This document shows, piece after piece, positions 1 to 64,000 of a stretch of DNA of 64,000 nt. The stretch lies in assembly GCA_951406725.2 (NCBI GenBank), contig OX597826.1:45880001-45944000 (forward strand). The letters run 5' to 3'. This DNA is from Octopus vulgaris (lineage: Eukaryota). The notes beneath the pieces are model-generated. The model searched no databases and was not told where the DNA came from. It saw nothing but the letters and a program-made list of their open reading frames with translations. Within the stretch, counting starts at the first letter, position 1; every line of letters begins with the position of its first letter. Both the position numbers and the translations under genes were made by a program.

Positions 1-1861
1 ATGTACATACGTACGTATGTATGTATGAATGTATGTACATAGGTATGAGTGTGTGTCGTTGAATGTTATGAAAATATTCGCCATCACCAATATTTAGTGT
101 TACGTAAAGACACCTAAGAATTCTTTGAATCATTTTATGATACATATATGATACAACAGAACTAAGAGAGTACTATTACTGATATACCACCGATAATACA
201 ACTGATAATACACAATGGGTATCCTAAGATTACAAGATTCTCTATGCTAATCCATAATTTATAATTAAAATCATTACTAAAATACCATTTTTCAATAGTA
301 TAAATAGTGTACAGAGAATTCTAACTGAAAATTAACTGAGATTGTCTTGGAAATGTCTCCAATAAAATAAACAGAACAAAAGCCTTGTGTTAAAAAAGAA
401 TCAGTCCAATTCAACTATTGTCAACTCTAATGGAATTAAATAAAAAGGAAAAGCAAAAGAAGAAAAGAAATGGTAAGTGCGCGGAGTGTGAATGTTCCAC
501 AGACACAGTTTGTTTCATGCAAATCTTTCTCCCGTACCTTCACACTTGTCAGACAACAAATAAATGGTTCAAGATTACAGGTGAAGCGTCACCTGCTGGC
601 ACTTTTCCTAATATCTCTTAGACTGGTTTTGTTTTCTAGCATTTGGAAATTTTTTGTTTTCTTTTTTATTATATTTATTACTTTGTTTCTATCTTTCTTT
701 TCCTTTCATTTAAAACAAAAAAAAAACGTCTTTAGACGATTTAGAATGTGAAAAGAAAAGTCAAGTACAGACGAAATTGTTTGAGCTATTTTGAGAACAT
801 TTTTGGCCTAGACTACTGAAGACAGCCACAAATTTTAAACATAGAATCGATTTTTTTATCAGCTTTGCTGAGAATTTTAAATTATGCAGTAAATCTATTT
901 CTTTCTTCAAAAACCTCCAAAAATCTCTTCACAATTCTAAGATGTTTTAACCACTTTATTCTCTTTTGACTTTTTCCTTGTTTTTCTTTCTCACATTCAT
1001 TATCTTATATCCGTTCTTCTCTTCCTTCATTCCCGCTTTTTGTTTTTTTCCACTCCTTCGTTTTTCGGTTCTATTTTCTTCTTTCATTTTTTCTTCACTT
1101 CTTTGTTTCTTCCTTCCTTCCTTTCTCCCTATCCTATTGTTTTTTCCGGGCCATTAATTCAAGTTGCGTCATCACGGATTAATCTTCACACAAAACTTAC
1201 TTCCCAGCCGTTCTTAGATCTGGTGAAAACTGGTTAGACGACAACGATTCACTAAGGAGACCTAATACGACCGAAACAAGCCTAGGGATGTCACTGTACT
1301 AAAAATCAACCTCATTCCTTTAACCATAGCACGTCTCAATTCAATTTTTAATTAATTGAAAATTCAGGATTCTCTCCATTGCCGTCTTTGATAAGCCTTG
1401 TCATTAACTCTTAGGATGTTTTTCTTTTTCATTTCTTATGTAATTTCAATTGATTAAGCATTCATTATTTTCAATGTGCATTAAGTACGTTAGCCGCGCA
1501 TTTTACCTATGAGTATGCACACACACACACATTATATATATCAAATAATATTCAGTTGGATTAGGTATTTAAATTGAGGCACCTTGCTAGGTTTAGGTAA
1601 CTTGCATACTCAACAATATTAAGTGAATATCAGACCTGGGACATAATTGCCGACCATATGGTATTCTTGCAGTGTACACAGGTAATAAGACACAGGTGAG
1701 TGAAGAAATCCGCCCTTAGCTATTCAGACATGTATTTTATACTAAAAATAGTGTCTATAATATTTACGAAGCGTAGATTCCAGAATAGGTGAATAAATAT
1801 ATAAGTAACAAAGAGGTAGATATATCAATTCACCTGACCCTCTTTGTTTTATGTATGTATG

Positions 1862-1919
<58 letters not shown>

Positions 1920-2135
1920 CATATTCCCAATTTATATTCCTGTATGTTATATTTTAATAATTACTGGTATCTTTATATATTAATATATTTTATATGTAAA
2001 GCATAATATGTTATACATGTATGTATTCTTGTAATTGTCATTTTAGTAAATAAATAAATAAATAAATAAATTAGCATAATATAATGTCTAAAAGTTAATG
2101 ATTACCACCAATTGATCCCCTCCATTTTCTTATTG

Positions 2136-2204
<69 letters not shown>

Positions 2205-2208
<4 letters not shown>

Positions 2209-2966
2209 TAATTAAGGGTTTAGCAACGAATTGCCTCACCAACACACCGAATTTAGAAATAGCAGTCAAAGAGATATAGCTATTCCTTCTACTAAAAGGA
2301 GATCTCAGTAAAAACACAGCACTTGAAAGGCAAACACAGACAGGTAAGAAAGAATGAAATGACGGCAATCTATCATACAATTTTAAGTTACCTACGGACG
2401 TACGTTTCGAAATCAAGTTTTAGGAAAGCATAAGAATTAGAAAATTCTCCCTTACCCAAACTTCTTTTCTCATCGGCGTAGGATACTACAATTATGAATA
2501 ATTGTATATTAAATTTTGAGATACTAGAAGGCATTATCTCAACTCAGTGAGATACTAATGCCTTCTAGTATCTCAAAATTTAATATACAATTATTCATAA
2601 TTGTAGTATCCTACGCCGATGAAAAAGAAGTTTGGAGAAATTTTCTAATTCTTATGCTCTAAAACTTGATTTCAGCGTACGTCCGTAGGTAACTTAAAAT
2701 TGTATGATAGATTGCCGTCATTTCATTCTTTCTTACCTGTCTGTGTTTGCCTTTCAAGTGCTGTGTTTTTACTGAGATCTCCCTTTTGAGAAGGATAACT
2801 ATATCTCTTTGACTACTAAAAATTCGGTGTGTTGGTAGGTAATTCGTTGCTAAACCCTTAATTACTTAGTATTACTTAAATTTTCCTCGAATGAGGCTTT
2901 TACATGCCGAAATCTACTTGGTGTAATTAATAATTATTCCAAATTAATTAGTTTCACCCTTTATTG
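2205..2966. mobile_element. Fold-back element (arms ~2205-2540 / 2549-2868, single-copy tail to 2966) in (AT)n; HHR-bearing, Penelope-like non-autonomous type
   Basis: The ~330-bp arms are reverse complements (taagtaattaagggtttagcaacg ... cgttgctaaacccttaattactta). (AT)n flanks both sides. Homologous to the elements at 48487 and 55113. Confidence 0.85.
2391..2482 (-). ncRNA. Type I hammerhead-like motif with CCGAUGA core variant
   Basis: Minus strand: cctacg-CCGATGA-gaaa...tttc-GAAA-CGTACG-TC-cgtagg. 6-bp stem I, palindromic stem III, GUC triplet. The right-arm copy has lost GAAA. Confidence 0.7.
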
Positions 2967-2985
2967 TATATATATATATATAGAT

Positions 2986-3120
2986 AGATTAATCAGCCGA
3001 AATTGCGAAGATGATCCGGTTCTTGACTGAAGATTAAAGGCTTCGAATGTCCCGTTCGTGTTTTTTGTGTCGTCTTCTAAATGTTTCACGTTCTTGTCCC
3101 AGTTTGTATTTTTTTACTTT
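2986..3120 (+). mobile_element. 5'-truncated copy of permuted-HHR family 2
   Basis: agattaatcagccGAAAttgc...tcttgaCTGAAGAttaaaggct matches 37505-37690(-) and 53392-53620 but lacks the UH strand. Confidence 0.75.
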
Positions 3121-3121
3121 T

Positions 3122-3168
<47 letters not shown>

Positions 3169-3318
3169 CCAAATATATACGTTTTATTTATTATTTTGCA
3201 CATTACTTAATCATCGGTATATTATTGTTATTTTATATTTAATATTTCTATTATATGTAATTTTCTAAATGGTGTAATTTAATTGTTCATTTTGAATTGA
3301 TAAAAGGTGTTTTTTTTC

Positions 3319-3355
<37 letters not shown>

Positions 3356-3425
3356 GTTTTATGAAATTTGATTTGGCATTTCTAAATTGAATTTTTCCCT
3401 GTAAGTTAGGAATAATATTCCCTCA

Positions 3426-3457
<32 letters not shown>

Positions 3458-4299
3458 GAGTATTTATTAAAAACTGAAACTGATAATTTCCTTTGTGACT
3501 TTTTGTTTCACACGCCACTACGATCTTCAGGCAAGAGAAGGTCACAGTGGTGTGGCATTCGAGTCGCAAGAAAAGGTATCAGTTTGAGTTTCAGTAAAAA
3601 AACCACGTCTTCTCTAACATTCATTGAGCACTCCTCCATCGTTCGCCCTACATAAACCAACGTATATGTGCATGTATGCACGCGTGTGTACACACACATA
3701 CACACACACTTGCACGCAAGGATGAACACACACACAAATAAATATGCTTAGAACACAGCTCTTAACTATTAATTAGCACCAAACATTTTACACATGTAGA
3801 CACTCGTGAATCATGCTGTCATGTGGTTATCACAAAAACAGCCATGGATGCGGAGTTAAGAACCTCGCTATGCAAAATCCTTGTTCATGAGTTCGAAAAC
3901 AAGAACTTCATCCGACGTTGTACTTTACTGCCAACCTATATGATCTCATGCCTTTCACCATCGTAATTATTAAAATGATCCCTTTTGATAAGCTTCATTA
4001 GAAATCTTACTGGAGAGGTATGTGGTGACGTCATTACTCGATTAGCAAAGCCTAGCAATTGTTTTCATATAATTTTATTAATAAGATTTTTGATGACTTC
4101 ATTACTCAATTCTAGTCAATATTTACAAAGAATTGAAAAGACCAAGATTCAAATCAAAGTATAGGCCTCTTACATGGCCATCAGATGATTTATTGAATAT
4201 GAGAGAACTTATATTAGTTGGAGAACAAAGCTGTAACTAGGTTGAAATTGTGATTTCTTGATTGCTTGACTTAGAAGTTATAACACTTATTTGAAGTTA

Positions 4300-5466
4300 C
4301 CAGGTGCATTCCAGAAGTTTTGAGACTTTTTAGGAGAAGCAGTTGAAACTGTCCTAGATGATTGTAATTTTAGTATATATTTACCATACATCTAATAAGC
4401 TGAGCCGCCAGTTTTTAATTCCAAATTCGTAGAGAGGGCTGTAACAGCACTTTGAAAAGATTTGCTTATCACAGCTATCTAGATTTCAAAATGCTGTCAG
4501 GACGTTTGAAAGCAAGCTATGCCATAAAGTTGTGTGTTAAACTGGATAAAAATGCTACAAAAACTTATGAAATGCGCTCCAGATTGCTTATGGATAACCT
4601 TGAATGAGTCGACACAAGAGGTTCAAGATCGGTAGAGAGAGGATGAAAGATGATGAGAAGTGTGGGAGGGAGCGGGACGTCAAACATCAGAGCTGGTTGA
4701 GAAAATTGGCAATTTTCTGGATGAAGACTGTCGTGTGTCGATAAAAACAATAAGCATGCTTGGAGATGGTATGACAACTGTACACAGAATTATTCATGGC
4801 GATTTGAACAAATTTGTGAAAAGCTTTTTCCCAGGTTGCTCGGTGACGCATTGGTGACAGCCAGGAAATGGTTGAGCTCATCACCTTCAATCCAAGAGTA
4901 TTTGAACCTCTGGTAACATTTGAAGAAAGTTATGATCCAGTTATGATCTACTGTTATGATCCAGAGACTATGAGGCAGACTGCCCAATGGAAGTATCATG
5001 GCTCTCCAAACCCAAGAAAGCAAAGCAAGTCCATAGGGAAGCTCATGGTGGTCCCTTTTCGACAGCAATGGCATCATCTACATCCATAGGGTTCCACCTG
5101 GTCAGACGGTCAACAAAGATTACTCTGTGGAGATTTGAAGAAGTTCAGAACAATGCATCAATCCATAATTACATCCTGGTAACCAACTATTTGTCTCTCA
5201 CCTTCCTTACAGAGCTGAATTTGTTCCCTGTGACTTTTGGTTGTTCCTCAAGTTGAAGGAAAACATCAGGAGGAGGAGTCTTGAAGACATCGAGAAGATG
5301 AAAGAGGCTGTGATAAAGGTCCAGGATACTTTCATTTTGGAGGGCTTTCATGAAGCCTTCGCGAAGTAGCCAGAGCGCTTCAACCAGTGCATTGAAGCCA
5401 AAGGATCCTGCTTTGAAGGAGATTACTGTTACTGCAAAAGTTACAAAACTTCTGAGTTGCATCTTG
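4300..5466 (+). mobile_element. Near full-length decayed mariner transposon (DD34D), transposase pseudogene
   Basis: TIRs caggtgcattccagaagttttg / caaaacttctgagttgcatcttg with TA on both sides. Frameshifted peptides YAIKLCVKL, IYCYDPETMRQTAQW, PCDFWLFLKLKE, CIEAKGSCFEGD. Confidence 0.9.
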
Positions 5467-5875
5467 TATAAGAATAAAAAGGATATGAGATGGATTTTGA
5501 AATTTTTGTAAAATATTAATTTCTGTAACTTATATCACTTGGTCCACGGCGAAGCTCATAAGACCCAGCTGGACTGAAATTGCTACGTTTTTTGCTTTTT
5601 TTTTTTGCGTTAAAAGTTATAGCACTAAATTGATATAATTAAAGACAAAATTATAATTTCTTCTACATATAATTAAATAAATTCATATGATATAGAGTGT
5701 GCTACAGATTTTGGTTCTTAATTCTGCATATTCTCTCAAAGGGTGGAGTTAACCTCAAAATTTATACGAGAGTGTTTGTAACCTTGACCTAAATTAGTTA
5801 ATAATGCGAACATATGTTGTATATATAAATGTACGTATATGTGTATGTACATATCTGTATCAGTATATTTAAATT

Positions 5876-5907
<32 letters not shown>

Positions 5908-5989
5908 TGTATGTATGTATGTATGTATGTATGTATGTATGTATGTATGTATGTATGTATGTATGTATGCATGCATGTATGTGTGTATG

Positions 5990-6021
<32 letters not shown>

Positions 6022-6296
6022 GTATGAAACAAAATAGTGAGTCCCATGACTTGCACTAATTTGTTTTCTCTTGCTTTTCTGTTGGCTTAGCATTGACTTA
6101 TATTTAATTAAAAAGTATCATTATGTGATAAATTCCAGCTAATTAACAAATTAATTAGTTGCTAGACACAAACAAACAAACAAAAAAAAAGAAAGAAAAA
6201 AGCTACCATATTCGCATAAATTATATCACTTTCACTTACAGGAAGTTTCACTATATTATATTAAATCACATTTAATCATATTTATATTATATTATA

Positions 6297-6809
6297 TCTA
6301 TATATATAAAACAGTAGTTGTGTGAGTGTCTGTCCCCTTCGATTTAGATTCCTAACCACTCCCACATTTTGCGATGCAGTTTAACCAAATTCGGGTATCT
6401 TATAGTCGTGATTTATATCGAGCCCGTCTGAGTATTAGCGCGCGTCTACGATGAGTCTACGATTTTTAAAATAATTTAACATCATTTTTTATTCCATTTT
6501 AATGCATAATTTTTCGTGTGTCGATGGCGGCGGAGTTGGCGTCCATGGTCACACCTGCACCTGTTTGCTTCTCCCCCTTCTTCCCTCCCTCGTGAAGCTG
6601 TGGGGAAGGGAGTGTAAGGAAATCAACGTCGTAAAGCGTTGTCAAGGAGACCAGCGTTCTTTTAGAACAACGACTTCATGGCTTGAAGACACCAAAACAG
6701 AAATGGCTAAGAAAGCCCGAATTGGCATCTATAAGGGAAGTAACTCTCTAAAAATGCTTATATAGTTATTTCCCTTACAAACCCGAGCAACGCCGGGCGA
6801 TACTGCTAG
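6297..6809 (+). mobile_element. Non-autonomous Helitron, copy 1 (513 bp)
   Basis: 5' TC, 3' CTAG, subterminal hairpin cccgagcaacgccggg, inserted between A and T with no TSD. Near-identical to 36886-37398. Confidence 0.85.
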
Positions 6810-7155
6810 TTATATTATATTACATTATATTACTATATTGTATTATATTACAGTATATTATATTATATTATTGCTTATTTTATATTATTTGATACTTAAG
6901 TTATATTCAGATGTCCATCTGTTGGTATTTACTGTTTCCACAAAATCAAAACTAAAACGAGGAACCGTGTATTTCTGATATTCTGATTGGCTAACTCTGC
7001 AAACGTGTGTTGTCGCCATCACATTAGCTACTTTATAAATATGTACAACACCCTAAATAATATTTGAAGTTCGAAACTTATGAAGCTTGTAGTAGTAGCA
7101 GTAACAATATATATATCTCTCTCCCACATTCTCTCTCTCACTCTCTCTCTCTTTC

Positions 7156-7195
<40 letters not shown>

Positions 7196-7228
7196 CAAAC
7201 ATACATGCATACATACATATGTACACAT

Positions 7229-7337
<109 letters not shown>

Positions 7338-7351
7338 CATAAATTTACATA

Positions 7352-7676
7352 AATAAGGATAAGATCGTTATTTTAAATACCGATCATATAGGAATAACCT
7401 TATAGGTAATAATTATTATTAAATTTATAATCAATGGTATTTAAAAGATACCACCATGCTAGACATAGCAGTCAAACCTTAACTCTAAATCCACATCAAA
7501 TATCCATATAGCACCAGGAGAAAAGACAAAGAGGCAAATAAACTAGCAAAATTTTTTTTTGCTACTATATTTGCCTCTTTGTCTTTTTTCCTGGTGGTGT
7601 ATGAATATTTAATGTGGTTTTAGAGTCATGTTTTAACTGCTATCTCTAGCATCGTGGTATCTTTTAGATACCCTTA

Positions 7677-7679
<3 letters not shown>
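7352..7679. mobile_element. Fold-back element (arms 7436-7551 / 7552-7672, tail on the left) in (AT)n
   Basis: Diverged inverted arms containing gctagacatagcagtcaaa. The tail aggataagatcg matches 26905-27015. Confidence 0.75.
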
Positions 7680-7720
<41 letters not shown>

Positions 7721-7721
<1 letters not shown>

Positions 7722-7935
7722 TTTATTTAAAGCAGCAGAAAATTCAACAAAATCTGTTACTCTGAGTTTCTCGTTGCCGTTCATCAGACAGTTTTTGCTA
7801 GTGATGAATGGCAACGAGAAACTCAGAGTAACAGATTTTGTTGAATTTTCTGCTGCTTAGATAAAGCATATTGCTCTACCACTGGTATTTGAGTACTCTT
7901 TCTTCCACCTTGTTTCACATTTATGTGTTTACTCC

Positions 7936-7937
<2 letters not shown>
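7721..7937. mobile_element. Fold-back element (arms 7721-7786 / 7802-7866, tail to 7937) in (AT)n
   Basis: Near-perfect 66-bp inverted arms; (AT)n on both flanks. Confidence 0.85.
7754..7791 (-). ncRNA. Minimal type I hammerhead motif
   Basis: Minus strand: ctgt-CTGATGA-a-cg(gcaa)cg-a-GAAA-ctcagag-TA-acag. GUA triplet, near-palindromic stem III. Confidence 0.7.
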
Positions 7938-7999
<62 letters not shown>

Positions 8000-8816
8000 G
8001 TGTGTGTGTGTGTGTGTCAAAATATACTTAAAAACCATTTGACATCCAACTGATTACTGAATATGTAATTGTAGAATAAATATTTATTAAATTTCTTAAT
8101 AAAATGGTTGATAGTGACTTCGAATTTTTTGGGTTTGTTCACCTTCTTCAGACTGATGACCGTTCATTGTTCGATCAGTTAAATTACCTGTCCTTGAATT
8201 AACGTGTAAGTGGCTGAGTATTTAACACACACGTGTACTTTTGACGTAATACTCAAGTAAAATCAGCATGACATTCTAAGGGACAAGGCTGTACTTTTTT
8301 GAGTGGTGGAGGTCGTGGTGGTGGGGATTACAAGTACAATCCAATTGTAAGGGTTCTAAACAGTTTCCACCAACCCATTTTCACTAACAGGTTACAGGCT
8401 AATCCTAGGCATTAGAAAACAACATTTTCCCAAGATGTTAAGCAAAAGAATCGAACCTAGAACATTGTATTCACGAAACATGCTTTCCAAACAATTCCGT
8501 CAAACCTTACCCATACGGGGCGTCAGTGTCGTACTCAGTTTTATCTGAGGTGGACTAGACCAGCATAAGCTGAAGTACCTTGCTGAAAAACACGTTGTGC
8601 CGGCTTCTCTTCGCAACCTATTTATAGCAAACCACAGCAAAATTATTTTCTTCGTTAATTTTCTTCCTTTGATCCCATTATTCATTATCTCTGTTGTAAT
8701 ACTAATCGAGTAGACTAACGGCAAGAGACAGTCTAGCGAAATGCTTTGCGGTATTTCGTCTGCCGCTACGTTCTGAGTTCAAATTCCGCCGAGGTCGACT
8801 TTGCCTTTCATCTGTA

Positions 8817-8978
8817 GGCGTAGGAGTGGCTGTGTGGTAAGTAGCTTGCTTACGAACCACATGGTTCCGGGTTCAGTCCCACTGCGTGGCACCTTGGGCA
8901 AGTGTCTTCTACTATTGCCTCGGGACGACCAAAGCCTTGAGAGTGGATTTGGTAGACGGAAACTGAAAGAAGCCCGTC

Positions 8979-9023
<45 letters not shown>

Positions 9024-9291
9024 GCAATGAAGATTCAAGTTAATTTAAATGAATTTACTTGAATATGGTACCTAACTTAGATGCACCAAAAAAACTATAC
9101 TGATTTAACAATACAGTAATATGGGATGATTATAAGCGAGAATGAAGCAACAAGAATGGATAGGTTTTTATATCGTTTCATACAAGGACAGGTTTTATTA
9201 AAAGTTATTTATTTGCAACTTTTAATAAAACCTGTCCTTGTATGAAACGATTGTACTAAAACCTATCCATTCTTGTTGCTTCATTCTCGCG

Positions 9292-9333
<42 letters not shown>

Positions 9334-9565
9334 AGTGTGTATATGTTTATGTGTCCGTGTTTGTCCTCCCAACATTGCTTGACAACCGATGCTGGTGTGT
9401 TTACGTCCCCGTAACTTAGCGGTTCGGCAAAAGAGACCGATAGAATAAGTACTAGGCTTACAAAGAATAAGTCCTGGGGTCGATTTGCTCGACTAAAGGT
9501 GGTGCTCCAGCATGGCCACAGTCACATGACTGAAACAAGTAAAAGAGTAAACTATAGAGTAAAAG
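8817..9565 (+). mobile_element. tRNA-derived SINE family S1 (internal microsatellite interrupted by the fold-back at 9020-9291)
   Basis: Head ggcgtaggagtggctgtgtggtaagtagcttgc...gggttcagtccc; 3' end tgactgaaacaagtaaaagag; many copies in the window. Confidence 0.9.
9020..9291. mobile_element. Fold-back element (arms 9136-9205 / 9217-9290, tail on the left) inserted in the (AT)n of a SINE
   Basis: gcgagaatgaagcaacaagaatgg ... ccattcttgttgcttcattctcgc. Confidence 0.8.
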
Positions 9566-10333
9566 GGTATGTAACGTATTTAGGACTAGACAATCTAATT
9601 TATTGCTCTTTATTTTAAGAATAACCTAATTTTAGGAAGAGTTAGCTACCATTTCTTGCAGATTGTACGATCACAAAGAGGCAAATTTTCTTGTTTGCTT
9701 GTCATTTTATCAAAATCGTCTCAAAAATGTGTTATCACAGACCGAGAAAACTAAAACCCGTTAAGCAGATGGTTAAAATGTTAAGGAACAAAATTTTAAA
9801 GAACGTAAATAAACGTGTCTTCAGCACTCAACAGGTGTTGGAAGTCAGAAGACAGCAGATGATAGTGTTTAGCAAACTGGTTAATGACCCGTTTATGTGT
9901 TTGTCTGGCATCATTTAGTTTTTATTATGATATTATGGGGCGGAAACAAAATCAAAATACATCTGGAAATTGCCAAGAGAAAACAGCAACCTTTATTTAC
10001 AGTTTCTTAACATCGTATTTCGTCGTTATAAACCAGCAGCAGACCTCCAGTTGTTTTTCTGCTCACGGCCCAGAACGATATTAATAGTATAAATAAATAA
10101 ACACACACATACACACACAGGGACATGAACTCTGAATTATTGTGCCAAAAGAAATGTAGAAAATTGTAACTTTCGTACGTTTCCAAAGAATGTTAGCAAA
10201 GACGTAAAACATCACAAAAACTCAGTTAGCCTGGATGTTATAGCATGACTTTGCTACCACCCAGTATGAAAATAATCGTAATCTCGTTGTTCCTTTTATC
10301 TAAGAAGACACCACTCCTAAACACTGGATAGAT

Positions 10334-10739
10334 TTTACTCTCTCTCTTTTACTTGTTTCAGTCATTTGACTGCGGCCATGCTGGAGCACCGCCTTAAATC
10401 GAGCAACTCGACCCCGGGACTTATTCTTTTGTAAGCCCAGTACTTATTCTATCGGTCTCTTTTGCCGAACCGCTAAGGAACGGGGACATAAACACACCAG
10501 CATCGGTTGTCAAGCAATGCTAGGGGGACAAACACAGACACACAAATACACACACATACATATACATACATATATACGACAGGCTTCTTTCAGTTTCCGT
10601 CTACCAAATCCACTCACAAGGCTTTGGTCGGCCCGAGGTTATAGCAGAAGACACTTGCCTAAGGTGCCACGCAGTGGGACTGAACCCGGAACCACGTGGT
10701 TGGTAAACAAACTACTTACCACACAGCCACTCCTGCGCC
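10334..10739 (-). mobile_element. SINE family S1
   Basis: Full-length reverse-complement match to the 8817 copy. Confidence 0.9.
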
Positions 10740-11715
10740 TATTACTGTCAACAAATATAAATAATTAAGGTTCTGTGTTTTTGAGATAGCATGGTGAGAA
10801 ATAAATATTCATTTTCACGGTTATGGAAACAAAAACAAAAAAGTTTTAAAGACGAAAAATAAACAAACAAAAAGCATAGTTGATGTATATTTGACATCTA
10901 TACTCGACATGGGAGAATTTAAATTGTTATAATAATGAAGAAATATTGATGCTGTTTTATTTTGTTGTTGATACTATTATTAGTTTTGTTGTTCCTTTTG
11001 TTGTTGTTTTTGCTATTGCTTCAGTGATCATTAAAATGATATCAAAGTTATGGGTAAATTCGATTGGCTGTTTCCTACTTCAATAGAATTAAAGGAACAA
11101 ATCCCTAATCACCATCCTGTTGTTGCTACCGCTGTTGTTTCGTTAATGCTGGAGTTTGAGATATAACGGAATTATCTTTAAAGCTTTATACAATCAAATC
11201 CAGAACTTCACCTCCACTTCGTTCAAATTCAAACAGGGATCGATATTTTTAACCTTTCTGTTTTTTATTGCTCATTGATATAAAGAATTGTAATTATATG
11301 GGAAATTTCGATCGGTTATTTCGCAGTTCAATAGAATTGAACAAAGAAATCCACCATCGTTATCCTGTTGTTGTTGTTGTTGTTGTTGTCGTCGTCGTCG
11401 TCGTCGTTGTTGTTGTTGTTCTCTCCCTGAGGCACGCACACGGCTTTTGAGAGCTTCTTCCCAATTTTCATCTAGAACCGGACCTCATGTTTCGAAATGC
11501 TGTGCTGCTCCTATGGGGTTAGCCCACAGGAGAATGCTATGATTAGGGAGAGTGCTAGATGGTAAAAAATCAGTAGATCTCACATTAAGATATACTATGA
11601 TCATTTCTGGGTTCGAGAATCGCAATCACGATTTTGCGATCGAGACTGCAGCACCCAAACCACTAAATAAATAAATAGATAATTGAATAAATAAATAAAT
11701 AAATAAATAAATAAA

Positions 11716-11955
11716 TGTGTTGCAAGCAACTTGCACATGCATGTCCTATCAGTCGAGAGCTCCGCATACCGGAAGCCAGCAAGTGTATCTGGTCATCAGG
11801 TGAGAATGCGCGCCATTTCAGGGCCTACCTCTCAACGGCATCAATGCGCACCGGCCCCCCTAACTGATATGATGCTCTGCTTCCTAGATCAACTGGTTGT
11901 CAAATAAAACTCAATATGTTTCTAGCCATCGCTCATCGTCTCTTAATGTCTTACA
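11716..11955 (+). mobile_element. Possible solo LTR
   Basis: TGT...ACA termini, GC-richer island, AATAAA about 45 nt before the end. No TSD found. Confidence 0.35.
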
Positions 11956-12181
11956 GTAATTTAGTTCCGTCCATATGTGTTCTAAAATAAATTTCTCTGG
12001 GGTAGATAGAATAAGTGCCACTCATGTACTAAGTACGATTTAATTGATAATAATCTTCCTTAAAAATTTATGCTCTTTTTCTTATGTTAGAAATTATATA
12101 ATGATGATCACCACGAATTGGCAGAGTCCTGAGAGCGTTGGACAAAATGTCTCGTCGCATTTGTTCTGACTTTCTGAATTC

Positions 12182-12234
<53 letters not shown>

Positions 12235-12235
<1 letters not shown>

Positions 12236-12720
12236 GTCAGGTCACTTTCGAGTGCTACTGGCAACATGTAACCCAGTACAACCTATTGCATGGTCGGGTC
12301 GTCGGCGACTAAACTGGCAACCCCACCAAGCTTGCTTGGTGAGAAGGGTGTCTATTGGACACCATGCGGGATGAAAAACAAAACCCGTCAAAGGGCGGAG
12401 GAACTCTTGAGAGTCAACGGCCATCCGATAAATGTCATAAGGATGTATCATGCGCGAGGACATAGAAATAATCGGACTGAATACCCGATCGCGCGGTTAA
12501 ACCATTCGGAGTGAAGGACTTCTAGCCTTTGTTAGGGCATCCTTCTAGGAGAAGGTAACTCAGGTAACTAGGATAACTCCGACATAAAAACTGCGGCTCA
12601 GTGGTTACCGATGATGTTGACTTGTTCTTCTTTTCGGATTAAGGCTGCTGCACAGGCATTGCACGATAACAACATTGATTAAGCTTCGTGCAATGGCCAT
12701 ACTCGATAACGAGGAGGCAG
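12235..12720 (+). mobile_element. RTE-type LINE 5' UTR-like remnant with an HDV-like ribozyme candidate at its 5' end
   Basis: GC-rich segment with ctaggagaaggtaac, which resembles RTE 5' UTRs as recalled. It splits an S2 SINE (12100-12180 / 12720-12860). Confidence 0.5.
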
Positions 12721-13107
12721 CCACGAAGTGATTAGCGGATTTTGTCCGTCCAAACATTCTGAATTCAAATTCCGTCGAGACGGAATTTGCATTTCATCCC
12801 TTCGGGGGTCAATAATATAAGTACCAGTTAAGTACTGGGGTCGATGTTATTGACTTCAATACTCCTGGGTAAGAGTATAAAATAAAAACTGCACACCTCT
12901 GCAAAACCATGAGGAGCCAGTGTGGAAGAGTAGGCTCATCAATTCAGTATGATCTGAAGTTTAAATTTACGGCCCCCACATCATACAGTGGCTGGCGGAG
13001 AGAACATGCTGAAACCTTCGTTCTGCAGTAGATTGTACATAGGTAATCCTATCCAATTCAGTCCAAACCAATAATATGATCTATCTGTTTGCATACATAC
13101 ATAAATA

Positions 13108-13162
<55 letters not shown>

Positions 13163-13555
13163 ACACACGCATACATACACGCACACATATAGTTTTTTTT
13201 ATATATATTTGGTATCGGATGAATGTAAGTTCGTCCTTTAATTGGAATTATTTCCATAGATTTCTAATGTCTTTTCTCCATACATTACTTGTGAATTTTC
13301 TTATATATAAATTCGTATAGGTATGAAAGCTTGTATAGAAATAATCGGTGTATGATTTAACTTATTAAGCAAAGTTCAACAAATTCATTCATATTTATGT
13401 AATGGAGGAGATTAGATGCTAAAATGGTTTATAGTTTTTATTTTTCATGTTGCTATACAATTTGTTTCGTATAAAAAGACTTAGATATTCATAAAGAGAA
13501 AATCGTAACATTCATATTTATATTTGTCAGTAGCTGATATAAAAACTGAAAAGAC

Positions 13556-14224
13556 GTTTGAAGTACATAGACTTTCTCTTAGCTATCATTTTGGGATTAG
13601 TAAATTTGTTCTTACAGTCATGTATATTTGAATCAAGACTTAAAACATATAGATTAAGTGGGTACTAATATCAGTAATATTAAAAATCAACATTCTCTCT
13701 ATATTATATATATTAGTACCCTCTTAATATATATGTTTTTTAGTCTTGACTCAAATAGACATGATGGAAGCACTCCGTCTGTTACGACGATGAGAGTTCC
13801 GGTTGATCCGAATCAACGGAACAGCCTGCTCGTGAAATTAACGTGTAAGTGACTGAGCACTCCACAGACACGTGTACCCTTACCGTAGTTCTCGGGGATA
13901 TTCAGCGTAACACAGAGAGTGACAAGGCCGACCCTTTGAAACACCGGTACAACAGAAACAGGAAGTAAGAGTGAGAGAAAGTTGTGGTGAAAGAGTACAG
14001 CAGGGATCACCACCATCCCCTGCCGGACCCTCGTGGAGCTTTAGGTGTTTTCGCTCAATAAACACTCACAACGCCCGGTCTAGGAATCGAAACCACGATC
14101 CTGTGACCGCGAGTCCGCTGCCCTAACTACTGGGCCATTGCGCCTCCACCAAATAGACATGACCGCAAGAACGAATATACTAATCCCAAAATGATAGCTA
14201 AGAGAAAGTCTATGTACTTCAAAC
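13556..14224. mobile_element. Older fold-back element interrupted by an S3 SINE
   Basis: gtttgaagtacatagactttctcttagctatcattttgggattag (13556) is the reverse complement of the sequence ending at 14224. Inner arms meet at ~13680-13705. Confidence 0.8.
13765..14149 (-). mobile_element. tRNA-derived SINE family S3 with 13-bp TSD
   Basis: Head ggaggcgcaatggcccagtagttagggcagcggactcgcgg; TSD caaatagacatga at 13752-13764 and 14150-14162. Confidence 0.92.
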
Positions 14225-14612
14225 TTCTGGTCGTGGTTTCGATTCCTGAACTAAGCACCAATTTGCCTCTCCAAGCAAGCTAGGTGTTCAACAAGCTGCA
14301 AACGAGGTATGTTTTATTTAAAAGCCGAAAAAGAATAAGAAACACTTAAGCTACTATACTTTAGATACTTCAGTTATGTACACACTCTTAGACACACTAG
14401 AATTCAGGAACATACAGTAGTAGAGTAATCTCAAGCACTTTTTCTTTCTGCCTCTTTTAGGGTGAGTTGGGTTGCTGGCGGAGCTGAAGGAAGCGGTCTA
14501 CTTAAGTCGTCAAAACCTTATTACATACATCGGTTTGGCAGCTGATGAGAACATGCTATAGCGCATGTAACATGTATGCGTATGCGGCATAATGATAATG
14601 GGCATACATACA

Positions 14613-14672
<60 letters not shown>

Positions 14673-14753
14673 GTATATTCACATATATTCATGTACATGT
14701 ACACGTGTATATATATATATATATATATGCACCATATACACACATCCATCATG

Positions 14754-14808
<55 letters not shown>

Positions 14809-15169
14809 ATATATGTATGTATATATGAATTTGTTTGTAACCCCTATCCTCTCAAGGATATGATATGCACACTTAATCTGTGTGAAGTATTTAACATTGT
14901 TTTTCAATACTTCTCAGTTAACAACTTTTGCAGTTTACCTACCCACATCCCTCTCTTTTTCTCACCATTCTCTCTCTCTCTCTTTCTCTCTCTCTCTTTT
15001 TTTTTTCTCTGCCTTTTTCTTACTCTCACACTCTTACAATTTTCCACTATCCCCACTTTATTTATGTAACAATGTACTGAATTTGGCACTCATTGAAATA
15101 GATAAACATACATGTTGCCCTAAAAACCTCTTTAAACATTTTAAGGCGTTAACACTAATGCAAGTTTTA

Positions 15170-15555
15170 TTATTTGGACTGGTAGAATCGTTAGAACGTC
15201 CAGCAAAATAATTTACAATATTTGTTCCGACTTCTTACATTCTCCTGTTCAAATTCCGCCGAGGTCATCTTTCTGTTTCAGAGTCGATAAAATAAGCAAC
15301 CTTTGAACACTGGGGTCGATGTAATCGACTTACACATTTCCCCGAAATTGCTGGCTTTGTGCCAAAATTTATGACTATTATTTTTTTTCCGACTTCTTAC
15401 ATTCTGTGTTCAAATTTCACCGAGGTCGACTTTGCCTTTCATCTTTTTGGGATCAATAAAACAAGTGCCAATTGAACACTGGAGTCGATTACATCGACTA
15501 GTCACCCCACTCAAAATTTCAAGATCTTACTCATAATAGAAAGAATTATTATTAA

Positions 15556-15628
<73 letters not shown>

Positions 15629-15965
15629 GAGTGAGAGAGTAGTGCAAGGTGGCGGAATCGTTAGCACAGCATGCAAGATGTTTCGTGACATTTCATCTGT
15701 TTTTACGTTCTAAGTTCAAATTCCGCTGATGTCGACTTTACTTTTCATACTTTCGGAGTCGACTGAATAAGTATCAGTTGAACACTGGGGTCTATATTAA
15801 CGACTTGCAGCTACCCACGGATTTTCTGGCCTTCTACTAAAATTTGAAACCAGTCATTTACGCTTTGTGGTACCTATTCTGGTTCTTTTACATTCTGAGT
15901 TCAAACCCTGTCCAGGGTGACATTGCCTTTTTTTTTCTCCTGGGTTTCGTGAAATAAGTACTAGT
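15170..15965 (+). mobile_element. Cluster of four decayed SINE family S2 copies with an (ATT)n tract
   Basis: Repeated gttcaaattccgccgaggtcgactttgcctttcatc...cactggggtcgat core. Confidence 0.8.
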
Positions 15966-16498
15966 GAGTTGCTGCACTAGTGCAGATAGTTAAAGTGGTA
16001 GTCGTGGTGGTAGTAGTGAGCGCCGGCAGTGGCGATGGTGTTAGTGGTGGTGGTCGTGATGGTGGTAGAATTTAGAAAAACAGAAAACCATGCAGTAATA
16101 AACAAACGAAGTAAAATGTTTAATAACTCCATTAAAATTTCTCATTCATATCAAATTACATCTTTTGGATATTTAGGCCATTTCCGGTCAACGTAATTGT
16201 CTTTCACTCTCTTACAGTTACTTGGCTTATGGTTACTTCACTTACAATCACTTGACACTGTTTCATTAGCTTCTCCTCTGCTCATTGAAACTTTCAAAAC
16301 AATTACAAACAGAAATTATTTTTCTTCAATTTTTTTCCCCGTATGAATTCACTTTAATTTCAGTTGTTGTCATCGGCAGCTTCTCTACTGCAGCCATGTT
16401 GCTGTCACCGTCGTCATTTTAGCTGTTGTGAAAAGCCAAAATTAGAGGCATTTAACTATTAATTAAAAAACTGAAATACTTATTTCTTCACTGGTCAA

Positions 16499-16710
16499 AG
16501 CGGCGAGCTGGCAGAAACGTTAGCACGCCGGGCGAAATGCGTAGCCGTATTTCGTCTGCCGTTACGTTCTGAGTTCAAATTCCGCCGAGATCGATTTTGC
16601 CTTTCATCCTTTCGGGGTCGATAAATAAAGTACCAGTTTCGAACTGGGATCGATGTAATCGACTTAATCCCTTTGTCTGTCCTCCCTTGTGGGCAATAAA
16701 GAAATAAGAA
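16499..16710 (+). mobile_element. SINE family S2
   Basis: gcggcgagctggcagaaacgttagcacgccgggcgaaatg...ctgagttcaaattcc, with A/B-box-like motifs. Confidence 0.9.
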
Positions 16711-16729
16711 ACTGTGACGAAGCCCAACA

Positions 16730-16774
<45 letters not shown>

Positions 16775-16777
<3 letters not shown>

Positions 16778-16990
16778 CGTGATCACCGTGACCGACCAGG
16801 CTATCAGAAGTTGCTACACATCGCTGGCCACAATGTGCTTCGCATTGTATTAGCCTTCAAATGACGCCACCCCGCTGGCTAAGCGAGCAGGTCATCAGAA
16901 GAAAGAGTGAGAGAAAGTTGTGTCGAAAGAGTACAACAGGCATCGCCACCACCACTTGCCGGAGCCTCGTGGAGCTTTAGGTGTTTATGG
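16775..16990 (-). mobile_element. S3-variant SINE 3' fragment
   Basis: Matches 62918-63120 (ccgtgaccgaccaggctatcaga...ggagcctcgtggagctttaggtg). Confidence 0.8.
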
Positions 16991-17536
16991 TTAGCCCCTT
17001 GTGTGCAGTAAAGAAATACATTTTAGCTGTTGGGCTCTGGTTGAAATAACCTCGTAACAATCCCACCTATTTATATTCTAAGCTTTACTATAGAGTGTAT
17101 CTGTGGGATTTGACCCTTCACTGCTTCTGTAAGTTAGCTAGATTTACTAGATACGAGACAGTCGCAAAGGTCTGTCACGTTTAATACAGAACCTCGTTGG
17201 GAACAGTAAAAGCAGGACGCCACTGTTTCTGTTTAATGATACCTTCTTCAGAAAAATAGTTATATTTTACAGGCTTTGCAATATAGCATTAAACGCCATT
17301 TTGTTACGCTTATGAATGAAGCAATGACGACTCAGAACCTATGAGTAAACTCCATAATAAAGTTTTGTATGAAAAATAAGTACTGCTGGCATGTCAGTAA
17401 TTTCCGTTATAGAAAAACAGCTGACAATGCGTCTAATATTCAAATCAGTCTCCTTGAGTGAGACATTTAGGCATGGCTGTTTGAACTATGATGAACTGGT
17501 GCAGACGACTGTTAACAAAATACATTTTTTCCAGGT

Positions 17537-17833
17537 AGCAAGTAAAGGATTACTGTACAAGAATCGCCCGAAAACCATCAATGAGCTAAAAGACGCAATC
17601 ATAAGCTTCACACGGTTGATACCGCGTCAGACTCTTCAAGATGTATTTCAAAACGTGTGTAGAAGAGTCGACTGACGTATTGAAAATAAAGGACGACACT
17701 TTCAACACCTCTTATAAAGTTCTTTAGTCTTATAAAGTCTAAAATATTCTTTCGTTGTCTTATACCATCTTATAAAGATTTAAAGATTTATTTTGCAATA
17801 AAATACTACGGTGAGACTTTTTGAACACGCTGT
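17537..17833 (+). mobile_element. Tc1/mariner (rosa/maT-like) transposase 3' fragment plus right TIR
   Basis: KGLLYKNRPKTINELKDAI...IPRQTLQDVFQNVCRRVD*RIENKGRHFQHLL*, ending tttttgaacacgctgTA. Confidence 0.75.
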
Positions 17834-18199
17834 ATAAGTATGGATGCATATTCATGTGTATATCTATGTATATATGGATGTACGTATATATGTATTTACA
17901 GCAAGATATTCACTGAGAATATTCACATCAAAACCCATTTAATACCGTTCAGAAATTGTCTTTGTTAAGCAAAACGTTGATATTTAAATTCAAATTTTAG
18001 ATTTAAATATCATTGTTTCATAAATGATTATTTATGATTTCAATATTTTAAATACTTTTGTCTCTAAATTTAATTAGTTAGTTTACTAAGCGGCTCATAA
18101 TTTTTGGTTATTTGATCAATTAAAACACAAAGAAAGAATATATTTTTGTTAGAAATATTATCACAAAAGTTTTAAGAATATGAGTGATCATGTACAGCT

Positions 18200-19000
18200 T
18201 TCTTTCTTCCTTCCTTCCTTTCTATCTGCGTTTTCTATCTTTTTCCTTATTTCTTTCTTTCTTTTCCTCCTTCTCCTCCTCCTTCATCATCATCATCACC
18301 CTCATCATCATCATCATCATCATCTTCTTCTTCTTCTTCTTCTTCTTCTTCTTCTTCTTCTTCTTCTTCTCCTTCCTCTTCTTCTTCTTCTTCCTTCTTC
18401 TTCCTCCTTCTTCTCATCCTCCTCCTACTCCTCCTCCTTATTCCTCTTCTTTTCCCTCCTCCTCCTCCTTTTTCTTTCTTCATTCTCCTCCACCTCCTCC
18501 TCATTATTCTTCATCTTTCCTCCGTCTTCTGTTTCTTCTTCTTTTCCATTTTCATGATCATCATGATTATCATGATTATCGTCATCATCATCATCATCAT
18601 CTTCTTCTTCTGTTTTCTTCTTCTCCTCCTCCTCCTTCTTTCTTCTTCATGTTTTTCTCCGTCTTCCGTTCCTTCTTCTTCCTTTTCTTCCTTTTCTTCT
18701 TCTTCTTCTTCTTCTTCTTCTTCTTCTTCTTCTTCTTCTTTCCTCCTTTTCTTTTCTTCTTTTCTTTCCTTCAATCTATTTTTTTCTTTGTCCCTTTCCA
18801 TATTCGTTTTCTTCTCTTCCATCTTTTTTTATTCATCATCCTTCCCTTTTTCGTCTTCTTCGTTATCGTCTCCTTCCCTCCTCCTCCACCTCCTCCCCTC
18901 CTCCCCTCCTCCTACTCTTCTTCATCTCTTTCTTTCTACCTTATTTTTCTCCTTCTCCTTCTCCTCTTCCTCATTCTCTTTCGCTTTCCTCTTATCATCA
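18200..19000. repeat. Long pyrimidine-rich compound (CTT/CCT/CAT)n low-complexity tract
   Basis: Directly visible. Confidence 0.95.
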
Positions 19001-19341
19001 CTCATTCACCGACGGAAGATCACTTGCGTGAAACATCGGAATAACGCTTTGCGAAGATCTTACATATTTCAGTTAAAACTCAACGTACGTCTTTGCGTGG
19101 ATATGCGTGTGTGTTTGTGTGCATTTGCATGTGTGTGTGCATTTGCATGTGTGTGTATGCTAAAACCTTTTGTCGATGCAGAACGCTACTTGTTTTCTTT
19201 GGACTCAAAATCTTTATGGAATAAATCATTGACTTTACAAAGTCCCTTGTTCTCTCTCTTACGCACACGCACGCACACACACATACACACACACACACAC
19301 ACACTCACACAGAGGCATTCACACATACAAACACATAGGTA

Positions 19342-19403
<62 letters not shown>

Positions 19404-19405
<2 letters not shown>

Positions 19406-19702
19406 GGAGAAGTGTTTGTGTGGTTTAAAACTTTATATTGTAAATATTATATATATTTTATTGTAATCACCAACGTTTTAAGCTACTACACCCTATATGT
19501 TTGTCTGTATTTGTATGTCCCCTCTATGTAACGCCTCAATGGCGAATCTTTCATGAAATAAAGTAGCTTGCTTACCAACCACATGGTTCAGGTTCAGTTC
19601 CACTGCATGGCACCTTGGGCAAGTGTCTTCTACTATAGCCTCGGGTCAACCAATGCCTTGTGAGTGAATTTGGTAAACGGAAACTGAAAGAAGCCCGTCG
19701 TA

Positions 19703-19742
<40 letters not shown>

Positions 19743-19828
19743 ATTAATCAATATAGGGTGGCAAAAAATTTCGTAGAATTTATTTGCCACCAGCGGCCTA
19801 GTGGGAAAAAATTAAATAGTCATAGACC

Positions 19829-19892
<64 letters not shown>

Positions 19893-20095
19893 GTGTGTAT
19901 ATGTGTTTGTGTGTGTGTGTTTGTCTTCCCAACATTGCTTGACAACTGATGCTGGTTGTGTTTACGTCCCCATAACTTAGCGATTCGGCAAAAGATCCCG
20001 ATAGAATAAGTCCTGGGGTCGATTTGCTCGACCAAAGGCGGTGCTCCAGCATGGCGACAACCACATGACTGAAACAAGTAAAAGAGTAAAAGAGT
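19404..20095 (+). mobile_element. SINE family S1 with insertions in the head (~19425-19560) and in its microsatellite (19738-19832)
   Basis: The head is split as gtgtggt | aagtagcttgc; the rest matches S1. Confidence 0.8.
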
Positions 20096-20098
20096 AAG

Positions 20099-20159
<61 letters not shown>

Positions 20160-20233
20160 GAGGTTGATAAATTGAATATTAATTTAATTAACAACAATTT
20201 AAAACCAGTAGCATAGCATTGCATGTAATACGC

Positions 20234-20265
<32 letters not shown>

Positions 20266-20319
20266 GTGTGTGTGTGTGTGTGTAGATAGATAGATAGATA
20301 GATAGATATACACAGACAC

Positions 20320-20356
<37 letters not shown>

Positions 20357-21092
20357 CATACACGCATACACGCGCACACACACATACACACACATGCACA
20401 CGTACGTATACACGCACATATGTATATGTACATACTATATGTGCGTGCGTATACGCGTTGCATAAATATGACGTTCGTATAGAAAAACAGGAAACCGAAA
20501 TCGCAAAATTACGATGAATATTTTAGAGGCCAAACAAACTGTTTAGTTCTTGAAACCAAACTTAATTAGCTGTTTACCTAGATTAAGTGACATAAACATA
20601 TATCACCGTTTACTATCCTAATTATTTCTCTCTGCAAAACTTGTTTTCATCTCCCTTCTCGTCTTCTACTTTTCCTTTTCCTTGTTTGTTCTTCTATTCC
20701 TTTATTTACTTATTTTTATCGTTTTCATTCTTCCTTCGCTACTCTCCTTATCAACACATATCTCTCGTTCTTGCTTTTTTCCAGTTTCCTTTTTTCGTAT
20801 ATCAATCTTATGTGACTCCTCCATTCAGCTGCTTTCGTTTTTTTTCAGCAACAACATTTATTATACATGCCACATGTGTTTTTGTTAACGGGCTGCTTTT
20901 TATATAATTTACAACTAGTTATAACTCTTTATAATAATTTGCCAATTAATTTAAGACGAATAACAAACATCTCGCAATGATTCATTTACATATAAGGAAC
21001 TGCAAAGAAATATTTGGTGACAAAAAAAAAAATTATGCTTCCTATCATGCCAAAACACTATTGTCATTCTCACCAGTTAAGCCTTGTAGATA

Positions 21093-21347
21093 ATCATCAT
21101 CATCATCATCATCACCATCACCACCATCATCATCATCATCATCATTATCATCATCATTACCATCATCATCATCATCACCATCCTCCTCCTCCTCAACCTC
21201 CTCCTCCTCCTCCTCATCATCATCATCATCATCTTCATCATCATCTTCATCATCATTATCATCATCATTACCATCATCATCACCATCATCATCATCATCA
21301 CCATCATCATCACCATCACCATCACCACCCTCATCATCATCATCATT

Positions 21348-21378
<31 letters not shown>

Positions 21379-21548
21379 CCATCATAATCACCATCACCAT
21401 CATCACCATCATCATCATCATCATCATCTTCATCATCATCATCTTCATCATTATAATCATCATCACCATCATCATCACCATCACCATCATCACCATCATC
21501 ATCACCATCACCATCATCACCATCATCATCACCATCACCATCCTCCTC

Positions 21549-21582
<34 letters not shown>

Positions 21583-21597
21583 ACAACAACAACAACG
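21093..21597. repeat. ~500-bp (CAT/CAC)n trinucleotide array
   Basis: Directly visible; it is the source of the poly-His and poly-Met pseudo-ORFs. Confidence 0.97.
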
Positions 21598-22769
21598 TTG
21601 CTTTTCTTTTAACTCAGATTTTGTTGGAACTCCTGGAGTCTTGCATGCGTAGCAGGGCTTGTTACCGGTGACCTATGGTACCATGTTATCAGTTCCTTTT
21701 AACTATCAAATACTTTCCTGATGATCCTGGCTGTACCAAGGAGGACAAACATTTTGTAACCGTTCTATTGGGCACTCTATTCCCATTTTGCTTTATATCC
21801 CATTTGAATTTTTTTTGTACTATCCCCAAGGGCCCAACAGTAATTGGCATTATGTTCACCTACATTTTCCACAGTCGAGCTATTTCGTGTTTATGAGGCT
21901 TGTATTTTCACCTTCTTTCTTGACTATTCGTGGGTCAAATGGACACGCAACATCAATTACAGAGCACATGTGGTTCACCTTGTCCACCACCACCACTAGT
22001 GCCAGCTTATTGTGCTCAGTCAACTGGTTTGTTTCGATTGTGAAAACCCACAAGATTTTGCAGGTCTCCGAATTCGTCATTCTTTGTGGTTTGTTCTCAT
22101 ACCACGTCTCGCCTCTCTCTAGCCCCTCTCTCTAGACTTTTCGATACCATATGACAAAGGCAAGAAATTCTGTCTTCTCTGCAATTCTGAGCTATTTTTC
22201 ATTATTTTTTCTAAAAATACTCTAGTAAACACGGTTATAGAGCGAGCATACAGATGTAAGCATTGGCAAAAACACATTTAGTGCATATAAGTAGTCTCTA
22301 TCATTATATATAATTTAAACTTTAATTTCCTTTATATTTAACATTCACTATTAATATCCCTACTCTTTCTGTTAGCTACTTATGACGTTATATCATATAA
22401 CGTTTTTTTAAACAATATTAATAGCGTTCTGTCTATCGCTATACAAATCCATCATTTTTTGCTAAAATGTCGTATTGACGAGTTTCGTTTTTTTCACTTT
22501 CCCGAAGAGAAGATTGCATTGTTTATACCATTTATTCTTTTGAATTGTATCAGTGGAATTTTCGAAACATGTGTCGAAAGTAAAAATATTTGTTTACACC
22601 TGCGTTAACTCCATTTTTTATTCATATTATTCAAATATTCAACGTAAACACGAAGTTTCTACCTTTATAAACAAGGAGTTACAACATCTTTACTTGTGAG
22701 ATTTTTGCTGCCCTGGTAACTATTTATTTATTTATCCGTGTTAATTATTAACAAGGTAAAAATACACTC

Positions 22770-22834
<65 letters not shown>

Positions 22835-23320
22835 AATTATAAAAATATAAAATAATACAGTACAGTATTGTTTCTACTTCGCGGATTTTCACCCGTCGCG
22901 GGGTGTTTTGTAACGTAGCACCCACAATAGTCGAGGGGATTACTGTACCGCAGCGGGTTCCTAAGTTCGATATGCACGCAGTCTTCCACACTTATCAGTT
23001 CGCTTCCTCCAGTTTTTCTTTTCATGTATAGGCGATCTGTGTCCTCACGCGGATGATGGACCCTATGCATTTTTAAGGGCTTTCTTGTCTTCCTGTACAA
23101 CACCTTAAGCTCATCCGCTGTCTACTTCAGAATTCTAGCGCCAAACCGAACCACTGCGACTGCGCGAGAGATTATTGCCGAAATTATGTTTCTGGCGTTC
23201 AAACTTTGAATTCAATATTTTTCTCATTTGCAAACGATAATCTCTCTTTGTCTTTTCTTTCATATGCTTAATTCCATTGCTTCAAGTATCCTCATGTATT
23301 TGTATCCGGATTCAGGTTCT
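21597..23320 (-). mobile_element. Decayed R4/Dong-like non-LTR retrotransposon 3' part (RT thumb plus restriction-like endonuclease), interrupted at ~22200-22940
   Basis: YKYMRILEA, RKTRKPLKMHRVHHPREDTDRLYMKRKTGGSELISVEDC, CKILWVFTIETNQLTEHNK...IDVACPFD, LLGTARIIRKVFD. The 3' end abuts the trinucleotide array. Confidence 0.8.
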
Positions 23321-23324
23321 GGCA

Positions 23325-23525
23325 CAAATCGTTAACATGCCGGGCAAAATACTTAGCGGCATGTCGTCTGTCGCTACGCTCTGAGTTCAAATCCCGTCGG
23401 TATCGACTTTGCCTTTCATCCTTTCGAGGTCGATGATAAAGGTGCTAGTCGAATACTGGAGTCGATATAAGCGACTATCCACCTCCCCTCCCCCGATTTC
23501 AGGCCTTGTACCTATAGTAGAGAAG

Positions 23526-23620
<95 letters not shown>

Positions 23621-23639
23621 TATTATTATTATTATTATA

Positions 23640-23693
<54 letters not shown>
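23325..23693 (+). mobile_element. SINE S2 followed by an (ATT)n/(ATC)n tail
   Basis: S2 core match plus microsatellite. Confidence 0.8.
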
Positions 23694-23695
<2 letters not shown>

Positions 23696-23827
23696 ACTGA
23701 ATAGATAAAAGATATGCACTTTACTCTTTGGACAAGGCCTGTACAGAGGCTGTGATTAGATTCCAAGCCTGAGGTAGTGTTAAACCGGAAGACAAATTTA
23801 AGTCAACCACTCATGTATGTGTGTGTG

Positions 23828-23915
<88 letters not shown>

Positions 23916-24156
23916 TAGGCATGTATTTTAATTACTAAAACCTGCAGAAAATATAATAACTATTTTAAGCTTTTTAAAACATATACGTATATGAGTAAAT
24001 CTGCCAACAAAGTTATATAAGCATTAGGTCAATCTGCATTATTTTGTCCACTAACTGCGTCAGGGTACTCTGCATATATTTATGTATGTATGCATGTATG
24101 TATGTATGTATGTATTCATCTGTCTATCTATTTATCTATTCTTCTCTCTCTCTCTC

Positions 24157-24247
<91 letters not shown>

Positions 24248-24250
<3 letters not shown>

Positions 24251-24750
24251 TAAAGAATGAAAAAACCACAGAAGGCTTAAATGTTAAAAAATATATATAT
24301 TTGCGTCAATATGTCTGAAGAATATTAGAAAATTAAAAAAAAAATTTTTCTCTTATAATGACATAATTTAAAAGAAGGACCGGTTTCGCGTGTAGCTTTT
24401 CAAATTTCTTGTGACGTTATGTTTATGTTGAATAGAGTTATCGTTATGTTTATGTTCAGGAGAGTTCTAAATAAGGGAAGGTAGTCTTCCCTTATTTAGA
24501 ACTCTCCTGAACATAAACATAACGATACTCTATTCAACATAAACATAACGTCACAAAAATTTGAAAAGTACACGCAAAGTCTTTCTTAAATTATGTCATT
24601 ATAAGAGAAACAAATTTTTTTTTAATTTTCTAATATTCTTCAGACATATTGACGCAAATTTATATATTTTTTAACATTTAAGCCTTCTGTAGTTTTTTCA
24701 CTCTTTACTTGTTTCTATATATTCACCCACGTGCTTTCACAAACCAACTT
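24248..24750. mobile_element. Fold-back element (arms 24248-24480 / 24486-24710, tail to ~24750) with a degenerate HHR at 24373-24409(-)
   Basis: ~230-bp inverted arms with a 5-nt loop. The minus strand reads TTGAAAA-gc(tacac)gc-GAAA-CCGG-TC. Confidence 0.85.
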
Positions 24751-24799
24751 TATATATATATATATACATGCATACATGATGTATATACATATATGCATA

Positions 24800-24834
<35 letters not shown>

Positions 24835-25982
24835 GAATGCGTGTGTGTGTGTTTGTGTGTGCCTGTGTGTGAACGTGCGTGCGTGCGTGCGTACGTGCGT
24901 GCGTGTATGCGTACGTGTTGCAAGTAATTATAATACTTTGATCCAGAGTTCTGAAGGCCCCAGGCTGGAAACCGCTGCACTAGGATATTCGATTTTGTTT
25001 TTAGTGTCCCATTATGACCATGGCTATGACCGTAACCAATGTACATAGCTTTTACTGGGTCATTTCACTAACTGTAAATAAGTACCATAAGCGTTACTGT
25101 TTGGTAGAATCGTTAGCACGTCCTTGACTCATAAAATTCATTCTGACTACTAGTGTCCCAAGTTCGAATTCCCCGAGGTAACTTGACTCTTTTATCCTTT
25201 TTAGATCGATAAAATGTACCATTCCTGGACGGTAGATTAGTAGAACGGTAAGAATCTTGAATCGGACGCTTTGTCGTATGTGTTCAGGCTCTTTGTGTTC
25301 TGATTTCAAATCTTGCCAAGGCTTACATGGGTAGTAGACTTAATCTGCTGTTTGGTTTAATTCCACCATCTGGCACTTTGAGTGTCCTTAACAGAGTCCA
25401 ATCTGGTAATCATTCATGCCATATCTTCAATTTGAAGATACCTTTTCTTTATTCTTCCTACCAGTTTCAGAGGCCCTTTAAAAGGTTTTGAGTACAGCCT
25501 TGCCACCTGAGTTATAGGAAAAAGGAATACCGAACATTTACCTTAAGTTGCAGGGCCTGGCAATATCAATGAAACGCCGCCACTATGTCCATATTCAGAA
25601 CACATTTTGCCCACGTTTTGCAATCACCATGGACAGCCTTGAAAGAGGATCCTTATATAACCTCTAATCCCAGAATGCTTAGGAGGTTTACAAGTTTAGC
25701 TAACATACACAGATATCATCCACCAATGAAGAATTTTTTTCTTTCTGAGATAACCAGAAATTCCAAGAGAGTATTCAGTAACTGTCTTACTGACCAACAG
25801 ACCTACCATTTTGATAAGCAGAACTATATGTGATACAAACATCACTTAATTTGAATTTATCATTTATTCAGATAAACTTGCTTAAATCCAGATTCAAGTT
25901 CGTATATATAACACACATATATATATATATATATATATATCTATATATACTTGTATTTGTATGTATGTGTATGTATGCGTGA

Positions 25983-26030
<48 letters not shown>

Positions 26031-26185
26031 ATACTTATATGTACTTATACAAAACGACTATTTACTTTGGCTTACATACACACAGACATGCAGACGTTTA
26101 TCTCTTCAAAGTGACATATTTAATTTAAAGCATATTTAATGTAAATATACAGAGCATGTAAGAATGTAATCATGGCTTAAACACA

Positions 26186-26284
<99 letters not shown>

Positions 26285-26661
26285 ACACACATACACCCAT
26301 ACAGTCACACACATACATATATAGATCTTCATAATATATACACATGCTTACATACATACATGCATAACCATATAAATCTCAGGAATTGCATATATTTCAG
26401 TTTATTTACATAAAATTCTGTAGAAATATGTGTGTTTATAAGGGCTATATATAGTTGTTTTCTCTCTGTTTACAGGACTATAATGTACAAGATAGAATCT
26501 TTGATTTTAAATACGAAGCAAATAGAAAATGAGAAAAATAATATATTTTTCTTTTCAAAAATACCGTTATATATACATAATGTATTTTCAGATTATAGTA
26601 ACGTGTCTGCAGACAAATATAAATGTATATTCGTATATACGTATATCTTATGCAAGCACAA

Positions 26662-26708
<47 letters not shown>

Positions 26709-26845
26709 ATACATATATATATAGAAATTATAATTTAGGGTATCTGAGATACCTCCACGCTGGAAATAGCAGCCAAAACTCCAACACTGTATTTATGTAT
26801 GTATGTATGTATGTATGTATGTATGTATGTATGTATGTATGTATG

Positions 26846-26904
<59 letters not shown>

Positions 26905-27096
26905 GAGGATAAGATCGGTTACTTAATTATCGATCTTATCAAGTGGCCAGCATAGGAATAAAAACCTTCAACAGTAATAATTATTATTAAATTCATGATT
27001 TAGGGTATCTAAGAGATACATACATACATACATGCATGCATACATACATACATACATGCATACATACATACATACATGCATACATACATACATACA

Positions 27097-27130
<34 letters not shown>

Positions 27131-28289
27131 CATACATACATACAAACATACATACATACATACATAATACATACATACATACATACATACATACATACAT
27201 ACATACATACATACATACATACATACATACATAAATACATACTATGTTTCGCCGGAAGGCCATTTCCAACTCACACTTTTAATTTTCCTTCCTTTATTCT
27301 GAGTTGCGAGATCATGTTCCTCTTATCACCTTTTAACACAAAGTATGTGTGTGTGCGCGCAGAATGTCATTCTGCTATCTACTGTCGTGAATTTCAGATT
27401 GCAGTTCCAACCACTTTGCATCGTTTAAATGTTGGTGATCCTGGTTATAAGTTTCCCTCGTTGATGGTCTGTTGATTAATCATCTTACTGCACGCTTGTT
27501 TATTTGGTAAACCTGATGAGTTGAGAGTGTCACAACGATTTTTTCAGAATCTTATGGATGTTGTGCATACTGCATATCTGACTGTACTACGCATACGTAA
27601 CAATAAAGAATCTAAGTGAAACAATTACAGCAGCACTAGATAACCCATTCGTCTATCTTTATGAGATAGATGGATGGGCAGACAGCCAGCCAGCCAGATA
27701 GACAGAGAGGCAGGCAGACAGACAAACAGATAGTTAGATAGATACATAGATAGATAGAATTTAATTCTTATGAACACCTATATTCAAACTGTTGACCGTT
27801 CTAGTCCAAGCACAGCTGATAATACGAAGCAATGAAATTGCAAATACTTAGAAACATTTTGTTCAGTATTTGTGCAGATTCTCGTCTAATGGGTGCCCTC
27901 AGTTGGTCGACTGTTGCCTGTTTTGTACTGTAAAATTTATCTTTTAAGTATCATTGCATAAAAAAAGTCAAGTGGTGTGAGATCCGGTGAAAGCAGAAAG
28001 TATTCTACTAAACCCTTTTCTCCAGTCCACAAGTTTGGTAATATCTCATCAACGAAGGCCCTTACATTACTATGGTAGAGTCGGCAAGCCCCAAATTATT
28101 GGTAATAGAGCTCCACAACTTCTTGAATGCATAGCATGACAGATTATGATTACAAGGTCAAGTAAAGAAGACTTGTCACAGAACGGTTGTAAATGAATGG
28201 TTCAATTAAAACATTTTGATGTTAGGCCGCACCATAATGATAAATTAATATTCTGTTCCTCATAATAAACGTTTTCTAAGATCCACGGA

Positions 28290-28861
28290 GAGGCGCGTGG
28301 CTTAGTGGTTAGGGTGTCAGCATCACGATCGTAAGATTGTGGTTTCGATTCCTGGACCGGGCGACACGTTGTGTTCTTGAGCAAAACACTTCATTCCACG
28401 TTATTCCAGTCCACTCAGCTGGCGAAAAAGGAGTAACGCTGCGATGGACTAGCGTCCAATCCATCCTGGGAACACATACGCCATGAAAACCGGGAAACCG
28501 GGCCCATGAGCCTGGCTAGGCTTTAAAAGGGCGCAGTGGAGGCGCAATGGCCCAGTGGTTAGGACAGCGGACTCGAGGTCGGATGATCGCGGGTTCGATT
28601 CCCAGACCGGGCATTGTGTGTGTTTATTGAGCGAAAACACTTAAAGCTCCACAAGGCTCCGGCAGGGTGTGGTGGTGACCCCTGTTGTACTCTTTCGCCC
28701 CAACTTTCTCTCACTCTTTCTTCCTGTTTCTTGGGTAACGCTGCGATGGACTGGAGTCCCGTCCAGCTGAGGGGAACACATACGCCACAGAAACCGGGAA
28801 ACCGGGCCCATGAGCCTGGCTAGGCTTGAAAAGGGAGCATAAATAAATAAATAAATAAATA
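28290..28861 (+). mobile_element. Composite of two tRNA-derived S3-type SINEs with a 9-bp TSD
   Basis: TSD atccacgga at 28281-28289 and 28862-28870; two tRNA-like heads (28290, 28538); (TAAA)n tail. Confidence 0.88.
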
Positions 28862-29384
28862 ATCCACGGAAGGTGGGATTGTGGCGGTTAATTGAACAAT
28901 TTAATCTAAATGTAATTTTATCTCTCCAAGCAATCTTTATTGGAAAGTATGTATCTTCTATACATCTTGTCAAATACCACTCACAGAGCCTCACTCTTCA
29001 GTCCGAATAATCTCCGTTCAGCGGGAGGACTATTTAAAGAATGCAACTTTCCTAATGACAGCACAGCAAAATACGATGGTCGTCTAATTTTGAAATTTCT
29101 TTCTCATGACTTGCTTGCACATATTTTCTTGAACTCTAGGAATGCTTTTCTAATACACTTACATGCTTTGTGGGATTTTACGATGCCCACATTCTTCCGG
29201 AAAGTATCTTGTGAACATTGTGAACAGTTCGCCCGCCTCAAAGTTACTCGCATCTCCAATTCAAGTGATAATAAGTGATATACATAACGGGAAGCTTTAT
29301 GAAAATAGACAAAAGACGAAGGCAGGTGGGAAACAAACAAACAATTGTATTAGTATGGCGCTCAGGAAATATAAATAAAACAAG

Positions 29385-29422
29385 TCTTTAACGTTTCGAG
29401 CCTACGCTCTTCAACAGAAAGA
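29385..29422 (-). ncRNA. Minimal type I hammerhead-like motif (CUGUUGA variant) in a Penelope-type fragment (~29280-29550)
   Basis: Minus strand: tcttt-CTGTTGA-a-gagc(gtag)gctc-GAAA-CG-TT-aaaga. Confidence 0.6.
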
Positions 29423-30009
29423 TACACAGAGAGAAAAAAAAACACAGAAAGAAGGAGAGAAAAAAATGCGTGCAGTAACTAACGAATCAACATGGCGATC
29501 TGATTTCAGCCAGAGGTCAAAGATCAAACATGAGACGCGAGAGCGAAATATACATACATACATACATACATACATACATACATACATACATACATACATG
29601 CATACATACAACATACATACATACATACATACATACATACATACATACATACATACATAGACACACACTAGTCAGACAAAATATACTATGTTTCGCCGGA
29701 AGGCCATTTCCAACTCACACTTTTAATTTTCCTTCCTTTATTCTGAGTTGCGAGATCATGTAGGTGGGTTTGTTAGAAACTTCCTCCTTAACTCTTTCTG
29801 CACTTTGACTACGTTTTTAAACTTCCAATAACATTTAGAATAAATTTCCTTTGTTCTAAGCTTAGTCTGGCTCTTTTCATTATTTCTAATGAGTTAACTT
29901 CAAAAAGAAATGAAAGTATAAAGTTGTATAGCTGATGTAGTGTGTATGTATTTTGGTGAGGACACCCTGTATATATAATGCAAGCATACAAACAACACAC
30001 ATACACACG

Positions 30010-30079
<70 letters not shown>

Positions 30080-30166
30080 GTTAAATAAATATGTATATAT
30101 ATATAGTTAAATAAATATGTATATATATGTACATTTAATTTATATATTTTATGCACACGCACATGT

Positions 30167-30205
<39 letters not shown>

Positions 30206-30357
30206 ATCACACTCTCTCACACACACACACATATACATACACACAGAGTCGCTGACATATTTGTGTTGCAACTCTCTATATATAAACACATATGGTATTC
30301 ATGTATAAACTTCTGAAGTTGATTGTTTATTCAAAATATTTCGTAAGAAAAAAAAAA

Positions 30358-30398
<41 letters not shown>

Positions 30399-30443
30399 AT
30401 GATGATGATGATAATAATAATAATGATAATAATAATAATAATA

Positions 30444-30497
<54 letters not shown>

Positions 30498-30786
30498 TCC
30501 CAGTATCATCTGTCATCAAATGCTTTCTTTTGCTCGCAATCACCCCAATCTACTTCAAATGATTGCTTTAATCTATAAGACCACCTTACAGTAATATGTC
30601 CAAGAATTATACATCAATCTTCACTCTAAATATTATTAACATATATTTATGCTTACAAATATCGTTTTCTAATATGGTTCGTGGGAAAAATGTCGAAGAT
30701 ATATTTTACTTGTTTCAGTCATTTGATTACGGCCATGTTGGAGTACGACCTCGGAGGGCTAAAGTCACGTATTTATTCTATCGGTG

Positions 30787-31208
30787 TTTCTTATTTCTTT
30801 ATTGCTCACAAGGGGCTAAACGTGGAGGGGACAAACAAGGACAGACAAACGGATTAAGTCGATTACATCGACCCCAGTACACAACAGGTATTTAATTTAT
30901 CGACCCCGAAATTATGAAAGGCAAAGTCGACCTCGGCGGAATTTGAACTCAGAACGTAACACCAGACGAAATACCTATTCCTTTACTACCCACAAGGGTC
31001 TAAACACAGAGGAGACAAACAAGGACCGACAAATGGATTAGGTCGATTACATCGACCCCAGTGCGTAACTGGTACTTAATTTATCGATCCCGAAAGAATG
31101 AAAGGTAAAGTCGACCACGGCGGAATTTGAACTCAGAACGTAACAGCAGACGAAATACCGCTAAGCATTTCGCCCGGTGTGCTAACGTTTCTGCCAGCTC
31201 ACCGCCTT
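30787..31208 (-). mobile_element. SINE S2 with an internal tandem duplication, nested in an S1 copy (~30705-31495)
   Basis: Two consecutive S2 cores; S1 halves lie on either side. Confidence 0.85.
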
Positions 31209-31553
31209 CTATCGGTGTTTCTGTCCTGCACTGCTAAGTTACAGACGTAATCACACTAATACCAGTGGCCAAATGGTAGTGGTGGCGGGGAAACAAACAC
31301 ACACACACACACACAATACACACACACACATGACTTCTCCTTCAGTTTTTGTCTACCAAATCCACTCACATGGCTCTGGTCAGCCCTAGGCTATAGTAAA
31401 AGATACTTGCCCAAGGCGCTACGCAATGGGACTGAACCCAGAACCATGTGGTTGGTAAGCAAGCTTTTTACATACCACTCAGACATGCCTGAGCCTATAT
31501 GTAGCGTTAGTTGAACTAATTCTGAATTAATTTCGTTTAACGGCCCCCTAGAG

Positions 31554-31754
31554 CAGTGGTTTTCAACCAGGGTTCCGCCAGTACAGTCCAGGGGTTCCGC
31601 AAGAAGTTACAAAACTGCTAAAATCGGCAGTAATTTTTAATTCACCTGTGCAGATATGTGTGCATAAGACTATTAAATTATTGCACAGAGGTTCCCCGAG
31701 CCAGTGGAATGTTTCCTTGGGGTTCCGCTCCAGAAAAATGTTTGAAAAGCACTG
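31554..31754. mobile_element. hAT (Charlie-like) MITE, 201 bp, 8-bp TSD
   Basis: TIRs cagtggttttcaac / tttgaaaagcactg; TSD ccctagag on both sides. Confidence 0.93.
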
Positions 31755-32664
31755 CCCTAGAGGAATGAATGACGAAGTAAATCTCTGTTTTATTTGCACT
31801 CTGATCGTAAAGAGATATGTCTGAAATGTAATCGTCCGGTCTGCTGCTTAAGAAAGCATAATTAGGCAGTGTTTCAGTACCACATATCAGAGAGATATGA
31901 GACTAAGGAGGGATTGGACGGGATTAAGGATGTGAGATGAAGAATGAAGGATGTTGTTGTTATTGATGTTCCTATGATCTAGCTCTAGGTCAAGCTTGTT
32001 CATAAACATCTCTTGTCAAATGTTTTGGGTATATCCCAAGATTAGTCCTCATCAAATAGACATTTCAGCAAGGGTTGCTCAGCTGTAGATATGACACTTT
32101 AGACTGATGCGGAGCACTTGAGACTGCATTATTTCATGTGGCATTCTTTGTCAGACATGTAGGTGCGATTTGAGAAAAATTTGGTGCTTATTTCTCACAG
32201 ATCGATGGACAGCGTAAAGTAATTCTTATTGGCTATGGGGTCATCAGATAGGTTTTGTCAAAGATGATATGGTATGGCATCAGACAAACACACATAGGCA
32301 CACACATAGATGTACCACACACAGATACACAACCTGACACACATACACTCACTCACACAGACACCCTGACACACATACACGCACACACTCGCACACTCAC
32401 ACACATACACGCACACGCACTCACCCTGACACACATACACGCACACACACACACGCGAACGCATGCACACACGCACACATGTGCATGCACGCAGACATAC
32501 GCGCGCGCACACACATGCACACACATACGCACGCACACGTCGTTTATTGATAATAAATGTTCATCACTCAACTTGAGTTTCATACCATTGCAACCATCAG
32601 GTGAGAAGATAGGGGTAGGAAACTCGAGTTTCAAGATAAACATCCATTTTTGATATACCATAAA

Positions 32665-32866
32665 TATTCTTTTCTATTCTAGGCACAAGGCCCGAAAATT
32701 TGGGAGAGCAGGGCAGTCGATTAGATCGACCTCAGTACGCAACTGGTACTAAATTGATCGACTCCGAAAGGATGAAAGGCAAAATCGAACTCAGAACGTA
32801 AGGACAGACGAAATATTGCTAAGCATTTCGCCCGGCGTGCTAACGCTTCTGCTAGCTCGCTGCCTT
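32665..32866 (-). mobile_element. SINE S2
   Basis: Reverse-complement S2 core. Confidence 0.85.
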
Positions 32867-34346
32867 AACATACCATTAATGTTACAACATGTATTGAGCA
32901 ATTCTCTCTCATTTGTCCCACGTATGAGCGTGTTCAGTAATAGTATTCACACCAGTTGCCTATGTGCAAATTCTGGTCTACAAATCTCTAGCACTTAACT
33001 TGCTACAAGATTTAGAAAGAGAAAAAATGTAGGGAGAAGTATTTTTACTGTAAAACCTGCACCGAGAATTTGCTTTAAGTAGAGTAAATTCATGCAGAGT
33101 CTACCCAACTCCCACCTTCCAGATTGTGTTACCAAGATTAAGGAATAGATTGTCACGTGTCAGACAAGGATGATAAGTGTTAAGCAAGGTAGGGACTCAA
33201 AATCCGAACAGACTGATTTTTATCTCCTTTACCATCTTAGTTCACCCAAGTCCGTTTAATAGCACCAAACATACATATAAATCTACAGTGATGTAAAGTG
33301 GCAATATTGGCAGTTTCCTTCCTTAGACGAAACATACCTTTGATTATAACAAACACACGTGGCCACTTTATGTTGTCCGTTTACGCCACGCAGGACATTC
33401 TGTGCATAGGTCATTCTATTCTGTACCGTAAGCCTTGCACAGGAACATACTAGAATCCTCAAAATAAGTTATTTAATCGCAATTTGATATATCAAATCTG
33501 TATCCAGAAAATTCGCCATATAAGAATATTCGCGGTGAGACAAATTTGCCGCTTGGACAATGATAAAGCATGTTTTAAAATAAACAAACAAAAACAAGAA
33601 TGATAAAAAGTTTTACAAAGTCATTAAATAGGCAAGTCTTTTATTCAACGTCAAAGCCTAAAGAAACAAGATGAGGTCATTTAAGATGAAATTTCGATGG
33701 AATTCTGTTTTAAATACACCATATAACGCCTCATAACGTTTTTTTATTTCTTGGAATTTTCAGAATTTTTTTGCAAATTTGTATTCTACAGACGTTTTTT
33801 ACACGACCACGAAAAAATTTTCTTTTAATGGTTCGAATTTTTTTTCATTTTTTGTTTTCAAGTTTTGGAATTTGTTTTTTTAAATCATAGTTTAGAATAT
33901 GGACGGTCCGAATTCTTGGCTTAATTGCCAGTAATAGACCATTAAGTGTTTATGGTGAGAAAGATATTGCAAGACACCAATATGTCAGAGTGACAAACAA
34001 ACGAGGAGGGCATCGTAAGATATGCTAAAAATAACAGCTAAATAGCCCTTAAATCACGCACCATTTTTTTTTCATAATCGTATGGATTGCCGTGTTTAGA
34101 TCATAAATTCGCAGAAATTTTCTGACCCCCACCCCCTAATAAAAAAAATTATGAAGGTTTATATGGCTCACTTAAAGCAGAATTCTGCCGAAACATTTAC
34201 AGCGAATTTTGGGGCAAAAATGGTGAAAATTCCTCTAATCATCCAATCATCTGCTACCATGTCTGAAACTTTTCGACAGGTTTACTAGTTTTTCAAAATT
34301 TTTTATTCGCTGCTAGCATAGGACACATGATGCAACTTCTTACGAA

Positions 34347-34738
34347 ACAGACGAATACAGGTATATCAAATACCATACAACATAAATTCATGATTTATTA
34401 TGCTAATTATCTTGGTCGTAAATATATTCAGTTCATTTTTTTTTTAACGTCTTAGTTCATTGGTTACTGGAGATAATGTCTGACAACTGAAGATGTCTGT
34501 TGAGTCAGAAACACGTGTCCACGGCTGTCCACTTACCTCCAGATAATAAGCTTCTAATTTTCCCTAGTTTCATGTCAGCTATGGATAATCCTTGGTGCAT
34601 GAGATTATCTCGCTTTCTCTTGTGGAACTAGTCTTCAAGTGCCATCTGGTAATTGTGACACATCATTTAGAAGCGAGGATAATTCTAATAAATCCAAAAT
34701 TTATGTTGTATGGTATTTAGTATACCTGTATTTGTCTA
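34347..34738. mobile_element. Old inverted-repeat element with a degenerate HHR at 34482-34529(+)
   Basis: ~60-bp terminal inverted arms. Internal gacaa-CTGAAGA-tgtct(gttg)agtca-GAAA-CACGTG-TC; stem I is imperfect. Confidence 0.65.
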
Positions 34739-34935
34739 TGTTGTTCAAACACATGCCACTCTGAGTTATTTCTCTTCCCTTATTCCTATGGGAATAAAGT
34801 TCTGAAACTTCTCCAACATAATAGTCGCTTTCCGTAATTGTTTCTAAATAGTCTTTGACTATTGCTGGGTTCATCCAACTTTTTGACGTGTCTTATTTTT
34901 GTTCTTTCACTCAGTTTTCCTCATCAGGCTAGTCC

Positions 34936-35022
<87 letters not shown>

Positions 35023-35974
35023 GCTTGTATTCTGGTTACAAAACATGCGTGCGCCTGCACACAGCTAGGAAGGAATAGTTTAAGCAAAGTTGAAGTGACA
35101 CTGATAAAATTTGAACTCAGAACGCACAGATGCGTGATCGAATACTAACTATGCTCTGCCCATTTGGCTATCCATCATCCTCGTTATAACATTATGATGC
35201 TAATACTTCTGACATGTATTTCTTAATAAATGTACTATGTGGAATTCCGAATGATTTATTGTGAAAATAATTTATCGGATTAAATATACGCAAAGGGAGT
35301 TCTGTGCTTATTGCACTCTAGTAAAAAAAATAAATAAAATGGAATAAAAATAAAATATATAAAACTAGATAAAAGTAAAAATTTTTAAAAACCCAGTAAA
35401 AGTAAAAATAAAACTAAAAATACTAAAAATAAAAAAATATATATACTAAATAGTGAAAGGAAATGAAAAGACCCAACGGAACCATTAAAGAAAATATTAA
35501 ATGTTTTATAACTGGAATCCTGTGTTCTGTGGTCGGAGTCAGATCCAAGAAAAAGCATAAAATTAAGACTAGAGACATATTAAATGGATAAATATTTTAA
35601 ATTGTTATATAAACACAAGAGAAGTACTGGGATATTTAGTTCGGACTGAGTGACCGGATTATGTGTTGGACCACACACACGCAAATAGATTGAACGTGCA
35701 CTCAGACATGTGTGTATGTGTGTGTGTGTGTATGAATGTGTTTATATATAAGTGTGTATTGTATATACATGTACACAGACACACACACACATACATACAT
35801 AAATTTTTTATATAGACATATGTATATTCTTGTATATCTATATGTGTATTGATGTATACATATATATAATACACCAATACACATAGATACGTATATGTAC
35901 ACATGTATATGTGTGTATATATACACATTACACACTGCACATACATTATATATATATATATATATATACATACA

Positions 35975-36006
<32 letters not shown>

Positions 36007-36254
36007 CATATATATATATGCATATACATACATACATATACATATATACATATATATATATACATATATATACATTATATAAATGATTATATATATATCA
36101 ATATATATATATATATATGTATATAATTGTGTGTATATATATATATATATACAAACACAATTATATACATACGCACATGCACGCACACATGCATAAACGT
36201 ATAAATGCGCACAAATCTAACAGACGAATACATATACGCACGAACACACATGAA

Positions 36255-36301
<47 letters not shown>

Positions 36302-36504
36302 ACACACACACATACACACACACACACACACACGAATACACATACAGATTTCCAGGAATTAAAGGAGCATTTAACTCATCAATTCTGCACGATATCCTTT
36401 GATTTCAGTCGCCACACCGATTCCTAAAAACCCTCATAAAAGAACCGTTTCTTATAGTTAATCATGCCGAGAAGCCCTTTTCATTGCTTATATTATTGCG
36501 ACTA

Positions 36505-36514
36505 CTGCTGCTGC

Positions 36515-36593
<79 letters not shown>

Positions 36594-36633
36594 GCTGTTG
36601 TTGTTGTTGTTGTTGCTGTTGTTGTTGTTGTTG
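36505..36633. repeat. (TGT/TGC)n microsatellite
   Basis: Directly visible. Confidence 0.97.
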
Positions 36634-36885
36634 TCATCGTCGGCGATGGCAGTACGGCTAGAAAGAGAGAGAGAGGTAGTTAGTTAATCTGCTTTTATGC
36701 TCCCTAACATAATTCGGTTATTCTACATTAAAATAATAAAAGCTTAAATTGAATTGCTCCACTCTCGTCGTCTTTTATTTATTTATTCATTTAATTATTT
36801 ATTTTTCTCGTTTTCTTATGAACGAAAGTAAAGCTGCCTGAAATGATGCGTTTAATTTGTGAAAGATCGACGGGACTTAAAGATA

Positions 36886-37398
36886 TCTATATATATAAAA
36901 CTGTAGTTGTGTGAGTGTCTGTCTACTCCGATTTAGATTCCTAACTCCTCCCACATTTTGCGGTGCAGTTTAACCAAATTCCAGTATCTTATAGTCGTGA
37001 TTCATATCGAGCCCGTCTGGCTTTTAGCGCGCGTCTACGATGAGTCTACGATTTTAAAAATAATTTAACATCAATTTTTATTCCATTTTAATGCATAATT
37101 TTTCGTGTGTCGATGGCGGCGGAGTTGGCGTCCACGCTCACACCTGCACCTGTTTGCTTCTCCCCCTTCTTCCCTCCCTCGTGAAGCTGTGGGGAAGGGA
37201 GTGTAAGGAAATCAACGTCGTAAAGCGTTGTCAAGGAGACCAGCGTTCTTTTAGAACAACGACTTCATGGCTTGAAGACACCAAAACGGAAATGGCTAAG
37301 AAAGCCCGAATTGGCATCTATAAGGGAAGTAACTCTCTAAAAATGCTTATATAGTTATTTCCCTTACAAACCTGAGCAACGCCGGGCGATACTGCTAG
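36886..37398 (+). mobile_element. Non-autonomous Helitron, copy 2 (513 bp)
   Basis: TC...CTAG termini, A^T insertion site, near-identical to 6297-6809. Confidence 0.85.
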
Positions 37399-37588
37399 TA
37401 TATATATAAGAACAAATAATGGCAAACGGATATTTGGCGCTAAAATAAAGAGCTGCAATATTTTCAGCATACCGTCCGATAACGTGTATGTGTGTATGTA
37501 TACATATATGTATATAAAAAAATACAAAATGGGACAAGAACGCAAAACATCCAGAAGACGATACAAAAAACACGGACGGTTCATTCGA

Positions 37589-37654
37589 AGCCTTTAATCT
37601 TCAGTCAAGAACCGGACCATCCTCGCAATTTCGGCTGATTAATCTTGAGATTGC
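37589..37654 (-). ncRNA. Non-circularly permuted hammerhead candidate, family 2
   Basis: Minus strand: gcaa-TC-tcaaga-ttaatc-agcc-GAAA-ttgc-(14 nt)-tcttga-CTGAAGA-ttaaa-ggct. Confidence 0.7.
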
Positions 37655-38429
37655 TCCAATCTGGCTAGCCCCAAGGAAAACCTGACCGCACGCGCGCGCA
37701 TATATGAAACAGGGCAAAGAAGAAAATGGAGTAAGTCTTTTTAATGCTCAGTTGTTTCATTTGAATTCAGTCTAATCAATCTTGCCACATTATGCAATAA
37801 TACATGCTACTATTAACTACTCTCCAAGTGACATTGAAATGGCACGTCCAATCAGATTAATCAGAATTACATGTTTCAAATGACATTATACAATTCTTCT
37901 TCAAATGGGGCCAAGCGTTGATTAGGTGGAGGGTTTCGCAAAGATTTATTATTATAATTAGTACGTTTCCTCATCTTTTGGAATTGTTGTCCTTGCTCCC
38001 TTTGCTAAGGAAAAATGCTCTCCATGTAAGTCTCCGAATAAAAGAGCTATTAGCTGTTCGATTTTCTCCATCTCGTAAGTAAACTTCAGTATGCGAGTTA
38101 GTCAAATATTTGACGGTTTTCAATATAACAATCATTTCACCCTACTAAGCTCATTCACAGATATTGGCTATCAGATGACACATTAATCTGGAGATTGCTT
38201 TATCAAATGAATGTCTGAAAATCTGGTAAAATCCATAAAGCTTTTATAATGACAAGCATGAAATATGGAGTGAGAAAATGTTTTTAATATATCAATTGGC
38301 AGTTGTTTCTAATGACGTTATACAGCTCTTCTTCAGTATATATATATATATATATATATCCCTCTACGAAAAGATCTCAGAATTTTAATTGATTTGCTTT
38401 TCGCAGGAAGGAAAGTTTCTTGTCGAAGA

Positions 38430-38491
38430 TACGTCTCGCTTTTATCCTTTGAAACGTAGAGTAGATGAAACCTTAGCGACTGAAAAAGGGG
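38430..38491 (+). ncRNA. Non-circularly permuted hammerhead candidate, family 1 (core G8A), in an (AT)n-flanked element at 38359-38700
   Basis: tacg-TC-tcgct-tttatccttt-GAAA-cgta-(16 nt)-agcga-CTGAAAA-agggg. Confidence 0.65.
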
Positions 38492-38721
38492 TTTTTTCGT
38501 TGTGTTAACTGTCCTGTACTCCATTTTTTTGTTTTTAAAAAAAATGTCCTGTTCCTTTGGTTTGTGTCTATGTTTTTTCGTTTCTCTATGTGTTCGACGT
38601 CCATTTGGTGTCCTGTACTCATATATGCGTGTATATGTACATGTAGAGGTTGGTACGTACATATATGTTTATATATATGCATATGTTTTATTTCTTTTAT
38701 TAATATATATATATATATATA

Positions 38722-38872
38722 CACGACACGCTTCCTTCAGCTTCTGTCAGAAAATGCGCTCACAAGGCTTTGGTCGGCCCGGGGCTATAGTTGAAGCCAC
38801 TGGCCCCAAACTACCACGCAGTGGGAGTGAACCCAGATTGGGAAGCAAACTTCTTACCACACTTTCACGCCT

Positions 38873-38875
<3 letters not shown>
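38722..38875 (-). mobile_element. SINE S1 5' half
   Basis: Diverged match to the S1 head. Confidence 0.8.
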
Positions 38876-38963
<88 letters not shown>

Positions 38964-39406
38964 GACAGATAGATAGATAGATAGACTGTTAGATAGATCT
39001 GTAAGGCAGAGATTAATTTTCCCAGTTGTTGTTCCCAGAGAAGGAAAGAAGATTAGAAATGAAGAAGGGAGAAAGTCGTACAAGAAAATTAAGATATGAT
39101 GAGATATAAAGTTCAAATACGAGAAAGAAACGGCACAGAGATTTGAACGACTGTGGTAAATAAGAAAAAGATAAAAAAAAAATAATACGAAAGGCAAAAG
39201 TGAAGGAAGGCGCATGAAAAACAGAAAGAAGGAAAGATTAACCTGAAATGTTCACATGCATGTCCTTGAAGAGAATATTTACCATTCACCAAGATAACTC
39301 ATAATGTCACCCGATCTCATTTTAGAAAACAAAAATAACAATAACAACAAGAAGCAAGGAGTGAATCATAAAAAAACCGTAGTAAAACTAATAATAAATA
39401 GATAGA

Positions 39407-39441
<35 letters not shown>

Positions 39442-39454
39442 ATGAATACATAAA

Positions 39455-39655
39455 TAATCCTTTCTACTATTGGTACAAGGTCTGGAATTTGAGGGGAGGG
39501 AGGGGGATTGTCGATAACATCGACTCCTGTATTCCACTGGTACTTAATTTATCGACCCCGAAAGGATGAAAGGCAAAGTCGAACCCGGCGACATTTGAAC
39601 TCAGAGAATGAAGACAGACGAAATACCGCTAAGCTAACGATTCTGCCAGCACACC
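39455..39655 (-). mobile_element. SINE S2
   Basis: S2 core. Confidence 0.8.
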
Positions 39656-39676
39656 ATAATAACAATAATAATATTA

Positions 39677-39733
<57 letters not shown>

Positions 39734-39849
39734 ATGATGATGATAATGAAATATATATATGTGTGTGTATGTATGGTATACAATAAGGGACAAAGAAGGG
39801 AAATATACATAGTAAACAAACATTAAAAGAAAAAAAGGAAAAAAGAGGA

Positions 39850-41520
39850 TGATAGTGATGTGGTTCTTCTGTATAAGGAGGACCTCTAGGTATAATCTAG
39901 GAACCCCACCGTCCAAGATCTCCTTGAACACCAAGGGCAAGTGCCCACTCTGATTCCTTTTCTCCGACTCTCAGGTTTGCACTTAGCGGTACTATCTACT
40001 CTTGCCAATTTCGTAACTTTTTCCCACCTTTCAATAAATTTACGTGAGGACAGCACCTCCCTCTTCGAGAGCCCTACCAAAGAGGACTGTATCTGCGCTT
40101 ATGCCTTTAAATCTCGTCCACCAGACAACCTCTTTCGCCACCGCCACCAGGCAAACGAAAACTACCTTATCCATCAGATTGCTCTAAAACCCTCAGAACA
40201 CACACATGCATGATCGAATACTAACTATGCTCTGCCCATTTGGCTATCCATCATCCTCGGGTAGCGGAGAAATTATCGCTAAGGACTCGGCTGATAGACG
40301 CATCCGTCCCACACGAAGAGCAATTGTTCGACATTAACCCTCAAGTTAGTTATATTCGGCCGCTGAGCGAGTGCATGGAAAACTAATAGGTTGTTCAGCA
40401 TACATCTCGGGCAGGTGCTGGTGACGGCACTGCCATACTTGTGGAGAGTATCCTGAACCGGCAATGACCCCGTTAGCACTGCCAATCAAAGGATTACCGG
40501 AAATTATCCAAGGGCCCCGACACGAAGTTCTTCCGGAACAGACTAGCCAGTTGATCCTCGTCGATGCCTAGAGTCTCCTCGAGTACATCATAGCTTGCCT
40601 ACCACTAAATCTCTATAGAACGCCAAAGTGGAATTTCCACTGGCTGCAGTGCTCAACTAGCGAAAGGCTGTGAGCATCTGATGGTACTTCAGGCACCCTA
40701 CCTCAATCCACGCTTGATCCAGGACTGCAGCTCAGTCTAAGAGATGAGCTGCCGAAAAGCGAGTCTGACAAACGGCGACCACATCAATTCATGAAAACAT
40801 TGGAGATGTCGTAGCCTCAGTGCATGTCTGCACATCATCAGCCACGGCATGCCTAGTCCTCCACTCAGCAGGTGTCGACAACAGAAAGTGGGCGAGGAGC
40901 ATTGCAGTTTGATCAAACATGAACTGGGAAAGGCACGACGGTCAGGCGGTAGTATAGGGCAACATCAATGTATGCATTGACCATCACAGCCCGAGCGTTC
41001 TCTTAGGCCCATTTCTGGATAAGACTAGCTACCCTGCTTGTTATCTCTCCTAGTTCTTCTGCGCATAGAGATTTGTACCAAGCTAGATCCCGAGCAATTT
41101 AACCGGTCCGTCCGTCCAGCGCTCCACGACGTTCTTGGATAACATGGATCTGCCTGAAGGTTCACTAATTTTTCTTGGTTGATTTTTACTCTTGTTACTG
41201 CCTTGTATTTCCTTAGAGGAGTGCCGATCAATGTACGCTGTACGATGTTTGACAGACACGATGATGGTAACGTCGTCTACGTATGCTAACACTTTTTACC
41301 CGTGTCCTAGATTGCGCGGTATGCCACTCAATGTCTCTAATTTCCGCAGAAGTGGCTCATGAGTCAGTACATTCAAAAGACACGAATAGGGACAACCTCT
41401 TGACTGACCGAGGGTTTGAAACTAAGTGGTTCCGACAGGTAACCAGTCATCCAAACTACCAAGCAGATACCAGTGCACAAATTAGGCACGGAAACAGGCC
41501 GCCGTGGGAACATCTAAAGT
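39850..41520 (-). mobile_element. Decayed Tx1/L1-clade LINE ORF2 fragment (RT plus C-terminal Zn knuckle)
   Basis: LAYVDDVTIIVS, WTDGPVKLLGI, LPVQDTLHKYGSAVTSTCPRCM...HAL, REVLSSRKFIERW; multiple frameshifts. Confidence 0.82.
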
Positions 41521-41940
41521 AGTTTCAAATTTTGGCACAAAGAAAGCAATTTTAGGAGAGGGGTTTTCGTTAATTACATCGAGTCCAGTATTGGCTGGTG
41601 CTTTATTTTATCGACCCCGAAAGGATGAAAGGCAAAGTTAACCTTGTCGGCATCCGATTTCAGTACTAAAGTACCAAAGAAATGCCGCTAAGATTTTATC
41701 TGGCATGCTAACGACTCTGCCTTGGTAATAATGGCTTCAAATTTTGGTACAAAGTCAACAATTTCAGAAGAGGAGTAAGTTAAGTAAAGCAACCACAGGG
41801 TTCGACTGGCACTTATTTTACCGTCCCTGACAGGATGAAAGGCAAAATCGTCCGGTACTGAATTTGAACTTAGAACGTAAAGACAGACGAAAAGCATTTT
41901 ATTCGACGTGCTAACGAGTCTGCCAGCTCACCACCTTAAT
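41520..41940 (-). mobile_element. Two decayed S2 SINEs
   Basis: Two aaggatgaaaggcaaa cores. Confidence 0.75.
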
Positions 41941-42319
41941 AATAATGATGATGATGATGATGATGATGGTGACAATGATGATGAAGAGGAGGAGCAGCAG
42001 CAGCAGCAGAAAGAAGAAAAAGAAGAGGAGACGGTGTAAGACATGAATAGGCAGTCCAGATGACGCAAGTTCGTAGTCATGTTGCAACTTAATAAAATAT
42101 CAGAAAACATATCAGAACTGAAGATATATATACATAAATATAAATATATATATATATATATTTATGTATATAGTAATCGTGTATTTTGAGTAGCTTTTTT
42201 CTCTCCCACTCAACAAATCCCCACCACATTCTAACACACATAAATCAATAAACAAAAGATTAGATTTTATAGATAACATTAAATAAACACGCTTTTCATT
42301 TATTTTTCTATCGTTATTT

Positions 42320-42374
<55 letters not shown>

Positions 42375-42734
42375 ATATATGTATATATATATATATATTA
42401 CATATTCATCTGCTGTCTCTTCAATAGTTATTCCTTCATAATTATTACCGTCTGTGTGGTAGACGAGGAGTTAGGCATGTGTAAACTTGGTGATAAGGTT
42501 CATATCTAATGTTTACTCTGTCAAAGGTGATTCTGGTCATTGTTGAAAGATAGTCAGAGATATAAAGACCTAACAAGCAGCAACTGAGGAACGAAATTTT
42601 CATTTTAGGGGCTAACATGCGTATTACAGTAGCAGCAGTGGTCATAGTAGTAGTAGCAGTAGTGTTTATTTTTCCTTTCTTTTTCTTTTTACTCGTTACA
42701 ATCAGTGGATGCTGAGGCATCGCTTTGAAGGATA

Positions 42735-43660
42735 TTTTTACAACAGAAAAACAGAGTACAGGACATACTACACAAGGAAAAATCCCCTTCATCAGCTGTC
42801 ACTAGTTCGACTCTAGCGTGTCTCGAAGGCAAGACAGAACACGACTCACCAAAATAGTCCTTCCTGCGAGAGAATTAAAATAAAATTACCTCGCAGAGGG
42901 GTAAAAACGATACAAATAAAACGTAAAAACGATACAAATAAAACTACAAAATAAAATACAAGATAGAAATACATGTACAAGAAAATACAATACGAGAAAT
43001 AAAAATAAACGAGAAAACAAACAAGGAAAACAAACGAAAAGGCCTTTTTCTGGCTTACACGCGGCCTTCAAACTGTAAAGACACACATTTGTGTTCCCAT
43101 GCGCGGCCAGAACCTCCTCCGTCTAAACCAGAAAAAGGCCTTTTCGTTTGTTTTTCTTGTTTGCTGTCTTGTTTATTTTTATTTCTCGTATTGTATTTTT
43201 TTTGTACATGTATTTTTATCTTGTATTTTATTTTGTGATTTTATTTGTATCGTTTTTACGTCCTGTTTGTGCTACATTTTTTTCTTGCTTGTTTTTACCC
43301 CTCTGTAAGGTAATTTTATTTTAATTCTCTCGCAGGAAGGACTAGTTTGGCGAGTCGTGTTCTGTCTGGCCTTCGAAACACGCTAGAGTCGAACTAGTGA
43401 CAGCTGATGAAGGGGATTTTTCCTTGTGTAGTATGTCCTGTACTCTGTTTTTCTGTTGCAAAAATTGTTTTTTCCGTTTTCGTTTCTCGTTGAGTTCTAC
43501 GTCTCTGTTTTTCTGTTGTAAAAAAATGGTTTTTCCGTTTTCGTTTCTCGTTGAGTTCTACGTCTAGTTGTGGTGTCCTGTACTCACGTATATATATTTA
43601 TATATGCATGTATATATACATGTAGATGTAGGTACGTACATATATGTTTGTATGTATGCA
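42735..43660. mobile_element. Fold-back element (arms 42735-43061 / 43120-43465, tail to ~43660) carrying a permuted HHR in both arms
   Basis: ~330-bp inverted arms with a 58-bp spacer. The tail is shared with 38500-38700 and 53500-53600. Confidence 0.88.
43356..43415 (+). ncRNA. Non-circularly permuted hammerhead candidate, family 1, intact core
   Basis: cgtg-TT-ctgtc-tggccttc-GAAA-cacg-(16 nt)-gacag-CTGATGA-agggg. The mirror copy at 42784-42843(-) has GAGA instead of GAAA. Confidence 0.7.
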
Positions 43661-43676
43661 TATATTTTATTTATTA

Positions 43677-43721
<45 letters not shown>

Positions 43722-43776
43722 GTATGTATGTATGTGTATGTATACATATATATGTATATATATATGTATATATATA

Positions 43777-43968
43777 CTCTTTTACTCTTTTACTTGTTTC
43801 CGTCATTTGACTGTGGCCATGCTGGAGCACAGCCTTTAGACGAGCAAGTCGACCTATGGACATATTCTTTGTAAACAATTTTTATGACGAACCGCTAAGT
43901 TACGGGGACGTAAACACACCAGCATCGGTTGTCAAGTGATGTTGGAGGGGATAAACACAGACACACAA

Positions 43969-44009
<41 letters not shown>

Positions 44010-44176
44010 TATATACGACGTGCTTCTTTCAGTTTCTGTCTACCAAATCCACTCACAAGGCTTTGGTCGGCCCGAGGCTATAGTAGAAGACACTTGCCCA
44101 AGGTGCCACGCAGTGGGGCTGAACCCGGAACCATGTGGTTGGTAGGCAAGCTACTTACCACACAACCACTCCTACA

Positions 44177-44179
<3 letters not shown>
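43777..44179 (-). mobile_element. SINE S1
   Basis: Full-length match. Confidence 0.9.
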
Positions 44180-44216
<37 letters not shown>

Positions 44217-44323
44217 CATGCACACATATATATGCATACACATGCATAAACACATACATAAACACATATATGAATACTTATAAATACATATATGTATGTA
44301 TATTTGTGTGTATGTATATATAA

Positions 44324-44360
<37 letters not shown>

Positions 44361-44887
44361 TATATACACACATATATTGCATACACATACATAAAGACAT
44401 ATGATTATATACATGTATATGTATGCATGCATGCATGTATGTATGTATGTATGTATGTATGTATGTATGTATGTATGTATATGCGCGAAGAAAGTGATTT
44501 CTGATCGCAAAAATAATCAAATATATTAAACGAATTTTATTTTATTTTATTTTATTTATTTATGTATGTATTTATTTATTCATTTATTTATCTTTGCGTA
44601 ACACATCAAAACTCTATATTGGATATTAATCGGTGGTGAACGGCACCGACGCCATTTTAGTATTTCTACCATACATAACTGATTATGAAAGAATAGAGAT
44701 AAATCATCTTTTAATTCGTTCAGACAAGAAAAATATATATACATATTGATTTAGTAATGAACTCTTAATGAGTCTTCGTTTTCCCAAGGAACATATATGT
44801 CAAATTGTTAATATTAACGTCTGGCAATATATATTTTAAAATATTAATAGCGTGCTGTCTCACATCTCTCGCTACTCTCTTTCTTTC

Positions 44888-44974
<87 letters not shown>

Positions 44975-45171
44975 GTCTATCTGTCTGTCTGTCTGTCTTT
45001 CAATCTGTCTGTCTGTCCATCCATCCTTCTGTTTATCTAGATCTTTCACTTCTTGTCTCTTGTGATAGAGTTTCGTTTCTCGATAGAATTTTTATCAAAT
45101 TTTATCAATATTTATAAAATATCGTCATCATCGTTTAACTTTTTCACGTTCGAATATGTAAGCTGACTCAC

Positions 45172-45218
<47 letters not shown>

Positions 45219-45219
45219 T

Positions 45220-45264
<45 letters not shown>

Positions 45265-45266
<2 letters not shown>

Positions 45267-45550
45267 GCATCAGTTGAGCACCGGGATCAATGTCATCAAC
45301 TTCCCCTCCTCAAATTGCTGGCCTTGTGCGAAAATATGGAACCAATAATTATATCTAATTAATGCAGGAATCGTTAGCACGCCGGGCAAAATGTTTAGGG
45401 ACATTTCTCTTGAGTTCAAATTCCGTCGAGGCTGACTTTGCCTTTCAACCTTTTGGTACTGATAAAATTGATACCATTTGGGTACGGCAGTCGATGAAAT
45501 CGACTGGAACCCTTCTCCAAAATTCCAAGCCTTGCGCCTATAGCAGAAAA
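45265..45550 (+). mobile_element. Decayed S2 SINE fragments
   Basis: gaatcgttagcacgccgggcaaaatg...gagttcaaattccgtcgagg. Confidence 0.75.
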
Positions 45551-46040
45551 AGAAGTATTGCTAATTAAGGTATTCTGAGTTCAAGCCGTTTGCCTGTCAT
45601 TCGCAGTCAATAAAGTAATATACAGGGATCAACGGTATTGGCTAAAACCCCGCTAAATTAATGATTTTTTATATATATCAGGAGCCAATTATTAAAGCTA
45701 GTTTTTGTTTTCTATTGAATCTGTTGTCGTTGAATTCTACAATTTGAAGGAGACTTGACTACTATTTCTAGCACAAAAAATACTCTCTCGTTGGCTCAGT
45801 GATTTTGCCGTCCTTCAGACATCATTGAAATATGAACTGTATGTTTATTGCCGAGTAAACAAAACTATTACATTGCAGCCAAGAGAAACACATTTATATA
45901 TTATGCAAAATACTGATCTGAATATAACATATGGTTCTATTTAGTGGCTTTAATCCTCTTAATGAGCTTTGAAAGAAGTAATTAAGTAATTTCTTGGAAA
46001 AGTAACTCCAGTTGGTAAATGTGTGTGTGTGTGTACGCAC

Positions 46041-46073
<33 letters not shown>

Positions 46074-46358
46074 TGTATGTATGTATGTATGTATGTATGT
46101 ATGTATGTATGTATAATCTACGCTTTACAATATGCAGCTTCTCTTGATTCCTGATTGGGGATACCGGTCTTACAGAAGATGCTTTGTTCAGTAATGTTCA
46201 ATATATAAAGAATTGACTAATAGTGCGTACTTGCGGAAAACTCTGGAAAACATTCAGTTTAAAGGTTTTTAAAAATTAATGTAAATTGATCGGAGGTGAC
46301 TACGGTGACAACCCATAGTTTCATGTAAACAACTTTGTAACATAACCATTATCTAGAA

Positions 46359-46559
46359 CAGTGCTTTTCAAACTTTTTGCTGGAGCGGAACCCCAAGGAA
46401 ACATTCCACTGGCTCGAGGAACCTCTGTGTAATAATTTAATAGTCTTATGCACACATATCTGCACAGGAGAATTAAAAATTACTGCCGATTTTAGCAGTT
46501 TTATAACTTCTTGCGGAACCCCTGGACAGTACTGGTGGAACCCTGGTTAAAAACCACTG
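46359..46559. mobile_element. hAT MITE (same family as 31554, opposite orientation), 8-bp TSD
   Basis: TSD atctagaa on both sides; CAGTG...CACTG termini. Confidence 0.93.
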
Positions 46560-46786
46560 ATCTAGAACACAATCAATGTTTAAAACGTATATAGATTGTG
46601 TATAACATGAAAGCAGTGCGTAAATTATACACCAGATCAAAACAAACACATTTTTGCTGGGTAGAGTACGTTAGAACGGTGTACCTCAGCTACTATTTCT
46701 GAAATACTTAACATTGATGCATGTCGATGCAGCATATAATGGAAGTTCTGTTAATAAAATAAAGAGATTTCTCCAACTCACTGTCT

Positions 46787-46931
46787 GTTTAAACCATTTT
46801 CGAGCTGACCCTTCATTGGTCAGTTCCTCACCAAATGTTTCGTTGATATCGCGAGCAGTTTTAGCTGCTTTACGTCCTTTTTTGGAGTTGAATAGCAAAA
46901 TTGCTCGAATATCACGCTTTGACAGTTCCAT
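46787..46931 (-). mobile_element. Mariner transposase N-terminal (HTH) fragment
   Basis: MELSKRDIRAILLFNSKKGRKAAKTARDINETFGEELTNEGSARKWFK. Confidence 0.8.
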
Positions 46932-47105
46932 TTCAGATGACTATAACACAAGGGGCTAAACACAGAGGGACAAATACAAACATAAGTGGAGACGAAAAAA
47001 GACAAATGAATGTGAAAATGAAAAAAATGAATAATGAAATAGAATGAAGCCACTTGACCCCACACCCGAGTGACTTCATTTACACTTTTTTTACTTTCTT
47101 TTTAC

Positions 47106-47388
47106 AAACTATTGCAGCGTGGAAGGTGTTTATAAGCCATTTAAGAAACACACAAAACCCGTTAGATTCACTTCAACATTTAAATTTAATTTGTCAAAAT
47201 ATTTTCGTCGCTTTGAGACCGCGACGAAAATATTTTGACAAATTAAATTTAAATGTTCAACTGAATCTAACGGTTTTTGTGTGTTTCTTAAATGGCTTAT
47301 AAACATCTTCCCCGCTGCAATTGTTTTCGTTCCAGCACACGATCTCAGATCCGGTCACTTGCTATGCAAGTACATCTCCGTAATTTTT
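47106..47388. mobile_element. Fold-back element (arms 47106-47210 / 47221-47326, tail to ~47388) retaining half an HHR
   Basis: The centre reads gtcgc(tttgagacc)gcgac-GAAA-ATAT-TT-tgac; the CUGAnGA strand is absent. Confidence 0.8.
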
Positions 47389-48007
47389 ACAAACTTATAA
47401 TTAAGAAAGTTTAACTTAGGCGGCAACTTACTTTCGTCTGCTGTCACGCCTATGTCCAATGTTTCTGTCCCACAGTTTTCCATTAAACCGAAACATTTTT
47501 TGGAGTGGGGGTTGGGGACTTTTGGGCACCTGTCTATTTTTGTTATTGTTTGTGTCAGGTTTCTTGTCGGCACTCTTTTTACCTGGAATACCACAATCTG
47601 GTCCTCCATAACAAGTAGGATGGCAGCTACCAGCCAGACAACATATACCCCAGGACTAACCTTTGACTAACCTTTCGCACAAAAAAAATTCACGATCAAC
47701 TCGGTCACGGATGATACTAACAACGAGGAAAAAAATCAATGTTAATTCATTGATGCATTTGGGCAAGTCTATGTCTGTTTTATGAGACAATTTCCAAAAA
47801 AAAGGTTTTAATAAAATTCAAAACTCTGCAAAAATTCTTCATGGTTCCAAACGTTTCTTACTTTTTACTCAATGAGAGAGAGAGGGAGGGAAGGAGGGAG
47901 AGAGAGAGAGAGAGATAGGAAAGTAATGTTTATCGCCACCTACGTTTAGGTGGCGATAAGAACAGACGGTACTGCTATTTTTACGCCAAGAGGACGCTTC
48001 TTCCTAT

Positions 48008-48119
<112 letters not shown>

Positions 48120-48140
48120 TTATATATATATATATATATG

Positions 48141-48199
<59 letters not shown>

Positions 48200-48244
48200 T
48201 TATATATATATATATATATGTATTTATATATATATATATATATG

Positions 48245-48286
<42 letters not shown>

Positions 48287-48288
<2 letters not shown>

Positions 48289-48468
48289 TCCCGGGTTGAT
48301 TCGGGGTTAACCACAGTAAGTAAGGTACTCAATACATAGCAGAGTAAAATTAATTTATTATATAGAAGGAGCTTCTACAGGACTAGTACTGTTTCATTCA
48401 AGAGAAATCTTCAGGAAGCCCTGAAGATTTCTCTTGAATGACAGTACTAATCCTTCTATATAATAAAT
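48287..48468. mobile_element. Small fold-back element in (AT)n (arms 48353-48415 / 48420-48468)
   Basis: Inverted arms with a left tail. Confidence 0.8.
48371..48419 (-). ncRNA. Type I hammerhead motif
   Basis: Minus strand: gcttc-CTGAAGA-tttc(tctt)gaat-GAAA-cag(tactagtc)ctg-TA-gaagc. Confidence 0.78.
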
Positions 48469-48486
48469 ATATATATATATATATAT

Positions 48487-49129
48487 ATATAGTAAAGCAA
48501 ATAAAAGGGCTAGCAGCAGGCTGCTTCGCCTCATACCGAAGGAATTAGAAATGGCAGTCAAAGACTGTTTTTTCCATTTTCTGTAAGTGGAGATTCCAAA
48601 AACGAAGGCCCGTGCGGCTCACATACACAAAACCGGAGCAGCAAATAGACGCAAACAGTCACTTACCGTTAATAACGAACATGTTTCTGGATCACAAACT
48701 TGGAAAAGTAGTTTGATTTCCTTCTTCGGCGCTATATTCGATAGATTTACCAAATGCCACAGGCCCTCACTTCTGACCCAGCGACATCAGATAGTGGGGG
48801 GAAGTGTGCAGATGTTAAACCTAAGTGATGACGGGGAACGTAAATTTTCCCTCCAAAATTCTGCCATGCGCGCCTTCTGGGTAATCGTAATGGGCCTTCG
48901 TTTTTGGAATCTCCACTTACAGAAAATGGAAAAAACAGTCTTTGACTGCCATTTCTAATTCCTTCGGTATGAGGCAAAGCAGCCTGCTGCTAGCCCTTTT
49001 ATTTGCTTTACTATATACTGAACCTTACAAAGTTCCTGACGATGAATTTGTCGTATTTACATACCGAAATTTACCGGTAAATAATTGTTGGTTACATGAA
49101 AAACCACAGAAAAATTATTTACCATTTTT

Positions 49130-49133
<4 letters not shown>
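48487..49133. mobile_element. Inverted-repeat element in (AT)n (arms 48487-48611 / 48892-49016, tail to 49133)
   Basis: ~125-bp near-perfect inverted arms; shares the ttagaaatggcagtcaaa motif with the 2205 element. Confidence 0.85.
48672..48735 (-). ncRNA. Type I hammerhead-like motif with CCGAAGA core variant
   Basis: Minus strand: atagcg-CCGAAGA-a-gga...tcc-a-GAAA-CATG-TT-cgttat. Confidence 0.65.
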
Positions 49134-49198
<65 letters not shown>

Positions 49199-49200
49199 TT

Positions 49201-49255
<55 letters not shown>

Positions 49256-49258
<3 letters not shown>

Positions 49259-50390
49259 CAATTGAGGATAAAATCTTTAAAAGAAATTATCAGTAGTCAG
49301 CGTGAAAAACCTCGTAAGAGAAAAAATCCGTAAATTCTTCCTCTTTGAAAATATTCATTTATATTATATTGAGGGTACTACTATTCGTAGATACCAACAC
49401 GCTAAGAGGGACCAATGCGGTCAAAACTACTAAAAATAAACAAAATTTTACCGAATGCAAAACTTCAAAACACATCATTTTAAAAAGAATTCAGTTACAT
49501 ATCACATGTGATTTCGCATTTAATGCAGAATATGCATTTCATGTTCGTCAGTGCAACAAACTCAAGAAATATAAGAAAAAACATAACATTACAAACTCGA
49601 TAGCCAACCGTAGAATTCGTCGTAGCTTGTACGAATGTTTATCCTTACATATCTATGAAAATGGCGGGCTTTTTCGCAATGCATTTCGGTAACAAATTGC
49701 CTAGTCGGAATAAAAATTCAGTATTGAACTATTCCGGTGAAAAATATAAATTAACAATTGAGGATAAAATCTTTAAAAGAAATTATCAGTAGTCAGCGTG
49801 AAAAACCTCGTAAGAGAAAAAATCCGTAAATTCTTCCTCTTTGAAAATATTCATTTATATTATATTGAGGGTACTACTATTCGTATATACCAACACGCTA
49901 AGAGGGACCAATGCGGTCAAAACTACTAAAAATAGGATTTTTTCTCTTACGAGGTTTTTCACGCTGACTACTGATAATTTCTTTTAAAGATTTTATCCTC
50001 AATTGTTAATTTATATTTTTCACCGGAATAGTTCAATACTGAATTTTTATTCCGACTAGGCAATTTGTTACCGAAATGCATTGCGAAAAAGCCCGCCATT
50101 TTCATAGATATGTAAGGATAAACATTCGTACAAGCTACGACGAATTCTACGGTTGGCTATCGAGTTTGTAATGTTATGTTTTTTCTTATATTTCTTGAGT
50201 TTGTTGCACTGACGAACATGAAATGCATATTCTGCATTAAATGCGAAATCACATGTGATATGTAACTGAATTCTTTTTAAAATGATGTGTTTTGAAGTTT
50301 TGCATTCGGTAAAATTTTGTTTATTTTTAGTAGTTTTGACCGCATTGGTCCCTCTTAGCGTGTTGGTATCTACGAATAGTAGTACCCTCA

Positions 50391-50398
<8 letters not shown>
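49256..50398. mobile_element. Retrozyme-like element: 496-bp unit, partial tandem copy (49752-49934) and inverted copy (49935-50398), in (AT)n
   Basis: taacaattgaggataaaatc recurs at 49256 and 49752. 49935-50398 is the reverse complement of the array; copies look near-identical. Confidence 0.9.
50203..50266 (+). ncRNA. Type I hammerhead motif (mirror copy at 49494-49557 on -)
   Basis: gttgca-CTGACGA-a-cat...atg-c-GAAA-tcacatgtga-TA-tgtaac; palindromic stem III. Confidence 0.8.
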
Positions 50399-50458
<60 letters not shown>

Positions 50459-50762
50459 TATATATATATATATATATTCGGAGGGTGCTAGGAGAATCGT
50501 TAGCTCGTTAAAAATCTCTCTCCATATCTGCCTTACTCCTTTTCCGTATTGATAAAATAAAGTACCAGTGAAGTACTTGAGCCAATAGTATCGACTACAC
50601 TTCACTCCTGAAGACTGCTGGCCTTGAACCAAATGTAGGAACCATTATATATGTGTGTGTGTGCGCGCGAGCGCGTATGTATATATGTATGTATTATATA
50701 TGTATGTTTTATGTGTATGTATATGTATATATATACGCTTATATATGTGTGCGTATGTATAC

Positions 50763-50808
<46 letters not shown>

Positions 50809-51723
50809 TTGTATATATATGCATGTATATATAATAATATAAATAATATATAATTATATGCATATATATATATATATATTAATAATGCATACTTACATAC
50901 ACACATACATACATACATACATACATACATACATACAGAAAGACAGACAGACAGGCAGGTAGGTAGGTAGGTACTTCATAGACGTACATATACACACGCA
51001 GTCATTTACACGTACGACCTGCTGCACTTGCAACACATGTTCGCACTCGTTCACCAAATCGCTGATCCTGTTTTATGAACTGATGTCAAATGGCACCATT
51101 CTGCGAGAGATTTTATCGTTGTGTCAGTTTAAAACCACTCCCTATTTCTGTTTTTCCAAACTTTCGTTATTCTTTTGCGTTTCCATTTTAGTCATTTATT
51201 GGGCCTATGATATTCATGGAAAATACGTGTTATCTATACTTTATTATTCATGAGATCTAATCCTAAAATAACTTACACTCACATGTCTGCCAATCCTTTC
51301 CCGAAAGAAAAATAAATCACAGAGCTTTTTATAACGACTCAAAGAGGAAGCTTTTACCTAGTTGCTATAATTACTGAAAATAGCAACTAAATCTTTCGCA
51401 AGACTTAAAACTAAAGTACACTTTAGTTAATGTAGTCCTTGATATGTTTTGCCTTGGACCTGAACTTCTTGATTAAATCTACGAAAGCTAATGTTTCATA
51501 CGGTGTGTCTTAGACCTTTTTTAGACATGGTAGAGCCCATCCTTGTCTGAGTAGTTGGGGAGCATGAAAGTAATGTGTTGAGAAGGATTCTTTGAGGTTT
51601 GAATAAATGCAGCAAAAGCAAAGTTTGACGGAAATATTAGTCATTTTTCATACTTTCTAGGGGTAAGCAATTAGGAAATAGCAGTTACTAACCAAGGACC
51701 AAAATCGTGTTACACAGTGTAAT

Positions 51724-52064
51724 CTGAGACCCACTTCGGTCACGACACAGACCATGAGATTGCACCTAGAAAGTTACCCTCCCAGGCGCAAGTCCGGGCG
51801 AGATTGTTTATGGAAGACCAGCAGTCGCCCATGCATACTGGCCTCCCCTCTCCACGCCAACAGTGTTATCCAAGGGAAAAGCAAAGGCCGATACAGCTTG
51901 GCACCTGTGACGTCGCAACTCATTTCTACAGCTGAGTGAACTGGAGCAACGTGAAATAAAGTTGTCTTGATTAAGAACACAACACGCAGCCCGGTCCGGG
52001 ATTCGAGCTCATAACCTCACGATCGTAAGCTCGACGCTCTAACCACTGAGCCATGCGCCTTCAC
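51724..52064 (-). mobile_element. tRNA-derived SINE (S3-related) with 12-bp TSD
   Basis: TSD acacagtgtaat at 51712-51723 and 52065-52076; head gaaggcgcatggctcagtggttagagcg. Confidence 0.88.
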
Positions 52065-52079
52065 ACACAGTGTAATGAT

Positions 52080-52802
52080 ATTTAACTAAAACGTCAATGG
52101 CTAGCACCCAATGTAAAAGAATAATCCATCACCAAATCAGGATTAGACCTGAAAAACGTTATGCTCTGTGTTTTGTGAGATATGAAGGGTATCATCTATC
52201 ATGCAATGTTGAACCAAAACGAAACAGTTGATGTGGATAAGTATTGTAATCAGCTATAGAAAAAAGCGCTCGCCATTAGCTAATCATAAAGGGATGCTGC
52301 TCTTACACACACTTATATATTGCAAGCGGAGAGAGAACCCCCTATTATTCTAGCTCAAAGACGACCAGCTCACGTAATTTCGACCTCATTTTCGTCATCC
52401 TCAGTAATGGATACTAGTCTGCCAGACATAGCGGTAGTTCACCCCAGCTTGCAGTATTTTAAAAATCATTCAAGAAAATTCTATGGCACGAAATATGAAC
52501 GTTTTACCTCATCCTCCTTACCTTGCTTCATCTGGCAATCAAGTTCCCAGGCTATTACAATATTATTTAGACAGAAACCAATTTATTAGTTGTAAAGAGT
52601 TTAAAATGATTGTGAGTGTTTCTTTACTTCAAAACCTGAAGACTTGTACGCACGTGCAATCAACAATTTGTCAAATAGATGGAATTGTGTTCTCAATAAT
52701 GAGAAGATATATTATCTTGGTTAATTATATCAATTAAAACCAAAGAAGCACTTGCTTCTTTTCCATCTCGAAATGCGGCAAGATTTTCTTTCCAATCTAA
52801 TC
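52080..52802 (+). mobile_element. Decayed mariner 3' half with right TIR
   Basis: KNVMLCVL*DMKGIIYHAMLNQNETVDVDKYCNQL and NVLPHPPY, ending ttttctttccaatctaat. Confidence 0.8.
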
Positions 52803-52999
52803 TTTTTCCCTCTCTCTCCCTCCCCTCTCTCTCCCCTCACTCTTTCCATAAATCTGTGTGTGTTTGTGTGTATACACGCATACCAGCAATTAATATATAT
52901 AGCTGTAGAAATGAGTTATGACGTCATTGGTAACAAGCTGTATCGGCCTTCGCCTTTAACTTGGATAACATCAGTGGCGTGGATAAAGTCAGTGGTTTG

Positions 53000-53620
53000 A
53001 TAACATCGTCTTGGCTTAACAGCCCTCATCGTTTGTTTTTACTGTGTTATTCTCTTTGTTCTGTCTTTTGCTGTTTTTATTTTGATTGTTTTTACCGTCT
53101 TGTTTTGTTCTTACTGTCCTGTTCTTGTTACTACTTTTACCCTTCCGCAAAAAATCCCAAATTTTATTTAATTTGCTTTGCGGGAAGGATTGCTTCAACG
53201 AAGTCGCATCTTGTCCTTACATTCGAAAACACGGAGTAGACGAAACAGAGACAACTGAAGAAGGGGAATATTCCTTGTGCTGTATGTCTTATGCTCTGTT
53301 TCTTCGTTGTTTGAAAAATAGTTCGTTCCCATGTTTTTGTTTTTATGTTTTCGTTTCTCATTGTGTTCTACGTTTTTTTTTTTGATGTCCACAATCAGCC
53401 GAAATTGTGAAGATGATCCGGTTCTTGACTGAAGATTGAAGGCTTCGAATGTCTCGTCCGTGTTTTTTGTATCGTCTTCTAAATGTTTCACGTTCTTGTC
53501 CCAGTTTGTATTTGTTTACATTTACATATGTATATATACATATAGATGTAGGTATGTACATATATGTATGCATATATGCATATATCTATATATTATTTGT
53601 ATTATTATATGATCGAACGC
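53000..53620 (+). mobile_element. Chimeric element: permuted-HHR family 1 (motif 53205-53266) joined to family 2 (from 53392)
   Basis: cgca-TC-ttgtc-cttacattc-GAAA-acacg...gacaa-CTGAAGA-agggg, then aatcagccGAAA...tcttgaCTGAAGA. Confidence 0.75.
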
Positions 53621-53640
53621 CACACATCCTTTTCCAAGTA

Positions 53641-53717
<77 letters not shown>

Positions 53718-53760
53718 CAAACAAGAAAAATAGAACTCAAAATATGAGTATATGTATATT

Positions 53761-54266
53761 TTTATGTACATTATTTACAATTGACGGATACTTGTCCTCA
53801 TCTTGTTTGCTGTTAACACAACTTTTCGGTTGATATACCCTCCAGCCTTCATCAGGTGTCTTGGGGAAACTTTCGGTTCTCTTTCCTGGGTTCTCTTTCC
53901 TAAGGTATTTTTCGGTGTTGTTGTTGTTATCATTATTATTATTATTATTATTATTATGATGATTCAGGTCACTGCTTGGAATCGAACTCGGAATTTTGAG
54001 GTTAGTAGCCCGCACTCTTAACCACTACGCCATATGCCGTGGGTATGATAACAACAACAACAACAACAACAACAGCAACAACAACAACAACAACAACAAC
54101 ATTGAAAAATAGCTTAGAAATGAGAACCCAGGTTCGAAATTTCCCCTAGACACCTGATGAAGGCTGGAGGGTATATCAGCCGAAACAACAAAAAAGGATG
54201 AGGACAAATATCCTTCAATATTGTAAATAATGTACATAATTACTCATCTCTTAAATATAGAACTGT
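53761..54266. mobile_element. Fold-back element with a central tRNA-like head (53967-54038, -) and an HHR motif in each arm (53815-53860 -, 54149-54186 +)
   Basis: Inverted arms; gacac-CTGATGA-a-ggctg...ca(a/g)cc-GAAA..TT-gtgtt; A box TGGCGTAGTGG and B box GAGTTCGATTCC. Confidence 0.82.
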
Positions 54267-55064
54267 ATGTATATTTTTATTGATGTTTAACAGAAGTAAC
54301 AGAGTAATTCAAGGTCCCAAGAGTTTTGCATGTTAGCAGAAGTGTGCGTGCGTGCGCGTGTGTGTGTATAGATGTATGTAAGAACGTATATATGTGCTTA
54401 TGTCTATAAGTATGCATACATGAATGCTCTTGTATATATCTATGTATTTGTGTAGCCGTTGGCATTTAGTAATGATTCGTTGTAGTGTAGGCGTTGTATA
54501 CATCTGAGTTCCATGTATATATTTACAACAGCAGACATCAGTGAATTGCAGTACGCACAAGGAAGGCTATGGTATTTAGCTGGCGTGTTACAATTGATGG
54601 GGGTGTGTAAAAGGAAATGTTAAAATAATCTTACTTCATAGATTTACGTTACCGTTAATAATCTGTTTAGATATGAATGTCGATGATGTGACGGCTGACT
54701 ACAATGGTGGAAAATTTGAATAGTAAGAGGATTGAGGTTCCTGGAAATAATTTCGTTCTGATGTAAGACCGATGCTATTCGAAAAGCTTGGCACTCCGCG
54801 TAAAGTTCACTTTAGTAAATCATCAGAAACGGTTCTATCATTACCTATTAAATTAAATTCAAAGACATCTAACACTCATTTATGTCTGAACAGAGACGAA
54901 CCTTATGAACATACACTCGCACACAAATGCATACAAATACACAATCATATATATGTATGATTATATACCGATGTACGCACACATACACGCACACGCACAC
55001 ATATATATCAATTTATATATATATACATATATATATATATATGTATGTATATATATATATGTAC

Positions 55065-55099
<35 letters not shown>

Positions 55100-55112
55100 T
55101 ATATGTATATAT

Positions 55113-55550
55113 TATCAATAATCATAAAGGGTAAAATTAATTAATCAATTTATAATTAATAATCTTACCAAGTAGTTTTGGTATGTTAAAAGAACCATTA
55201 TCGGTAAACTTATACAAAAATTTTATAATTATAAACATAATTATAATTAGGGTTTAGCAAAATATCTTGATTACTAGTGCTCCCAAATTTATAATTGAAA
55301 TACTATACTGATGATGGAAATAAGATATGGTTAATTTTACATATCTTTAATCCTGAAACGCGTATATAGTTAATCAAAGCCGGGTGGATTCGGTATTTTT
55401 TCTTTTTGTCTGTGTGAGTTGAGAGTATTGCTATCTGGGAGATATCTTATGGTAGTAGAATAGTATTTAACTGCTACTTCTAAATTTCGGTATGTAGTGA
55501 AGCAATTTTGCTAAACCCTAATCATAATTATGTTTATAATTATAAAATTT
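55113..55550. mobile_element. Inverted-repeat element in (AT)n, homologous to 2205-2966
   Basis: Inverted repeats at 55218-55263 / 55505-55550; the left tail matches the reverse complement of 2915-2966. Confidence 0.82.
55302..55370 (+). ncRNA. Type I hammerhead ribozyme motif with canonical core
   Basis: actata-CTGATGA-t-gga..aagatatg/catatctt..tcc-t-GAAA-CGCG-TA-tatagt; predicted cleavage after 55364. Confidence 0.82.
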
Positions 55551-56282
55551 ATACATATATATATATATATATATTGTTGGCTTCATAAAATTTGTGAAGT
55601 TACTTTTTGGAATGGTGGATCTCGAAGCAGAGCAGCTATGAATAATAACGTTTAAATACTGTAAAAATACTGAATAAATTTGAAGGATGTCTGCGGGCAG
55701 CCAAAGGAGGCCTTTAACCCATTATTTACCTAATTCCTCACCGTATTTATCACAACCTTTTATTCCTTGACTGCTTTTAGCAGCGGCCACTCTGTCGCAG
55801 GCATTCGAACCTGGATTAATGTTTGTGGATTCCTCTTGCCCGGTGATCTTGAGGGTTTTGCAAAAGATCCCTCCTAACTAAAACAGGAAAAGAAAAAACT
55901 ACTTATGACTGCACCCCCCACCCCCACCCCCACTATTTTAAGTGGTTATTGTGGAAGGAAGATCGAGCCACACAGCTGAGAGTTATTTTACATTTAATGC
56001 AAATTGTTTATATTTTAGCGGGGTGGGGGTTGGGGGAGAAAATGGCAAGTGTGATTCCATGTCATTCCTAAGAGTACTTGGCAGTATGAGTTTCAACGAG
56101 GGATTGAAATCTGTCCGTTAATTTAGCTGACAAGAAATTTAGTTCATTCTTACACAACAACAAATGTCACTTAATAACTGCGTTGAAATAAACAACCAAA
56201 GCACAGCAGTTGCAGCAAATGATGTAATGTATACGACGAAAGACTGGTATATTTGTTTATTTTATTGTTGTTGTTGCTGTTG

Positions 56283-56353
<71 letters not shown>

Positions 56354-56739
56354 TGTTTTAAAACATTGCTAAACATGAAATATGTTTCTCGTTTCTTGAT
56401 ATGATACTGAAAAACGAGAACCGAAATTGTATTAGCAGTTAGAAATTGTCCTAATTCTAACGATTAGAAGTTGAAGTAGAACATCTCCTATAAAAAAAAT
56501 TTAAATTTTAAAAAAACAACAACAAAAATAACAAAAAACAAAAAAAAAGAAGAAAAAAGCTATAAGACTCCTTTTTAGCAACGAGATAACTTGTGGGTTT
56601 TCATTGCCTCTCGGTACAATTTAAAGTTTTGAGACTTGATCAAATGTTCTATATCACGTGTTGCTTTCGCTACAGTCAGAACTCATTTCAGAGTGAACAG
56701 ATAAAACTGTTATTGCTGTTGTTTAACCACAGGCCCTGA

Positions 56740-56882
56740 TGTGTAGCAGAGTGCACCGCCTGAGGTAGACTTGCGTTTTCCACTCCCCACCCATAGGTTT
56801 ATACAGCAGGCCTAAGACTCAATAAAAACGTCGCCTGGGACGGGCCATCTCTATCGCCCCTACATAGCAACGCTACTACACA
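56740..56882 (+). mobile_element. Possible short solo LTR
   Basis: TGTGTAG...CTACACA inverted termini, internal AATAAA, GC-richer; no TSD. Confidence 0.4.
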
Positions 56883-57248
56883 GGTTAAGCCTGACTGAGC
56901 AAATTTATGATTAAAAGCGTTCCAGCCATATCTAAAACTTCATTGTCTTGAAGACGTAGGGTGTAATTAGGTTTTATTTCTAGCAAGTCGAGCAACTCCA
57001 TAGAACTTCCCTCGTTGGTTCATAATTGCCTAATGCTGACCTGACATTAAGATTATTTATGATGATAACCGCCGTATAACAAAAAGTAGGACGGCTTAAC
57101 AAAACCGTTCGAATTGTAATGAAATCCATTTTAATTATTTAAATCTGCTCAGAACCATGGAAACAACAAATTCACAACTGTTTCACAACTTGCTATTCTT
57201 TCTTTACAAGTTTCTTACTTTGCCCTTAAAAATCGTAGCTTTTGTGTA

Positions 57249-57597
57249 GGCGCAGGAGTGGCTGTGTGGTAAGTAGCTTGCTTACCAGCCACATGGTTCC
57301 GGGTTCAGTCCCACTGCGTGGCATCTTGGGCAAGTGTCTTCTGCTATAGTGAAAGAAGCCTGTCGTATATATGTATATATATATATATATATGTATGTAT
57401 GTGTGTGTGTGTTTGTGTGTCTGTGTTTGTCCCCCTAGCATTGCTTGACAACAGATGCTCAAAAGAGACTGATAGAATAAGTACTGGGCTTACAAACAAT
57501 AAGACCCGGGGTCGAGTTGCTCGACTAAAGGCGGTGCTCCAGCATGGCCGCAGTCAAATGACTGAAACAAGTAAAAGAGTAAAGAGAGTAAGAGTAA
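57249..57597 (+). mobile_element. SINE S1 with internal deletions
   Basis: Matches the S1 head and tail. Confidence 0.88.
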
Positions 57598-57788
57598 GCC
57601 AGATGTTTTTGAAAAGCGGATAATATTAAGATTAGGGCTATCGAGCAAGATTCAAATTTCCCTTTGCGGTAATCCAGCATGCTATTTCTGGTTCCCTTTT
57701 ATGCTAAGTTTACATCGCTATGTTCAAATAGCTTACATTGCTATTTTCTATTCCATGTTAAAGCAATTCAGGCAATCACTGCTAAAAT

Positions 57789-58176
57789 GGAAATGGAAGC
57801 ACTCCGTCGGTTACGACGACGAGGGTTCCGGTTGATCCGATCAACGGAACAGCCTGCTCGTGAAATTAACGTGTAAGTGGCTGAGCACTCCACAGACACG
57901 TGTACCCTTAACGTAGTTCTCGGGGATATTCAGCGTGACACAGAGAGTGACAAGGTTGGCTCTTTGAAATACAGGTACAACAGAAACAGGAAGTAAGAGT
58001 GAGAGAAAGTTGTGGTGAAAGAGTACAGCAGGGATCACCACCATCCCTGCCGGAGCCTCGTGGAGCTTTTAGGTGTTTTCGCTCAATAAACACTCACAAC
58101 GCCCGGTCTGGGAATCGAAACCGCGATCCTACGACCGCGAGTCCGCTGCCCTAACCACTGGGCCATTGCGCCTCCA
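57789..58176 (-). mobile_element. SINE S3 with 11-bp TSD
   Basis: TSD actgctaaaat at 57778-57788 and 58177-58187; near-identical to the 13765 copy. Confidence 0.92.
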
Positions 58177-58420
58177 ACTGCTAAAATATCTGTTAGAGAA
58201 CCCACGACAAAAGACCGGAGTAGCGATCAGCAACTTTTTTTCACAATGGTCCACTTTCGAATTCATATATATGCTCATAGCCTTTATGCATTTTATGTCA
58301 CATATAATCCTAATCTCATTGCAGTCAGAGGAACCAAACATTAAACGAATCATGACTCAAAGCACTATCTAAAATCCTTCAATATTCAATAGTCCGCAAA
58401 TACATTAAATTGCCTAATTA

Positions 58421-58499
<79 letters not shown>

Positions 58500-60559
58500 G
58501 GAGAGGGGGAGAGAGGGAGGGAGAGAGTGAGAGAGAGAGGGAGAGAGTGGGAGAGAGAGAGAGAGAGAGAGGGAGAGAGGAAGGAGAAAATAGATGAGAT
58601 CCAGTGACTCTCAATATAGAAAACACAGTAGCGCTCAAAGGATTTGAACTTATACTCCGAAAATTTTTATCTCTCCACCCTGAAGACAGAAGCCGGATCT
58701 ACCCAATATTTATGTTGCTTCTATTACTGATTACATAATTTTCTGAACTACGTCTGACAACAATACGAGGTAACTCCGAGTCCTCATAAACAGCTGTCGG
58801 ACTTTTAATACCATACCTTTACCCCTCTAATTTTTGGATGTCTTTGTACTCTGTGTAAGTTTGCTCTAGAAATATATAAATATCTATGCATTTATACTTG
58901 AATATTCATCATCTAAATCTTTTCGTTCTTTCTATTTACATGTATACATGTACATATTTTTTGTTTACCTAACTTAAGCGGCTTTATTCGTTTATTTGCA
59001 CCATTATCTAGTCGCCGACCCCCGAACTAGAAAATTGCGAAGATTTTCCATGTAAAATTCTGCTAAAGTTAACTTTACAACAGAACCCTTTAGGATCAAC
59101 TTTGTTATACTTTTGGTGTCATTAAAGTAAGCACCAGTAATACGCTGGGGTCCAGTGATTCAATCTGCCATTATACTTCCCTCTGTCGCATGTCCACTGA
59201 AAGTAAGCCATTCAGTAAAGCAGTGAAATAAGGTTTTGACAGAACAACTTTATACCACAGTTTTTATTTATTTATCTATGTATTTATTTATTTATTTATT
59301 TAATTATTTATTTATTTAAAGTTGCTGTGTCTGGAGGAAGAAGTAGTACACATGGCTTCTGCAGGCATTCCAAGGCAGGTAAGATTGATGCTATTAATGT
59401 GCCATCACCCACAGGTAAAACATGAGCTGAGGAAGATTTTGAAAGAGGAAACACTGGGATATATTCCAGTCAGTCGGCTTACTCTTTTCAGGATGCCTGT
59501 GCATGCAGCAGCAGCAGCAGTAGTTGCAGCAGCAGCAACAGCATCATCAGCAGCAACATCTCAAACGAAGGTTTCAATTGAGTTCTGTAGAGTGTAAATG
59601 ATTGTTGGGGCTGCAATATCTTCTGACTCTGAAGAGAAGGATTAGTCGATAAACTATGGTCGTTGCTATATTAGGGATGAACTTTCGAGGGAGGAATCCG
59701 CGATGATAATAATTGTTCGAATCGAGTCAATTCATTAAAAAATCGATTTACTTGACAGAAACAGAAGGATCATTAATAACCATTCTGCTGGTGATAATTC
59801 CATATTAAGATTTCTAGTGATGAGTTGATATCTTTGGTTGGATAATTCCACTCCAATAAATAATAATTCTTGGTTCGCCAAGAATTGGTAGTGACATCAA
59901 TTAGATACTTTACTGTTCGTAAGGTCCTCGGCTCAAACATCAAAGTTATTCCAGCCATTCTCTTGAAACGTTGAGGTGAAGTTTGCTCCTGAGCATCGAG
60001 TGGGAAATGTTTTTCCAACAATATTCCGGAAATTCTAAACCAGAATTTAATCGGCTGAAGTGATCTATATTTAGATTAGGTGAAATTTTCAAGGCAACTT
60101 GGAGCTTCTGTATATGCAATGGACTTGATAGAAATAGCAACTAAAATCCTCTCAAACCATATTTTATCATTTTATTAATGGAAGGACACTTTAACTAGTG
60201 TAGTCAAAGATGCACTACCTTAAACTAAAGTAGCTGGAACAATTTAGTCATTAGTCTCCTTGATCAGGCTTAACCTGGGGCTAAACAGTACATGCCCGTC
60301 ACTAAGCGATTGCACTGGACGGTACTGCCCCTTGACTTTTCAATGGTGTACCCTCAGGTTTAAAATATACAGTTCTAACAACAGTTTACCCGCAAAAGAA
60401 ATTAGTGCCCACCCAGAATATTCTGAAGCATCCCCCATCTCCGCCAGGCACCAAAGTCTGGTGACTGGTCTGAAGCAGCAACAGCAGCAGCAGCAGCAGC
60501 AATTTAAAGTCATGTCACAAGAGAAGGCTAAAGGAAAAGATAACTGATTTTATGCAAGC

Positions 60560-61435
60560 AATATTGATTCAAACTGAAAGAATGAAAAGCAAAGACAACT
60601 GCGGCAGCATTTGAACTCAGAGCGTAAAGAGCCGGAAGAAATGAATCTTTATAGAAATCATATTCTTTTCTACATTAGGTACAAGGCCCGAAATTTTCAG
60701 GGAGGGGCCAGTCGATTAGATCAACTCCAGTACGCAACTGGTACATAATTTATTGACCCCCCGAAAGGATGAAAGGCACAGTGAAAGTCAACCTCGGCGG
60801 AATTTGAACTCAGAACGTAGCGGCAGAGGAAATACCTATTTCTTTACTACCCACAAAGGGCTAAACACAGAGAGGACAAACAAGGACAGACAGACGGATT
60901 AAGTCGATTACATCGACCTCTGTGCGTAACTGGTACTTAATTTATCGACCCCGAAAGGATGAAAGGCAAAGTCGACCTCGGCGGAATTTGAACTCAGAAC
61001 GTAACGGCAGACGAAATACGGCTACGGATTTCGCCCGGCGTGATAACGTTTCTGCCAGCTCACCGCCGTCTTTATAGAAACCATATTAACGAAGACAAAT
61101 TTATGTTTCTTAACAATCCTTAAACCTTAAAACCTGACATTTTAGATGGGGCGCACTAATCGATTACATCGACTCAGCGAATACTTATTTTATCGACCAC
61201 GAAAGAATCAAAGACAACCTCGGTGAAATTTGAACTCAAAACGTAAAGATAGACGAAATGGTTTAATCCTTCTTACAATAGGCACAAGGCCTGGAATTTT
61301 GGACGAGGCAGGCTAATCGATTACATCGATCTTAGTGCTTAGCTGCTACTTATTTTACCAAGCGTGAAAGGATGGAAGGCAAAATCGACCTCAGTGGCAT
61401 TTGAACATGGAACGTAGGGAACCGGAAGATATAGC
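60560..61435 (-). mobile_element. Cluster of about five S2 SINE cores
   Basis: Repeated aaggatgaaaggcaaagtcgacctcggcggaatttgaactcagaac. Confidence 0.85.
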
Positions 61436-62047
61436 GTTTTATAGGAGTCATATTAATGAAGACAAATTTATGTCTCTTAATAATGAATCTATGTGAAATT
61501 TAGTCCAACTTGTGTAGTAACTCCATTAACAAGCCAACCACATATTGCACATAAATCACAGCTAAACGCCTACTTAATGAGCAAAAATACCCAACTCCGA
61601 ATAGTGAATTCTCTCTCCATATCTGTCCGTCTGTCTCTCCCTCTTTATCTCTCTCTCTCTCTCCTTCTCTTTATCCCTTTCTCTCTCTCTCTTTCTTACC
61701 CTCTCACACTCTCTTCCTCTCTCTCCCATCTTTTCCTTATCTATCGTAGTATCTTTGCCAGAATCATATTACTATAATCTAAATAGATTGTCAGCATTGA
61801 CTTTCATAAACAACGTATTCTCATACCAATATTTATTCTTCCTTTTCCTTTTTTTTTAATATATATTTATTACCTCATTAGCATATCTCATATTACACAG
61901 CTACTAGTGAAACGATTTATTCTCTAAGGAATATATATTCCAGTTGTGCAATACAAATTTTGACAGAATTTCACATCACGTATCTACAAAATAATACTCT
62001 GCGCATGATCTAAAATATCATATTTGCATCATAAAGACTGGAAAACA

Positions 62048-62245
62048 GTGAGTTGGCAGAATCGTTACTACGCTGGCATTTCATCCGGTTCTTTATACTC
62101 TGAGTTCAAATGCCGCCGAGGTCTACTTTGCCTTTCATTCTTTTGTGGGTCGATAAGATAAGTACCAATTGAGCACTGGGGTCGATTCAATCAACTAACT
62201 CTCTCCTTCAAAATTTCAGGCTTTGTGTCTATAATAGAAAGAATT
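62048..62245 (+). mobile_element. SINE S2
   Basis: S2 core. Confidence 0.8.
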
Positions 62246-62431
62246 ATTATAAAGAATGTGTAAGTGATACAAAGATGCCGGATCAAAATGCCTTGATGAG
62301 TATAATTATATCCGGAGGATTTTTATCTAACCTGGTAGTCTAATTGTGCAAATCAGTCAATACTATTGAGTGTGTTTTAGGTAAAGCTACGGTTTTAATT
62401 AAGTCTATCCGGAGTTGGCTCTCTTCAGTAT

Positions 62432-62474
62432 TTCCCATTGATAACAGCTAAAGAGCTAGAAACGCGTTTGGAAA
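62432..62474 (+). ncRNA. Degenerate minimal hammerhead motif
   Basis: ttccca-TTGATAA-c-agct(aaag)agct-a-GAAA-CGCG-TT-tggaaa; two core substitutions, so probably inactive. Confidence 0.5.
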
Positions 62475-62655
62475 CCCGACAAGGGAAGCACTGGACATGT
62501 AGTGTTATTACACCTTTTTACCATAAGAGAGAGTTTTTTTCTTCACTGTAATTGTAGTGAATTTATCTTTAGAAGTTAAAACATGTCACAAATATTTTAA
62601 CTAACCTAAAATTCACTTATACCTAAACACTGCTTGGTGCTGATACTGATGTAGT

Positions 62656-62704
<49 letters not shown>

Positions 62705-62826
62705 CATGAATACGTATATACATATATATATACATACATATATACATATACATATATACACATACATATATATACATATATACACATACATATATATACA
62801 CATATATACATATACATATATAATGT

Positions 62827-62861
<35 letters not shown>

Positions 62862-62917
62862 CATATGTATAAATATATATATACATACATATATATATAT
62901 ACATATGTATAAATATG

Positions 62918-63216
62918 TGACCGTGACCGACCAGGCTATCAGATGTTGTTACACATCGCTGGTCACAATGTGCTTCGCATTGTTTTAGCCTTCAAATGAC
63001 GCCACCCCGCTGGCTAAGCGAGCAGGCCAACAGAAGAAAGAGTGAGAGAAAGTTGTGAAAGAGTACAGCAGTGATCGCCACCACCCCCTGCCGGAGCCTC
63101 GTGGAGCTTTAGGTGTTTTCGCCCAATAAACACCCACAACGCCCGGTCTGGGAATCGAAACCGCGATCCTACAACCGCGAGTCCGCTGCCCTAACCACTG
63201 GGCCATTGTGCCTCCA
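62918..63216 (-). mobile_element. SINE S3 variant (alternative 3' half)
   Basis: S3 head with the 3' half shared with 16775-16990. Confidence 0.88.
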
Positions 63217-63241
63217 CATGTATAATTATACGTATATGCAT

Positions 63242-63272
<31 letters not shown>

Positions 63273-63403
63273 CACACATATATATATGTCTCGTCTTGTG
63301 TGCGTGTTCATGTGGCTGAGTCGGTTCTGTGAGTTTCTGTGTGTGTGAAACAGCACCCTTTAGAATTTATCTGTTTTGTACCACATGTTTATTGTTTACT
63401 TTA

Positions 63404-63721
63404 TCACAAATTTTCTGCAGTCTCTGTATCTAGACCAGGTTTGTCTCGGCATCTAGAGCAAGTTTCATTGGCGTCCTTACTTATGATATCATTTAACTTC
63501 TTGTCCTCCTTGTACACCTTGACCCTATCTCTCTGATTGTAGTCAGAGACCTGCATGCGGTGCATAACGTTCTGTGTGTCTCTCTTTGCTTCACAGGGCT
63601 CGCGCAAGGAGGATATGTCGTTCATTAACCCAACTAAATCCGCTATAAGTACGTTTATCGATACATTGTGTGATATAGACGAGTTCTTATGAATGACATA
63701 TTTGGAAGATATGGGTTTCAT
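63404..63721 (-). other. 105-aa non-repetitive ORF of unknown identity
   Basis: Longest complex-sequence ORF not explained by a recognised repeat; no recognisable motif. Confidence 0.2.
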
Positions 63722-64000
63722 GTAATTTGTGTAGAGGAGTTAAACCCTGTTGTTTGTAGTCTGTAACCAAAGTTCAGTATCGAGGACACTGAGTATATTG
63801 TTAGCGGGGCCGGATTTAAGCTAATTCGACAGATTTGTTCAAATTGGGTCCTGAGCCAAGAGAGGGCGCCACCCACACGCTCAAGTGGAGGATGCTATGA
63901 TTAATTTATAGTATATCATTGTGGATTTTTGGCTAGGATTGGCGTACAACACGAAGTATAAAGCATCAATCTTCAGCTTTTGTAGAGTAAAGTGTCCCAT

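What the first reader, a model, noticed from the sequence alone, without database searches (positions are those of the whole stretch)
37589..37654. A second, sequence-distinct family has the same reversed hammerhead topology
Seen (minus strand): gcaa-UC-tcaaga ... agcc-GAAA-ttgc ... tcttga-CUGAAGA-ttaaa-ggct. Stem III is gcaa/ttgc, stem I is 6 bp (tcaaga/tcttga), and stem II is agcc/ggct after a 5-nt insert following A9. Linkers are 10 and 14 nt, as in family 1, although the stem sequences are unrelated. Both families share the downstream tail (tatacatgtagatgtaggtacgtacatatatg-like at ~38640, ~43620, ~53545). Inference: structure was conserved while sequence diverged, which argues for function.
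Basis: partly seen in the sequence, partly recalled or inferred. Interest (0 to 1): 0.88.

Follow-up and report, generated by a model that had tools for sequence, protein, structure and literature searches.

The report
Scrambled-order hammerhead ribozyme in octopus retroelements
This looks like a self-cutting RNA with its three parts in an unusual order, carried by thousands of jumping-gene copies in an animal genome, and the same unusual layout appears in a group of jumping genes that were thought to have no such RNA.

Summary
The motif is real (minus strand 37654-37589). Its block order is the non-circular 'type SGC' hammerhead permutation (Eckert 2023), known so far only from metatranscriptomes. 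Here it lies about 75 nt from the fixed 3' end of a 740-870-nt non-coding, Penelope-like repeat that ends in (TA)n. An exact-word search counts at least 5,968 copies. Related subfamilies keep the core and show compensatory changes in all three stems (9 of 15 pairs). Copies often begin at the predicted cut: of 94 sampled, 22 start 0-7 nt after it (6 exactly at it) and none 1-6 nt before it. Family 1c behaves alike. That is indirect evidence of cleavage in vivo. Weak points: a variable 4-6-nt insert after A9, longer than any described, and no cleavage or RNA data. The 'shared tail' claim is wrong: a family-2 piece is nested in a family-1 copy. By eye, published Naiad retroelements, reported to lack hammerheads, carry SGC (10 of 54) or CSG (6 of 54) motifs, including two Octopus Naiads. 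Family 2 resembles these in structure only.

The parts
37643..37654 (-). Block S: stem III strand GCAA, U16.1, C17, predicted cut between 37649 and 37648, stem I strand UCAAGA
   Evidence: 6 sampled copies begin exactly at 37648-equivalent
37637..37642 (-). 6-nt linker between stem I and stem II strands
   Evidence: sequence differs between subfamilies
37625..37636 (-). Block G: stem II strand AGCC, GAAA core, stem III strand UUGC
37611..37624 (-). 14-nt linker between blocks G and C
   Evidence: variable positions
37589..37610 (-). Block C: stem I strand UCUUGA, CUGAAGA core, variable 5-nt insert (37597-37593), stem II strand GGCU
37515..37588 (-). T-rich 3' tail up to the fixed 3' end of the element
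   Evidence: shared by the 30 aligned loci
37484..37514 (.). TA-rich microsatellite at the element's 3' end (inferred target/priming site)
37655..37683 (-). Remaining 5' part of this 5'-truncated copy (full unit is about 740-870 nt)
   Evidence: best genome matches start at query base about 18; periods
2986..3075 (+). Further family-2 fragment (BLAST span), starting about 3 nt after the predicted cut, preceded by TA repeats
53393..53515 (+). Family-2 fragment starting about 8 nt after the predicted cut, nested in the tail of a family-1b copy
43356..43415 (+). Family-1a SGC motif (1-nt insert after A9, GUU triplet)
42784..42843 (-). Inverted, 5'-truncated partner copy of family 1a (GAAA mutated)
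   Evidence: (I3)
38430..38491 (+). Family-1c SGC motif, decayed in this copy (G8 changed), intact in the family
53205..53266 (+). Family-1b SGC motif, decayed in this copy

Best explanation
It is a non-circularly permuted (S-G-C order) hammerhead ribozyme with a looped-out 4-6-nt insert after A9, in a non-autonomous Penelope-like (retrozyme-like) retroelement. Shown: the sequence anatomy, the copy number, the fixed 3' end at (TA)n, partial head-to-tail tandems, covariation, and the pile-up of copy 5' ends at the predicted cut. Inferred: a read-through or tandem transcript folds three mutually crossing helices around the hammerhead core and cuts after AUC. A Penelope-type RT/GIY-YIG protein supplied in trans nicks (TA)n DNA and primes on the T/A-rich tail. 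It copies either to the cut end, giving the 80-nt stubs that start at the cut, or through an uncut ribozyme, giving longer and tandem copies. An upstream strand that pairs with GGCU and the bases after it probably holds many transcripts in an off state, so cleavage is partial. The permuted architecture probably comes from Naiad-type elements, whose 3' ends carry the same layout.
For: Core and stems are complete in the family. In 19 hand-picked copies of the family-2 clade, 92.6% of cells pair and 9 of 15 pairs change on both sides: stem III 3, stem I 4, stem II 2; 0 of 500 shuffles reach this and slid controls give at most 45.7%. A subfamily has GUAA:UUAC in place of GCAA:UUGC. Homologous families 1a/1b/1c, found by similarity and not by descriptor, have different but paired stems I and III, with only N7 and H17 varying in the core. 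Variants above 5% across four runs: 0 of 13 core positions, 3 of 28 stem positions, 5 of 5 insert positions (Fisher 3/41 vs 10/25, p=0.003). Pattern GCCGAAA...CTGAWGA...GGC: 155 hits vs 2 for the reversed control. Counts of copies reaching successive positions: 5,968 (+16..+22 from the cut), 4,826 (+7..+13), 3,824 (0..+6), 3,193 (-22..-16), 2,895 (-39..-34), so loss per base is about 4-5 times faster 3' of the cut. Of the first 94 C1 hits, 40 lacked the word just 5' of the cut; 22 begin at 0..+7, 6 of them at the cut, and none has a true end at -1..-6. Family 1c: 9 of 14 sampled copies are truncated, 8 at +3..+8 and 1 at 0 or -2, none at -3..-9. Natural SGC RNAs cleave in vitro (PMC10085705). 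Octopus Naiad consensus 3' ends carry an SGC motif matching this genome's subfamily 2f.
Against: No cleavage assay was possible. The 5-nt insert exceeds the 1-2 nt that Eckert et al. state for all known alignments. Stem II is only 4 bp (-4.2 kcal/mol), and a 13-bp helix with an upstream strand (-19.7, locus L030) would sequester it. The nested minimum-energy fold of the window copy shows none of the three helices and is no more stable than shuffles (z=0.21; pseudoknots are not modelled). The fourth 'I' helix required in HRIMA-1 is not evident across families. Loss of copies is also steep inside the ribozyme (+22 to +7), and most junctions abut (TA)n, so RT stalling and TA microhomology contribute to the 5'-end pattern, and exact ends are uncertain by about 1 nt. 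The three inner stem II pairs were demanded by the search pattern for 12 of the 19 aligned rows. Only 9 of 43 motif matches in 40 hand-picked non-family-2 loci had an S block upstream, against 1 downstream. Family 2 shows no sequence similarity to the Naiad 3' end, and no autonomous copy with a family-2 end was found.
Confidence: 0.75

Rival explanations
1. It is a hammerhead-derived structure under selection, but the family-2 form cleaves poorly on its own. It needs a dimer, a trans partner or a protein, or it acts mainly as a folded RT stop or recognition signal. The 5'-end pile-up then reflects RT stalling at the pseudoknot plus TA microhomology.
For: Weak and irregular stem II in several families (1-nt insert with two G-U pairs in family 1; U-C mismatch in family 3; none evident in the Acropora Naiads). 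Steep copy loss already at +22 to +7. Strong competing helix. Short-stem Penelope hammerheads are reported to cleave as dimers (Lunse 2017, title seen in a reference list only).
Against: Stalling does not predict 6 ends at the scissile bond and none in the 6 nt before it, although block S continues there and also offers A/T microhomology. The same step is seen in family 1c, whose sequence is unrelated. Catalytic-core letters are unvaried across subfamilies.
Confidence: 0.17
2. It is a dead relic: the motif was inherited from an ancestral active element and family 2 simply copies it, with cleavage lost when the insert grew.
For: Individual genomic copies decay neutrally, so identity among copies proves nothing. 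The insert is outside the described range.
Against: Subfamilies with inserts of 4, 5 and 6 nt and unrelated insert sequence all keep the core and a re-paired outer stem II pair (A-U 7, G-C 6, G-U 4 of 19). Truncation at the cut is seen in the family-2 copies themselves, including a homogeneous tandem subfamily (L294, L317).
Confidence: 0.06
3. The match is chance, or the active ribozyme is a canonical (circularly permuted) hammerhead assembled from blocks of two neighbouring tandem units.
For: Units occur in tandem (periods 742-866 nt), so S and C of one unit with G of the next would formally give a type III order.
Against: That needs a loop of about 750 nt although the identical G block lies 6 nt away. 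Most copies are single. There were 0 hits in 200 shuffles, and 132 SGC vs 4 CGS hits and no other order in 915 kb of fetched, family-enriched DNA.
Confidence: 0.02

Closest known systems
Type-SGC hammerhead ribozymes (HRIMA-1 and variants; Eckert, Friedrich, Weinberg, Weinberg 2023, PMC10085705)
   Same: Block order S-G-C with three crossing helices, the same core letters, and a short linker from stem I to stem II. Family 1 has the same 1-nt insert after A9 as the tested SGC-1/SGC-2 constructs (oligos in the supplement).
   Different: [quoted passage not shown] Here the motif is genomic, eukaryotic and in thousands of copies. Family 2 has a 4-6-nt insert, a weaker stem II and no clear fourth helix. 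No sequence relationship is apparent by eye.
Naiad Penelope-like elements (Craig et al. 2021, PMC8557442)
   Same: (TA)n targets, 5' truncation, partial tandems and inverted copies. The 3' ends of Naiad_Obim and Naiad_Ovul contain an SGC motif matching subfamily 2f of this genome. The authors flagged unexplained 'HHR_core' and 'HHR_half_core' motifs.
   Different: Naiads encode EN-RT, while family 2 is non-coding and not similar in sequence to the Naiad 3' end. The authors concluded that Naiads lack canonical hammerheads and did not recognise a permuted form.
Animal non-LTR retrozymes (Cervera and de la Pena 2020, PMC7229834; Li et al. 2026, 10.64898/2026.07.22.740005)
   Same: Non-coding, low-GC tandem units with one hammerhead each, proposed to be moved by Penelope-like elements.
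   Different: Defined by type I hammerheads and mostly 170-400-nt circles. Here the hammerhead is SGC, the unit is 740-870 nt, and many insertions start at the cut, which points to a linear cleaved template. Circles were not tested.
Canonical C-terminal-EN Penelope-like elements with minimal type I hammerheads
   Same: An intact family in this genome (765-aa RVT_1 plus GIY-YIG) also ends at (TA)n and is a candidate trans-mobiliser.
   Different: Its 3' region has a type-I-like motif read by eye, not SGC, and the descriptor found no SGC motif in the 30 GIY-YIG loci examined.

Membership tests
Type-SGC hammerhead ribozyme (Eckert 2023) | Blocks in 5'-3' order S, G, C | tested here: met
Type-SGC hammerhead ribozyme (Eckert 2023) | Core CUGAnGA, GAAA, UH conserved | tested here: met
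   Core C and G blocks invariant except N7 in 19 aligned copies; 0 of 13 core positions vary above 5%
Type-SGC hammerhead ribozyme (Eckert 2023) | Stems I, II, III supported by covariation | tested here: met
   (3, 4 and 2 pairs with two-sided change); rows hand-picked, R-scape not available
Type-SGC hammerhead ribozyme (Eckert 2023) | At most 1-2 nt between CUGAnGA and stem II (definition of Block C) | tested here: not met
   5 nt in family 2, 4-6 nt in relatives; met in family 1 (1 nt). Filed as a variant, not a member.
Type-SGC hammerhead ribozyme (Eckert 2023) | Fourth helix joining the far ends of stems I and II | tested here: inconclusive
   By eye only: a 4-7-bp candidate in family 2 and 1c, none consistent in 1a/1b; seen clearly in one Naiad record
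Type-SGC hammerhead ribozyme (Eckert 2023) | Site-specific self-cleavage after H17 | not testable with these tools
   Indirect only: 5' ends of genomic copies
Animal non-LTR retrozyme | Non-coding tandem units, one hammerhead per unit | tested here: met
   Periods 742, 866, 779, 776 nt; no ORF of 120 aa or more over the window copy; unit low-complexity
Animal non-LTR retrozyme | Type I hammerhead | tested here: not met
   SGC order
Animal non-LTR retrozyme | Accumulates as circular RNA | not testable with these tools
   Only contigs were available
Non-autonomous Penelope-like element | Fixed 3' end, variable 5' truncation, partial tandems, inverted copies, microsatellite target | tested here: met
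   inverted pairs seen for family 1a and family 2 (C1:4067636/4068075)
Non-autonomous Penelope-like element | 3'-end sequence similarity to an autonomous family | tested here: inconclusive
   None between family 2 and the 2f/Naiad end; comparison with the RT-GIY family's 3' end by eye only; 2f matches published Naiad ends by eye
Naiad clade | N-terminal GIY-YIG EN with C-terminal RT ORF | tested here: not met
   Family 2 has no ORF. For 2f only a short broken RT-thumb-like remnant about 1.1 kb upstream in 2 of 6 loci, by eye; not significant against the C-terminal-EN protein

The most novel reading that the evidence does not exclude
Naiad retroelements and their non-coding satellites across several animal phyla use non-circularly permuted hammerheads: SGC in cnidarian, arthropod and cephalopod records, CSG in nematode records. 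These are active in vivo, set the 5' end of the transposition template, and tolerate a 4-6-nt insert or a nearly absent stem II. The 'missing' ribozyme of Naiads would then have been missed only because searches assumed circular permutations.
Probability: 0.6. Interest if true: 0.92.

Novelty: new variant of a known kind. Interest (0 to 1): 0.85.

Why it matters
Non-circular permutation of a natural RNA was reported only in 2023, from anonymous metatranscriptome contigs with no host or biological role. Finding it in thousands of copies in an animal genome, with dozens of natural variants, gives a host, a role and a large covariation set. It extends the tolerated hammerhead core to a 4-6-nt insert. 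It would also answer a stated puzzle: why Naiad elements, abundant in many invertebrate genomes, seem to lack the hammerhead found in other Penelope-like elements. The prediction is cheap to test with 70-100-nt transcripts, and the genomic 5'-end pile-up offers a way to read ribozyme activity from assemblies alone.

Tried and rejected
Rfam at gathering thresholds: 0 matches in the window; a nested covariance model cannot represent three crossing helices, so I built none. Shared tail between families 1 and 2: rejected. A rival helix using G8-A9 (GAUUAA:UUAAUC in family 2, GAAGG:CCUUC in family 1): weaker than stem II in family 2 (-2.1 vs -4.2), broken by common variants and absent in subfamilies 2b-2d; it remains possible in family 1. 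Autonomous partner among C-terminal GIY-YIG elements: no SGC motif in 30 loci or in 6 nine-kb regions. tblastn of Penelope proteins on family loci gave mostly SINE/low-complexity artefacts and one adjacent element (L019); the output was partly cut. An unselected 200-kb sample held 1 family-2-like and 1 family-3 copy and no intact known-family motif, too few to use. Expression: no RNA holder listed; the runs laid were contigs, so they give no ends or strand; the family is present under four organism labels, one at very low depth. Searches used mis-registered structure strings; one search is the correct one. Searches had wrong gap lengths. The 1c counts 1,329 vs 536 are confounded by subfamilies and have no upstream baseline. 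The -7..-1 count for family 2 (2,827) misses a variant subfamily and is not used in the survival series. L267 and L268 are short truncated 2f copies with no ORF. Lunse 2017 (PMC5785218) is not held. Earlier findings: none returned. Literature searches that found no report of permuted hammerheads in Naiads or octopus: (open-access library only).

Full report
1. Observation. The minus strand 37654-37589 reads GCAA-UC-UCAAGA, a 6-nt linker, AGCC-GAAA-UUGC, a 14-nt linker, and UCUUGA-CUGAAGA-UUAAA-GGCU. A descriptor that allows any order of the three hammerhead blocks finds only this site in the window under strict settings. With relaxed stem II it also finds family 1a at 43356-43415. Shuffled windows gave 0 hits in 200 (strict) and 1 in 30 (relaxed). 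Rfam gave nothing. The 10-nt linker and the shared tail are not: the tail belongs to family 1, and the family-2 piece near 53400 is nested in a family-1b copy.

2. The topology is known. Eckert et al. 2023 (PMC10085705; I read parts 1 and 3-6 of 8, term passages and supplement part 1) define blocks S, G and C and show that natural type-SGC RNAs cleave at 0.007-0.19 per minute. They found them only in metatranscriptomes and state that none came from genomes of known organisms except one GCS candidate. They also state that known alignments have no more than 1-2 nt between CUGAnGA and the adjacent stems. The window motif is S-G-C with 5 nt there.

3. The element. The genome is 2.8 Gb in 227 contigs. 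I call it octopus on inference: its size and contig number, and the match of one subfamily to published Octopus consensus ends. Family 2 has at least 5,968 copies by an exact two-word count (reversed control 0). The 30 best loci share a 3' end about 75 nt after the ribozyme, running into TA-rich repeats, and have variable 5' ends. Longer copies continue through the (TA)n into a second unit, with periods of 742 and 866 nt. Family 1a has a 776-nt period and inverted partial copies. This is the insertion pattern described for Penelope-like elements (Craig 2021, PMC8557442; passages and supplement parts seen). No ORF lies over the window copy. An intact RT plus C-terminal GIY-YIG family (765 aa) also ends at (TA)n and could mobilise it, but it carries a type-I-like motif (by eye).

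4. Selection on the structure. Families 1a, 1b and 1c were found by similarity to decayed window copies. Their consensus stems differ yet pair: stem III CGUG:CACG, CGCG:CGCG, UACG:CGUA; stem I CUGUC:GACAG, UUGUCC:GGACAA, UCGCU:AGCGA. Only N7 and H17 vary in the core. A pattern asking only for blocks G and C, and excluding family 2's own stem III, gave 155 hits against 2 for the control. I fetched 40 hand-picked loci from the 100 listed. An upstream S block, not asked for, was present at 9 of 43 motif matches (7 with a 6-bp stem I), against 1 downstream; the rest were decayed, truncated or unrelated. In 19 hand-picked copies of the family-2 clade, 92.6% of cells pair and 9 of 15 pairs change on both sides, across all three helices. 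The outer stem II pair is A-U in 7, G-C in 6 and G-U in 4. The three inner stem II pairs were demanded by the pattern in 12 rows, and relatedness inflates the shuffle test. In four public runs (contigs), variants above 5% fall on 5 of 5 insert positions, 5 of 20 linker positions, 3 of 28 stem positions and 0 of 13 core positions. The three stem variants are one terminal pair, one G-U and one compensated in a subfamily. Two differences private to the window copy were left out, and the table is incomplete near the stretch's ends. So the insert is a free bulge and stem II is real but short.

5. A genomic trace of cleavage. If the RNA cuts itself, reverse transcription primed at the 3' tail should often stop at the cut. 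Counts with a fixed anchor and a probe word fall from 5,968 (+16..+22) to 4,826 (+7..+13) and 3,824 (0..+6), then only to 3,193 (-22..-16) and 2,895 (-39..-34, 6-mer). Of the first 94 C1 hits, 40 lacked the word just 5' of the cut and all 40 were fetched. Twenty-two begin at 0..+7: 6 at the cut and 16 at +2..+7; one of these is an internal deletion and two are duplicates. Sixteen are variants that continue upstream, one has an internal deletion landing at -3, and one ends near -9. None has a true end at -1..-6. In family 1c, the first 14 of 25 eligible C1 copies gave 5 full variants and 9 truncations, 8 at +3..+8 and 1 at 0 or -2. Caveats: (TA)n supplies microhomology, so positions are uncertain by about 1 nt and may be drawn to A/T-rich spots; loss is also steep inside the folded region, so RT stalling contributes. 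The sharp edge at the scissile bond in two unrelated sequences is what stalling explains least well.

6. The Naiad link. Craig et al. report that Naiads lack canonical hammerheads but flag 'HHR_core' and 'HHR_half_core' cases, including Naiad_Ovul. The 3' ends of Naiad_Obim and Naiad_Ovul read AUGG-UA-CUGCCC, UGUC-GAAA-CCAU, GGGCAG-CUGAUGA, then 4 nt and GGUA. That is S-G-C, and it matches subfamily 2f of this genome (1,565 first-look candidates; descriptor hit in 8 of 12 loci). I then read core-word passages of the supplement by eye: 60 of 62 CTGATGA, 30 of 43 CTGAAGA, 15 of 23 CTGACGA and 15 of 25 CTGAGGA; words split by line ends are missed. I found SGC layouts in 10 of 54 Naiad records: three near-identical Acropora, two Octopus and five others in file parts 9, 12, 12, 16 and 19. 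I found type-CSG layouts with 4-5-bp stem II and 5-11-bp stem III in 6 records (parts 13-16, including Naiad-2_Nbra and Naiad-3_Nbra). Record names are inferred from the following header and file order; the others are unidentified. Stem II is weak or not evident in the SGC records. SGC and CSG are circular permutations of each other, so Naiads appear to use the reverse-cycle class. Against a direct link for this finding: family 2 has no detectable similarity to 2f or family 1, cephalopod Naiads are described as long inactive, and I saw only a short RT-like remnant upstream of 2f in 2 of 6 loci.

7. Mechanism. Shown: anatomy, abundance, covariation, 5'-end distribution. Inferred: transcription through the element, pseudoknotted folding, cleavage after AUC, and target-primed reverse transcription at (TA)n by a Penelope-type protein in trans. 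Cut RNAs give stubs or one-unit-plus copies that start at the cut (L294 is the 5' member of such a tandem); uncut RNAs give longer copies. A 13-bp helix between an upstream strand and the GGCU region (-19.7 kcal/mol in L030) could keep many transcripts uncut. Whether monomers circularise as in retrozymes (PMC7229834, passages; Li et al. 2026, parts 1-2 and passages) is untested.

8. Verdict. It works like a type-SGC hammerhead (about 0.75). It fails one defining feature of that class (insert length) and one of animal retrozymes (type I), so I file it as a new variant. Searches of the open-access library (passages of PMC13725137) found no report of permuted hammerheads in animal genomes or Naiads. 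Interest 0.85.

Noticed in passing
window 49351-50409: A 475-nt inverted repeat (99%) whose arms each hold a canonical type I hammerhead (CUGACGA core, 10-bp stem III) at 50203 (+) and 49557 (-), ending in (TA)n; it looks like an inverted pair of ordinary Penelope-type ends.
   Followed up: partly
L247-L254, L229, L230, L241 (e.g. G000:C1:1415916): Family 3, a very abundant repeat (it makes up a large share of the 100 listed of 5,999 hits) with an SGC layout, a U-C mismatch at the top of stem II, extra hammerhead-like words on both sides and a non-microsatellite 3' end; it resembles a Naiad record in file part 12.
   Followed up: partly
L259, L260, L261, L263-L266, L183: Further SGC-like families with unrelated stems I and III and 1-3-nt inserts.
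   Followed up: partly
L121:1945-5590 and about 20 other places with a 781-aa open frame: Intact two-ORF Penelope-like family (346-aa ORF1; 765-aa RT plus GIY-YIG), apparently recently active, with a type-I-like hammerhead having U3-A8 near its 3' end (by eye).
   Followed up: partly
PMC8557442 File S5, parts 13-16: Six Naiad consensus records (by position, nematode) contain clean type-CSG hammerheads, a class known from only two metagenomic sequences.
   Followed up: partly
window 53393-53515: Family-2 fragment nested inside the TA-rich tail of a family-1b copy.
   Followed up: yes
L049, L063 and published Octopus Naiad 5' ends: The word CTGCTAG occurs in the middle of family-1a and family-2 units and near the 5' end of Naiad_Obim and Naiad_Ovul; possibly a shared promoter word, chance not computed.
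   Followed up: no
L128, L160 (families 1b, 1c): Stem III strands are palindromic (ACGCGU, ACGU) and block S is preceded by CGAAG, as if S arose by duplicating a GAAA-palindrome-UC segment of a dimer-type hammerhead; a possible route to the permutation, untested.
   Followed up: no
window 30792-31159: Two tandem 184-nt copies of a common SINE-like repeat (the label is recalled, not from a call).
   Followed up: no
L246 (G000:C13:22522935-22523522): Three family-2 stubs about 270 nt apart, each starting just after the predicted cut and preceded by TA repeats.
   Followed up: no

Follow-up and report, generated by a model that had tools for sequence, protein, structure and literature searches.

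A probable hammerhead ribozyme of non-circular strand order, opened between A9 and G10.1, in octopus retroelements

We describe a candidate self-cleaving RNA of Octopus vulgaris that, judged from sequence comparison, is probably a hammerhead belonging, as a circular permutant, to the non-circular SGC/CSG/GCS class, with its core opened between A9 and G10.1. It lies in a stretch of 64,000 nucleotides (GenBank assembly GCA_951406725.2, contig OX597826.1, positions 45,880,001 to 45,944,000 of the forward strand), hereafter the window, to which coordinates without a locus name refer. In the scheme of Eckert et al. 2023 (PMC10085705), as set out in its available text, the hammerhead is split into the blocks S, G and C, each assumed to be uninterrupted. 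The block order encountered here is already published as type SGC, and it is the proposed split of block C after A9 that appears to be new. Read 5' to 3', the proposed RNA would comprise helix IV, a spacer or a hairpin (helix V), a stem II strand starting at G10.1, helix P0, block S, a short linker, block G, the second strand of P0, stem I with CUGAnGA, and the second strand of helix IV (Table 1). It is a hammerhead on all features testable here and fails one defining feature of type SGC in the published text, namely an unbroken block C with the stem II strand within 1-2 nt of CUGAnGA, with which family 1, the repeat family of the copy at 43356, is still compatible when taken by itself.

Table 1. 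Elements of the proposed ribozyme and related repeats in the window
Feature	Position	Strand	Basis
Helix IV, 5' strand AATTCTCT; pairs with 43411-43418	43323..43330	+	stacking -10.0 kcal/mol, covariation, register test
Spacer CGCAG, 5 nt, between helix IV and G10.1; predicted hairpin (helix V) in several other families	43331..43335	+	
Leader GAAGG, proposed 5' strand of stem II; G43336 = proposed G10.1	43336..43340	+	covariation, stacking -8.7 kcal/mol
Helix P0, 5' strand; pairs with 43388-43398; counterpart of the type SGC I-II interaction helix	43341..43351	+	p=1e-4, -17.0 kcal/mol
Block S, 5' part: stem III strand CGTG 43356-59, U16.1 43360, U17 43361	43356..43361	+	read directly
Predicted cut (GUU triplet)	between 43361 and 43362	+	sequence reading
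Stem I strand CTGTC, 3' of predicted cut	43362..43366	+	read directly, family alignment
Linker from stem I to stem II, 3 nt, as in published type SGC	43367..43369	+	read directly
Block G: stem II strand CCTTC 43370-74 (C11.1 = 43374); GAAA 43375-78 = G12-A13-A14-A15.1; stem III strand CACG 43379-82	43370..43382	+	read directly, family alignment
Helix P0, 3' strand, stacked directly before stem I; 11 bp in window copy	43388..43398	+	covariation, stacking
Stem I strand GACAG 43399-403 and catalytic strand C3-A9 CTGATGA 43404-10	43399..43410	+	read directly
Helix IV, 3' strand from A9+1; the alternative stem II strand of the first-pass annotation	43411..43418	+	covariation, register test
Host element: 5'-truncated non-autonomous Penelope-like repeat, subfamily A, ending in (TA)n; 776-nt tandem unit elsewhere	43055..43682	+	
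Inverted 5' copy of the same element; GAAA changed to GAGA, ribozyme probably dead	42732..43061	-	
Subfamily B copy; core at 38480 CTGAAAA (G8 lost), C11.1 lost, probably dead	38357..38717	+	
Copy of subfamily C with decayed stems II and III; core at 53255	53004..53373	+	
Second-family copy, same fold, leader GGCT./CAGCC, no G after core; ribozyme complete	37487..37681	-	
Second-family copy, 5' end 3 nt after predicted cut	2986..3179	+	
Second-family copy, 5' end 8 nt after predicted cut	53393..53609	+	
Restriction-endonuclease-type LINE 3' end; decayed same-fold ribozyme just after stop codon, core at 11799	11715..11944	-	

The hammerhead core and its copies in the genome

Direct reading of 43356-43415 recovered all three core strands in the order S-G-C, as the first-pass annotation had claimed. 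Its wider propositions, that a hammerhead core in non-circular order lies inside an animal retroelement and that natural non-circular permutations have been reported, are also borne out, the order being that of type SGC in the available text of PMC10085705; the orders of the circular types I, II and III (CGS, GSC and SCG) are not those observed. The core elements CUGAnGA, GAAA and UH are all present in the copy at 43356 and are kept across families, and the homologues at 38430 and 53205 indeed have the stems, triplets and linker lengths attributed to them. What had been overlooked were the broken core of the 38430 copy (CTGAAAA; TTTGAAA), which is intact in other copies of its subfamily, a fourth family-1 copy in inverted orientation (42732-43061), and four further copies of the same fold from two other families within the window. 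Among the family-1 copies of the window that at 43356 alone is intact. Its GUU triplet is one of the slower cleavage triplets.

A pattern of the G and C blocks matches the 2.8-Gb genome at 5,934 places and its reversed control at 4, and a strict descriptor found 1 match in 264 kb (the window plus unselected genome) and none in the reversed sequence, the complemented sequence or 20 shuffles. Of 123 viral loci holding both core blocks by chance, none also has stems I and III. Rfam gave no hammerhead match for 43250-43500 (E<=10) and none among the best 150 of 217 matches for the whole window, and the proposed comparison with published permuted-hammerhead models failed to capture the motif, 0 of 138 copies fitting the SGC descriptors in the available text of PMC10085705; the expectation that standard hammerhead searches would miss it thus holds.

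These 138 distinct copies were collected from the same genome by homology and pattern searches, with selection only on the core blocks and stems I and III. They form 31 clusters, one of which (cluster 31, L166) was rejected as a chance match inside another repeat; it was included in the cross-family permutation and in the first test of helix IV (p=0.006) and left out of the register test. The core is kept across the other 30. With the cut-site bases left free and selection by stems only, 118 of 120 copies retain U16.1; the base at position 17 is C in 64, U in 41, A in 15 and G in none. As seen at L156, L157 and L161, position 7 accepts any of the four bases, depending on the family, with CUGAGGA (N7 = G) in copies of a single subfamily and CUGACGA in one family. 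A G at A9+2 occurs in 26 of the 30 clusters, a figure that is partly pattern-selected. Its apparent conservation was rejected because the search patterns had selected it: an unbiased search for the family group without this G gave 3,292 matches on one strand against 9 for the control, with leaders such as GGCTG facing CAGCC among the matches listed. Adding both pattern searches (5,934 plus about twice 3,292) yields approximately 12,000 intact-core copies in the genome.

Helices of the fold and the pairing of stem II

Genome copies were collected and aligned, as had been proposed, and in the alignment of 27 family-1 copies stems I and III covary as claimed, together with a stem II that is formed with the upstream leader. 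Stem I is paired in 98.5% of the cells (double changes in 4/5 pairs), stem III in 94.1% (3/5), the leader stem II in 96.3% (3/5, with 5 double-change cells), P0 in 70.4% (5/6) and helix IV in 79.2% (4/8). For the five-helix model as a whole 86.1% of the cells are paired, with double changes in 19 of 29 pairs; its covariation score was reached by 0 of 500 shuffles, and slid controls dropped to 44-51% paired. Because related sequences can beat shuffles without any structure, the slid control and the cross-family tests weigh more. The minimum-energy fold contains P0, stem III and an IV-like pairing, at a stability not above that of shuffles (z -1.34); single-sequence folding cannot display pseudoknots. 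At the level of sequence, then, covariation establishes stems I and III, the leader stem II, P0 and helix IV.

The strand before GAAA varies by family, with 17 distinct 5-mers in 17 divergent families. In a cross-family permutation a family's own leader pairs with this strand better than the leaders of other families do (mean run 3.59 vs 2.37, p=7e-5), and the bases after CUGAnGA display no covariation with it (1.47 vs 1.42, p=0.43), all such permutation p-values overstating independence owing to the common ancestry of the families. Across the 30 clusters, pairing with the leader at the five stem II positions is seen in 30, 23, 29, 30 and 26 (in the best-matching register, hence inflated) and downstream pairing in 26, 17, 20, 17 and 11, where the count of 26 is inflated because two of the search patterns required G at A9+2. 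Stacking energies for the copy at 43356 are -8.7 kcal/mol with the leader helix and -4.1 kcal/mol with the downstream one. With the leader, stem II is closed next to G12 by a G-C pair, the G of which the leader supplies. Hence, the stem II of the first-pass annotation, CCTTC with GGGG after the core, is on the cross-family evidence probably not the working helix, and the pairing of CCTTC with the upstream GAAGG, which had been listed as the weak point of that assignment, proves to be the helix that covaries across families.

Were the RNA nevertheless a plain type SGC as first drawn, the active stem II of family 1 would be CUUC with GGGG after CUGAUGA-A, and the leader would be an inhibitory switch that slows cleavage. 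We hold this to be unlikely. The downstream helix is paired in 93.5% of family-1 cells, mostly by G-U, and the extra base after A9 agrees with the SGC constructs and descriptors in the available text of PMC10085705; many copies run past the cut site, so cleavage is partial, as a leader acting as inhibitor would have it. Nevertheless, the downstream helix lacks cross-family covariation, shows 1 double-change cell versus 5 for the leader, is about 4.6 kcal/mol weaker, and cannot form in thousands of copies of related families, and the very same bases make helix IV in an exact register.

Two helices that had gone unnoticed accompany the leader stem II. P0 ties the leader to the linker that immediately precedes stem I (p=1e-4, cross-family permutation), its 5' strand beginning 0-1 nt after the leader's stem II strand in the best-preserved families, and it constitutes the contact holding stems I and II together that is a feature of hammerheads. 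In helix IV the bases after A9 pair upstream of the leader (p=0.006, control 0.77); the register test over 22 families gave p=8e-5 at A9+1, 0.003 at +2 and at least 0.15 further on. This register also bears on a hybrid core, in which the G at A9+2 would be G10.1 and make a single pair with C11.1, the leader continuing the helix from 11.2 as in the pseudoknot hammerhead. Such a core appears decidedly improbable. The G is present in 26/30 clusters, and a crystal structure shows a stem II of one pair that an outside strand prolongs (available text of PMC11300833); against this, the G is partly pattern-selected and is absent in the most abundant family group, helix IV starts at A9+1, and several ends of Naiad retroelements, read by eye in the accessible supplement of PMC8557442, lack the G and always have in their leader a G of their own facing C11.1.

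Many of the pairs in helix IV of family 1 are G-U, and its upstream strand is reminiscent of a 3' splice site, the sequence before the leader at 43310-43335 and 38385-38405 showing TTTAAT, a pyrimidine tract and CAG; most copies of subfamily C lack the AG. As a third pairing option, the G-run at 43411-43424, behind the core, can fold into a local hairpin (-6.9 kcal/mol), which is broken in subfamily B.

Host elements and the 5' ends of copies

The repeat of family 1 does not code for protein: its tandem units measure 776-925 nt and contain no ORF. Its 3' end is fixed at about 210-230 nt after the core and runs into (TA)n, its 5' ends are variable, and there are inverted 5' copies. Tandem or inverted 5'-truncated copies, a fixed 3' end and microsatellite targets constitute the pattern of Penelope-like elements in the accessible parts of PMC8557442, and family 1 accordingly has the traits of a non-autonomous member. 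Among the fetched loci there is no autonomous partner with RT and GIY-YIG domains that carries its terminal sequence: a young family with RT and GIY-YIG next to L003, which by eye carries an apparent type I hammerhead, has inserted into the same microsatellite independently, and L184 and L235 are likewise separate insertions. The genome does house a very young autonomous Penelope-like family (G000, L091-L120, e.g. L098; L003:1-1260) with open frames of up to 717 aa; 150 of its 22,138 candidates were scored, and the best matches are 100% identical. By eye, it has an apparent variant type I hammerhead with a CCGAAGA core after the ORF. A Pfam search with the L003 protein gave no match, nor did a PDB sequence search.

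Three other clusters lie at the 3' ends of LINE ORF remnants, with the ribozyme just after the stop codon in L247 and L212/L214 and farther downstream of ORF fragments in L207/L217. These remnants have a restriction-endonuclease-like motif, with a weak Pfam zf-RVT match in 2/5 fragments, and are presumably R2-superfamily, HERO-like elements. The ribozyme falls within the last ~150 nt of the LINE-like elements (L247 oriented 1440-1600; L212 and L214 1410-1600; L207; L217; window 11715-11944 on the minus strand), where cleavage would detach the ORF from the 3' end.

If reverse transcription reaches the 5' end of a cleaved RNA, the copies should begin just after the cut. Of the first 30 matches to a pattern blind to the upstream sequence, 29 are genuine, L141 being left out as non-family; 12 of the 29 5' ends lie at 0..+13 relative to the predicted cut, 1 at -14..-1, none at -28..-15, 1 at -42..-29 and 15 farther up, i.e. 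a step of 12 versus 1 around the cut (p=0.003). In a 3'-anchored sample of 40 copies, 10 stop short of the core, 20 extend beyond the retrieved sequence, and the ends of 10 could be located, at -46, -43, -2, 5, 9, 10, 17, 17, 21 and 36; 8 of these 10 are at -2..+36 and none at -3..-42. Fifteen incidental copies of the second family include 5 that start at 0..+27 and 1 at -28..-1, which is not significant alone (p=0.22). We take the pile-up of 5' ends just 3' of the predicted cut as indirect evidence of cleavage in vivo, which would be partial, given that about half of the copies extend beyond the site.

The least likely of the alternatives, in our opinion very improbable, is that the fold is real but non-catalytic, a relic or a protein-binding structure, with the 5' ends produced by drop-off of the reverse transcriptase: the evidence of cleavage is indeed indirect, three of the four family-1 copies of the window have damaged cores, and in a lizard Penelope-like element, going by the available account, hammerhead cleavage is protein-dependent and dispensable for insertion in vitro, yet the catalytic bases and the NUH rule are retained while every stem changes sequence, and the step in the 5' ends coincides with the predicted bond, where by our reasoning the polymerase has already displaced the 3' strands of all helices.

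For a catalytic RNA opened between A9 and G10.1, established hammerhead chemistry would make G12 the base and the 2'-OH of G8 the acid, and a cut after position 17 (43361) would leave a 2',3'-cyclic phosphate and a 5'-OH. From the geometry, P0 and the 3-nt linker may form a distal junction that keeps stems I and II side by side and replaces the loop-loop contact, and helix IV at A9 may substitute for the A9-G10.1 bond. Known hammerheads, in the accessible parts of the sources, tolerate an extra base at this link, from which its flexibility follows, and we infer that it might also carry a helix. Every tandem unit (or terminal repeat) would hold a single ribozyme, placed some 260-270 nt ahead of the 3' end of the element. 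Read-through transcripts would be cleaved in part and thereby acquire their 5' ends, and a reverse transcriptase of the Penelope type, acting in trans, would copy the RNA into (TA)n sites, so that copies would begin just after the cut or farther upstream.

Other repeats of the window merit mention. CTGATGA cores at 7787 (-), 53855 (-) and 54154 (+) look like decayed type I hammerheads of other repeats and are not passed by the descriptor. A long hairpin repeat at 47115-47317, probably a MITE and related to L166, has the top Rfam score of the window (MIR2670), which is below threshold, and 49351-50409 is an inverted repeat with 475-nt arms that are 99% complementary and 109 nt apart. Short palindromic insertions centred on hammerhead core fragments, possibly products of fold-back retrotransposition, are seen at 48380-48460 and in L141.

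Relation to published hammerheads and Naiad elements

According to the available text of PMC10085705, type SGC with the same helices cleaves in vitro, and the RNAs reported there are metatranscriptomic, with a single bacterial GCS candidate from genomes of known organisms. The octopus RNA shares with this type (HRIMA-1 and variants) the block order, the core bases and the short linker between stems I and II, as well as a helix that connects stems I and II at their distal ends, the position held here by P0 with a strand in the 5' leader. It departs from it in that there stem II and the interaction helix follow CUGAnGA, whereas here both come from the 5' leader; in the split of block C after A9 and the addition of helix IV, with or without V; and in being part of a high-copy animal retroelement rather than a metatranscriptomic RNA. 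With type CSG, of which two natural sequences are published in the same text, it has the circular order of strands in common, but type CSG keeps block C intact and is opened elsewhere.

The type I and minimal hammerheads of Penelope-like elements and non-LTR retrozymes, in the available parts of PMC4209133 and bioRxiv 10.64898/2026.07.22.740005, have several traits in common with family 1: each terminal repeat or tandem unit holds a single ribozyme, the non-autonomous tandem units are of comparable length, and an extra base separates A9 from G10.1. Unlike it, they are circular type I forms, often dimer-dependent, with a short stem III, whereas here full stems within one unit are combined with two pseudoknots; the type I hammerhead in each unit that typifies non-LTR retrozymes is lacking in family 1. 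The pseudoknot-containing hammerhead (Zhan et al. 2024, PMC11300833, as far as available) likewise has its stem II largely replaced by pairing with an outside strand tied to stem I; in it, however, A9 and G10.1 are contiguous, the block order is circular, and the label 'helix IV' denotes another helix. The accessible part of Forgia 2023 shows no such variant; in that of a November 2026 paper, Eckert is one of three references given for hammerhead variants that have additional helices or are permuted differently. The literature covered, with most subscription journals outside it, holds no report of the A9/G10.1-opened connectivity or of non-circular hammerheads in animal retroelements.

We incline to the view that this connectivity, the seventh natural one of the hammerhead, opened at A9/G10.1 with one or two inserted helices, is old and widespread, that it is active in animal retroelements (Naiads of several phyla, restriction-endonuclease-type LINEs and young non-autonomous families) and cuts RNA in vivo, and that it explains the seeming lack of hammerheads in Naiads. 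If so, non-circular ribozymes would move from uncultured RNA samples to animal genomes, with about 12,000 copies, the assumption of uninterruptible blocks would be broken by a connectivity beyond the six proposed in the available text of PMC10085705, and the reported absence from Naiads would receive a testable answer. One fold common to Penelope-like elements and LINEs suggests an exchange of ribozymes between retroelement classes. Likewise, the 5'-end step would offer a genomic read-out of ribozyme cleavage in vivo, previously hard to obtain for such elements, and a core tolerant of a helix at the A9-G10.1 link would provide a new insertion point for engineered ribozyme switches.

In the accessible parts of Craig et al. 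2021 (PMC8557442), Naiads have no canonical hammerhead, but only 'core' or 'half core' strings, in 17. Family 1 is akin to them in its (TA)n targets and its tandem and inverted structure, and differs in that its units have no ORF and thus lack the N-terminal GIY-YIG plus RT feature. Naiad ends are matched only by a sister family, L228-L230, whose loci agree with two octopus consensus sequences of the supplement at their 3' ends; both of these have the split fold. Read by eye, eight Naiad 3' ends have the split form (two octopus, three near-identical ones including Naiad_Aacu and Naiad_Anas, and three unnamed), and six others, in supplement parts 13-16, fit type CSG with an interaction helix; as the available supplement was searched for five 7-letter motifs only, these counts are not a census. 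Of the eight, also by eye, six have no G at A9+2, and most have helix IV and hairpin V. Two further Naiad 3' ends (supplement parts 25-26) share another conserved, structured-looking motif without CUGAnGA, possibly a ribozyme of a different class.
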